From Novakomyces olei (Eukaryota), in contig JADEYG010000009.1 in assembly GCA_016906335.1 (NCBI GenBank), positions 248,001-312,000 of the forward strand: a stretch of 64,000 nucleotides of DNA, given 5' to 3'. The notes beneath the pieces were generated by a model. The model was not told where the DNA came from. It saw only the letters and a program-made list of their open reading frames with translations, and searched no databases. This document shows, piece by piece, positions 1 through 64,000 of this stretch; within the stretch, counting starts at the first letter, position 1, and each line of letters starts with the position of its first letter. Both the position numbers and the translations under genes were made by a program.

Positions 1-1
1 T

Positions 2-214
2 AATGAAACTGACCTGGTCGAAAGGCAGCACGAAACACAGGACAAAGATGGGAACCGGATCAGGTCTTTTTTCGTTACGCAAAAGTACCGCTCACTGCTT
101 TTAGCCGATGCTTTGAGCGAGCATGAACTGGTTATTGTAGAAAGGCCACTCGCTGATATTATGGCCGGCAAGAATATGCCTGTACGGTACCAGGCGTACA
201 AGTACGGAACTTGA
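2..214 (+). CDS. UTP4: 3' end of U3 snoRNP/SSU processome WD protein Utp4 (cirhin); partial, runs off window start
   Basis: Frame 2 reads ...FFVTQKYRSLLLADALSEHELVIVERPLADIMAGKNMPVRYQAYKYGT*, matching the Utp4 C-terminal KY[RK]P..L....ELxxxERP motif; stop TGA at 212-214. Confidence 0.75.
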   Translation, partial: NETDLVERQHETQDKDGNRIRSFFVTQKYRSLLLADALSEHELVIVERPLADIMAGKNMPVRYQAYKYGT

Positions 215-921
215 TAGACGGGCAATAATTGTATAATATAATTATTAATAATTAAAAGATTAATTTATAATTGTGACAAATATTTATAATTGTTATTTAT
301 GGTTAGAACAAAGATTTGCGATTATAATAATCAGTCAGTAAATAAATATAGCTATAAATAAATGTCGATGTAAATATAAATCTTAAAACTATCGGTGTTT
401 TGAATAAACAAATATAAATGTAGTTTATAATAATATAACATTCATTATTAAATATAGACATAAAAAATAAAGCGTCACTCCCTGCAAATCCACAGGTTTA
501 TTATACCACAAAGTCCTTCCTGTCAAGCCCACAATTACTCCACAATTTATTGCTTCATCGTGTGTGGCAGTGTAGAATCGTTCAAAGAGCAAGTAATATC
601 AACATTTGTTACAGATTTGAAACGTACATACAAGCGCTAAATCAAATCGCCGCCTCAATCAAAATACACATCGACACAATCAGTGCCGCTTGTTCATAAA
701 CGGGCGCCCGAGTTCACCGGTCCTTGTATCAAGCTCGTCTCATATGCGCGTAGGCTCGAGGGCAAACAACAAAGTAAATAAATAAAGTAGATACAATCAG
801 CTGGTAGAAAGAATAGAAAACAACAATTAGGCACTTAAGTTTAAGACAATATATTAACCCGCATAGAGACGGTGATAGGAAAAGTGATGAATATGCAGGA
901 GTAAATGCAAAATTAACAAAG

Positions 922-2815
922 TTAAACGCTTTGGGGGACTTGCGCTGCAGGTGGAGATTGATGCATGAAGGCACTAAACGTTAGCAATAAGAACTGACAG
1001 ATTAAATCAAAGCGTAGCACGTCAAACAGGCACAAGTAAAGACTTTGCATGAAATGAAAATGAAAAAGGTAAAACTATTAATATATATACATAATAAATA
1101 AATAAAACATGACGTAAATAATTATAAACATACCTATTCCGTCGGTTCTTGCGCAATTGCTGTTTCAGCTGCTGTTGACCTAAAGGCCGCAGTAATTCAA
1201 AAGAGCACAAAAGCTCGGCTGATACGCTCATAATTGCACCAAAATTATCAAATTCACCGCAATAATTTGGAGCCGAAAATACTGTAACAAGTGTACGATC
1301 ATTAAAAAACTCGTATCCGTCTTCGACAACCATGTGCGCCCGGCATACAAGATCAAACTCATGTTTATGTAAAAATTGCTCAATAACGTTTTTACCGAAA
1401 CAGTAGCTGACTCCCCGTTCATTGTCCTCCCAATCGTCCGTATTATCCGTTGGATCTGACCATAAAAGATCGCTCAAGAGTCCAAAATCAGGAACATCCG
1501 TCGGCCTTCCGATATTACGAATATCCTGCATGTGCTGCAAAGAGGGAGAGAGGCCCCCATGTACACAGAATATTTTGCCAGCAACTACTGCGGCAATTGG
1601 AAGAGTATTAAAAACATCGACAAAAGTTTTCCATATTTTTACGTTGCAACGTCGTTTGCACTCGTCGTAGAATCCATAGACTCTGGTAACACTTGCGCAT
1701 TCGTGATTGCCGCGGAGAAGAAAGAAATTCTCTGGGTATTTGATTTTGTATAAAAGCAAAAGGCAAATAGTCTCCAGGCTCTGTTTGCCCCGGTCGACAT
1801 AGTCTCCGAGAAAGAGAAAATTGCTGTGTGGAGGAAACCCGCACATTTCAAACATACGTAATAGATCTGAAAATTGGCCATGAATATCGCCCACAATCTT
1901 CACTGGAGCATTCAGCTCGAGAAACGTGGGCTGCGATAAAAACACTTGTCTGGCAGCCTGGCATATTGATGTTATTTCCGCGTTTTTAAGGCACAGGGAC
2001 TTGGTTACCCTGCCAGAGTAGCCGGCATCCAACAATCGAATAATCATATCATCTAAATCAAGTAAGGAGTCAAACTGTGGAAGCCGAACTGCGGGAGATT
2101 GACTCAAAACGCTGCTTGACTGATGTTCAGATTCTCCAACAGCTTTAACAGTCTTTGCGTCTCCGTCAGTCTCTTCGGATTTGTTTAGATCCGCATCGCT
2201 TTCTAATTTCCGGCCAGATTCTCGTGCAGACGTATCCGAATGAGCGCTGACTTTCTCTATATTTGCTTTCCATTTATCATCGTCGCCTGCAGAATTTCCA
2301 TGTGGCGAATGGTGGTCTACTTGCGAAGCGCTTCTGCCATCATCCTGGCCTGTCTTTGCCTCATGAACGTGTTCAGAGGCGGCAGCCTCCACCTCTTTCC
2401 GCACCAGAATGGAAGTGAGCGGCTGCAGCTGCCTCACGTTCTCCGGCATATGCGACGGACCCTCGGAAGAAACATGTCCGATCTCGGCCTCATCGGCATG
2501 GCTCCGACCCGAATGCCGATGGACAGGAGATAGAGGCCTTTGAGGCGGCAGCTCATTGCCAAGAGATTCATCGTCATCGTCATCGTCATCGCCTGACCGG
2601 AACGATCGGCTCGAAGCAGCGGAGGACGAGTTCGCGTCACTGTCCCGACGTTGAGGAACAATGCTCTTCAGACTATTTCGCACTGAGCGATTAGAGCCCT
2701 GAGTATCGGACCGTGAGAAAGAAGGGAACCTTCCGAGCGAGCCGGTGCCATTGCCATTGCTGGACTCGACACTGGCAGTCCGTTTAAAGTTGGATTTGCT
2801 GGAAGAGTTCCCCAT
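922..2815 (-). CDS. PPZ1: Ser/Thr protein phosphatase Z (PPZ), 2 exons (2815-1134, 973-922)
   Basis: MGNSSSK myristoylation start, long Ser-rich N-terminus, PPP motifs GDIHG, GDYVDRG, RGNHE, SAPNYC. Intron 1133-974 (GTATGT...GCTAAC...TAG) gives a C-terminus ...[18 protein letters not shown]. Confidence 0.93.
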
Positions 2816-4280
2816 CGGATCTGATGTAAAAGGACGCTATATCAATACACGAGATCACGAGCGCGATCTTTTGGGGACAGTGGCCGATACGAAGAAGCAG
2901 TCACGGAACCTTATTTGCAAGATTAGTCGATCCCTGATCAATCCTCAGAGTTTCAAGGCCACAGAATTTGGAGCTTTGTACTTGCAAATGTATGCACTCT
3001 CCGATCTGCTGTACCGGCAGCAGTCAAAATAAAGCAGAGCATAAAAGACGCTAAACTGCTGTCTGAAACGTATTATGGGGGCACTTGATGCGGCTTCTTT
3101 CACAGAATCACAGAAATAAATGCCGCTCTTTCCACAGGCACGAATCACGTCAAACACAGAAGCCAAGTTTGATCTGACTGTCGGTTTGGTAACTCGAGGC
3201 CAGAGTCGTAATGGTTGGATGATTACTTGGCATTATTTCATTAATATATGTTTCCAATTTTGTACGTAAATTCTGTTTCCATACTCTATGTATACTTTAG
3301 TATGCACGATGATTATTGAATTTTATGTTTTATCTTGAAAGCTCATTGACGCGTATACTATAGATAATCAATCATACATGATAATAGACGCGCGACAGTA
3401 TAATATTTTTGTACTATGAAGGAGAATGTGTCGTAGACAATTTTATTTATTCTGTAATTAAATGCATTATATGGTTAATAGATGTATTTTATACTCTAAA
3501 TAGAATAATTAATGTTCTTTACATTTGATTAAATTATTAGGTTTCTTCTAATTTTTTATGGAGTACCAAAATACTATCGCTGTTATATCTCGATATTCTT
3601 GGAAATTCAATTGAAGTATGCTTGGCGCGATATAAGCAATACATGCTTTATCCACACGGATAATTATCCAAATATTCGCAAATTAATGAACGGGTAGTCT
3701 ATCAAACTGAGATTCCATATATATATATAGGTAGTTAGTTAGTGTACAAGCAATCGTACTATTGGTGTTTATCAGACGGTAGAAAACGTAAAAGATTAGT
3801 TATATGAAACAACTATAATTGCGCAACAGTAGTCATCTCACTTACTTTTGTCTATAAGCAATCAGACTTTGCCTTTGGTTTGGATAAATCTTTTCCATAT
3901 ACCAAAGCTTCGTGCGAGTCGAGCTATTACGGAAAGTCTGTCGTTTACCGTCGCTTGCAGCCCCATAGTTGCTGGAAACGAGTGTCACGGTTTCTCCTTC
4001 GTTCAATTGATCCTGTCTTTGCCGAAAAGGCGGCACTTTGAGGTGAGAATATTAAGGAGGTGCACAAGCGATTGAGTTTAATTCTTTATTATTGTTGTCA
4101 TGTTGCAATTACTCTTGCAACCAAGGATTCTGTTTTCGTTTCTTTGAAATGATGTTTTGCTTGAGTCTTCAGCAAACTTGCGTGGGCATTAATGGCAATT
4201 TTAAACTCACAGCTCTTGTGAACTGGTGGCGGGATCCAAGCGCCCGATAACGATGCAGCAGAATGAAAGAATCAATGAAT

Positions 4281-4363
4281 GCTGAGATGAGTTATTGTAT
4301 AAAAAAATATCAACTAGAAGCTGTTGCTGATGTCTGGTGATTAAACGTACAAAGTCTCTGAGC
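4281..4363 (+). ncRNA. Box C/D snoRNA candidate (SNORD95-like), in a 5'UTR intron of ADE12
   Basis: C-like GAGATGA 4284-4290, D' CTGA 4327-4330, C' GTGATTA 4337-4343, D CTGA 4358-4361. Guide TATCAACTAGAAGCTGTT (4308-4325) is 17/18 complementary to fungal LSU rRNA AACAGCCUCUAGUUGAUA as recalled. Flanked by donor GTGAGA (4043) and TACTGAC...GCAG (4449). Confidence 0.72.
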
Positions 4364-4484
4364 TTTCTTGCTCTGTTTCATTTGCTCGTTTTGAAACGCA
4401 CCAGCAATAAATATTTGAAATGTTTTGAATACTGACATTTTGGCTGCAGGGTTTATCGGCTTTTGTTGAAGTCAAGGATTAGAA

Positions 4485-5987
4485 ATGTCGCTTATAAGCG
4501 AAACTGGTGTTTCAGTTCGAAATGACGGGTAAGTGATATTGATTGGTTTACGTGATGGTTTAGCAGACATATTTCGATTTAATTTAATGCTTTCGATATT
4601 TTTAATATTTAAGTCTTTTATTCGTGGTTGGAATTTATGGCTTTTCTATTCTCTTTTTCTCTTTCTCGATCCTTGTATTCTATCTATTTTCTGTATATTT
4701 TGAAATGTAATTTTAACCCTTATCAGCATAACTGTCGTGCTTGGCGCTCAATGGGGAGACGAAGGCAAAGGCAAGCTTGTCGATATTTTGTGCGACAATA
4801 TCGATGTCTGTGCTCGATGCCAGGGCGGCAATAACGCCGGTCATACAATTGTAGCAAACGGAATCACATACGATTTCCATATAATACCGTCTGGCCTGGT
4901 TAACCCTAAATGCATTAATCTTATCGGTACCGGCTGTGTCGTTCACGTCCCCAGCTTTTTCCAAGAGCTTGAAGCGTTGAAATCCAAGGGCTTAGACTCA
5001 ACGGATCGTATCTTTATCTCTGATCGATCACAGCTCGTGTTCGACTACCATCAGGTAGTTGACGGACTTAAAGAAGCCGAGCTCGGTGGTAAAAGCATCG
5101 GAACAACGCGCAAAGGCATTGGACCAGCTTATTCAAGCAAAGCTAGTCGTTCCGGAGTCCGAGTTCATCATCTTGTAGGTGAATGGGACGAGTTTGAACG
5201 AAGATTCCGAGCAAATTTAGAGACTCGAGTTAAACGCTACGGATCCTTTGAATATGAATGTGAAAAGGAACTCGAACGTTATCGTCAGTTTGCTGACAAG
5301 TTACGGCCCTATGTGATCGATGCAGTTGCCTTTATTAACAAGGCATTTGCTCAGAATAAAAGGATCCTAGTGGAAGGCGCCAATGCACTCATGCTCGATC
5401 TCGATTTCGGTACTTACCCGTTCGTGACGTCATCAAATACTTCAGTAGGCGGAGTATGCACGGGCCTTGGCGTCCCACCACAGCGATTAAAAAGCATTAT
5501 CGGAGTTGTCAAGGCTTATACTACACGTGTTGGAGCCGGTCCTTTTGCTTCAGAGCAATTAAACTCTGTAGGAGAAGCTTTGCAGCAAGTTGGCCGTGAG
5601 TGGGGAGTAACAACGGGTCGCAAAAGACGTTGTGGATGGCTGGATCTTGTTGTCGTTCAGTACTCCACAATGATAAATGGGTATACTTCCTTGATGTTGA
5701 CAAAACTCGATGTTTTGGATGATTTGCCAGAGATTAAAGTTGCTGTTGCTTATTGGCTGGATGGGAAGAAGCTCGACACTTTTCCGGCTAACCTTTCCCT
5801 GTTTAATCGTATTGAAGTCGAGTACAAGACTCTGCCGGGGTGGAAGACTTGTACCACGGGAACACGTTCTTACTCTGAGCTTCCCGCTAATGCTCGGGCG
5901 TATATTGAATTTGTCGAGGACTTTGTCGGTGTAAAGATCGAGTACATCGGTGTTGGGCCGAAGCGCGAGGAGGTTTTGGTGCGCTGA
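4485..5987 (+). CDS. ADE12: Adenylosuccinate synthetase, 2 coding exons (4485-4528, 4727-5987)
   Basis: Spliced N-terminus [31 protein letters not shown]; motifs [37 protein letters not shown]. Confidence 0.97.
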
Positions 5988-6216
5988 TATATGCAGCCCT
6001 ACAGTTTATTATATCATCATCAGTACATAGAAATTGAATAATGTTAGTAGGCTTTCCTGGTTAAAATGTATTGATTTGTATGTTGATATACGGATATGTA
6101 TTGATCTCAATGTAGACGTATATCTTATATTATTTTGTTTTATTTTTATTTTATTTATTCTGCGTGATACTATGCTACAGGACAGTATACAATAATGTTA
6201 ATTTTCTGAATCTTGT

Positions 6217-7220
6217 TCAATGAAAAGCCTTCACCTTTCCTTCATGCTCTTCATGGTGAACCTTCTCGCTACCCTGTGCGTTCACATAGCTAAGGAAACT
6301 GTTCCATCCTAGAGCTACTGTATTCACGACGAGCAACCGATGATCGAGGGGAACGTACTGGCAGGATTAGCATTTGATACCGGTTACTCGTCAACGACAT
6401 ACCCGAAAGTTAAGATACTGCACAGCCGGCCAAATCGTATAGTTTGCAAGCAGAGCGCGTTTGCTAGATTTAAGAATGGGATGCCAAAAAATAAAAAGAA
6501 CCCAAATTTAAACTAAACAAAAATAAAATATTAATTAAAAAATATAAATATTAATTAATTAAAAAATATTAATATTAATTAATTAAAAAATATAAATATT
6601 GGTTGATCGAACAAAATCAAACAGAAAGACAAAAGAATCTGGAGTCACAATAAAGCGCTCTTCTTACAATGACAGCCGCAGCCGCTCTTTGGCTTCGACA
6701 AACGTATTGCCTTCGAGAATGCTCTGAGATACAAAGAATAATGATAAAAACATTGGGCTGAATAGCAGCTGGTCGGCTGCAACACGCGCCATTACGGCAG
6801 CCGATCGGCCCCAACTAAGAGGAACATGCACATAACGATCAAGAATTCGATACCAATAAGTGCTCGCTGGTGCCGCTACTAGACCTCCATAAAGCGCTAA
6901 TCTCGTGGTTCGATATAGATCATGGCTGTTTATCCCGCGTTTCTCAACTGCCTGCTGAGCGACAATATCACCAGCACCAAACAGAGCCTATAGAATTACA
7001 ATTAGTACATTTGCTAATTGTTATGCTTGTTTCATAGTTTCGGATCTCTGTTTGGAGGTTCTCTTTTGTTTTCTTTTCTTTTGTCTGTTGTTCCTGGGTT
7101 TTTGTCATTCTTTTTATCTTTGTTTTTTTATTCGATTTAGAAAAGGAGTACTGTGGTTACGACACATTGGGTGCCAATAGGGAAGCGTGCCAAACTCCTG
7201 CGATAAAAGCGAATGGGCAT
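6217..7220 (-). CDS. SYM1: Mpv17/PMP22 family mitochondrial inner membrane protein, 4 exons
   Basis: Spliced translation MPIRFYRRSLARFPIGTQCVVTT-ALFGAGDIVAQQAVE...RVAADQLLFSP...ANYTIWPAVQYLNFR-YVPLDHRLLVVNTVALGWNSFLSYVN, the Mpv17 signature. GT..AG introns with branch sites. Absent from the ORF track. Confidence 0.9.
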
Positions 7221-9135
7221 TTGCAGGCTGAACGAACTCTAAAGACTGCCTACAATTATCAATTACTTTTTCCTCTTTATTAATACATTTAATCCGCCTT
7301 GTGCGGTAATAGTGCGGTCGTTAGTCGCGTCTCATCCCAGTTGCCGATAAATTTCCCTTCAAAGTACTGTGAGCTAACAAGCATCGTCAAGTGATTATCG
7401 ACAATGGCTTTTCTATACTTTTTTCTAGTATATTTTGGCCGCATGAAGTTGGGCGCCTTTTCTACTTGGTATATAATAAAAGTAATAGTAATTTATCTGA
7501 CATTCAATAGCAATTGAATCATTGAGTGGTGGTCGCTTGCTAAGCCAAAGTATCTCAGATGCATGCCGCCGCGAGCTTTTATATGGCAACTGTTTGATTT
7601 GTGGTTATTTTAGTAGGAATGTACGATAGCTTCCAACTGAGGCAATATTTTTACCACAGTGCTTAAATACTGAAGAAACAAGTGCTTATTGTTCGTTAAA
7701 ACCCGAGTATGGTAATAGCGAGTAGAAAATAAAAGCATTAGCAACAACATCATCATCATCATCATTATCATTATTTCACATCCATTATTGTCGGCATTTA
7801 ATTTGTGAATTGCGGATTGTCCAGTATTCTGAAGGTGAATTGACTCTACATATTGTATTAAGATAAAATCGGCCACACTAAACGGCCTTTTGCTAATATG
7901 ATCTGTCTCTTTGAAGGCGTGCGTGGCCTGATTGATTATGTATGATGATATCACATGACAGAATACGCATTTCTTGAGTTGGCGTAGTTGGCGAACGTTC
8001 AAGCGAACAAATATTACGCCGTCATTTACTATATGAATAACTGCTGGCCCTGTGTATATGATAATATTAGCATACATAGCGAAGGGGACACATTAACCAG
8101 TCATGCTACGGCCGGCCTGGCCCATGTATAACAAAGACACTAGATTTTGTTTTTTTATGTTAGTATAGGCATAGCAATGCACGTAGTGGACAATGCAAAA
8201 AGTACCTCTAATTATTATTAAGAAATTCTTCCAATATTCACGTATACTAAAGAATCGAAAAGCCTCTCTAAAGAAGGAGGCTGGCCCCAACAAGCGTGCT
8301 GCCTTTGGTAAGTGCCTTCCGTGATGAAGATGAAATTGTGGTGATTAGAATATCGCGCGCATTTGTTCTCTGCTCAAAATGGCTGTTGTATTATGGTCTT
8401 TCTTCTTGCGCTTTCATTCGCTTTTTTCCGTCGGCGGTTTCTTTCTCCCTGACCTGGGTTTACTTGGGTGAGCCGTGCGCTTTTGGCCTCTGAGCAGGAT
8501 TTATTATAGTCGGCCGGGCGCGGAATGTTGCTGGCCTCACCCGACGGCCCAACACATAATCCTCGCTCATCATGTCTCAAGGTTTGCTCGTGCCGCTCTT
8601 GCTGGCTGTCTTCAAGTATTATTCTTAGCTCAACAGAGATCCGTAAAATGGGCAATGGGTCTAGCGGCGGTTTCATTAGATTCAAATTTCAATTCTTCTG
8701 GCTCATGCTATTGCAACCGAGGGATCTAAGAGCGCAGAATTTTGTTACTACGAGGAATTTATATTTATATATTTTTTTGCGATACGCATGTGCTACATTC
8801 GCTGTCGCCTCAATGTACTAAGCGGCTATTCTGTCTCTGCATACCGTCTATTCTGTACATATTGTCTTGAGCCTGTACTCGTTTATTCAATGATTATTTT
8901 TTTTTTGTTTTAAATCTGCCATGGTTTGGCTGCCCTGAATGGACATACTTTGATTGAGGTCAGCCATGCTTGACTTGATCAAGGGTTATGAGCTGAAAAC
9001 AGTTGCCTTGCTTTATATTTGCGGTTCTAGATTCTGCTAGTTTCTTACACAGTCCTGCCTGTGCGCGATACAATCACTACAATATACATCAAAATCATAC
9101 TTTAACACAGATTTATACTAATTTGCTAGTGAAGC

Positions 9136-10378
9136 ATGTCGGACGGCTTTCAGGCACGGCCTTATGGGTCGCAACCAAGCGCACCAGCGCCCACTGCTGA
9201 TCCTTATGCTCGGAATCGGCAAGATCGCTATGCTACTGAAAACTCTCAGTCTGCTCCAAGACCAGGAGGAGCTGCATCTCAGTTAAACGGAAACGGAGCT
9301 GCCGGCGGAACATATGAAATGGATCCATTGGCTGCCAGCCGTGGACCTGGGACAATGTCTGATTTTTTCAGTGAGGTAATTTTAGACGTGCATAACTTAT
9401 ACATATCAAACTGCATTAACAGTGAATTGATAACAAATACAATGATCATATCAATCAAAATATATTATTAAGGATACTGTTATTGTTATTTTTTTTTATT
9501 ATTTTACTTTATTTTGTTTTATTTCTATTTATTTATTTCAATTTGATTTCGTTCTGTTTCTTTTTGGTATTGGTTTATTACACTTTAGTCTATTCTAACA
9601 ATGACAGGTCGATTCTATCAGGTCAACTCTGGCTCAGATCGAAGAGAATGTAAATCGCATTGACCAATTGCACAGCAAATCTCTACAGGCAATTAGCGGA
9701 GAATCAAACGAGTACACTACCCGCCAGCTTGATTCTTTGACGGCAGAAACTCGCAGCTCACAGAATCGTGTACGTACAGCTATCAGAGTCCTCGAACAGC
9801 AATACATGTCAATGGACCCCGGAAACAATGATCGTAGTGTCCGTCGAACTCAAACGGACAATTTAAAGCGACGTTTTATGGAGCAAACAAAGCGATTTAT
9901 GCAGATGGAAGAACAGTACCGTGAGCGTTCAAAGGCACGGGCTCGGCGACAGATGGAAATTGCCAATCCTCAAGCAACTGAGTCTGAAATAAACGATGCA
10001 ATCGAAAGCGATCAGGGCAATCAAGTCTTTGCAAATGCCTTGCTTCGTAGTAATCGATCCGGTGAAGCTCGGTCGGCTTTGCGTGAAGTTCAAGCTCGTC
10101 ATGCGGACATTAAAAAGATTGAGCAAACAATTACGGAGCTGGCTCAGCTGATGCAAGATATGGCAATGATGGTAGAGCAACAAGATATGACTCAAGTTGA
10201 AAATGCCGCGGAAAATGTTAATCAGGATGTTGAGCAGGGCAATATTCATATGGACAAAGCGATCAAGAGCGCACGCGCTCTTCGTAAAAAGAAATGGTGG
10301 TGCCTTGGCATTATTATCCTTATTATTGTTGCAGTTGTTCTTATCGCCGTGCTCGTTAGGACAGTTGGTCAGAGATAA
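9136..10378 (+). CDS. SSO1: Plasma membrane t-SNARE syntaxin (Sso1/2, Psy1), 2 coding exons (9136-9375, 9608-10378)
   Basis: Habc helices, Qa-SNARE motif (ARHADIKKIEQTITELAQLMQDMAMMVEQQ), KARALRKKKWW-type basic stretch and C-terminal TM; intron GTAATT...CTAAC...CAG. Confidence 0.93.
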
Positions 10379-13300
10379 GAAAAGCGAATGGTTTTGTTAT
10401 TGAGAATAATTAGAATCTTGAAATATATAAAAATTGGAAAATATTGAAAACATCCTTGGAGATTCTTACCTATCGCTCTTTTGTCTTTTTATTAATTTAT
10501 TATTATTTTGGCAATACTTTTTTGGATTTGTTCCCAGACAACAGCTAATATTTATTTTATTTTATTTTATCTAATTTAATTTTATGATTTATTGTTTGAA
10601 TTTGTTTCGATATGTTTTGACTCGATTAATTTGGGTTTACTGCGTTGATATCTATGTTATTCCACTATAATCCTAGCCTTTTTGATTAATTGTGCGTCGC
10701 ACACAATCTTTCAAAGTTTTCACTTTATTCTATTTGCTTTTAGCTGTTGTTTCTTCGTTACCCGCGGCCCAAATTTTGCTCAAGGATTATATATATGTAC
10801 GACCACGCGATACATGAATATGTGCCGCCAGTGGAAACGAAATGTTACTATTAGAATGGTTATAGCTAATGAATTTGGACCAATATTTTTGCAAAGTTTA
10901 CTCAACTGCTTAGATTTCGTTTAGACAATGCAGATAGACATGATTGCAAACAGTCGTCCCGTAGAAAGTTGGCATAGAATACTTATGCCACATTCACTAC
11001 ATTTATATAAGGGTTTTTAGACAAACTTGAACACCCTGTCCCACTGACCAGAAACAATAATTTTTGCGTCAAAAGAATCAAATATCTGGTAGTACGGAAA
11101 TAGCCGTATTATTGAATATAATACGGGTTGGAAATACGTAATCCGACAGCTCGAGAATCCAGGCGATAACAAATATGGTTGCGAATTGGACTGCTACTTG
11201 TTGCGAGCTCAAGGAGGCGTAATATTCGCCGATCGTGTTGTGCTCCGGCGCAGGGACGCGCGATCCGTGTAAAAGGCCTCGACCCCGGGATATTTGGGGC
11301 GAAATAACATAATAGCGGGCTAGACTTTTCATAGTAGGAGACAAATAATAGGAGATAACGCGTAAATGTGGGTTGACGAGACAATCGCTATGTGACTATT
11401 ATTATGCGTGCCATTGCACAGGAGGCTTGTTATAGTATTGGCGGATGATCTGCCATATTTTCACTTTTGCTTTGTGAATTACTTGTAAACAAATCGATTA
11501 CCAAGTAACACGGAAGCTGGCGGTGCTACGCTAGTGAGGCCAGCGTAGCACTAATTTTGAAACCTACTTTTCGCTGGCATTATTGGCTCGCTCTAGTAAT
11601 TATTATTATATGTTGATCTGTAGTCGGATTGGTTGAACCACACTTTTAGTGCTGTGACTCTCTCTACCTTAAACATCTATCTACTAGCAGTGTTCCACAT
11701 CTGAACCGGTTTGATTACCCATCAACTGCAACACCCGAGACCGTGATCAACACTTGCCCCCTTTTTTCCTTTCTTTCGAATACATTACCCAATATTCAGT
11801 ATTGGCACTTGCCAGAGGACTTTATACTGGGAAAGTTTGGAATAGAAAGCTAATTGAAGTGGTCAACTAGACTCAACAGTCAAGTAACCTACCAAATAGA
11901 GACCATTTTTATTGTATTCTGAAATTCGTTCTGAAATTGGATTAATTGCTTTGTAACAGATTCGTCGAGCAAAAACTCTGCTCGGACATTTAGATAAACA
12001 TTGAGATTTGCGATTTCTTTTGAAAATAGATGAGCATGCATTATGTATCATACAAACGAACAAGAGCTACCACGATTGACGCGCGTTACACTCACTTGGG
12101 CGGAGGTGTGCACATTTCGCACATATTACGCACACATTCCACACGCTCTTAGCCAAGGGTTGGGTGGCGCGCTATAGTATAGAACATTGTTGCCTAATTA
12201 AATTTTTTGGCCGCGCGCCAACGCGCCAGTGGAAAGCAGCACAGGGGAAGTTAGGGTTTTCTAGCGTGCGATCTAAACCGCGGTCGGCACCCAATGGCAG
12301 GGTTTTCTGTTATGCGGGATGGCGTAAAGAAGGCTTAACCGGGGCACAAGGTTAAATTGCATGTAGACACTACCTATATGAGTTCTGTCATAATCATTTG
12401 CTGTTGTTTTTATTATTTTTGTTTATATTTGATAATAGTTATGGAAGTCGTAGCGGTATTCGTCAAGCAGTGAAAATATTTGGATAGAAATTTTATGCTG
12501 CATTTTCTCGATCATGAAAATGACGGTCAGATATGACTTGAGCACATTTGAGTCCATGACCTTTAATCGGAACATTCAGGTAGGTAATTAGTATACATCA
12601 TAATGCAGCTTTCACGGTATGCATGTTCATATAAACCAATGGTTTATCATAAATACCGATGAATACTAATTGGGCATATATTTGTTTACGTCACACAATT
12701 GGTATGTATATGATTCACGCATGATGCCAATCACTGCGTGGGGGAGATGTGTGGGATACCACGCGATTATTCACATTGTGATGCGTATACATGAAAACTT
12801 AACTATGTCTATAGACATGCCATAGGAACCACACGGATGTATATATGATCATATTATAATATCAGATACAATACAAATTGTCTCCAGACACATATTTTGT
12901 ACAGCTATACAAGTCTTCCAAATGTACATGTGCACACCAAGCTAGACAAGCTTATACAGCAAGAGCAGCTCAAATGACGATTACTGCTGTGTACAAGACA
13001 ATGCTGGCAAAGGCAAACTTTACAAATACAGTGTAGACTTACCTTTGCAACACTCGTGTATAAAATGCCTTTATATTTTATACTTGAAATAATATATAGC
13101 CCACGCAACGCATTCTCGTCACACGTCTATTTGCGCTATAAAATTTCAGCTTCCCAAATTTGCCTTATAATCACACTATAAAATTTTATTCTCTATGAAC
13201 CGGGAAATATTTCTACTCCATTGCCACTCTAATACGTACATTTACCAGCCAAAGGAGAAAGGGGGCCCCAAAAGTGGACAACAAAAAACAAAAAGGGGCG

Positions 13301-14254
13301 ATACCTTCTCTTCAAGTAACTCACACACATTTTGTCACTAAACTATTGTATGTGTGCAGAGATTCGCGTGTGCGCGTCTAAGTGTATGTGTGTGCGAGCG
13401 CGTAGGGTTAAATTCCTTTATAGCACAATTCCTTTATATACTACCTCGCTAGCCCTGGTTTATGTGTCTAGTGTGGTGGTGGCAGCAGTGCAAGGATATC
13501 AATTGTCGTTCCTTGTTGTACTATTGAAAAGCTGTGCACACCACTCTGAGGTCGAACAGTCTCGACATATCTTTTGTCTTTCTTTTCAACAGGACGATTC
13601 CAACAGCCTTCACAAGCCGAGGCAGAGGTGACCATCTGTGTCTCTTCCAGTCTTGATTGCTGTTGTAGATTTGTTAGTTGCTAGTCAACTGTCTTTGAGC
13701 TGCTACACTTTGATAGCTCACGGTGCACTTTGCTACCACAACGACTTCAATCTCGAAACAGCCTTGGCCATATTGTACTGCTGCTACACTGAGGACTACT
13801 GACTAGCGCCATACAGTCCAGACCTGTGAGCTTGTAGGCCCTGGCTTGCTCTAAACCACCTTCGATTTTCTACCCGGTCAACTACGACGCTCTTGTAGCG
13901 TTTTCGGCACGCCGTTTACACTCTTTACTCTGTCATTCATTCGTTCGTTCATTCAATTGAAACCGCAGTCTGGACTAATCCTTGCCAGTTTCATCTTCTG
14001 GAATCCCCCAGATTCGAACTCGAGACCTCGTAACATTTCACCTCGCTTACGCAGCTTGGTGCATTACTCATTACTTTGACATATACATAATCTCTTATTC
14101 ACATTCTGTTTTAATATACTTCTAAATCGGCGGGTTGGCAGAATCGAACCCGATACCTCAGCAACACTACGCGTCAGGCACGTGAACGTATTGTTGAGCC
14201 TTGCCACTAGCGTTTCTCCCACACGGCAATAATATATACGAACCGCTTCTCCAC

Positions 14255-16135
14255 ATGGCACCGACAAGGCCACAGGCTGCTGTGTGTACAGCGCACAATT
14301 CACCGAATATGGGAGTCGGCAAACGCGGATCGCGTCACCCGAGTCCTAATCAGCCTTTATCTCCGCCCGAGTCGGAACGTGCACGGCAGGCGCGTGCCCA
14401 AGAATCAAAACGCGTAGCCCGATTGGCTCGAATCCGGCAGCTGGAACGCGTTTTAAATGCAAAATTTGAAGCCGAATATCGCTCAGATATTTTCGGCTAC
14501 ATGAACAGTGTTCAGGTAATTTGCTTCGCTTCATTAATACTATCCAATCTTTTAATGATGCCAGTCTTATTAACGTTATTATAGAACGCTACCGTTGCCA
14601 ATTCAGACATGATGGACCTGCAGCCTGAAATTGACTGGACAATGCGGCCGTACCTTGTTGACTTTTTGATTGAAGTTGCTCTGGGCTTCCGACTGCAGCC
14701 AACGACACTGCACCTGGCCGTCAACCTGATTGACAGGTACACTTCTCGCCGTGTTGTATTCAAAAAGCACTATCAACTCTTGGGCTGTTCTGCCCTTTGG
14801 ATCGCAGCAAAGTACGAAGAGCCTAAAGACAGAGTAATGAGTCTCTCTGAGCTTCGGCAAATGTGCTGTGATGCGTACAAGGACGACATGTTTGTGCAAA
14901 TGGAGTCGCACATTCTCAAAACGTTGGAGTGGCAAATTGGAGCTCCAACTACTGATTTCTTTCTACAAATGTTTTGGTCTGAACAGCAATTGGCAATGAC
15001 GCCAGAGCGTCAAGCACGTCAGCCAATCCCACTCAAATCGTCCAAGCGTCCCTGTCCTCTCAATTTAGCCGGCAGCAATACGAATTCAAATAGCAATGCC
15101 ATCAACAGTGAGCAAATAACATTAAACTTGGCTCGATATGCTGCGGATTTGGCCCTTTTCCATCGTGACCTGGTCAATTTTGTGCCCTCTGTAATTGCAA
15201 CAGCATCACTAGCTCTGGCTTCGCATATTCAGCAAACGGCAACACTGCCTTACGATCCATCTACACTGCTCTCTGCTGAAGTTGGCAGTCGGGCTACGGC
15301 TGGAGCGCCCAGAGTTGCTCAATGCATGCTGGCTTTAGCCGGTCATTTGGGCGAATCTTCTTCTGTGCTAAAGAAAAAGTACTTACACGAAGGCTACGAT
15401 CGTGTCTCTAACCTGCTCGACGCTTACTTGTCCCCAAAGCCGGCAATGATGTGTGTCGATGAGGTCACAATGGACTGTGGAAATGGAAATAACAACAGTA
15501 ATGTAAGCACGCCCCTGCACACTCCAATCAAGGGCCGATTTATGAATGCTTCTACCAGTTCTGGCAGCGTTTTGCCTCTGGCAATAACGCCTCCAAGGAC
15601 TCCAGGCCTCGCGGTTATGGACGCAGTTCAACAGCAAAAGCGTCGAGAGCCTTTGCCCACTCCGCCTGTAGATGCTCGTCGAGTGCAATTGGGAAGGAAT
15701 GATTACAATAATAATGGTTATAATAATAATGATTTCAATAATAGCGATTACAATAATAACGGCAATACAAAGTCAGACGAGGCCGATGGAGAAATGATGG
15801 TATCTGCCATTCCCTCGACTGCTTATTCCCATCATTCTGGGTACGATATGACTATGAATAATTATGTGACTGCAGATCCTGCCACTAGTGAAATGAATTT
15901 TGGAAACGAAGAAAATGACTACGACAACGACGATGACGATGATGACGATAAAAATACTAATAACGAAGACGATGAGGAGGATGAAGAGATGCGATCTCCA
16001 CAAGCCAGTGATATTACGATTATTGTACAGTCTGCGAATGGACAAACGGCCGATGTTTTAATAGACTCTTGTACAGATGCAGCGGCCGCAGCAGGAAGGA
16101 TCGTACGTCCTCAGCGTCGAAATATACTCGTTTAA
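14255..16135 (+). CDS. G1-type cyclin (Puc1/Cln/Ccn1-like), 2 exons (14255-14515, 14585-16135)
   Basis: EYRSDIFGYM helix, cyclin box MMDLQPEIDWTMRPYLVDFLIE...AVNLIDRYTSRRVVFKKHYQLLGCSALWIAAKYEE; long PEST/acidic tail with multiple S/T-P sites. Confidence 0.9.
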
Positions 16136-16963
16136 GTCGTGAAATATGATATTTGACGTCTATTATTACTCTATAATTTTGTTTTAATGAAGAAAGACTT
16201 TTGCGCTCGGGTGGCCTGGGGTTATTTGAAGTCGCAAGGGTTAAAGTTTCACAAACTTTAATAATGAACATTATGGTGGGGCCTTTTATTGTAAGGCCGT
16301 ACGGAGGACTTTATCATACCTTAACGTATGGCCGAGGGCGGGACACATACTGGACGGGTTTAGTATGGCAATTGTACATATTCAGAACACTCTGAACCCT
16401 GTCCTTTGATCTATTTATTTACTACTGCGATCGCCTCTTTGTGTACCAATTTAATTTAATTTGAATTAAATTAAATTAAATTATATTTTTTCAGTATTGC
16501 TCCACATCAGACATCTTATTTTATTTGTGATATTTTAAATCTCTTTTATATACATATGATTATAGTTATTAGAAGGAAACATTGCACGTCGCTGCAGGTA
16601 TTCAGCATATCAACCATGCATTTTACGAGAATTAATACGAACACAATTCATGTTATACAAATGGTCAAAGCAGTAGACGCGTACTTCTGTAAATGGGAAA
16701 CCAAAAGCATAAATAAACAAAACAAAATAAACATTTTAAAAAAATGAGCTCAATGATAAATTAGAAACAAGAAATTAAATGAATTTTGACCCATGTTGTT
16801 GCTTAAGCACAGAATGTCGACTTCCTTCTGGAATGACGCTACACAAATCTCAATTCGAACGCAGTATAATCACAAAATAGGCTATATACAAGATTGGTTT
16901 ACTTTTCTATTCTGTCTTCATCTATGCTCATTTTTTGATCGCCCTTGCTTCCCACCAATGCAT

Positions 16964-18602
16964 TTAGGCCTGCGTGAATTCATCTCGCCCCGTGTCTTGT
17001 GAATCTGGTATTACACGAACAGGTGTGGACAGCAGATCAGAATCTTCCTGCGACGCAGATCGGACATCTTCTAGTAAAATTCCGTCAAACATGCCGGGCT
17101 GATAATCCGCAAATTGTTCAAGTGTACTTGATGTTGTCCGTGTCCTTTTCCTTTTACGCTGGATCTCAGTCTCAGGCTCATATATTTCTGTTTCATCATC
17201 GGTCTGTCTCACTCGACACACCAACGGAGTGATTCCCGAATTCTAAAATATGAGTATAAATAAAAACTAAGTAAATAAATAAAATAAACATTTTAAATAA
17301 ACATTTTTTATGCTGAATATTGGTCTTACTGTTATACAAAAAAGACGGCCAGATCGACGAGCAAGGCCGTTTTGCACACCGTTCGATACTGCCTCATTGG
17401 ATTCAGGTCGCTGGAGTGCCGCAACTCGGACGCGAAGTAGAGAATCGCGATGAAATTCCGATGGCTTAGAAACAACCTGCTCGTTTTCTAATAGTTCGGT
17501 ATACTGCAGAAGGAGAACGCTAGCCATGTAGTCCTGAAAATAGTCGCCTTGGAATTAGAGATTTACTTTAAGGAAAAGAATAATATATAATTGTGTCCAA
17601 GGTAAACCGTAAAGGAAAATTTAGAATAAAGACATATTGAGCAAAATAACATGAAAGCCAGACTTAACCAAGCCATTGAAAGAAGACTCTAGGAAAGGAC
17701 CAAAAAACCTATACTCCAGGACTGAATATCACAAAATTCAATAATAAAAATGTATATAAACCCACCAAACGCATCTACCAGTCCAACGGTACCATAACGT
17801 GGAGCTGTCTTCATTTTATTCACAATAATCGCAGCAAATTGGAACCGAGCAGCCGCGCGTGCTAAGGCAGTAACAAGGGTCAGCACGACTCGTCGCTCCG
17901 TTTGAAAGCTGGCTCGATTCCCGCTCATTGTAGGAACTGCTTCCCATATTGGCTGAGTCATATCATCCAATATTAAAACTGACGCCCTTGCGCAGACAGC
18001 ACTCAGGCTGCTATCTTCCTCCACTGTCGATATTCGCTGGATAACGGCGAGTAGAACGGAAAATTGAGGGGCCGAAACGACAGACACGTGACGCATCATT
18101 TCACTGATATTTATCGCGTCATTTTTTACGCGTGCCTCTAAAATTTGGAGCAGGCGACGAGCAGGGAAAGGCTGGCCTGATTCAATCCAAACAACAAATT
18201 CTCCATTTATCAAGACGTTTGCAGCAATTTCGAGACTGAGGTCAGTATTAAATAATTAAAGATGGCACAAATAGAATCCTAATAATAATCAGATTATACT
18301 CAACGAATGCGATGGTGTATGTACCATAACGACAAGCAAATCGAATAAGAGCTTTTAAAAATATTCAAATTACCACATCGTAGTTTTCCCGACTCCGGGA
18401 GGTCCATGGACCTCGCTGATACTCCCACGCGGCAGCCCACGCGGGCCTAAAGCAGCATCGATTGTGTCGAGGCCAGTCGAGATTGGACGAGCCGCACTTT
18501 GCTCAATCGAAGCGAGACGATCAAGCGCAGACTGTGTTTGCAGTCGGTCTGTGGATCAGTCTGACACTTGAACACAATTGACTTACGCTCGGCCACTGCC
18601 AT
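16964..18602 (-). CDS. RAD55: Rad51 paralog Rad55/Rhp55 (RecA family), about 5 exons
   Basis: Spliced MAVAEHRLQTQSALDRL...ISTGLDTIDAALGPRGLPRGSISEVHGPPGVGKTT (Walker A), VVWIES.QPFP..RL, Walker B VLILDD. The N-terminus resembles S. pombe Rad55. The 3' exons are less certain. Confidence 0.8.
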
Positions 18603-18687
18603 AAATCAAAGACGTATGAATTGACTACTGCAGTTATAGCGCGCCATTCTATATACTAACGATTGGTTGGCTGATCATAGCTAATAT

Positions 18688-18823
18688 AGTTTATTGTTTG
18701 GTACAGTTTATTGTATGGTACAGTTTATTGTATGGTTCAGTTTATTGTATGGTACAGTTTATTGTATGGTACAGTTTATTGTATGGTACAGTTTATTGTA
18801 TGGTACAGTTTATTGTATGGTAC
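18688..18823. repeat. 17-bp minisatellite (AGTTTATTGTATGGTAC) x8
   Basis: Directly visible tandem units between the divergent RAD55 and DAHP synthase starts. Confidence 0.97.
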
Positions 18824-19144
18824 AATTTACTGTATTTTATCGGATTCTATCAATTTTTAATCCGCCTTTGCTGATAAGCACCATCTGTCACAAAAGTACG
18901 ACTGTGCGGTTTAGTATCATTTTTTTTGTCAGCATTAGTATCACTTGTATTATAGAAAAGAAGAGAGTACTGGCAAATTGCTTCCACAAAAGATAATTTA
19001 TTGTATTATGGATTTTTATTTGACGATCCAGTACTACTCCCTTTTTTTTTTCTTGGTTTCTTTTCCCTTTTCTTTTGCTTTTTGCTTTTTATTTTTTTTC
19101 TCTGTAAAAACAATTTGGCACATAGGTTCATCGATAGTGGCCTA

Positions 19145-20802
19145 ATGTCAAAAGGACACTTTGAGTCGTGGCAGCCAGATTCATGGCGCTCAAGGCCAGT
19201 CAAACAAGACGTCTCCTATGAAAACCAGGCGGCTCTTGAAGAGGTACTTTTCACGCGCACATGTGGCTGTATTATTATAAACTTTTACTGAAGTCTATTC
19301 TCCAGGCACTTGAAAAATTAAGATATTTACCGCCTTTAGTAACGGTGAAAGAAGTGAGAAAATTGCGGGAGCATCTACGCGATGTAGCGCTTGGGAAAGG
19401 GTTTTTGCTTCAGGGCGGGGATTGCGCAGAGAGCTTTGATGCTTGTAAAACGGTATGATTTAATGAAAGAATTAATTAGTTTGTACGGAAACAACAGCAA
19501 TATAAGCTACAATTAAAATAAAACGAAATGACAAAAATTTTGGATGTCTTTTCTAATCTATTTGCTGACTTTAAAGGGACCTATTGAAGCCAAACTCAAG
19601 GTTATTCTGCAAATGAGCCTCATATTAGTTTGGGGCGCACACACGCCTGTCGTACGAATTGCTCGTATTGCCGGACAATACGCAAAGTAAGCAAGATTTG
19701 ATTTTGTGTGTATCGCTGTATACACATGTCGTTTAATTATTAATTATCTAACATTAGACCACGATCACAACCCTTTGAGACTACGCCGGAAGGTCAACAA
19801 ATTCATGCTTTCCGGGGCGATAATGTAAATGGGTACCATGTCTCTGACAGGGCACCCAACCCTCAAAGGCTGGTGTCTGCTTACTTTCATTCTGCGGCGA
19901 CTTTGAATTACGTGCGGGGGCTACTTTCCTCTGATTTTGCGGATCTGCATACTGCACAAGACTGGAACCTGGATTTTGTGCGCGCATCAGCTGCTCGGCA
20001 TGAGTACCAGACTATCGTGTCCAGCCTGAGGGATAGTATTACGTTTATGAAAACAATTGGAGCTGATCGTGATATGCATTTAAAAACTGTTGACCTTTAT
20101 ACAAGCCACGAGGGTCTACTTCTAGAGTACGAAGAGGCGCTGACACGTTACAGCGAGTCTTTGATTGGGGGAGCACCAGAGACGGAATCAAAAGGCAGTG
20201 GATGGTACAATGCTGGAGCCCACTTTTTGTGGGTGGGTGATAGGACTCGGCAGCTGGAAGGAGGCCATTTGGAGTATTTTAGAGGTATTGAAAACCCTGT
20301 GGGAATTAAAATTGGACCTTCAATGGACCCGGAAGAGTTATTAAAAGTATTGGACAAGTTGGACCCTCAAAACGAGCCAGGCAAGGTCACACTAATTTCA
20401 CGTTACGGTGCGAATAAGATTGCGAATCATTTACCATCTCATATTGAGGCGATTAAACGCTCAGGGCACTCGGTAGTTTGGGCGTGTGATCCTATGCATG
20501 GGAATACAAAGCCTTCTGAGACGTTTCCGCACCTTAAGACTCGACACTTTTCTGATATAATCGAAGAGTTGCGGCAGAGCATAACCATTCACAATCAATA
20601 CGGATCTAGGCTTAACGGCGTACATTTTGAAATGACTGGAGAAAGCGTCACTGAATGTATCGGCGGCGCTGCAGGATTGGAAGATGAGAATTTGAATACG
20701 GCATACCATACATTCTGTGATCCCCGGCTTAACTATGAGCAGAGTCTTGAAGTCGCCTTTTTAATTGCGGGCTACCTTAAAAACAGTAGAGAGCAGGATT
20801 GA
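19145..20802 (+). CDS. Class II DAHP synthase (phospho-2-dehydro-3-deoxyheptonate aldolase), 4 exons
   Basis: [36 protein letters not shown] (across intron 3), [43 protein letters not shown]. Introns 19244-19305, 19453-19576, 19687-19757. Confidence 0.95.
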
Positions 20803-21120
20803 AGCTGCGTATTGGAGGGACAAGGATTAAAAGTGTTTTTGTTAAATAAATAAATATATATATATAAATATAAATATAAATATATTCCTACTTGTTATCT
20901 GTTTGAAAACCCTGGCTACATAGATCGTCATTATATTTGCTCTTATCAGAATAATTTATATCGCATTCTATTCTATTACTAATGATACGCAGCAAATTAC
21001 TATGAGCTAAGTGCATACGAGAAGCATAGGAAGATAGAGATCAAATCTATATTAATATTAATTTAGCGCTATAAACAGACGCCCTTGCACGCATGATTCA
21101 GACTTGATAAGCAGCCAGAA

Positions 21121-23418
21121 ATGGCACAGCCAGACGAATCCAACGCAGATCAGTATGGACCGGACGAGGAGACGCCTTTGATTGGCAGCGCTGTTGCGGA
21201 CGGCGTTGTCCCACAGCGAGAAGAATGTCTCGAGGCACGAACGGACGGTCCTGAGCCAGCGAAGACGAACGTTGTATACGTGTTCCCAGCCTTGGCTATT
21301 GGCGTTTTCCTCGCGGTAATTGAACTCAAACAAAAGTGCGCGTTGAAAAGTTGTTGACAGAATTTTAGGCGTTTGATCAGACGGTAATTGCTTCAATTTA
21401 TGCAAAGGTACGACCGTCGCTAAATATTGCCTTCTTTCTTCAGCTAACATTTGACTAGATTGGAAGCGAGTTTAATCGATTTAATGATGTTAGCTGGATT
21501 GCAACGTCATACATGATTTCTTCCACTGCGTTTCAGCCATTGGTAAGCTTAGACTGAGAGCGAGAAGAGTAGTTGGAACAGTAATTATAAATCAAACAGA
21601 TCAAAGATTTATAAAGGAAAATAAAATAAATGAAAAAGAAAAAGAAAAGGCAATGATCAATTGGGAACAGAGTAAATTGATTGCTGTTAGCTACAGAGAT
21701 CGAGGCTTTCGCTCTGTATCAGTGTTTAGGATTGCCTTTTCTAAAATACAACTTTACATTCACTGACAGCTCAATAGTATGGCCGATTGTCGGACATTTT
21801 TGGTCGCAAGAACGCGCTCCTTTCTGCGAACCTTATTTTCGGCTTGGGGTGTCTGTTCTGCGGGGTAAATCTGCCCTTTCTCACCTCAGATGATTCCCGA
21901 TTTTATGAACTTGTCTTTGCCAGACTCATTGCAGGCATTGGTGGAGGTGGAATGCTATCCGCCTCGTCGGTAACGCTTTCCGATCTGGTGCCATTGCGTG
22001 ATCGGGCCACTTGGCAGGGATATATGAATATTATATTCGCCTTTGGGTCCACGTGTGGAGCTCCTCTTGGAGGACTTATGGCAGATACTATTGGCTGGAG
22101 ATGGGCGTTTTCCCTGCAGGCTCCAATCACGCTGCTGGCCTGTACTGTTATTCTTTTGGTGCTTAAACTACCACAGCCAGGTCACCCTGATTTCCACCAA
22201 AGGCCTTTAAAACAAAAACTGAGAATTATTGATTGGTGGGGCTGTGCTTTTTTGGTAGCTGCGATTACTGCAACAGTTTTGGCCTTCAATTTGGGCGGCA
22301 ATACTTTAGGTTGGGGTGATCCTATTGTTGTCTCCTCACTGGTAGCTTCAGCCGTAATGTTCATTGCCTTTATGTACACGGAAAGGTTTGTTGCTAATGT
22401 ACCATTGGCGCCTCCACGTGTTGTCTGCCACCAGGGAGCTCTTGCACCATTTGCTGCCAACTTTTTTCAGTTTTTTGCTCAAATGTCAATCGTTTACGCG
22501 TACCCTTTATTCTTTCAAGTTTTGCGACGTGAATCTGCCGCTAAAGCAGGTGGGAGGCTTATCCCTGTTGTGATTGGCGGATGCACAGGCAGTTTGTTTG
22601 CTGGGTATTATCTGCGTAAAACTGGGCGGTATAAATATGCCACTGTTTCCGGTTATGGACTCTCGCTTGTAGGCTCATTTTTACTTACGACGTTGACAGG
22701 TATGATATAAACTTTTTGCTTTTTATTTTGCTCGACTATCATTCTTCAGAGCTACTCACAACTCAGATAAAAGCAAATTCTGGCAATACTGCCTTTACGT
22801 GATACTCGTTGGGTTTGGCAACGGCAACAGCGTCACCCTCACTCTGATTGCTATTATACATAGCGCTGAAAAGAATGGTACGATATTACTATTCTCACAG
22901 GCAATCTCTAACTTTTCAGATCAGGCTGTAGCAATAGGAATATCCTACTTGTTTCGCGCGACTGGCGTCGTACTCGGCGTTTCTGGATCAACGAATTTGC
23001 TGCTTAATGTACTCAAAGCCCGTCTCGAGCAGAGCTTGGACGTTCCAAACAAGGAACAGGTAAGATTTTGCAGAATTATCATATAAACATATTTTTCATA
23101 TATACTCTCATTTTGATATTTTCCTCCTTTATTTTAATCTATTACCCGATCGCTTTTTTGAATCAGTTTTGATAAACAATGACTTTTGTTTGTTTGATCT
23201 GAATAGCTGCATGTGCTGACGCTGTTTGATAGATTATAACATCGGTGAAAGAGAGTGTGGATTATATATGGACTCTGGACCCCGAAATTTCAGCGATTAT
23301 TGTGCGCGAGTATGCTGCAGGAATCCGTTCCGTCTTTCTACTGGCATTTGCCGTCTCGGCTGCGTCTATAGTAGCAGGCCTTTTTATCGTGGAAAAGCAC
23401 GTTGCCCATGGCGTTTAG
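21121..23418 (+). CDS. 14-TM MFS transporter, Vba/Fnx (vacuolar amino-acid / DHA2) type, 7 exons
   Basis: N-terminal DEETPLI dileucine-type motif; FLAAFDQTVIA, WIATSYMISSTAFQPLYGRLSDIFGRK, ARLIAGIGGGG, GWRWAF.LQ.P; last exon ends ...EKHVAHGV*. Confidence 0.88.
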
Positions 23419-23679
23419 ACTATGTATACTGTGGGATGTGTTCAAACGTTGTAGCCGCTGGCCATATCTAAACATGAAATGTGTATATACTTGGGCATAG
23501 GAGACCATTACGAGAGTAGTCGGGTCTCCCTGTGTAGACGCCCAATCAATTAGACCTCTATCAACACGGCTGCTGCTAATACGACATCCGTCAACAAATC
23601 CACGATTCAATCAACAGATTATGTAAAAAATAATAATATTAATAAAATAAAAATAAAACATCAATTAGATGCATTGTAT

Positions 23680-24450
23680 CTAATTACGAGGCTGAAGCTG
23701 CCTGATCCTTTCTCGCTGCATTTCAACAAACTTTTCGCCGTCTTTAACGATGGCCATTACCTCTGCAGGACCAACATTCCCACCGGCCGAAAGACCTGCC
23801 AAACGGTCTCGTACTTCCAGCAGAACATCCCTCCTTATTGAAGCCTTTAGAGATAGCCGCTGGCCTTGCAAGGCTTTGGTAGTAGTGAGCGCGTACAGCA
23901 CTTCAGTCGGCGTTTGAGACGGCCTTTCCGAGTATCGTCCCCGATCAAAAGCACTGTCAATCATTCGCGACAGCTCCGCTTCTTCCGTCGTAAACGCTGC
24001 CGATTGGTGATAGAGCACCATCAGCCGATGAAGCCGCTCTTCAGCGTCTCTCGCAGCTTTGCGCTCGCGATTCGCTGTCCGCTGCTCTGCCCGCTGAGCC
24101 GCGTCGGGATCTGGACGGACTTTGAAATCTTCATACATTTGCCGCGTGGACAGTGGCAGACTCTCCGTCAGCGCTTGAGCCGTAATAGTTGCATTTGACC
24201 TGTCTGCGTTCTTTGCAGAAAGCCTTTTGCCGCTCGACTCTGCAGGTTTTAAGGCATTGCGAGTCCGATTCGTATGGTTCTGCTGCTGTCGCTGCTGCTG
24301 TTGCTGCTGCTGAATGTACTGCAGTCTTAAAGCATGCATTTTTTTATTATAATCGTGCCTCGGATCAGGCTTTTCTGCCACCGCACCCGCCGCAGTCGAG
24401 ACTGAGCGGGTACGGCACAGGCAGTTTAGCTGTTTTGCCCGTCGTATCAT
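23680..24450 (-). CDS. Probable mitochondrial small-subunit ribosomal protein (mS26-like)
   Basis: Arg-rich presequence MIRRAKQLNCLCRTRSVST; helical segments KKMHALRLQY and RLHRLMVLYHQSAAFTTEEAELSRMIDSAF resemble the fungal mS26 family; polyQ tract. Confidence 0.55.
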   Translation of the reverse strand: MIRRAKQLNCLCRTRSVSTAAGAVAEKPDPRHDYNKKMHALRLQYIQQQQQQQRQQQNHTNRTRNALKPAESSGKRLSAKNADRSNATITAQALTESLPLSTRQMYEDFKVRPDPDAAQRAEQRTANRERKAARDAEERLHRLMVLYHQSAAFTTEEAELSRMIDSAFDRGRYSERPSQTPTEVLYALTTTKALQGQRLSLKASIRRDVLLEVRDRLAGLSAGGNVGPAEVMAIVKDGEKFVEMQRERIRQLQPRN

Positions 24451-24515
24451 TGAGCCGAATCTGCTGTTGGATTTACGCAAAGACCAAAGGACGTGAAAAA
24501 TATTATTTAATATTT

Positions 24516-24599
24516 AATATTGAATATTGAATATTGAATATTGAATATTGAATATTGAATATTGAATATTGAATATTGAATATTGAATATTGAATATTG
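24516..24599. repeat. 7-bp tandem repeat (AATATTG) x12, followed by degenerate reverse-orientation copies
   Basis: Directly visible; in the divergent promoter of the mS26-like gene and TOA1. Confidence 0.95.
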
Positions 24600-25313
24600 G
24601 ATTATTTATTTCAATATTTCAACATTTCAACATTTCAATATCAATATCAATAAATAAGAAATATTTAGCTATATTGAACTATAAAACAACGTACCATAAT
24701 AAAATATCTATAATCAACTTTAGCAAGAACGTAGTACTAGAACAGCCTGATAAAAACGCCATGCTTCAAATACATAATAATACGCCATAATTTATAATGT
24801 GCCATAATTATACATTAAGCTCTAATTAATTGTCCAATTAATAATAGACTAGAGCTGCTAAAGCTGTGGCCTCGTTGAACCGGTGTCGTCCGAACGGTAC
24901 GACACTCAAACGGGAAGCCGGACGGCGAGCAGTTGCAGAGCAATTGCGCTCGATCCGTTGTGGATCTAAAGTCAAGTGCGGAGCGCTGTACTGCTTATAA
25001 TCTGGCCGAGTATAATCTGGCTGCTTTTTAATCTGCCAACGTCCCTATCTGCTCCTGCCTGGTTTGCTACATCTCTTATCCCGCCATTTGTCTCTTTACC
25101 ATTGTCACTTTTCGACACTCGCTTTTGTGACTTTGTGCTCTCAGACTGCGGCAAGCTGATTGCATCTTTTCACTAGAGCTCTACACCTTTGCGCCTTGTA
25201 TCCTTATACAGCTTATCCTCAGTACTCATTGAGCCTTCGCCGCCTATCTCCTTGTAAACTTGCAGTTTGCCTTTTGTTTTGGCTGCTTTTTGGCCGTCAA
25301 AAGTTTGGCGAAA

Positions 25314-26403
25314 ATGTCAAACTCTCTTGTCGGCGAAGTCTACGCCGGCATTGTCGAACAGGTTATTAAACGTGCACGAACCGACTTTGAAGATCACGAC
25401 ACAGACGAGGAAACGCTGATGGCGTTGAGGAGCCTTTGGCAAGATAACCTGACGGCTTCTGGAGTAGGCACTTTTCCTTGGGCTCCGCTAGCGCCCACTA
25501 ATACTGGCGGCAATAATGCTCCTGGTAATTCTGCGGCTTCCGCTTTAGATCCTGAGTCTTCCCTCGATCCTTCTGCCTTTGCTTCTCGTGACTCGGCCGG
25601 CTCAACTGCCGCAATGAGGGCTGCGCAACAGATCAGGGCTTTGGCTCAGCGACAGGGACAAAATCTGGGGTCTTCATGGAATGAAACTGTCTCTAATTTA
25701 CAGGCTTATGCCTCGCAAATGCAAAATAGTCCTTCATCTGCCAACGACCTACAATTGCCTTCACTACCTAATGTACAAAGATTTGGATCTGAGACTACAA
25801 TGGACCCGAATGCTTTTGTTATGGCTCCGGGGACTTCTTCCGCTGATACTCCGTTCAAAAATGAGCAAGATGTTGTTGTAAAATCAGAGCCAAAGGTGGA
25901 GGAGTTGTCTCCTGCTCAACTTTCGGCTCAGCACGTGGACCAGATGGTAGAAAGCCGTTTGAATGAGATTAATGGTAGGAAAAGATCAGCGCCAGACGAT
26001 CCTACAGAGTCAAAGGAGGCTAAGAGGCCGTCTGTAAAGCCGACTCCAACTCCAGTAGACGGCGGCTCAGGAGACGAGGATGCTATCAACTCCGATTTAG
26101 ATGATCCCGAGTCTGATCAAGAGGAGGAGGAAGCAGAGTATGGGGCGGATACTTCTGGTCAGAATATTATATTGTGTCAGTATGATAGAGTGTAAGTTGT
26201 ATTTTTATTTTTATTTTTATTTTAATTTATCAATTTTTTTTCTCTCTAATTTTGCTAGAGCTCGGGTGAAAAATAAGTGGAAATGTGTACTTAAAGACGG
26301 CATTGTCGGCATCAATGGTAAAGATTACCTTTTCATCAAAGGCAACGGGTAGGTTGAAATATTGAGATTGCGAAAACTAAAGGACAGGGAGTTTGAGTGG
26401 TGA
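25314..26403 (+). CDS. TOA1: Transcription factor IIA large subunit, 3 exons
   Basis: MSNSLVGEVYAGIVEQVI..ARTDFE...W; DEDAINSDLDD; NIILCQYDRVARVKNKWKCVLKDG...KDYLF.KGNGEFEW*. Introns 26192-26258 and 26349-26387. Confidence 0.95.
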
Positions 26404-26741
26404 TTTGGGGAAACTGTTTCACGATACCAATATTAGTATTTAGACCATAAGGCTCATTAAAGTGTCTAGTGGTTTTCTGTTTCTCGAAGCTTATTCTTTT
26501 CCCTTTATCATTGTCAATGAAGGCGCAACATCAATAATATTAATATTAATAAAAAAACAATTAAAAAAGAGACAGTTATTTATTATAGTACAACTAAATA
26601 GGCACATTACAGGTTAAAGCTTCTGTATTATTGACAATATAATAAAACACGTGTAAATTTGTCGATCTCGCTCAAACTTCGTAACTGCTCCTGTCTATTA
26701 CATTGCTATTCTAATGTAATTATTCTAATGTAAAATCGTGT

Positions 26742-26850
26742 CTAGTTGTGAAAAGCACTTTCAATCTCATTGATAACCGCATCCGAATGTTGTACTTTGT
26801 TGTGGCCTGCGCGATTAGAGAAGCGTGATGCAGATAGTGTAAAAAACTAA

Positions 26851-26925
<75 letters not shown>

Positions 26926-28582
26926 ATAGATAGATAGATAGATAATTATAAATGGAATCTCTTGACCAGTATCAAGCGCATGGCATATGGAGGCCATGAT
27001 TCGATTTTAATATAAAACATAGAGACAGAAACTTACCACCCCACGCAATTTCAGTGTATTTAATCTTTTGATCTTGCGAAGAGTAAATTATGGTCGACTG
27101 ACTGAGCTGCTCCCGTGATCTCTGCAATTCCAGCTCTTGCCGATTCACAGCGGGCACTGATACGGAGGCATTTAAAGCACTGTAAAACAATTCTTCAGAA
27201 TTAGAACTCGGAATCTCGAAATCAGATCGAGCATGAACAATTCTAATCTTTGTATATTCATTACGGCTATTGCTTGCCAGTCTAGCGATAGCTCGAGCAG
27301 AATCCCATTCATGGTAAAGGCACTGGAGCAAAAGATTCTGCACAAAGGGATAGCCTTTTAATGGACCCAAGATTGGAATTACACCAGCAAGTCGGTAAGT
27401 CTGGGCGACGTGAGCGATTGACTTGAACCCGGCAATGGAAATTATCCGATCCACAAAAACAGGATTGCTTGCATCGTGAGCCAAATAATCGGCTGTTGCT
27501 ATAGCGACTCCGGATCCCAGTGATTGCCCGAGTATTATCACGTCTTTTGGTTCTACTCCCAACTTGATAATATGCCTGACAAGATCAACAACGTCCTCGA
27601 TGAGACCTGGTTGCGATGGCTCTCCCGTGGAGAGGCCAAAGCCTCTGTAATCAAGTGCAAAAACGTGAGTATTTGGAATTGCCGCGTATAGGCGTAAAGC
27701 CGTAAGCCTGTGTTCTGTGCCTAAATTGCCTGCCGTCCCGTGTACTTGAAAAGTTAGCGATCAAAAATGCAGACAATTGGGGAACAAAATAAAATAAACT
27801 AAAACAAAATAAAATAAAATAAAATAAAACAGAGGCTTGAAAATTGAAAAAGAAAATAGTGGAAAACAAAACCCAGTCAATTTCTATCTACTAATACTAA
27901 ACTGACCATTCGTCATGTTAAAATAAATATTCGTAAAAGCCTAAATCGTCTGCATAGAGAGGAAAATAAGTCAGGGCGTACAATAAATCACGGCCTTCTT
28001 AGGCCCGGGCGACGCGAGCAGAGCATAGTGCAGAGATCCATCGTACTGGTCGACGGGTTTATTTATCAGATCGTCATAATGTTTGGTGTACAAATTGGCA
28101 GGCAGAAGCTTGGGTTAGTAATATTCAAAGCATCAGAATGAAAATTGCTATATCTAAGCCCAAAAAAAATCAAACTAAATCAAGTGAAAACTGGACATTG
28201 TCTGGCAAACAAGGTCTAATCCCAAACATGCGGACTAATATAAACAATTTTTGTCTTACATGCCAGGCGAAAACCCGTGCGTCACTGTGCTCTAAAGTGA
28301 AAGGCAATACACGATTTTCCGAAAACCCCAAAGTGTCTGGTCGAGTAAGATCGACAAAAGGGACATTGACCCAGTTCAAGTATAAAATTCTAAGATTAGA
28401 CACAATTGCTGGCGCAAAAGACTCCTTACCGTCGCTGTACCTCTGGATGAATCAGTGCAAGCACAAACGCTATGTAATTAGCAATTGAATTGGAATATAC
28501 GCGTCTTACAAAGGTAGATTAAGGCGAGAATTAATATTGGCCGCAGAGCAAGGATCGGGACACTTTTAACGCTAGACTTCAT
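26742..28582 (-). CDS. ABHD12-like membrane-anchored alpha/beta hydrolase, about 6 exons
   Basis: N-terminal TM; AWHLLP, IYLHGTAG, ALDYRGFGLSTGEPS, nucleophile GQSLG, HARSDFEIP and GGHN catalytic His after splicing. Confidence 0.85.
26848..26944. repeat. Intronic (TAAA)n/(TAGA)n microsatellite
   Basis: Visible run inside the last intron of the hydrolase gene. Confidence 0.95.
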
Positions 28583-29203
28583 GATTTATAAGCCGAAATG
28601 TGCCGCCGGCATTAGCCATTCGCAATTAATTACTATTAATAATTAGTATGGTGTTCCGGTTATTCTAGTCACTATACACACGGGTACCCGTCTCCATGTC
28701 CACAAAGTTTTTTAGTGATTGTAATGCTTATCTCGCTCAAACTACAGCAGACCAGAAAACGATAAGGTGCAATTATTTTGGAATTATTGTATAGAGTAAT
28801 GGTAAATAGGAAAGTAACAAGAGCAATGGATGGATGGATAGATAGATGACTGCCGTATTGTCTGCTAAACTATATTGACACTATTTTGATGTGCTCTGCG
28901 AGAACTGGCAATGACAAAGGCCCATTCCTCCACGACTGCTCAAATTTGCTCTCATATTATCACACGATCAAAAAGGTTTCTCTTACAGATTGCATATGTA
29001 TTAGCAGGAACAGTAGATTCGTAGTTGCACAATAAGCCATCCTTTCACATTCATTACAATTCCGTCAAGAACCCACTTGGATCAGAAAATTGCGGGTCAT
29101 GACACATTTATGCCTGCTACAAGTACCTGCCAGCCTTTGAGACAGACCATACTCCAACCACCATTTTATTTAGAATTAATACGTCCTCTACTCCGTTGGG
29201 CAT

Positions 29204-29491
29204 CTAATTTTCAATAACATAGCCCGGATTTGACCGACGTCGAGCACGCTCTTCAGCGGGCGACAGATTTTCTTCCGTTTCGTGTACGTCAACGAGCTCT
29301 TTGACTTTAAGTATAGCGCCGACAATAGTAGGAGTCGCCCGGTGAGTCCGCACAGACATGCGCTTCCCTAAACCCAATGCGGCCAATACCCTTCGCCTTT
29401 GCCTGCGAACGTTAAGACGTAATTCACAGCGGGAAACTTACCGCGGCATTCCGATACTTGACCGTATCTGCTGGATCCGAAGGTACACCAT
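29204..29491 (-). CDS. MRPL33: Mitochondrial ribosomal protein uL30m, 2 exons
   Basis: MVYLRIQQIRSSIGMPR + 39-nt intron (29441-29403) + QRRRVLAALGLGKRMSVRTHRATPTIVGAILKVKELVDV...NPGY. Confidence 0.9.
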
Positions 29492-29726
29492 GATTGATGT
29501 GTAATTTTTGCTCAATGGCTATTTGAATTCAATATTTAATAAAAATAAAATTGTGTTATAGTGTGTTTCTTCTTCTCGCGATTATTATAATAGGATAATG
29601 CACATTAATTTTATTCACAATAATATAATAAATATAATATTATTTCTTTCTTTTCCCTTTTTTTGTATAGATATATCTATCAATCATCGCAAAGGCCATT
29701 CGACTGTCCAGTATGGTCCAGACGAA

Positions 29727-31849
29727 ATGACTGCCGAGGCGCTCGCGGACGGTGACCTTTCTACGTAATTTTCTACAATTCTATCTCCAATTTCTCATGT
29801 GTTTATTAATTTTTCTCAGGTACAAACAAGATTTGCATCAGGCCCTCCAGCAATCGCGAGAGTCATGCGCGAGCCGTCGCTACTTTTCCGTCTTTTCAAG
29901 TCGCGGCGGTCGCGGTCACGGCAATGATGCAAACGAAGCGGTCACTCCTGCGCGTCATACTCTCTCGCGAATAGGCGAGTTTGATCTGACAGTTGGAATC
30001 CACGGGTTTGTGGGATGCCGATTTTACTCTGTCAAATACGTATTAGAGGAACAGGCGTTCGACCCACAAAGCTCTGCAAAGAAAGACAATTCTACGAAAA
30101 GAGATCAATCAGAAATAGAGGCGAAAACGTCATGGAAAGAAAAAGAAGGTCCGAATTTAGATGTTTGTACAAGTGCAGACGCTCCGATTCAAACTAGCAA
30201 GGCAGAAGGTACAGATGCTAAAGGCGTGGAAAAAATTGAAAAGGAAGCTCAAAATGACGTTGATAATGGCATTTCAAAGGATAATGGAAACGATACTCAC
30301 AAAGAAACTTCAAGGCAAACGCAGACTGAAAAGGATAATGACAAGGATACTGAAAAGGCTGTCTCTATGGGACCTGATGCTATTGAGAAAGTCAGCGTAC
30401 TTGACGGGTCGAAGGAGGACTCGGAATCTGAAAAGGGGAATAAAGATAATACCAATGTAGAAACAAAAAGGGAAGAATCTAATACAGAGCCAAAGGAGCC
30501 TAAGGAGGGACCAAGTACAGAACCTACTCAAGAAACAGCTCAGTCGGCTCTAAAGGCTGCTAATTTAAACTCAAAAACAGACTCAAATAAGGAATTAGAG
30601 CAATTGAAGGAAAAGTCTTTATTGAAACAAAATACTGAAACACGCGTAAAGCAAGAACCAGGATCTTTAACTCCAGGTGCGAAACCAAAAAGAGAACGGC
30701 GCCAGCAGCAGCCGACTACAAATTGGGCAGATATTGTATTTGATTTTGTGGAGAATACTGGTGAGAAATTTTTTCTTCCACGCAACACGAACCTTGTGAT
30801 TGAACCTTCTGCCGAGTTTTATACAGTAAGTTTGAATTTTTGCTTGCATTTGTTTTTTGTCAGGCTCGTTTCCTTTGTTCTTTCGATTTTTCGCTTTGTC
30901 GTTTCGTGTTTGATTTATTCTGTTCGTAATCTCGAAACTAAAGTCAATTAATTGTTTCAGTAAAAAATGTTTATTTAATTGTTTAATCGTTTCGTCAACA
31001 AATTAAAGATTATTTTATGATTGTTTTATTTTCGTATGCTTTACATACTTACTCCAGATTTTCTGCACGTACATCCTGTTTGACAAGACAAACTCAATTT
31101 ACGCCCCCGTTCGTTTACGCATCGATCGGGCAACGCGCAGGCTGGTAGAAAACCTGCAGCGCTACGTTTCCGATGAGCGATCAGCTGAAGCACGTGCAAA
31201 TACGGCTCAGCTAATGTCCACCGAGTCTTCTTCCGTCCGGGAGGATATGCCACAACCCTTTACAGCAGTTTTACCCGACAAGCGCGTTGCCTGGGCAACG
31301 CTGGATAGGCAAGATTTTACTGCTGAGCCGCCAGTGGAGAGCAAACCGCTGCTAAATACGTTGGAAAAACGGAGGCAGAGTTCCCCCGTAACGCGTGCCT
31401 TGAACAACGGATCTGCATCCCACGTTTCGCCTAATGTTCAAAGTATTAGTCATCATAGCGACACGAGCAACAGCCGACGTCGATCCTCACTTGCCGTGAC
31501 GACTCCCCCACCGGCAAGTAACAAATCCCGCACACCACGTGGAGTAAAAATCGAGTCAAAGGCACGGACGGGTACGCGTTCGCCTTCCGTCGAGTCGACG
31601 AATCCAACAAGTAAGCGGAAGCCTTCCATAACTGCCCGCAATACACCGCCCCGGCCGGCTAAAGTGCCAAAGCATATGTTTCAGGTTAAACGCGGTGAGC
31701 GTAGCGTTGGCGCAGAATGGCGCTGTGACGTTTGTGGGGCAAAGGAGACTCCCCTCAAGCGAAGAGGACCGAATGGGCCGGGCACTTTGTGTAATGCATG
31801 CGGGATGAAGGTTATCAAGGGGACAATGCGTCTAGAGCTGATTGATTAG
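29727..31849 (+). CDS. SWC3: Swc3-like (SWR1 complex) protein with a C-terminal GATA-type zinc finger, 3 exons (29727-29764, 29820-30825, 31058-31849)
   Basis: Swc3-like blocks LHQALQQSR..., GEFDLTVGIHGF.GCRFYSVK, DIVFDFVENTGEKFFLPR, YAPVRLRI. Both introns are canonical and keep frame into CDVCGAKETPLKRRGPNGPGTLCNACG (C-X2-C-X18-C-X2-C). Confidence 0.7.
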
Positions 31850-32321
31850 ACTGTATTTTGTGGACAGTGACTTGTGACTAAATGTTTGCCAAAGGGCAAC
31901 TTTATATACATAAAGGACAGATTTCGTATGATACTGTAATAGTGTCATTGTAATAGTGTCAGTATCACAACCTGCCAAGGTAATGTGACCATTCAAGGCT
32001 GTCTACAACGATATTGCAATATAATCTATAAAGCTAAAGACCTACAATGCTACTGCAGCTTTGTAAAAGACAGGATGCGTTTCGCTACTCCGTCTCTCTA
32101 CTCCGTTTCCGACTTTAGAGATACGCGTAGAGTCTTGTAATAATATTGACTATACATATTTCATAGCAACAGTATCTACGATTCGTTGCCTCATTCATAC
32201 TATTGTAAATGATACGGGTTTCAACGCACACCTACCATACCAGATGACCTTAATTTCGCATTAATTACACAAACCAAAACAATCAATATTGGCCATAAAA
32301 ACTCCGGGGTATATTAGGGTA

Positions 32322-33308
32322 TCACTTTCGCTTTCGCCGAGGTCCGGCGCGGGAACCTTGCAATTTCTCATACCGCGATCGAAACGCGTCTCGTTGTGTT
32401 TGATCATGCAGAATTGTATTGAAAATGCCATCGTCCCGATGACCGCCGTGCCCTCTACTGCTTGGTTCAAGAACGGAGGACACAATATGGCCGACTTGAA
32501 AATATTTGGGATTACCACCTTTTTTTGAAATAGCACCAGTAGATCGGTAGTGCCGTTTAGGATCAAGTACATTACGTAACCGCAAAGCATGTAGCTCACG
32601 TTTCAAGCTATCGTCCAATTCAGGCTTTGGCATATCGTACCATAGCGGACCGGCCGTGTCCTGTTTACTGGTCAGCTTTTGCAAATGAAAAGAAGGTCCC
32701 ACAAGAAAAAAATTTAAGACAAATAAAAGTAAAGATAAAAAAAAAGCAAGATACAAGGTGGTATTTCAAAAAGCCGAATCAGTGTAACTATGACATTTCT
32801 TTGTAAAGCTTCATCGAGGAAAGGGATCCAATACGGTCCTAAACTCGCTCTCGCCACAAAATTAGGTTTATCATCATATTCAGGAAGAGCGAAAACCCTG
32901 CTATGTAGAGATCTCTTCCTGACGGCCACATTGAAAACCAGATATGTGTATGAAAGGAACGCAAATATATTTCGAGAGGTAAAAAAAGGTAAATAAATAT
33001 CGAATGGTTAAACATACCTTTTCATCTCGTGCACGACGGTGTTTCCTCTGTTCACGGGGGTTCGTATGGCGCAGAGCTTCAATACGAGCATCTACAGAAG
33101 CATCTTTAGATTGCTGTCCGGTTTTTGCAACTGCCGTAGTAGAATTTGCTTCAGGATAATGTTTTTGTATCGGTTTAAAAGAATTTGGAATCAAAGTCGG
33201 CGGCAATTCCGCGACTGACCCATATGTGCCTATTTCTGATAGTAAACGATCAACAGATTCGATATCCACAAGGCCGTCTGTACGTACAAGGCGCCGTGGG
33301 TCAGTCAT
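32322..33308 (-). CDS. FCF2: rRNA-processing protein Fcf2, 2 exons (33308-33018, 32660-32322)
   Basis: DTAGPLWYDMPKPEL...KRELHALRLRNVLDPKRHYR...PKYFQVG = Fcf2 domain; 357-nt intron GTATGT...CTGAC...CAG. Confidence 0.9.
32775..32881 (-). ncRNA. snR63: Box C/D snoRNA, snR63/SNORD46 ortholog, intronic in FCF2
   Basis: C box ATGATGA (32877-32871), D box CTGA (32782-32779), terminal stem GAA/TTC. Guide GTCATAGTTAC is perfectly complementary to LSU helix 69 GUAACUAUGAC; the D+5 rule points to the second A (yeast Am2256). Confidence 0.88.
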
Positions 33309-34929
33309 AGCAGCAGAAGCAAAATTTTTGGTCAATTATATGCCTATATCCACATACCTCTTAATAGCAAAACCAGATTGGAGTTAAGTTAGATCAAAGC
33401 TGGATTTACAATAGTGAGGACTAGAACATTATAAATTGACATAAGATCTTGTGAGGAGTAGTAATAAGGCATTCTAGTATATTTATCTATGTTCGCACAA
33501 GATGTGTGGTCTTTGACGCACGATGGCAATATGACGCAGGACGCACCAAAATCATAAAGCCAAGTGCCGCCGACATCTGCGCTCGGTTTGGCATTCCTGC
33601 TTAAAGTTACTTTACGCATGGAACAAGTGTGGCTATATGACTACTTGTAAGGTAGAAAAGGCGCGCAGATCTTTTCGGCCTGTCAAACAAGCCTCTAGGC
33701 AAGTGTAATAATAGTTTGTGAAACATTTCCATTATAAGGCATTGCAGCTAGCGACACCGAATATTTGCTGCACTACATTTTAAAACACAATGCTTTTATG
33801 AGATGACTATGGCATACAAGCGAGGAGTAAATCAAACTTTTGGTGGTGCCAGAGTAAAAGGGGCACTTTAGAGATTGGCATAAAATCAAGGTTTTCCAAG
33901 CTTCGTATATAATTCATGTTGAAAAAAGTGTGCTCATAATTTTATTCGAGTGCCAGTATCAAGCCAGCCCAATGAAAAACAAACTAAAAATTTCTCCACA
34001 AACCAAAGCCACTGCGTAGAATCTAGAATATAATGGACCAATCATAAGCCTTCAAAATCATTGACAGCAGCCAATTCTTTACCGCTTTCGTCCAATTGTC
34101 CGCCAAACCCCAATAAACGAGGTTGGTATTAAGATTTAACCACAATGCGTTTAACAAATCCAAGGTCAAAGAGCCCGATGAAAATGCAATGGCCGCCGAG
34201 TTCATATTCAAATTTCTTGTCCAATTTTTGTTGGTTTCTCGAGATGAAACTTGGATGTAAAACGCGAGTCAAAATTCTCGCAACCGAGACCGCAGTGAGG
34301 TTTCCCATTTATGTACACATTAAGCAACAACTCAGTAATAGCCTTTCCCTCCCAATTATAAGCAAACAGGGTCTGTAAACAGACTGTAAAGCCAACCTCT
34401 GTTCCAACTTTGTCCACCCTAAACAATGTTAAACCAGATTATCCCAATCACGTTCGACCGACCAAACCTGTAAAGTATTGCCGAATTAATAATACACTTG
34501 TGCCGAGGATCAGTGTGCGAAAAAAGGGTAATTCTACTCCTGTGGAACAATACAGAATGAAGCGAGTGCGGGGAATCGGATAAATGGGCGAGCGGATATT
34601 GGAATGGTACTAGTGCGCGCAAAAGACACGCATAGAGCCATTACGTAAACTTTCAAAAGTGGTGCGAGAAACTCTACTTGCACACGGCAAAAATACAGTA
34701 TATAAACAAGTCTCACGCTCTTTTTGCCGGCGCCTTCAATTTTATCTATACTGCCTCCACTGTTTCGCGTATACTGCACACTGTATACACAAAGTGAATA
34801 TATTTATTCATTTATTCAATTTTTCAATTTTATTACTGGTCGAGGAACTAGTACAATCGCCGATAAGTAGTACATACACCGCCTCAGCCTTTACCGGACC
34901 GCCCTTCTTTGCTGCAGCGCTTGCTCAGA

Positions 34930-35766
34930 ATGTCGTCGAACGAGGATCACGCTTTTAGCGAGCGCAGTACTACCAATGGGTACAAGGAACGAAGCACAGA
35001 TCTCGACTTGGAGTCTCATAATCCGACACAGCACAATCAGTCGGAGGAGCCGCTTGATCTGAATATGACGGATGTGCGTCGATTAAAAGCGCTCTCGACA
35101 CTGCTCGGCCCGACTGGTGCCGATCTGTTTCCGTCCCCGCACAAGCGCGTTGAAGGTATTGCGAATCCCGCTCCTCTCGGACTGTGCGGTTTCGCTCTGA
35201 CCACTTTTGTACTCTCGCTTGTCAACGTCCAGACACGCTCTGTAACAATCCCCAATATCGTGATTGGACTGGCTTTCTTTTACGGAGGTCTTGTGCAACT
35301 AATCGCCGGTATCCTTGAATTTTGGCGTCAAAATACTTTTGGTGCCACCGCACTGGCTTCGTATGGTGGATTCTGGCTGAGTTTTGGTGCCATCTTTATT
35401 CCCTGGTTCAACATCGCCGAATCTTATGCGGATGAAGCAGAGCTTAACAATGCCATTGGGTTTTTCCTCTTTGGATGGTTCATTTTCACTTTTATCCTCC
35501 TTATTTGTACGCTAAAGTCGACAGTAGCGTTTTTCCTACTGTTTTTCACCCTTGACCTGGCCTTCCTTATGCTCGCAATTGGTCACATGGGCGGTGAACA
35601 AGAGCACCTTATTCGTGCCGGAGGAGCGTTCGGTCTTTGTGCTGCCTTTATGGCCTGGTACAACGCCCTTGCTGGTCTTGCTGATAACCACAACTCGTTC
35701 TTCAAGATTCGTACTCTGCCCTTCCCATGGTCTGAGACTGGCCGCAAGGGAACTAAGGAAGACTAA
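34930..35766 (+). CDS. ADY2: Gpr1/Fun34/YaaH (AceTr) acetate transporter
   Basis: ANPAPLGLCGFALTTF signature, FFYGGLVQ, NTFGATALASYGGFW, six TM segments. Confidence 0.93.
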   Translation: MSSNEDHAFSERSTTNGYKERSTDLDLESHNPTQHNQSEEPLDLNMTDVRRLKALSTLLGPTGADLFPSPHKRVEGIANPAPLGLCGFALTTFVLSLVNVQTRSVTIPNIVIGLAFFYGGLVQLIAGILEFWRQNTFGATALASYGGFWLSFGAIFIPWFNIAESYADEAELNNAIGFFLFGWFIFTFILLICTLKSTVAFFLLFFTLDLAFLMLAIGHMGGEQEHLIRAGGAFGLCAAFMAWYNALAGLADNHNSFFKIRTLPFPWSETGRKGTKED

Positions 35767-36586
35767 ATGGGTTTTTGCCTCGCCTTGTCCGGGTTTTGTT
35801 GTATTTGATTTCACGCGATCGTAATAGCGTCCAACTCCCTCCCTTTTTTTTAAATCATTTTTTCATATTTTGATAGCCGCGTGATACCAATCAATGTCTT
35901 GTCGCTTTGCGGATCAATTTACTATAATGTATTCTATGCCGTGCACTAGTTGGAACATACACTACGAAATTATACTCTAGCTATGAATGCTGACTGCTAT
36001 TTGTAGAACTCCTAGTAAAATTTGAAGAATTCGTAGTAAAATCCTGTAGGATGGCCAAGAGCACTTTGGTTCCGGATCAAAACAAGTTAGATTTTGCTCA
36101 TGAGGCAGTATGCAATTTTTTATAGAGAAGAGCAGTCTTCTTGGGCTTTGGATTAGAACACAATTCGAACAAGAAATAGCCGCTAACCAACACTGGTTAT
36201 GACCAGCCAACCGAGGGAGCGCGAGCTTGTACTCGAGTCTCTCTTTGAATATGACATTGCCTTTGCTTATTGTATCTTTCAAGAACGATCATAAATCTAA
36301 ACCATTAATGACTGTAATACATGAATAATTTATAGGATTAACAAGTTTACGAAATAACGGGTATTAATTAATAGGAAGGAAGGACGAAGACTAATAAAAT
36401 AAAATTGTAGAATAAATAATAATTTAAATAGCAGGCTAATAAATCACTTTCGCTACAAAATAGATATTGATTAATTGATTGATTGATAGGACAATAATTA
36501 CAAAAATCAGCAAACCAAAGGCCATACACAATGCAAGGCTTATTATTCGCAAGCAAAGGCCGGTAATCCACATCGCTTTGCCGCTT

Positions 36587-39490
36587 ATGCTTGACTACAC
36601 AAGCCTCGCAGACGACGCTAGTCGGTCTACCAGCCTGCTTCGGCTCGATGCCGCGCATATCCTTCTAGACCCAGGAGCAAGTGATGTTTTACGTGTCCCT
36701 GAATGGATATCAAACTTACCGGCACGCCCAGATCTGGTCTTGATTTCGCATGCAGATTTGGCACACTGCGGAGCGCTAGTCTACGGATTTCATTACCTCG
36801 GCTGGGATCAAAGTGCAATTTACGCAACTCTGCCAGTAGCCAACATGGGCCGTTTAGCTATGCATGATGCAGTTGCCTCCCGGCCAGCGCCAGATCCAAC
36901 AGAGCCGGGCTATGAGTCAATGGTAAACTTGACTCCAAGCATGATTGACGCTGCTTTTGATAGTGTAATTACTCTGCGCTACTCGCAGCCAGCTCACCTG
37001 GCAGGTAAGTGCAATTTAATTAATTAATTATTGATTTTTGATCAATTATTTATTTATAATTACAATTATTTATTATTACGATTATTTATATCACAATTGT
37101 TTTCTTTGCTAACAAAAGCTCGTTGTAATGGCATTACAATAACGGCATACAATGCGGGTCACTCGCTCGGAGGAGCGATTTGGAAAATTGTTAAAGACCT
37201 GGAGAGTATAGTTTACGCAGTGAACTGGAGCCATTCACGAGACCGTCATTTGCGTGCATCGGCTATTTACACAGAAGGCCATATACCCGAGTATTTGACC
37301 CGACCAAACCTTTTGGTCACAGATTCTTGCAATGCGCTTGTGCAGGTCCCTTCCAGGGCTAAAAGGCTCTCTGTGTTACAGGAATCCTGTATCTCTACTC
37401 TTAAAGCCGGAGGTTCTGTTCTTATCCCCATTGATGCAGCCACTCGTTGCCTTGAGCTTTGTCTTGTCCTGGACGGCCTATGGTCTGCCCCGGCCACTCG
37501 GGAACAACTGCCCAAGTCTTTACCGCCAATCGTATTTGTTTCTCCAGTAGCAGAGCAAGCACTGAGCTATGCAAAGAGCATGACTGAATGGATGAACGAC
37601 GCAATTGTCCAAGAGCACTCTGGAAATCCAAATCATAATAGCAGCAACGATAGTATCTTTGATTTGGCCAATATCAAAATCGTTCCCAGTCTTCAAGAAT
37701 TGCAAAAACTGCCTTCTGGCCCTAAGATTGTATTGGCTACCAGTTTAGACTTGAGTTGCGGAGCCTCACAATCAATTTTCTGTGGAGATAAAGGCAGCGA
37801 TGAGACGGCAATTTCAATGGGAATAGCCAGTGACCCCAAATCGCTACTGTTACTTACTCAAAGAGCACAGTACACCCAGTCTTCATTGGCCATGAAGCTA
37901 CTGAATGCCTGGGCCCATGCAGGCAGCAATGACCCCTTATTTTATGAGCAACTAGGATCGCTTTGTCCAGCTGAGCAGTTGGATTTAGCTGCTGATATTA
38001 CAGTCAGACGGAGAGTAGCCCTTCAAGGCGAAGAGCTGGAGGCCTTTCAGCAAGCAGAACAGCAACGTCGAGAACAGCAAGCTGAAAGATTGGCTCTGGA
38101 ATTGAGAAACAAGACAATCCTGGACGATCTTGAGGGCGATGAAGATAAGCACGATTTTGATAGTGATAGTGAGAGTGAGAGCAGCTTTGATGCTACACAG
38201 GATGGGCTTGGTAATGTGGATATGAGCAGTTTTAAAAAATATAATTCTAGTTCTAAACAAAACCGAAAAAAAGATCAGGTCAGTTCTACGGCTGCGGGAG
38301 AAACGCAGCTGGGCTCAGCTGCGCTAAGCGCAGGTTTCCGCACAGATCTGTATTTGACAGACCGAGAAGCTCTTTCGCAACTGCCTCCACGGTTTCTCAT
38401 GTTCCCGCATATCGAACGGAAGAGAAGGCGAATAGACGATTTTGGTGAAGCAATTGTGTTTGATGATTTTGCAGCAGCAGCAGCAGCAGCAGATCATCGT
38501 CAGCAGCAAGAGAAGCAAACACAGGACACTTTTGGCACTGTGCAAAACGACGTAGAAGCCAACAATATGGCGGACAGTGCCAAACGCAAATGGGATACAA
38601 GAGGGGACCACATGATGAAGGTAGGGTTAGGGTTTGGAGAGGCAGATAGTGGGGTGCCGACGAAAACGGTGGCGGAAACGCGGACATTGCGGGTCACGTG
38701 CCGGGTGCAGTATATTGACGTGGAAGGGCTGCACGACCGCCGATCCTTAAAGACAATTGTTCCCCAAGTAACGCCGAGGCAGATGGTGCTAGTAGGAGCA
38801 AGTGGAACAGAGCAGGACGATATGCGGGCGCACTGTGGGCAAATGAAGGCCTTTACGACCCACGTTTATTGTACTAGTGAACTGGGAAACAAGACTTTGG
38901 ATGTTAGTGTGGCAGTAAAGGCATTTTCGCTGCAAATTGCAGAGGCGCTTGTCCGTACATTGCACTGGAAGCGGATACAGGACCGGCAAATTGCTCATGT
39001 AGTTGGCCGAGTGGGACAGGCAGCTGATGGGCCCATTGAGAAAGCGGCAGAGAAAATGGAAGAAGTTCAAGAGAAAAACCAAGACGAAGAAGAGCAGGAT
39101 ACTGACCAGAATGGGAGCAATAAAGTCAGCAGCACCAACCTATCAGAGGCAAATGACAATGAAATAAAAACGAAATCAAACACTACCAAATCCGGAGAAA
39201 ACCCTGCAAGCCTGACTCTGCTCCCGCTTGACACTGGTGCAAAAGGAACCACCGGGTCAAGTGTTTCCGGACGATCGCTCTTTGTCGGCGACGTAAAGCT
39301 CTCTGATGTCCGGCAAACCCTGCAATCGCTCGGCGTGACTGCTGAATTTCGAGGCGAGGGTGTTCTTTTGTGTGGGGGCCAAGTGGCCCTGCGCAAAGCT
39401 GCAGCCGGACGAGTCCTTATCGATGGACAGCCTTGTGATGAGTTTTATACTGTAAGAAGGGCAGTTTACGATATGCTTGCCAGTGTCTAG
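36587..39490 (+). CDS. CFT2: Cleavage and polyadenylation factor CPSF100, 2 exons (intron 37005-37118)
   Basis: Inactive MBL fold ILLDPG, LISHADLAHCGAL, YATLPVANMGR, AYNAGHSLGGAIWKI; MFP...DDFGE; IDVEGLHDRRSL; C-terminal GDVKLSDVR..AEFRGEGVL. Confidence 0.93.
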
Positions 39491-39786
39491 TTTGCACTGT
39501 TGCCGGTTTACATTGGCCTTGTTTGATATGGATGATTGCGCCTTTGTACATTATCATTATACTCTAAACATTGATTGTGGAAATAACAGCAATCAGATAC
39601 ACACAGGTCACGTATGGCACATACATAATTTGTACGCCAGAGAGGTAAAGTTGCTTTACGCTTTATAAAAATAGCAAATTAAAAACCAACCAGTTCATCT
39701 ATTCATACCAAACCATTCGCTCGCTTATAATAAACCTTTCCCCGTCAATACCTCTGCCAATCGTACACGGCTCCATCTCGACTCTA

Positions 39787-40722
39787 TCATGAACCATGAC
39801 GACGCAATTCTGCTGCTTCCAGCTTCTCCTGCGCTTCCGCCTCTCGTCGTTCCTCAACACTTAAACCCGCACGCAATTTTGAGTTTAGCGCGTTCAGTAT
39901 TACTTGCACTTCTCCACTGCTGCTCACGTAATCAGGCACGTAACGCGCAGTGACGTCAGCAGCCCCGTCGTACGCGTAGGCGACGCATAGCGACATGTGT
40001 TTACCCCAGTCACGTGCGTACATCAGTGGCCTATCAAACGCGCCCTCGCAGCTGTCAACGTGTATCCACCTTTGTTTACGCGTCGAGTATATCTCTGTCC
40101 ACACGTGATCTTCCCGGCACCAAACGTACCGAACGCGTACTCCAAGCGCGCGGCATAACAACGTAAAACAATTGGCAAATTCGCCACAGCGACCCCTTCG
40201 CTGTAGTACATCGTTACGCGTTGCTTCTGCCACTCCGGGAGCGCTTAATAACGCGACCGCGTCATTAGCGCGTGGAAATCTTTCCGTGTGCCCACAGTTG
40301 CTACAGACAAAGGTCTCTGTTCGCGTAGTGCCACAGCGCGCCTCTGCCGGCGTTGGCGATTTGACTCCAGTTGGGGTTAGGGTTTTATTGGGCGAATGAC
40401 AGGCGGTACACGCGGCCGGAACTGCTTGCACAAATGTAAAGAATTCTCCATGAAACCAAGCGAGCACGCGTTGCACTAAATGATCGGTAAAAGACCATTC
40501 GTCATTGGCGTCTTCAGCCTGCTCCGCCTCACTGTAAAGCCTTTCTAGTGGCATTACACTCAAAGCCGCCTCTTGAACTGCATTGTCCTCATACGCAAGC
40601 ACTATTCCCGCAGTGCTTTGAAGCTGCAAGTATAGAGGACTGTGGCGGATACTTGTACGTTTCCGCTGTGACATTAGCTCGGCGAACCGAGTCGTCATTG
40701 ACTGAATCAGTCCGGCGTCCAT
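39787..40722 (-). CDS. PNG1: Cytoplasmic peptide:N-glycanase
   Basis: Two CxxC zinc motifs, RFPRAND, catalytic triad RGRCGEF, EDHVWTEIY, WIHVDSCE; DWGK.MS, DVTARY. Confidence 0.92.
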   Translation of the reverse strand: MDAGLIQSMTTRFAELMSQRKRTSIRHSPLYLQLQSTAGIVLAYEDNAVQEAALSVMPLERLYSEAEQAEDANDEWSFTDHLVQRVLAWFHGEFFTFVQAVPAACTACHSPNKTLTPTGVKSPTPAEARCGTTRTETFVCSNCGHTERFPRANDAVALLSAPGVAEATRNDVLQRRGRCGEFANCFTLLCRALGVRVRYVWCREDHVWTEIYSTRKQRWIHVDSCEGAFDRPLMYARDWGKHMSLCVAYAYDGAADVTARYVPDYVSSSGEVQVILNALNSKLRAGLSVEERREAEAQEKLEAAELRRHGS

Positions 40723-41026
40723 ATTGCTGCAGGCTCACCGTACTAATCGATGAGAATATAAATCTATGAATAAATGGTATATTAATTACAATAAAAAGTT
40801 ATAATAATAAAATTATTATAATGGTAACTTTGTTACGATGAATAATTATAACGGTAACTTAATTACAATTATAATGATGATAACGATTAAATAAATATAA
40901 TATTTGTTAAAGGGAATACAAATAGCGGTATAATATATAATACTATATAATATATTTAATACGGGGTACTACAAAGTATAAACACGGGCAAGGCAGCTTT
41001 ACACAGATTGAATAATTGAAATTAAA

Positions 41027-41934
41027 TCACCCAACTGTCCTCCACAGAATGGCATAGTCCAAAGAGCCGCTGGTGCATCGCTGCCGGCGGCGTTGCAGTT
41101 TCTGTAGAATTTTTTGTGGACTTGTGAGCCTGTTTAAATCGTTTTCAAAGACAAAGTTGTGATGAGCGTAAAACTGCTGGGCCGTATAATTGCTTAAAAA
41201 GACCGTCAGAGCCAAGTAGGGGACGTGCAGGTTGCGAGCGAGCTGTAGCAGCGTCTGCAAAAGAATTGTTCCGGCCCCGTGTCCCCGCCATTCGGGGATT
41301 ATATGCAGCTCGTACCTGTTGATTAGAAGGCGCCCAACAAGACAAATAAAAGGCAAATTTAAACAAAAGCAACTGTATACGCGAAAACAGATAAATGGTA
41401 TTGCTATACACGTAAAAGCAGACACGGTCTGACTCGGTAGTAGGCTGAAAACTGAGGAATCCGGCCAAAGCGTCGTTATTTCGCAAAAGGAGAAAACGCG
41501 TAGCCGGTTCACGCATCTCGCGCCGTTTACGCGCCGCGGACCAGCCAAAGCTGGAGGTTTTATAGCTAAATTAATTAGATTGGAGGCGCTTAGTTGAAAG
41601 GGCAAAAGGAGCAAGCAAGTAAAGACAGTCTCCAAAGACAGTAGACTATATTGAGTTGTAACATAAACAGAGCAAAAGCCAGCGAAACAAAAGGCAATAG
41701 AGAATCTGATTACCTGTGCATAAGATTGTCGCGAACCATGTTGAAGCACACTTCCAGCGTAGCGCTATCGAGCTCGTCTACTCGAGCCAAGTGCACTGTC
41801 ACGTCCGCCCGTCTAGAAATATTAATAATAAACTTGAAAGGTCTGCGTAAGTACACTGCTCCCGCTTGCGTGCATTGTGAGCTAAGAGCGGCCCGTAGAT
41901 CGTCGCCAGAAAGTTGGGTAAGTGCCTCTTCCAT
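41027..41934 (-). CDS. NAT4: N-alpha-acetyltransferase 40 (NatD; histone H4/H2A), 3-4 exons
   Basis: CFNMVRDNLMHR, W...KRREMREP..RFLLL, AGFLSF, YELHI..EWRGHGAG (acetyl-CoA motif), LTVFLSN..AQQFY, YAIL. Confidence 0.85.
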
Positions 41935-42220
41935 TCATTAGAGCGATTGTTCCGTTCTTTACGCGACCAAAGTTTATTGTGGCCGACTATGTCGATCGAT
42001 TCAGAGTCAATTGGCCTTCATAAACAAGACATTTAATTTGGCCGCTATAATACGCTTTTTACGCTTTATGCGCTTATTCTTTTACGCTTATTCATACAAT
42101 GGCAGAAACGCGTTAAATACCCGGCACAAAATCCTACAAGTCACTTTAATGTATAGAGAGCATAAATTATCATCGAGTAAAGTCTCGAAGCCTTATAGGT
42201 TTGCCGTCTAAATTAATGCT

Positions 42221-42720
42221 ATGCTTAGACGCACAATGAGCACTGCCGCGGGTCCAGTGGAGCAGTCAATTCGGCAAAAGGTAAGCTGCCAGTCAATTTT
42301 ATTCGTATTTTTCTTTGCAGTATAGGTCAGAAAAGGCCAGTCGCCTTTTCGACTTTTAAGCGTCTCTGCACTACAAGTCTTCAATCACGTTATGTATAGT
42401 CGCTCACGGCTTAGCTGACGGACGCGCTGCGGCCGAAAACATTAAATGTTTTTAATGACTCGTACAAGCACGCGCACCATAAAGCCATGAAGGGCGTCAA
42501 CAACCCCGAGTCTCACTTTCGGTAAGGCCGAATGTGCTTGTGCGCCATACGGATGTGACACTAACACGCGTCAAGAGTGGAAATAGTAAGCGCTGCTTTT
42601 GAGGGTCGACCCCGTGTGCAAAGGCATCGTATGGTATACTCAGCCCTGTCTGAAGAGTTTGCCCACGGTTTACACGCTTTGCAATTGGACACAAAGACTG
42701 AAGAGGAGGTGAAGACGTAG
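42221..42720 (+). CDS. uvi31: BolA-like protein (Uvi31/Bol1), 3 exons
   Basis: Spliced MLRRTMSTAAGPVEQSIRQK-LTDALRPKTLNVFNDSYKHAHHKAMKGVNNPESHFR-VEIVSAAFEGRPRVQRHRMVYSALSEEFAHGLHALQLDTKT. Absent from the ORF track. Confidence 0.9.
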
Positions 42721-43788
42721 CACTTGATGACATACAATGGCAAGTTTCTGAGGGCGGGCAGATACGGATTGACGCCTGTCATGGATTATGGGAAAAGATG
42801 ACTACATTTATGTATGGCCTTCAAGGATAAGGTTGGAAATAGTGCCTTTTATCCATTGGCTTTCCTTGGCTTTCCTGGATGGCGGGGAGCGTTGAGCAAG
42901 AAATACGTGCCATAGTGTGTCGTATGATTCTTGGAAACGCCTTGTAGATGACATAAATGATTGATTTTACGTGGCATGATAGATTGACAGGCAAAAAAAA
43001 GGAGGAAAAAAATAAAAAAAAAATAGCAAATAAATTAAAAAAATAATAATAATAAATGAATGAATGAATGAATGAATAAATAAATAAATAATTAGACGCC
43101 AGCAAACCTGCTTAATTACCCTCCTTGACTCGAGTCGTATTTGTTTTACTGTGTTTCTCATTTGTAGTTTCAACTAGGGTTGCGCTATATTGCTTAGGAG
43201 TTTTGTGCTACGCTACAGCCAAACTATAAATAATGCGTCAAAACTAATAAATTTGAATTTCAAGGAGAAAATGAAACACGCTTTCTAGCGACGCTCGCTT
43301 GACTATTACTGTCCCAACAACTATGTAGTAACTGGTTCAAGGAAATATACTATATATATCATTACCACTTGCATAGAATAATTTTATCCCCATACTAAAC
43401 TGACCCGTTTAAAGGGTGCAGCATCGCTTGCAAGACACTGAAGTTCTCAATACAAAGGACCGACAAGGCGGAGCGCCAACGTTTGCAGCTTAATAAAATG
43501 TCGGTAGCAAAAGGCAGAGAGCTGTGCAGATCAATGCACGTGATATATCTACGTCATTGTTGCCGGGGCAACGATTTATGGTTGCCTGTGTTTACAAGTG
43601 TCGTCATCCACCTTCCGCTTTGAGGCATAGAACGACTATTTAACGAAAACGATTAGCCGCAAAAAGTACGTAATTATCTGTAAACACAGAACCGTCAACT
43701 GGCTGGTATATATAAAATATAATTATAAATATCAAGTTCTATACATCCTTCTTTTCCTTCTCGTCTCGATTCTATCTTTGACGCAAAA

Positions 43789-45089
43789 ATGTAAGACTTT
43801 GCCTTCGGTTCTTGAAGCTTTAGCTTTAATCCTTTTCTTGAAAGCCTTTGCAAGCGTAGGGGGCTAATTTTTAACCATTGACTCCCGATTTCAACAGAAT
43901 TTTACCCGGTTTCTGGGGGCCCTTTTTACGCTTTCTCCGTTTTTTGAGTTACCATTCCATATTGTTTGATCCCGTTAGACAGGACAGCTTTTCAGGTCGC
44001 CTTTGTACTCAATTGTGCCTTCTTGGCCATTCTTTTTCATTTCATTTTGCGTACGAAATTACCGATTTTTCGGCTCATTACTGCACTCGGCTCGTTTTCT
44101 CCACTTTTACGTTTTTCTTCAATTTTTATGGTTTCCTTGTACGATATAGTGCACAAGTCGTCTAACGTATATTCAGGCATCGTTCTTATTCTATGCGCCA
44201 ATCGCGTGCGCCTACGGCCTCGCAAGCAGCGGCAGGTGGCCCTCCGCCTGCTTCGCGTCTTCACCACCGGCTGTTTGACACCACCAGCTTTTCCAATGCC
44301 ATTCGTCGCAAGGCAATTCAGTCGTCAGGCGCACCAGAGTCCTCTAAGCGTATGGCTCTTTTGATCAAAGCAGAAAAGGCCGTTTTGCAAAGCCAAGATA
44401 CGGCAGCGACTCAGCGCAAAGAAGCAGCTCAGCAGCTTTCTGCTTGGGGCGAACATACTGACGACGATATTAGTGATATTACTGATAAATTGGGTGTTTT
44501 GCTCTACGAAATTGGCGAACTTGAAACTAACGTGGTCGACCATTTTGATGCGCATCGTACTGAGCTCAAAAAAATCCGTAATATTGAAGGGAGCGTGCAG
44601 CCGTGCCATGAGCGTAAACAAAAGATTCTGGATGAGATTTACTTTTTGCGCCACAAGGATCCGCAGTCCCCTAAACTGACAACTTTGGAACAGGAGCTTG
44701 TCCGTGCGGAAGCTGAGACTTTGGTGGCTGATGCTCAATTGGCGAATATTACGCGTCACGAGTTCAAGAACGTTTATGCTGCCAAACTGGATGTGCTGGC
44801 TGAGTACGCTGAAAAAATGGCTATTATTACAAACCATGGACGCCAATTGTTAGATTTGATTGATGATTCTCCCATCAACCCGGGCGAGACAAAGTCGGCT
44901 TATGACGGCTATGAAACAAGCAAACAAATCATCTTGGATGCGGAAACGGAGCTCAACAACTGGACTGTTGACAAATCCATTCTCGGACCGGCCTCGCGAC
45001 TGAGTGTACGCAATGGCGAAGCACAGCAGGAAGAGTCTATCTATGGTGCGGATGAGGCACACCCTGAAGGTCAGGAAGTTCAAATTTGA
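43789..45089 (+). CDS. PIL1: Eisosome BAR-domain protein Pil1/Lsp1; start codon split by intron 43791-44176
   Basis: AT|G join gives MHRSYSMRQSRAPTASQ; QLSAWGE..DDDISDITDKLGVL, LEQELVRAEAE, YDGYE.SKQII.DAE. Confidence 0.95.
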
Positions 45090-46116
45090 AAGCAGTCTCT
45101 ACACCCTTACTCTCCCAAATAGGGTCTGTCTTCATTTTATTTTTGTTCTCTCAAATGAGTAAAATAATTGTTTATTGTCCATTTATATTTTCTTTCCTTT
45201 CTGCCAGCCTCAGCTGGATTTATCTTGGCAACAATACGATTGTTTCAATGTTTATTACCGTTTTTACTTTTGTAATTATTATATTATTTTGGCAGAGAAC
45301 AAAGGCTGACGTTAATAATCTGATGCATTGTATGGAATATCCAATTCCGTACATATATTTATTCTTTGTTTCCGTATCAAACAGACCATGAATCGGAACA
45401 CCATCAAGTAGAAGAAGAGGAAAGCAAGGATGAACCTGCTCCTGTTCTTTCCTCATGAATTAAATGAATCCGACGGACATTTGGAAATATTGTTTTGTGC
45501 GACATGTGTTTTCAGAACGGATTGAAAGCAAATTTTTTGTGCTAGACAATGATTTTGTATGCGTCAAAGCCAAATCTTGACGTGGAGCAGCGAAACAGAC
45601 CCCAAAAAATAAATAAAAGGGGAAGAAAAAAGGAAGCGTTGATCGATTCTTTTTCTACTTTGAATTATCTGTTTTTATGGTATTTTCGTTTAAATTTTCG
45701 CTCCTCGTCGGTTTTTTGCGATTTGTCACCAGCTGGTAATTTTTGATTTACATTTTAGTATTGTGTTCAGTGTAATATTAGTCCTATTGCCAATATTTAC
45801 CCTCTTTGTTTGGATTTGCCACAACGACTGGTTTCTAAAATCTAGTGTCCAGATACGATAATATATATAATCGCTCACGATATGTCGGCGTTTAATGTAT
45901 GTGGCCTTTTAGTAATTGTTAAATCAGTATGTAAATAATTAGTTGATTAGTTCATATACTTATTGACTTGTTGACCTCTTGAGTGATTATTGTTATACAA
46001 TAAATAATTATACTATAGCAACATATACTATAGTAGTAAACTACCGGCGAGGCCCTTTTCCCTAATTTTTGTCAAATGAATCATAGGCAAAACTCTCTCA
46101 TCAATACACAGCCAAC

Positions 46117-47955
46117 ATGACTATTTCCCCGCAAAGACGAGGCCATCGCGAGCAAACGCGGAAAATTCAAAAAAACCATGTGCGACAATCGGCTGCACCA
46201 GAATCGTGTTTGCACACGCAAAAACTGCCGTCTCTTGAGAAAGTACAAGGCAAATACTACGGGCAACAGAACGAGAACGATTATTACAGCGACGGGAGAA
46301 CAGAGGGCGAGAAGCAAAAAAATGCCAAATTTTCCGAGCACAAAGTGGGCAAAGCACACTTGGGACCTATCGCACCGGCCGAGGACAAAAGTAAAGGGAG
46401 TGCAGTCTGTACTGAACAAGATTATTCGCCTTTGAAGAGCAATTCTGAGTTTAATTCTGATTTTACTTTTAAAAATCCTCAAAAGTTTCAGAATCGGCAC
46501 GAGGACCATCCTGAATCACACCATTTTGCAGGGCAAAAAGTCACGGGTCTAGCAAGCAAACAAAGCGTCGAAAAGGACGCGACAGCAGCAGCAAAGAGTG
46601 CCTTCACTATAAGCAAAAAGATTTGGATTACTTCGCCGCCAACACAGAGCCAACGCCTCACAATATGGGCCCAGCAAAGACGTGCTCAGCACCGACTTTC
46701 AGCAATCTTGGCTCGTGGCCAAAAAAATTATTGCTATTTCACCAAAAAAAGCAGTAAAATCAGCAGTGCAAGAAGAGCAAGCAAGAGCAAAAAATTCCCT
46801 CTTGTTTGGTCAAGGCGCAGAAAACAGCCTCAGTCCAATCAATCCCGATTTAAAGAGACCCTTAGACGAGCGAGTCGTACAATCATCCTGCGCCACGATA
46901 TTTCAAGCCAAGGCGGACTGCGGCGTCGCGTTGCTAGAGCTTTACAAGAGCTTACAAGCAACGTAATTGCCGTAGGCAAAGTGAGAGGACGGCGGCTGCG
47001 TCTACCACGCAGCCGAGGACTCGTGCAAAAGTTTCTTTGCACTCTCCATAACTTGACAGGCGATATTAAGAGACGCACGACGGGCGCACGACCTTACATT
47101 TCGGGACCCGTGCACTTGTCATCTCGAGACAGCGTCCAGATTAACCCTAACCCTATCAACATTGGTATAGTTGACATCGACCCAGACCCAAGTGGGCGAA
47201 TTGCCGCAGGTGGGTCAATAGTCAGCAAGACACTACAACGCAAGACTATGAAACGCAAACCAAAGCCGGTGGAGCCTTCACAACTGGAAACGCCTTCACA
47301 GCTAAGCGAACCGCAAATTGCGTTCAGTCAGACGCAAAAGACCCGAAAAGAAAAGAGCCCGCTGGACGAGGTAGCACACGTGTTTTCTGGTCTACGTATA
47401 CAGGAGAGAGCAGGGAAGCCAGACCAAATATCGTCTCATTATAAATTATCGGGCAAGACAAAATCGGCTCTATACGACAGCCACAAGCAGACTAGTCAAA
47501 GCGCTGCTGGCAATAGAACAGCGTCTTGCTGTCCGGGCTCAAGCAGTGTCCATACAGCCAGCAAAGCGCACGGCAAGAAGGGCAGTACAGAGCAGGACAA
47601 AGAGGGCGCAACAGGGCTGCGAGATAGAACTGAGCAAATACAGAAAATCGAAGAGCATCAGAAGCAGAGGACAGTTTTACGTGAAAGGCCGATTTCAGGG
47701 TTTAAGAATAAAAGCACAAGCAAGCATGATTTGAAAAAGATCGAGCCAGCAGAGCAGCTGCAACTGTCATTGAAATACACAGAGGCACACCGTCAAAGCA
47801 GTGTGTACAGCGAGCAGACTGATCCATTGGAGGTAGAAAACGGCGATACTTTGCGAAAGACGCACAAGAGTATCATTAGGGACAGTGGCCGATGGTCGCG
47901 GAATTCGTGGGAGTCTTTGATGGAGGGCAAGTCGGGTTCGCGTTCGTTCATCTAA
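46117..47955 (+). CDS. Hypothetical basic, Ser/Lys/Arg-rich disordered protein (612 aa)
   Basis: 1.8-kb uninterrupted ATG-initiated ORF with coding-like GC content; no recognisable domain. Confidence 0.6.
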   Translation: MTISPQRRGHREQTRKIQKNHVRQSAAPESCLHTQKLPSLEKVQGKYYGQQNENDYYSDGRTEGEKQKNAKFSEHKVGKAHLGPIAPAEDKSKGSAVCTEQDYSPLKSNSEFNSDFTFKNPQKFQNRHEDHPESHHFAGQKVTGLASKQSVEKDATAAAKSAFTISKKIWITSPPTQSQRLTIWAQQRRAQHRLSAILARGQKNYCYFTKKSSKISSARRASKSKKFPLVWSRRRKQPQSNQSRFKETLRRASRTIILRHDISSQGGLRRRVARALQELTSNVIAVGKVRGRRLRLPRSRGLVQKFLCTLHNLTGDIKRRTTGARPYISGPVHLSSRDSVQINPNPINIGIVDIDPDPSGRIAAGGSIVSKTLQRKTMKRKPKPVEPSQLETPSQLSEPQIAFSQTQKTRKEKSPLDEVAHVFSGLRIQERAGKPDQISSHYKLSGKTKSALYDSHKQTSQSAAGNRTASCCPGSSSVHTASKAHGKKGSTEQDKEGATGLRDRTEQIQKIEEHQKQRTVLRERPISGFKNKSTSKHDLKKIEPAEQLQLSLKYTEAHRQSSVYSEQTDPLEVENGDTLRKTHKSIIRDSGRWSRNSWESLMEGKSGSRSFI

Positions 47956-48691
47956 AATCAATTAAAACCTAACCATAAAAGATTCCAAATCCCGAGATTC
48001 TCGTCCGCGAGATCTTGTGCTTGTAACTGTTAGCTTTTGCAACGAATAGTCTGGCCAATTGCTCGTAGATTATAGACGATCAGCCAGTTTCTGGTAGACG
48101 GACGACGACAAGAGTTGCAGTAATCTGTCGCAGGTTGTATGGATTAATTATTCTTTTAACTACTCTAGTTTTTTGTATTTATTATTATTGTGCTGTATTT
48201 TTGACGAATTTTTGACAAAACTTAGACAAAGTCAAAGACGGGCCCGTAAAAGTAGGGAGGGCCGTGTGTTTGGCCACGTAATTGAGCACTGTATCGATAC
48301 TACGTATGTGCAAGAAAACCCTGACCACAAGCAGAGCGACTTTAATGCGGCTCATGATGCCTTATCGCTTACTTTACATATATATACGCAATAAATTACG
48401 ATATACACAACAGGGTTTTCTGCCCCACCAGTATGTCATCTATAAAAGGCTGCCCGAAACCGTAATCGGCAAACCGACAGCTGAGGCGGCATTAGACAAC
48501 GAGCGACTGTCGGCCAAACGTTCGCAAAGTTTTCCTGTTCAGATCTGTCAAAGGCTCTTAAGCATTTACTCTCGAATCCTCCTCCTTTTTTTCCATTTTT
48601 AGTACCGCGCACGCAATACTTTTTCGAGTATCTGCCTTTCTTTCTGAATATCTGCCGTTCTTTCTGAATATCTACCTCTAGACTCGTTTGA

Positions 48692-49948
<1,257 letters not shown>

Positions 49949-50265
49949 AGCGGCACTCGCGATGCGTAGTCAAGTGTGACAAGTCTCGACGCAAAGCAGT
50001 AATATTGTTATCATTTATGATTATTTTTATATTTTCTCCTAGTAAATTGTTCATTTATTGTTTGCCATTATTTAATCTTAATAAACTTTATTTTTTTCTT
50101 TGACGAACAGTTTTCTTCGAGATGTAAAGAGGTAAATTTATGGGATTAGTGCAAACCGTATAAACAAGTATAATTGCCGACTATATACATTTCAACGTAA
50201 ATATTGAAAAATAAAAAAATAAAAAAATAATAATATAAATAAATAAACAATCAACTATTCAATCA

Positions 50266-51702
50266 TCAACAATTTACCGGAGCAAATGTGACACTGGCGA
50301 TTGAATCAAATTTCAACACTTCAAAGACAATATTCTTATAGGCCATTAAACTTGATAAACCAAAGCCATCTGTGTCGGCAGCTCCGTCTTCAATACCTTC
50401 CGATTCATTGGAGATATCTTCGTACGAGCTTGAAGGGGATAACGACATTACTTGGCTTACTGTTATGACCTGGGTCGCATCTAAACTGCCCTGAACACCG
50501 CTGAAAGGAGTCTGAGGTTCAATAACAGTACGCGCTGAGCCTTCCATATGTATAGCAAAAGGGCAACGCTTGTAAACCCCAAAATCAGCAGCTTCCAACT
50601 GGTTTGTATGTAATATGACCTTGAGCAGTGTATGCAGAGAGCCGTCGAATAAAAAATCAATCCCTGCTGAAAAATAATTCCAAAAATAATCCTCAGCTTC
50701 ATCTTCCTCAAAGGCATCACTTGATCCACTATTAGCAGCTCTTATTGCCGCTGCGGCCCCGTGTATGTTTAGGCGCTTATCTGATTTAGGCATACTCGCC
50801 TCTGGCGGACCAAAAAGCCGTACAATATCCTGCGGACAGCTTTTGCCGACGATGATCGTTGACGAAATGGGACAGGATTGCGCTTTGCCTGCCGCTATTC
50901 CGCTGAAGTCAAATTGAATAGTATTCTGAGATTGATACAGAGTAGCATTCTCCAACTCGTCGCGAGAGTTTAAAGGAATAAAATTCGTATTCAAAAGAGG
51001 AATTGCTTCTTGCCAACCAGCGCCTTCGATGATAGCCATACACAGCGCTCGCGGGGGTTTAGGGCCGTTTATTAATTGCTTTACATTGTGGACAATATCG
51101 CCTGCGTCGGTCATATCAAATGTAAAGACGAGTCCCTGAAAATGTTGAGCAAGTGGTGAAAAGAAATAAAACAAATAGGCCAAAAAAATAATAATAAATA
51201 AATAAATAAATAAATAAATAAATATTTAATAATTTATGCTTACCGGATAGGACAGGACAAGGGTCTTGCTGTCCTCATCATACTCTCCAGGCCTTGTTGG
51301 ACCAAAATGGCGGTAGACAGTACGGAAGTTGAGGGGTTTATGTAGACTTTTGATTAGAAAAAGTACAAAAGTAGCCAAGACAATTAAATGCTTACTTTTG
51401 CAATTGGTTGCGTTGGTACGTAAGTGGAAACCGGGACAAGTCAGCCACTTCAATCAGCCTTAGCCGCTGCTGTGCGCTATTAAAAGTCAAGCGAAGGCTG
51501 CCCTCGAGCGTTGAAAGGATCGTTCGACCAGGACCACTTTCGTGTTCACGTACAATTTCGAGGTCGGGAAACTGACTGCGGTTTAATCGCACACAATTCA
51601 ATACTTTCCATAACGAGTCACCGAGCGCTGCAGTTAGATTATAGTGCAAAAGTACAAATTAATACCAAAATCACCAAAAGACAGGCCAGACTTGATTTCC
51701 AT
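50266..51702 (-). CDS. UPF0183/PHAF1 (C16orf70-like) protein, about 4 exons
   Basis: MEIKSGLSFGDFALGDSLWKVL, LRLTF...QQRLRLIEV, YRHFGPTRPGEYD...LSYPG, KSDKRLNIH, DYFWNYF..GIDFLFD, K.ILHTN, FGVYKRCPF. Confidence 0.85.
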
Positions 51703-51758
51703 TGAGGGGCGGAACCGAAATTTACATGCTTCGTTTCCCCACGGCCGTCTCGATGAGA

Positions 51759-51912
51759 GGAGTAACGTAATACTGGAGTAACGATATATAAGAGTAACGT
51801 TATATAGAGTAACGTAATACTGGAGTAACGATATATAAGAGTAACGTTATATAGAGTAATGTTATATAGAGTAATGTTATATAGAGTAATGTTATATAGA
51901 GTAATGTTATAT
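51759..51912. repeat. 15-16-bp minisatellite (GAGTAA[C/T]GTTATATA) with a duplicated higher-order unit
   Basis: Visible tandem units, with degenerate copies continuing to about 51980, just upstream of the PHAF1-like start. Confidence 0.9.
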
Positions 51913-52426
51913 GAGTATATAAGAGTGCGCTATATAGGAAGATTAACGTTATATGAGAACAACGTTGAGTGACGTTATATAGGAATACTTTATAAAGGAG
52001 TAGCGTATTATAGGGTCGGCTATATAATGAGTAGCTGTGCTATATTAAAAATTGCTTTATCTCTGCTATATTACTTTACCTGCACATAAATATTATGGCT
52101 CCAATAAATATTATATAGCCAATGCAAAACATTGGGCAACAAAAATAACGAGCCAGACTGACGGATTGTATAGGGATAAGGCGACGGCTATGCTCTGCAC
52201 TTTCACGGTCAAGTATACAGCGAATGAGTTTATATAGAATTTAATGAATGCTTTTTTGAACAATTCAGACTCTCTACTCGAGCTACCAACTCGTCTCGCG
52301 GCTAATACTGTACATTAGGAGGAAGCGTTGTATTTGTACAATAAAAATGGGTCAGAGTGGCGGGTAATACGCCACCCTGACCTTTACATTATAGGGTTAG
52401 GGTGTATACCGCACGATTACTGCGAA

Positions 52427-52717
52427 TCACCGGCGTTCGTATACAAACGCATGCAGGCTAACAAAAGAAAGTACGAGAAAAGAGGCGAAAAACACTGCAA
52501 GGCCGATCGTATCGCGCCAATAAGCACTGGCGTCAAAGCCAAAAGAGCTCAAGATTGTAGCACCAGGCACCTCGATATCGAGACCATACTTGTGGTCCAC
52601 GAGGTCCAAGTAGCGAACTTCGTTCACTAACAGCGCCTCAAAGGCATAGTGAAAGATTGACAGGTTTTGCAGCCACCGTGCAGCGACAGGGATGTCGTCT
52701 AAAAGTCAGTAAATGAA

Positions 52718-52812
<95 letters not shown>

Positions 52813-55800
52813 ACAAACAAACAAACAAAAAACAACTCACCCTTATTCAAAAGCAGCCCGGCAAAGAGCAGGCTAAATAGCATGAAAAGGCTCCCTGTAA
52901 GGTTGGCCACACTAGCATCGCTGCAAACGATTCCGATCCAAAAACAGGCAGATGCCGATGTTAAATTGAACAAAACAAGGACGACAAGAAACTTGAAAAA
53001 CTCGGCAGCATGAGGAACAAATCCGACCATCGGATAGACGACAAGAGCGAGCATAACTGGCGGAACAACTCGCAGGGGCACCATATCAAACAGGACCTTT
53101 GTGACAAAAAACACCCACGTTGCATAGTACCCATTCGCCCTTTCGCGCATGAAAATAAGCCTTTCAGCGGCAAAAACGTTGAGCGACGTTAGAGTACTGA
53201 ACCCAAAGAGCGACAAGATGAAAAACAGCAGACCCAGCCGGTTCTGGAATCCGGAAATGTCGTTGGGAATATTGAAGAAAAGGCACCCGCAGAGCAGAGA
53301 AATCAGCACTGCAATCGTATAATGGGTCAGCATCAGCTGTGGATTACGGTACGCGTTCTTGACCGCTCTTTCCGACAAAATCCGTAGCTGCATAACGTAG
53401 CTAGCACGTTCTATGCCTCCACCAAAAGGCAGCTCGGCCGTACCCGCACCAGAACTTTCCCTCTGAGCTGCTGCTCTTTCAACATCAGCGATAGAATTGC
53501 TCTGTGCGAGGGCAATTGCACTGGACTTGAACAGCAGAGCGAGAGCGTTATTGTCTACAGACCTCGTCGAGCTTGAAGCCCGCGACCATTCAATGTTTGT
53601 ATCGTCCTGTGGATCAATCAAGTGCGAATCTTCTTGCATTCGCATAGCCGCCTCTGCTTCTGGCTCTGGCTCTGCTTCTGGCTCTGCTTCTGGCCCTACT
53701 TCTGGCCCTGCTTCTGGCTCTGTTTCTGGCTCTGCCACCGGCTTTTCCGTCCGATCAACAGTCAAGTCGACAACAAAATCTGCGATATTAAACCCGGCAG
53801 GGCAAGGGAACCCAATCTCTGAGAAATAGAGTCGGCACTGGGCCACGGGTCCGCTGTACACCAGTTTACCGCCTCCCAAAAGCACAAGCTGGTCAAACTG
53901 GGAGAGGATATTGCTTCTTGGCTGGTGGATAGTAAGAACGATCGTGCGCTTGTACCTTGTCGCCAGCGACTTTAAGCACTCGACAACGTTCCACGCATTG
54001 TACGAATCAAGGCCGCTGGTGGGCTCGTCGAGGATCAGGATTGAGGGCGAAGTGACCAGCTCACAGGCTATACTGACCCGCCGCTTCTCTCCTCCAGAGA
54101 TGCCTCTCCGTCCTCCTTCTTCACCAATCTGATGGTCCTTGATACCCAGAATCCCGAGCTCGTACAGCGTGTCCACAACCCGTATGACTTTGGCCTCGTG
54201 CGTCATACTCGCTGGCAGTCGCAAAAGAGCAGAATAAAGCACAGTCTCGTATACCGTCAGCGTCGGCATCAGCCTGTCCTCCTGATCAACAAAACCAGCT
54301 ACTTTTCGTACTTGCTCCGCACTGACTCGCGATCCATTGAGCGTGATTTTGCCGTCTATTTCTCCTCGCTTGGACTTGAATGCCAGTATGTCCAGCAGCG
54401 ACGTCTTGCCTGCTCCAGATGCTCCCATTATTGCCATTATTTGGCCCGGAAGTGCTTGGCCCTGCACGCTGTCAAGCACTACATTGCCGTCAACCTGATA
54501 GGAAATACCAGAAAACTCTATCGATGCGGGGACATGGTCCTTCATCAGCTTGCCATCCTCATCCTCTGGCAGCGAAATTGCTCCCGTCCCGGATTTGTAG
54601 TCGTCCTTGCGAAGCACAAAGTAGAAAACGGCCGCCAGTGCCGACAGAAAGGCCAGCGAGCAACCCGTGGCAACAGCTATAAGCGCATTGTTGGTTTTTT
54701 TAAGCGGTGGCCTGTACCCAGGCAGGTCTTTATAGTAAAGACATTCAGACGAATTGCACTGCAGCTGGATGGAAGTGTCCCCAAAGACTGCCAGAATGAC
54801 GTCGTTCATTGCCGGTTCCTCAAAATAACATTTGCCGTCTGCCTCGGAACATCGAAAGGTGGCAGGGCCTTTGATTTCCTCAGAGAGCAGCTCGCTTAAA
54901 TCCACGGAGCCGTTTTCTCCACAGAGCATACGGTCCGGAATGCATGAGCATTCTAAAGTCTTACACTTGTAATTCGTATTGCGCTCAGTTGAAGACTCTG
55001 TTTGATCAAATTCACAGTCCTGCAGACCGCAATAAAAGGATTCGCGCTCGTCCACCCAGACTAGTTGTTAGAGTTGTAAATATAAAGATGAATAAGCAGA
55101 TAAATAATAGATAAATAAATAAATAAATAAGGCAAAACAATTTAAAAACAAAGAATCCAGATTTATATTTTGACTTACATTCAAATCCGCACGTGTTGTT
55201 GTTTGTTTCGCACGTAAAAGTAACCTGCGGCTTTTGATCGCCCAACAGCGACAATATCTTTTTGTCTAGAATTAGTTCAAACATTTTGTGATTTACGCAT
55301 TTGTGATTTACGTACTGACAACATTGCACATTTGGAAATTCTGGTGTTTTACAAGACCGCCCTTGTAACACGTCCCATTGATGCCAGAGGGCATCAGAGA
55401 ATTGCAGGCAAAATCTTCTTCACACACTGTACTGTTAGATACAAGATGGTAGCAAATTACTCACGATTGCAGTTGATTCCTCCCCAACCGTCATCGCAAT
55501 CGCATGATGAAGTCTTGCGCAAAGGCCGTTCTTCGCGGGGCAAAGAGCCGCACACTAAAACAAGATTAGAGCAATGTAACGATATAAGGAATAACGCAGA
55601 CAGCCCTATAGAGCGTTTAAATTTATTGAACAAAAAAAGCTGGAAATAAAGGAGGCTATCAATCCAATAAAAAGCAATGTCGTAGACTTACACGGCTCCA
55701 GGCAATCGTCGCCACCGAACCCTGAAGGGCACTTGCAGCGGCCGTCGTAAGGATTACACTCTCCGAAATTTTTGCACTCAAACGCGGGCAAAAGGCAGTT

Positions 55801-55994
55801 GAAACTACAAGTCAGAAAATGGAGAAACCAATTGACAATATTTACCAAGGCGGACAGTCTGACGGCCGATCAAACAGAGCATAGTCCATCGCTAACGGGC
55901 TCGTGTCCACGGCCCATTGCTGCGGGGAACTACAGAGTGCCAAAGTGCTGAACAGCGCGCATATTAGCACGTGGAAACGACTGCCGCCACGCAT
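52427..55994 (-). CDS. ADP1: ABCG-type half transporter with an N-terminal EGF-like/Cys-rich luminal domain, multi-exon
   Basis: Signal peptide, [14 protein letters not shown]...[12 protein letters not shown], Walker [37 protein letters not shown]2 membrane domain. Confidence 0.95.
52716..52827. repeat. Intronic (TAAA)n/(CAAA)n microsatellite
   Basis: Visible run in the last ADP1 intron. Confidence 0.95.
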
Positions 55995-56317
55995 AAAGCC
56001 TCCAAATCTAATAGCACCCGATAGTATAAACAACCGCCCACCCGATCGGAACCAGCTCGGAAACGAATAGCAGATAGTGACAGTAAATGAAACTGTTTGC
56101 GAGGCAGATATGACTTGAAATCGGAGTCTATTCGAACTAAAAACGCGGCAATTCCAAGAGAAGATAGCGTCAGCAGTAGGCGGCTCGCGATTCCTGCTCG
56201 GTGTATTACCCTCTACGTACGTATGCTTGTCTTACTTTTAACTGCTTGCTTTACTTTTAATCGGGCCCAAGCAATGCTACAGCCCCCGCATAAGGCCGCC
56301 CGCGGCGTTTATCATAG

Positions 56318-56525
56318 ATTAGGGCCAGCTTATATTAGGGCCAGCTTATATTAGGGCCAGCTTATATTAGGGCCAGCTTATATTAGGGCCAGCTTATATT
56401 AGGGCCAGCTTATATTAGGGCCAGCTTATATTAGGGCCAGCTTATATTAGGGCCAGCTTATATTAGGGCCAGCTTATATTAGGGCCAGCTTATATTAGGG
56501 CCAGCTTATACTAGGGCCAGCTTAT
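56318..56525. repeat. 16-bp minisatellite (ATTAGGGCCAGCTTAT) x13 containing TTAGGG
   Basis: Near-perfect tandem array between the RIF1 stop and the ADP1 start; only the last unit varies (CTAGGG). Confidence 0.97.
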
Positions 56526-56708
56526 GGACCAGATTGACCAGGTCATGTTAAATTGGAATCTATTCGATTAATGGTACAAGCAAAAGAAGAACGCGCTCGC
56601 ACTGGCGGAAGCTTAACCCAAGCCGACCATCAATTTTGCATTTCTACACACCATACTCATCCCTGTATCGGTATCACTTTTACTATCTCTGGTATCGTTT
56701 ATGTACAA

Positions 56709-59700
56709 TTATGCTAGCAGCCTGAAAATCTGCTGCTGTAGTCGCTGCGCAATATTCTGCAGTAAATGTATCTGATCCGCGTGAGGGCGGCCCACTACAC
56801 CCTCCATCAGTCCCACTCCTCGGTCGAGTAAGTGTAAAGCCGCGTCCGTATCCGGCGTAGCAGAATCATTACCCGTCGGCATTATTTTGCCCCCTTTTCC
56901 AGTTTGCTCAACACCAACAGCCTGCTCAGGCGCAGTAGACAAAGAGCTCAGCCCTGGCAGACACGGCTCATCGTCGCTGGTAATATTATTGGTAATATTA
57001 TTACCTTCATACTGCTTGAAAACAGTGTTAGATTTTGCAAAGGACGTGTCGGAAGTGCTCCTTTTGGCCTTTTTCCCGGTCCACAAAGCGGAACCAGCGT
57101 CTCGAATCAACTCTGCCGCACTCCAGGCTCGTTTCAGGCCTCGCCTGACCATTGAATCGTTTAAGCTCGGAGATAGCAAGGACATGGATGCGCTACTTTG
57201 CAGATTATACTCGTCATTGCTTCGACTGGGAGTAATTGAAGCCTCGCCCTCATCTGCCCCGTGTCTCTGTATTTTTCGCTTGGTCGGTGTCTGCTGGGGT
57301 TCCACGTCAGAATCTGACGAGGTTCGTCCCGCTGGATCGGGGAGTTTGAAAACCAGCGGCCTTTGCTCTTGCTCTCCTCCTGCTTCTTCTTTTGTTCTGC
57401 TTTTGTTTGCTCTGATTTTACTGACAGTAGACATTATTCGCCGGGGGCTTTCAGGCATAGAAGAAGCAGCCGCCTGGATAGGCAGAGGCGTAGAACAGTC
57501 CAAAATATTGCCTTCAAATCTCGTCTCCACCGAGGTCGGAACCCCAATTCTCATTGTCGTGTCGACGGTTGTGTCCTCGTCAAGCGTCCTGTCCGCCATA
57601 TTCGCTTCTGACTCTAAAGATAATAAGGGGGACGGCTGCATACTGCCAGCAAGTAGAGGCCTGCTGTCTTTTATGGCATTGCTTTCTTCAACATTATTGC
57701 CTCCAACACTATTGCCCTCAATATCAAAGGGCATTGGTGTAAACACCCGGTGATCGATCATAGTTGTCTCCTCATCGTTCGAGTCGATAAAAGTCGCCGA
57801 CACATGAGCATCTTGGTCCGGATCGCTTTCGCTTCCGCCAGAGATATTTTTATTTTCAAACATACTTTTATTCCCATTTTCATAACCATTTCCGACTTTA
57901 TTACCCTCATTTTCACCATTTTTGCTTTCAGCAGGTAAACCATTTGGCCCTGACAAAGCACTGAAAAGAATAGGAAACTGAAAGGGATCTCCACCATAAA
58001 GCCAATCTTTTCCCACATTCAAAGCCTGGAAAATACCGTCTAAATCACCCTTTTCATATGCTATTCCAGTTCTGTGCAAGCAATAGTCACAGACGGCAGA
58101 CATCACCTTGTTAAAGCTGCCGATTGCGACACTTTTCCAATTAGCGAATGATTTATTGTCGCCGAGGGAGTAAAATTGCAGCAAAGAGCACACAAACGCA
58201 TAGACTAAACGCAATTCCCTCTCCTCTATTGCCTGATCGTTTACAAGCCTCAGAACAACAAAATCGCTCACAGCTTCTACCCATCCCGGTCGCAGTAATT
58301 TTGCCTTGCCTTTGGCAAGCAAGTGCACTAGTCGCAAAAGCTCAGGAATAATGGCAGGCGACTCCTGAAAGCTCTCTTGAAATTTGTTCTCATCCCGAGA
58401 GTCTTTATCTTGAAAATTCTCAAACCTGATTTGTATAAGTGACAACAAAAACTCTGTTCTCTCGACTTCCAAGGCGTCTGTTGCCAGACTCAAATCAAGA
58501 ACAGCAAGAGCGTCTTGCAGATTACTGCTCTTACTGCTCATCAAGCAGTTTGATAAACAGCCATACTTGACCGTCCAATTACTGGTAAAGGGCTCATTCC
58601 CATAAGAGAGCTGCTTTGCCATGTCTAAACAAAGACCTTTAGCCTTTTCCGACGGCTGCTTGCCATTAGAACAAGTTGTAAATTGCGCAATCAAAACTGC
58701 CTCCAGTGAGTAAAGAAGAGCAGGCACCTTTTCCTCCGCTGCTTTAGCAAGTACGTCCCGTTCCCACTCTTGAATCGTTTGCATTACAAAATGTAAACTG
58801 TGCTCTAGGCTGTTTAGATACATTTCTTTGTCAGCGGTTTCTTTTCCATTGTCGTTCATGTGCAGAAACCAACTCTCGAGCTCGTACTTGCACGCCAGTA
58901 AAGCTCTATCCTGTGCTCCCTGACTGGCAATTGTTCTAATAAATTTCAAGGCTTCTGCAATATCAAACCCTGTACTGCTTCCTCCTCCTCCTCGAAACCG
59001 AAGAGCGAAATATTGGCCTACAACTCTGGGAGCAATTTTCGCATTTCCACACACGTTAGATAGAATCCTGTCGGCAGACTCAGTGAGGCTGCAGCTCGAC
59101 CGGGAGACACGAATGTCTCTGCTTGCTGATAGCAAATTTGCCCGGCAAAGGCAGCCATAAACCCCACCAAAATCCTGAGCCAGGCTCGAGCCGCCTTGCG
59201 ATAAATATTCTATGCAAAACTGTTCCATCTTGTCCAGGATAAGAGTCCAGCCTTTTACAGACACGTGTGGGAGCACTGTAGTTGGAATTGCTTCATCATC
59301 TGGAGCAGCAATAGCAGAATCAACATTGCCATTGCTATGGCCACTAGCAGTCTTTTCAGGCATAAGAACCTCGGCTAAAAGATTCAAACAAAAATTATTG
59401 CAAGCTGGCCAAGATGCACTGTTCAGTGACTGCCGAACTGTGCCCTCAACAAGAGTTTGCAGCACAATATCCCGAGCGAAAATCTGCTCTGGAAGCTGAG
59501 CAAAAGCACACAGATATATTACAAGGCTGTTCCCGGCAGCAAGCGTTATTGCCGGAGGCAGGGCACTCTTGCTCGACAGGACAATGTTCACAGGTCGCAG
59601 GCAAAGCGCCACTAGTTTCCTTACATTTGCTGCTTCTTTTTTACTCGAAGTGCACTCTGCGTAATCACGCGCAATAGAGGTAGTGCACTCGTAAACCAAA

Positions 59701-61029
59701 TACTTCCAGGCCACGTGAGCTGCTGTTCGAGCAGCGTTAGAATTGTAGTTAAAACAGTACTGAATAACCATGAGCCAGGAGTTCAAGTGAGCCCAGGCGC
59801 GGAGGACACGGCCGCCCAGTAGAATAGTTATATTCTGCCACACAAGACAGACGTGCAGCGGTTCATTGTCAGTGTGAACAATTTCGTTTAAGCGTTGACA
59901 AATCAGTTTGAACAGGGAGGATGAATCAGAGGCGGAGGAGCAGGTATTAGAAGTGCTCTTGCCCGTACTGGGACTATTGCTAGTGGACCTGTTTGAAGCA
60001 GAGGCAAAGCAGTGCTCAATAGAGGGCCCAGGCTGGATGGAGCAAGCAGCACACTCGCGTCTTACTTGTTGCAGTACAGCCGCTGCCTTTTCCCTTACGA
60101 GTTTAATCCTCTCGAGCAGGCAGCCTACAAGGAACGGAAACCAGTCTGTTAGTCTCCGCAAAGTAACTTGAGGACTAGATCGGAGGCACTTTGAGAGCAG
60201 CAACAACTTTTCCTGAACTGCCGCCGTCGTACTGGCCGGCAGCGGAGAGTGCAGGACAGTCAGCATTTCTTGTACCACTGCAGGTGATGTAATGGTAGCG
60301 GGACACTGCTGGCTGGCAAGCAAGTGCAAATTGAGCAGCAGCACTGATTTACTCGTGCCCGCGACTGTACACGCTTTTACACTGTGCGAGAGCACTGCTC
60401 TAACGAGTTTCTTTTTCAGCAAAGCACAGATCTGAGGGTGCCAGAGCAGAGCGGCCGCCAGCCTTACTGCTTTACAGTAAAGCAAAAAGTTATTGGAGCT
60501 CTTGCGCACGTCCAGCTGCATATCACTGGAAAGCGATTGCAGCAAATTATTGATGGCCGTCTCATTCGCGGGCAAATCAGAAAACTCTCTAGTCGTTCGC
60601 ACTTTGCCGAGCAAAACAACGTACCCGTCGATCTTTTGAGAGAAGCAGTTCCGAGCGAGTGCAGTCTGCATACTCGCGAGCAGCGCGGTTAACGAGACAT
60701 CCGTCTCCAGTTCGAGGCGCCTGTCTATGTAATCGTCCTGCTCTGAAGTCGGTGGGCTTATTGAAAGAGCCGCGTTGTCGCCTCCACCTCCATCGTTCGT
60801 GTCCTTGGGCAAAGAGTATTTTTTCAATATCGAGCGCGGAGTGCCTACAGGGCTGCTCTGTAGCGCGGCACTTTGCGAAATAATTTCTGTGGAAAGAGAC
60901 GTGCGTTAGAATGCTGCGGCAATGACAGGGAATAAAGACTAAACGACGATTCAAGGATCAGTCTTTAAACATACCCAAATTTGATGAGAATAAAACTTTT
61001 TTCTGCCTGCGAACAGGCGTTTCCTCCAT
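56709..61029 (-). CDS. RIF1: Telomere/replication-timing regulator Rif1, 2 exons
   Basis: Spliced N-terminus MEETPVRRQKKVLFS (RVxF) ... PRSILKK (SILK), the PP1-docking pair, followed by a HEAT-like Rif1_N region (W.HLNSWL.VIQ.CFN...AHVAWK.LV) and a disordered C-terminus. Confidence 0.88.
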
Positions 61030-61136
61030 AACGAGGCTCTGTGCCTTTGCGTCTCTGAATCAAAGACGCATCAGATTCAATGGACTGAGGAAAAGCTCAG
61101 CAAAGACAAGAACCCCTTCAGCGTACACTAATTAAA

Positions 61137-61160
61137 ACGCGTCCACCGTGTCGCGCGCGT
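61137..61160. promoter_or_regulatory. Putative MCB (MBF-binding) elements upstream of RIF1
   Basis: ACGCGT at 61137-61142 plus a CGCGCGCG run about 110-130 bp upstream of the ATG. Confidence 0.45.
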
Positions 61161-61530
61161 CGAGTAATACTTGTTAAATTATTTGTTTCTATATCTCTTG
61201 CGAGATTGTCAAGACAAGTAATCAACGAGAGACTGTTCATACTATTCATATAAACCGTGTATAGCAAGCCTTTATTATTCCTAGTCTTATTATTTTTGTT
61301 TTTATTTTTATAATTTCTATTTAATATTTTAATATTATAATATTTTAATATTTTAATATTTTATTATTTTATTATTTTATTATTTTTCGTATTATTTCTC
61401 TTCATATAATTCTTTCTCAACTACTCGCTATTCTTTTATAAAAAATATATATTTGATGTCCGAGTTGATTAAACGTTGCCACTTTGCAAACCAAACAAAT
61501 TCTACTTAAAACCGAACCTCAATGCCTCTA

Positions 61531-62813
61531 TTATACGGTAGACACTCCACTCGCATAGCTTACACTCGAGTCACGGGGATCCGTAACCCGAGAAGACTGC
61601 TCATAATGCTGCCAAGCGAATATACCTGAATCTGGAATGCGTAGACCACGCGATCGCAAGTGACTGCGAATAGCCGTCATTATAACACCAATCGGATGCC
61701 GTCCACAGATAGTGTTTCGTGTCTCTCGCAAGTACTGCACAAACTTATCGTGCTCTCCCTCGGCAATAATGCTCATTCCCTGCTTATCGATCCGGGCAAT
61801 TGACTCGTAGATTGGGAAATCCGTGCTTACAGGAGCGGAAGACCGTGCACCCAGGTTCGTCGCAGACTCTGCCGCCGGATCATGATAGTAGGTGTACCGG
61901 AACCGTGCGCCCCTGTATATTAGCACGATACAATACTGTTGAAGAGGGAAGAGTAGAATTGGCTGAGAGCTGCATTTGCAAGCACAATAATAAGCGAGAA
62001 AGTAAAGGCAAGCAAAAAAAAAGTCGTTGAAATAGAACTCGTAAAGCAGATAAACAATCACAAAAGTAGCATTGATTACACAAAGCAGCCAAATTTGTAA
62101 ATCGCTTACCAATGAGCAAAGTCACTTGAGACCACAAACGTATTGGCTGGATCATCAAGGTAAGAGGCCAGCAGTTCTCCGTACTCTTGTTCTTGCCTTG
62201 CTGTTATTGCGCCAACTAGTATAGGCACAACAGTAATATCGTGCTCTGCGAATATTTTACGAATGTAGGGCAAATGCATCTCGATCGAATGCTCATCCTC
62301 ATCCACATCCAGGGCCATTTGCGAAAACTTTCCGGTCTGCAAAAGTTCTCCTTTTACTATCTGTAAGTAAACTAAGCTTCAATCGTCTCTCACCCTTCTC
62401 ATCAAGCGGCAAAGGGCCTAAGGGTGTAGCATACGTCTGGCAACGCGATACGGCACAGTCTTCAAGGTAAGCGTGGTGGCTCGGACCGAGAATGAATACG
62501 CGCCGGCTTTTATGAGAACAGATACACTATATTTCACAAAAGAAGAGCATACGTGTATCTCGTGTCCAGCCCGGCGTAGGCCCAGGCGGCAGTCGGGCCC
62601 GAGTACGTGTACCCAGCATGGCTACCTTCCTTAGCAAATTCGCCACAATGAAACAACTCACGGTGCAATTATGATTCGGCAGTCTTCAATTTGCCTCTTT
62701 TCCTCGGGAACGCGGTCCAAGTAACGGTCAAGCTCAGCATTGAGGGCCGATTTTGAGCCTGTGTACCAAGAATCCGCATGCGTCGCCGTCCGTGTTGCCA
62801 TCCTGGCTGCCAT
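61531..62813 (-). CDS. MHO1: MEMO1 family protein, about 5 exons
   Basis: TRTATHADSWY, PHAGYTYSGPTAAWAY, FILGPSHH, DEDEHSIEMHLPY, VVSSDFAHWG.RFRYTYY, NTICGRHPIGV, YEQSS...DSSVSYAS. Confidence 0.93.
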
Positions 62814-62866
62814 TGTGGAGTAGTATGATGTAAGCGTCGTAATTAAATAATTAAATAATTAATTAG

Positions 62867-63040
62867 TTGAATAATTGAATAATTGAATAATTGAATAATT
62901 GAATAATTGAATAATTGAATAATTGAATAATTGAATAATTGAATAATTGAATAATTGAATAATTGAATAATTGAATAATTGAATAATTGAATAATTGAAT
63001 AATTGAATAATTGAATAATTGAATAATTGAATAATTGAAT
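62867..63040. repeat. 8-bp tandem repeat (TTGAATAA) x~21
   Basis: Visible perfect array in the divergent promoter of MHO1 and the MIC60-like gene. Confidence 0.97.
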
Positions 63041-63227
63041 AGCCAACTCTGAACTGCTCAATATTTCAAACCTCATTAAAAGTGTTTTTTTACAACATAT
63101 TCGCAATACATTAGTTTATTTCATTATTTTATATCATTATTCATTTATGCTATTACATGAGAATTGTCTGCAATCCGTACGACAGAAGGCCCATAAAATG
63201 TTGAGCCTTAACTATGAGCTTAATAAA

Positions 63228-63312
63228 CGTACAGTAAAACAGTAAAAATTATAGTCAAAAGTACAGTAAAAAGTATAGTAAAAAGTATAGTAAAAAGTAT
63301 AGTAAAAAGTGT
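63228..63312. repeat. Degenerate 12-bp tandem repeat (GTATAGTAAAAA) x~7
   Basis: Visible imperfect tandem units. Confidence 0.8.
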
Positions 63313-63455
63313 ATAGGAGAACATATAAAACAGTAAAATGTCGAATTATAGTGGAGTAGAAACTTACAGAGGGCATACTGACATTATTTATCGTCTTTTT
63401 TATAGTAATAAGGGAAATACTGTACACATTACGGGATCACTACAGCCTTCACGAG

Positions 63456-64000
63456 ATGCTGTCGCGAGCTGTCCGGCGGCCATTGGCTCCGCGCCGGCGC
63501 ATATACGCGACTGGAAACGCCATTGACGTAAGATCTTTGCGCAATAGCACCGTCATACTAACCGTGTCAAAATGCAGGTACGAGCATTTACAAAAAGTGC
63601 AGTATACGCAAACTTCCGGCCGAGTCGCAGCTTAAACGCCTCTGGAAAACCCGCAGATGTTGGTGCCAATGGCGTCAGCACTTATGGGCTCGGCCAAGAG
63701 CACGAGGATGAAAGTGCAGGCAAGACTGAACCTGCACCGGTTCCCGGTCTAGCTATCGGAGCGAGGAACGAGGCCCCTACGACAAGTCGCCCGGAACGGC
63801 TGGAACAGCCTCGTCCAATTGCTGATATCGAGCCAGGTTCGCCGGCAATAAACCGAGTAGAGGGCTCCTTAAAGCCGGGCGGCGATGTTTCTCCGGCCGA
63901 GTCTGTCGCTTCTGCCTCCTTCCCTGCTCCTCCTGGGCCTCAGCCAGCTAAACGCCGATTTCGATTCCGAAATTTACTGCTAGCGGCCAGCTTTGTGGGC
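63456..64000 (+). CDS. 5' part of a mitochondrial inner-membrane protein, probably Mic60/mitofilin; partial
   Basis: Presequence MLSRAVRRPLAPRRRIY, intron 63528-63577 (GTAAGA...CTAAC...CAG), Pro-rich linker, then AKRRFRFRNLLLAASFVG leading into a TM at the window edge. Confidence 0.55.

What the first reader, a model, noticed from the sequence alone, without database searches (positions are those of the whole stretch)
29727..31849. Swc3-like SWR1 subunit fused to an atypical GATA zinc finger
Seen: the ORF track shows two separate ORFs (399 aa and 211 aa), but canonical introns 29765-29819 and 30826-31057 join them in frame into one ~610-aa protein. It ends in C-X2-C-X18-C-X2-C with TPLKRRGP (Lys where GATA factors have Trp) and has no basic tail after the finger. 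Known: budding-yeast Swc3 is a SWR1 (H2A.Z deposition) subunit without a zinc finger, and the basic tail contributes to GATA DNA binding. Inference: the N-terminal blocks are Swc3-like, so this remodeller subunit may carry its own DNA- or nucleosome-contacting module, which could target H2A.Z deposition.
Basis: partly seen in the sequence, partly recalled or inferred. Interest (0 to 1): 0.72.

Follow-up and report, generated by a model that had tools for sequence, protein, structure and literature searches.

The report
Swc3 remodeller subunit with GATA finger
This fungal gene encodes the Swc3 subunit of the SWR1 histone-exchange machine with an unusual GATA-type zinc finger at its end, a design also present but unstudied in Pneumocystis and absent from baker's yeast.

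Summary
A three-exon gene (29727-31849, +) splices to 611 aa. Intron 2 is supported by homology that runs ungapped across the junction, and by an intron at the same spot in an environmental relative. No RNA data could be obtained.

The Swc3 reading also holds. Direct Pfam evidence is weak (PF24707, 11 bits). However, the protein is collinear with six Pneumocystis proteins annotated Swc3 + Swc3_C + GATA. A finger-less profile of this family finds one PDB chain only, yeast Swc3 (9b1e_K, E 1.3e-5).

The finger is a genuine GATA type (38.3 bits, CX2C-X18-CX2C). Lys replaces the conserved Trp, as Lys or Arg does in 6 of 6 Pneumocystis orthologues. The protein ends 15 residues after the last Cys.

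The architecture therefore already exists in public records, as unnamed proteins. I found no paper describing it.

Function is inferred. The finger is probably an extra DNA or nucleosome contact on SWR1's Swc2-Swc3 DNA-sensing module. I rate this a new variant of a known kind, of moderate interest.

The parts
29727..29764 (+). Exon 1 (start codon plus 12 codons and 2 nt)
   Evidence: The ATG is followed by a GTAATT donor. Support is from consensus signals only. An alternative in-frame ATG lies at 29797, inside intron 1.
29765..29819 (+). Intron 1, 55 nt, GT..AG
   Evidence: It is not verified by RNA or by homology.
29820..30825 (+). Exon 2 (335 full codons, protein P0001)
29833..30042 (+). Swc3 N-terminal domain (a helix followed by a three-strand sheet in the model)
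   Evidence: Pfam PF24707 gives 11 bits, E 0.52, on P0001 residues 5-72. hhalign against the Pneumocystis alignment gives E 1.4e-5. The Pneumocystis HMM domain scores 25.7 bits. Nine columns are invariant across 8 sequences. The AF2 model has mean pLDDT 59.6.
30067..30723 (+). Acidic, Lys-rich linker, probably disordered
   Evidence: Composition of protein residues 96-330 (to nt 30771): K+R 39, D+E 50, net charge -11. There is no family hit.
30724..30825 (+). Swc3_C domain, first half (up to the exon 2 end)
   Evidence: The HMM domain spans the junction. The corresponding region of the family profile aligns to yeast Swc3 residues 434-514.
30826..31057 (+). Intron 2, 232 nt, GTAAGT..CAG, phase 0
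   Evidence: Homology is continuous across the junction. Locus L001 has an intron at the same position.
31058..31177 (+). Swc3_C domain, second half
   Evidence: The family profile aligns here to yeast Swc3 residues 542-585.
31214..31711 (+). Basic linker rich in Ser, Thr and Pro
   Evidence: K+R 29, D+E 13, net +16, with 61 S/T/P in 166 residues.
31724..31810 (+). GATA-type zinc finger, CX2C-X18-CX2C, with Lys (31757-31759) where GATA factors have Trp
   Evidence: Pfam PF00320 gives 38.3 bits against a cut-off of 26.8. The best PDB hit is 8j48_D, plant GATA18, E 2e-6. A 20-residue stretch is identical to P. macacae PMAC_000910.
31802..31849 (+). 15-residue C-terminal tail plus stop codon. There is no basic tail.
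   Evidence: K+R 3, D+E 2. Stop TAG at 31847-31849.
29204..29437 (-). Upstream divergent neighbour, an exon encoding a Ribosomal_L30 domain. It bounds the gene on the 5' side.
   Evidence: Pfam PF00327, 33.8 bits.
32322..32765 (-). Downstream convergent neighbour, an Fcf2 pre-rRNA processing domain
   Evidence: Pfam PF08698, 79.2 bits.

Best explanation
The gene encodes this fungus's orthologue of Swc3, the fungal accessory subunit of the SWR1 (H2A.Z-depositing) remodeller. It belongs to a variant that carries a C-terminal GATA-type zinc finger.

Shown here:
- The exon structure, supported by homology.
- Two Swc3 domains (N and C), collinear with Pneumocystis orthologues and with yeast Swc3.
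- A bona fide GATA-class finger with an 18-residue loop, Lys in place of the conserved Trp, and no basic tail. It is preceded by a strongly basic 166-residue linker.

Inferred:
- As in yeast, the Swc3 N and C domains dock on the YL1-C domain of Swc2 and form the DNA-sensing module that brings SWR1 to nucleosome-free promoter DNA.
- The basic linker and finger add a further contact with linker DNA or the nucleosome surface, tuning where H2A.Z is deposited.

My odds: about 0.9 that this is a Swc3 orthologue; about 0.5 that the finger contacts DNA; about 0.2 that it reads a specific GATA-like word.
For: Gene model. The spliced protein is 611 aa with no internal stop. The Pneumocystis family HMM gives 98 bits in three collinear domains of 25.7, 25.2 and 49.2 bits. 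The middle domain crosses the exon 2/3 junction without a gap. Without the finger the protein still scores 52.2 bits, while 0 of 1000 shuffles reached 10 bits and the highest was 7.7.

Orthologues. All 6 Pneumocystis proteins found are full length and collinear. Pfam Swc3 passes its 26.3-bit cut-off in 3 of 6 (28.3, 31.0, 27.5). Two more fall just below (26.0, 23.9), and one has no hit at E<=0.01. Precomputed Pfam lists PF24707 in 4 of 6 and PF26242 in 2 of 6. PF26242 is named Swc3_C.

Link to yeast. A profile of 4 Pneumocystis proteins cut before the finger, plus window and L001 pieces, finds one chain in the whole PDB at E<=10. It is 9b1e_K, 'SWR1-complex protein 3', at E 1.3e-5 and 27.3 bits. 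The match has three collinear stretches, on Swc3 residues 93-227, 434-514 and 542-585. With the finger left in, the same chain is the only non-zinc-finger hit: all 18 other hits align on the finger columns (17 GATA-type, one TFIIS) (E 0.0026).

Finger.

Function of Swc3. In yeast, swc3 deletion lowers SWR1 chromatin binding from 51% to 15%, and Swc3, Swc2 and the Swr1 ATPase are called the DNA recognition module (passages of PMC12327448). The Swc2 YL1-C:Swc3 submodule carries structured DNA-binding elements (passages of bioRxiv 2024.07.30.605802). S. pombe Swc3 (SPAC4H3.02c) is listed among the SWR1 complex subunits in the paper's table (table passage of PMC2614481).

Precedent. GATA-type fingers occur in other remodeller subunits: Sfh1 of RSC in Sclerotinia has SNF5 + GATA (abstract of PMC6090059), and NuRD has GATAD2A/B and MTA1 (passages of PMC7736783).
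Against: The window protein itself fails Pfam Swc3 (11 bits, E 0.52, against a cut-off of 26.3). It finds nothing alone in the PDB or in 1.8 billion representative proteins. Swc3 membership therefore rests on a transitive chain through Pneumocystis.

Its N-domain lacks about 45 residues that Pneumocystis proteins have before the conserved QSR motif.

No structural confirmation was obtained. The models were poor, and neither Foldseek nor VIA-align gave a clear match.

No RNA, interaction or binding data exist for any member of the variant.

The finger lacks the conserved Trp, the aromatic residue after CNACG, and the basic tail. Each of these losses could weaken canonical GATA-site binding; this assessment is recalled knowledge, not tested here.

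The finger of P. oryctolagi PORY_002852 is degenerate, with no Pfam GATA hit at E<=0.01. That argues against strict necessity, unless it is an annotation error.
Confidence: 0.72

Rival explanations
1. The protein is the Swc3 subunit, but the finger is not a DNA reader. It is a zinc-stabilised module that binds protein or histone, or is purely structural, like the GATA-like fingers of NuRD subunits.
For: The conserved Trp is replaced by Lys or Arg in the window protein and in 6 of 6 Pneumocystis orthologues. The window protein also lacks the basic tail and the aromatic residue after CNACG. GATA-type fingers sit in chromatin complexes, such as GATAD2A/B and MTA1 of NuRD, without an established role as sequence readers (passages of PMC7736783).
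Against: The motifs TPL, RR and NACG are retained, and the finger scores above Pfam's GATA cut-off. It is preceded by a linker of net charge +16, typical of nucleic-acid contact. Swc3's known role is DNA binding.
Confidence: 0.3
2. It is a free-standing GATA transcription factor that merely descends from Swc3 and no longer works in SWR1.
For: Public records name the orthologues only 'GATA-type domain-containing protein'. The window's N-domain is shortened and scores poorly against Pfam Swc3.
Against: Both Swc3 domains are kept, in order, in all three lineages seen: the window, Pneumocystis and L001. The search with PMAC_000910 returned one protein per Pneumocystis species and no separate finger-less Swc3. 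That is weak evidence, because the search is word-indexed and scored only 8000 candidates.
Confidence: 0.08
3. The fusion is a gene-model artefact. Two neighbouring genes, a Swc3-like gene and a small GATA-finger gene, have been joined by a false intron.
For: There are no RNA data. The two ORFs are separated by 232 nt, and the second ORF has an internal ATG.
Against: The Swc3_C domain is split by the intron. It is restored only by splicing, scoring 25.4 against 15.5 bits. The same order, Swc3 N-domain then Swc3_C then GATA, lies within single annotated proteins in 6 Pneumocystis species and on one contig in L001, with an intron at the same place. An ATG-initiated second ORF would begin after the Swc3_C half.
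Confidence: 0.03

Closest known systems
Saccharomyces cerevisiae Swc3 (YAL011W; PDB 9b1e chain K, 625 aa)
   Same: The N-terminal Swc3 domain and the two-part C-terminal domain occur in the same order, separated by a long charged linker. The family profile aligns to yeast residues 93-227, 434-514 and 542-585. By inference, the role is the same: part of the Swc2-Swc3 DNA-sensing module of SWR1.
   Different: In one search the finger columns of the family profile (about 460-497) were not among the stretches matched to the yeast chain, whose best stretch lay on profile 262-344. The window protein alone shows no detectable similarity to it. The window's N-domain is shorter.
Pneumocystis hypothetical proteins PMAC_000910, PORY_002852, PNEG_03103, T552_00264, PCANB_001028 and MERGE_001326 (500-528 aa), named 'GATA-type domain-containing protein'
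   Same: The architecture is the same: Swc3 + Swc3_C + C-terminal GATA finger with an 18-residue loop. Lys or Arg stands at the Trp position. A 20-residue finger stretch is identical to PMAC_000910.
   Different: They have a longer N-domain and a helical middle region where the window has the acidic linker. After the finger they have a Lys-rich KWKGGK tail that the window lacks. All are uncharacterised.
Sfh1, the Snf5-type subunit of the RSC remodeller in filamentous fungi (SS1G_01151). Possibly also PDB 23cp chain S, a 607-aa 'putative chromatin structure-remodeling complex protein'.
   Same: It is a core remodeller subunit carrying a GATA-type finger (abstract of PMC6090059). The chain 23cp_S gives a weak finger match near its C-terminus, E 0.043.
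   Different: It belongs to a different complex (RSC) and has a different host domain (SNF5), with no homology outside the finger. Identifying 23cp_S as Sfh1 is my guess.
Class IV GATA fingers with an 18-residue loop, such as Arabidopsis GATA18 (PDB 8j48_D), and classical AreA and GATA-1/3 fingers
   Same: The Cys spacing and the TPL..RR...LCNACG core are shared. The finger scores Pfam PF00320 38.3 bits and matches 8j48_D at E 2e-6.
   Different: Lys replaces the Trp that is present in every PDB finger aligned and in 10 of the 13 metagenome fingers printed. There is no aromatic residue after CNACG and no basic tail.

Membership tests
Swc3 (SWR1-complex protein 3; Pfam PF24707 Swc3 + PF26242 Swc3_C) | N-terminal Swc3 domain scoring above Pfam's gathering cut-off (26.3 bits) | tested here: not met
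   The window's exon 2 gives 11 bits, E 0.52, at the expected place. Its Pneumocystis orthologues score 28.3, 31.0 and 27.5 (pass), 26.0 and 23.9 (just below), and one has no hit.
Swc3 (SWR1-complex protein 3; Pfam PF24707 Swc3 + PF26242 Swc3_C) | Detectable homology to experimentally defined yeast Swc3 over both domains, in the same order | tested here: met
   The finger-less family profile, which includes window pieces, has a single PDB hit at E<=10. It is 9b1e_K, yeast Swc3, at E 1.3e-5 with three collinear stretches. The window matches the Pneumocystis HMM at 52.2 bits without the finger, against a maximum of 7.7 bits in 1000 shuffles. The link is transitive, not direct (one search found no hit).
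Swc3 (SWR1-complex protein 3; Pfam PF24707 Swc3 + PF26242 Swc3_C) | Swc3_C domain (PF26242) | tested here: inconclusive
   PF26242 is not in the local Pfam copy. It is precomputed for 2 of 6 Pneumocystis orthologues and named. The window aligns to that region of the Pneumocystis HMM at 25.2-25.4 bits across the splice junction.
Swc3 (SWR1-complex protein 3; Pfam PF24707 Swc3 + PF26242 Swc3_C) | Physical membership of the SWR1 complex through Swc2 YL1-C | not testable with these tools
   No genome is held for this window, so no Swc2 partner sequence was available. There are no proteomic data.
Swc3 (SWR1-complex protein 3; Pfam PF24707 Swc3 + PF26242 Swc3_C) | Fold like the Swc3 chain in 9B1E | tested here: inconclusive
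   The models have mean pLDDT 32.8 and 59.6. Foldseek gave no hit at E<=0.001. The best VIA-align Z was 3.4, and Swc3 was not listed.
GATA zinc finger (Pfam PF00320, class IV) | CX2C-X17/18-CX2C spacing and a score above the gathering cut-off (26.8 bits) | tested here: met
   The loop is 18 residues and the score is 38.3 bits. All 9 PDB hits are GATA fingers.
GATA zinc finger (Pfam PF00320, class IV) | Conserved Trp in the TPLWRR motif | tested here: not met
   The window has Lys, codon AAG at 31757-31759. The Pneumocystis orthologues have Lys in 3 of 6 and Arg in 3 of 6. The L001 relative keeps Trp.
GATA zinc finger (Pfam PF00320, class IV) | Basic tail C-terminal to the finger. Its contribution to DNA affinity is recalled knowledge. 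| tested here: not met
   The protein ends 15 residues after the last Cys, with net charge +1.
GATA zinc finger (Pfam PF00320, class IV) | Sequence-specific binding to (A/T)GATA(A/G) | not testable with these tools
   This needs EMSA, SELEX or ChIP.

The most novel reading that the evidence does not exclude
A GATA finger was part of Swc3 early in fungal evolution. It is kept in Pneumocystis, in this fungus, in an environmental AT-rich fungus (L001, which still has the canonical Trp), and perhaps in Basidiomycota. It was lost in budding yeasts and filamentous ascomycetes.

Where it is kept, it would give SWR1 a built-in sequence-reading head, so that H2A.Z deposition is partly directed by GATA-like DNA words rather than only by nucleosome-free DNA length and acetylation. 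In the Pneumocystis and window lineage the head was then re-tooled, with Trp changed to Lys or Arg. In this organism it was also shortened.
Probability: 0.2. Interest if true: 0.72.

Novelty: new variant of a known kind. Interest (0 to 1): 0.5.

Why it matters
How SWR1 finds promoters is an active question. In yeast the answer is DNA-length sensing by Swc2-Swc3 plus acetyl-lysine readers. Swc3 is treated as a yeast- or fungus-specific subunit with no recognisable DNA-binding motif.

A conserved Swc3 variant with a recognisable zinc-finger DNA-binding domain offers a natural experiment. One can ask whether sequence can direct H2A.Z deposition, and what the ancestral Swc3 looked like.

There is also a practical point for annotation. 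These proteins are currently labelled only 'GATA-type domain-containing' or 'hypothetical'. They risk being counted as transcription factors rather than remodeller subunits.

Tried and rejected
RNA evidence. The look-up of sequencing runs listed no RNA holder for 29600-32000.

Direct homology searches with exon 2 (P0001):
- The word-indexed search of longer proteins scored 3777 candidates, none at E<=0.001.
- phmmer over 1.84 billion representatives gave 0 hits.
- The PDB gave 0 hits at E<=10.
- The ESM Atlas on residues 1-90 gave a best score of 0.88 to unnamed clusters, below the 0.9 bar.

The profile of the six Pneumocystis proteins alone (A2) against the PDB gave 18 hits, none of them Swc3. 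Swc3 appeared only after window and L001 rows were added.

Structure. AF2 on the Pneumocystis alignment gave pLDDT 32.8, which is unusable. AF2 on the window N-domain gave pLDDT 59.6. Foldseek against the PDB had no hit at E<=0.001. VIA-align wide gave a best Z of 3.4 to unrelated chains. This is no evidence either way.

Extra upstream exon. The + strand ORF 29346-29504 superficially resembles the GLP motif of Pneumocystis N-domains. I rejected it for two reasons. The alternative models gained at most 0.5 bits in the N-domain and slightly lowered the full-sequence HMM score. The stretch is also the reverse strand of an exon encoding a Ribosomal_L30 domain.

Metagenome scan for the finger. Of 16 loci found, 15 carry only a GATA finger with no Swc3-like region. 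Most look like plant-type fingers (TPQWRAGPDGPGTLCNACG), which is my reading of the motif. Only L001 has Swc3-like domains. Pfam did not call Swc3 on the L001 pieces.

Earlier scan findings contained nothing relevant. Rfam and tRNA scans of the window found nothing.

Literature:
- 'Swc3' + 'gata*' gave 13 papers, 12 listed. In the two I opened, the match was the detector maker 'Gatan', as it was in PMC13580576.
- 'Swc3' with GATA-type, GATA-like or GATA zinc finger gave 126 papers holding at least 2 of the 4 terms. Of the 15 listed, 0 contain Swc3.
- The Cell 2024 SWR1 structure paper (PMC11606799) is not held, so I know it only through citing papers.
- Figure S3 of PMC2614481, the Swc3 alignment of budding and fission yeast, is a supplement I could not see.

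I could not check whether S. pombe Swc3 has a finger. The organism of the window was not identified. No whole genome is held for it.
Full report
**What is in the sequence**

Region 29727-31849 on the + strand holds two long frames, 406 and 280 codons from stop to stop.

The ATG at 29727 is followed after 38 nt by GTAATT. A 55-nt intron ends in a pyrimidine run and CAG at 29819. Exon 2 runs to 30825 and is followed by GTAAGT. A 232-nt, T-rich intron ends in CAG at 31057.

Joining the three exons gives 1836 nt and 611 codons with a single terminal stop. GC content drops to 0.31-0.34 in the introns and upstream spacer, and is 0.41-0.57 in the exons.

The window is fungal. It encodes Pil1, Fcf2, Gpr1/Fun34, Rif1_N, CPSF100, TFIIA and a PP1-type phosphatase, mostly as long uninterrupted frames. 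No whole genome is held for it, and I did not identify the species.

**Is the splice real?**

No RNA run could be listed, so the test is comparative. An HMM of six Pneumocystis orthologues aligns to residues 266-388 of the spliced protein. There is no gap at the exon 2/3 junction, which lies at residues 348/349.

Exons 1-2 alone give 15.5 bits for that domain, while the spliced protein gives 25.4 bits.

In metagenome locus L001 the same domain is interrupted by a phase-0 GT..AG intron at the same alignment position. The L001 junction reads APYE|IVASFYL and the window's reads AEFYT|IFCTYIL.

Intron 1 has only consensus support. An in-frame ATG at 29797 inside it would give an unspliced alternative start.

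I rejected an apparent extra upstream exon (29346-29504). It adds at most 0.5 bits to the N-domain and nothing to the full HMM score. It also lies opposite an exon encoding a Ribosomal_L30 domain on the minus strand.

**Is it Swc3-like?**

Directly, barely. Pfam Swc3 (PF24707) matches exon 2 residues 5-72 at 11 bits, E 0.52, against a cut-off of 26.3. Exon 2 alone finds nothing in 1.84 billion representative proteins, among longer proteins in the word-indexed collection, or in the PDB.

The way in was the finger. Searching with residues 196-263 of exon 3 among longer proteins returned Pneumocystis macacae PMAC_000910 (522 aa), which carries precomputed Pfam Swc3 + GATA.

Searching with that protein returned one orthologue in each of six Pneumocystis species. 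Local Pfam gives Swc3 scores of 28.3, 23.9, 26.0, 31.0, none and 27.5 bits. Two of the six also carry PF26242, which names Swc3_C.

The window protein is collinear with them in three blocks:
- the N-domain, 25.7 bits
- Swc3_C, 25.2 bits
- the finger, 49.2 bits

The total is 98 bits. Without the finger it is 52.2 bits, against a maximum of 7.7 bits in 1000 shuffles. hhalign of exon 2 against the Pneumocystis alignment gives E 1.4e-5. tblastn of PMAC_000910 on the window hits only this locus significantly, at E 3e-14 and 2e-5; the next best hit is E 0.53.

The link to the experimentally defined protein came from profiles. The six Pneumocystis sequences alone did not find yeast Swc3 in the PDB. 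After I added the window N-domain and L001, chain 9b1e_K ('SWR1-complex protein 3') appeared at E 0.0026. It was the only non-zinc-finger hit among 19.

A finger-less alignment gave that chain as the only PDB hit at E<=10. The score was E 1.3e-5, 27.3 bits, with three collinear stretches covering both Swc3 domains.

Structure prediction did not help. The models had pLDDT 32.8 and 59.6, and no fold search gave a clear match.

**The finger**

Pfam GATA scores 38.3 bits against a cut-off of 26.8. All nine PDB hits are GATA fingers. The best is plant GATA18 (8j48_D), which shares the 18-residue loop.

Lys (AAG, 31757-31759) stands where the aligned PDB fingers have Trp. The six Pneumocystis orthologues have Lys in three and Arg in three, so this is a conserved feature, not an error.

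L001, which has an Swc3-like N-domain, Swc3_C and a finger on one 2-kb contig, keeps Trp. That suggests the basic residue is derived.

The window protein ends 15 residues after the last Cys, with net charge +1. It also lacks the KWKGGK-type tail of Pneumocystis and L001. By contrast, the 166 residues before the finger have net charge +16.

**How it probably works**

In yeast, Swc3 folds with the YL1-C domain of Swc2 into a submodule with structured DNA-binding elements (passages of bioRxiv 2024.07.30.605802). Deleting SWC3 lowers SWR1 chromatin binding from 51% to 15% (passages of PMC12327448).

I infer that the window protein plays this role, and that its basic linker and finger add a further contact with linker DNA or the nucleosome. 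Whether the finger reads a sequence is open. The loss of the Trp, the following aromatic residue and the basic tail argue for weakened or altered binding; that view rests on recalled knowledge of GATA fingers.

Other remodeller or chromatin complexes also carry GATA-type fingers. Sfh1 of RSC is one example (abstract of PMC6090059). GATAD2A/B and MTA1 of NuRD are others (passages of PMC7736783).

**Novelty**

The architecture is in public databases, but only as 'hypothetical' or 'GATA-type domain-containing' proteins.

Two literature searches that combined Swc3 with GATA terms found no paper describing it. Recent papers call Swc3 fungal-specific or yeast-specific, and the passages I read do not mention a finger.

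An Atlas lead suggests similar proteins of about 608 aa in Basidiomycota (score 0.94, 220 shared features). Ascomycete Swc3 clusters show no GATA domain. This is a lead only.

I rate the finding a new variant of a known kind, with the window gene a new member of that variant.

Noticed in passing
window 29713-29730: A five-codon upstream ORF (ATG at 29713) ends in a TGA that overlaps the main start codon (ATGA). If it lies within the 5' UTR it could affect initiation.
   Followed up: no
window 29797-29799: An ATG inside the predicted intron 1 is in frame with exon 2. It gives a possible unspliced alternative start.
   Followed up: partly
L001 (metagenome contig, 2041 bp, GC 34%), about 190-2041: A compact gene from an unidentified AT-rich fungus carries an Swc3-like N-domain, Swc3_C and a canonical Trp-containing GATA finger. 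Its intron sits at the same place as window intron 2. The contig ends before the stop codon.
   Followed up: partly
protein P0005 (Pneumocystis oryctolagi PORY_002852), C-terminus: The finger keeps its four Cys but is otherwise degenerate and has no Pfam GATA hit at E<=0.01. This is either real decay or an annotation or frame problem.
   Followed up: no
protein P0004 (704 aa, unnamed ENA record): A GC-rich protein fragment has two GATA fingers and a chromodomain. Its C-terminal residues look to me like the beginning of a Snf2-type ATPase; no tool tested this. It would be another remodeller-type protein carrying GATA fingers.
   Followed up: no
L005, L013, L014 (metagenome loci): These GATA-type fingers have Met at the Trp position (TPMMRRGP). 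They are a second natural departure from the conserved Trp, in unrelated contexts.
   Followed up: no
PDB 23cp chain S / 23fu: A 607-aa 'putative chromatin structure-remodeling complex protein' gives a weak GATA-finger match near its C-terminus (E 0.043). It may be a solved remodeller subunit with such a finger.
   Followed up: partly
window 29204-29437 (-) and 32322-32765 (-): The gene's neighbours are an exon encoding a Ribosomal_L30 domain, placed divergently about 290 bp upstream, and an Fcf2 pre-rRNA processing gene, placed convergently downstream.
   Followed up: yes
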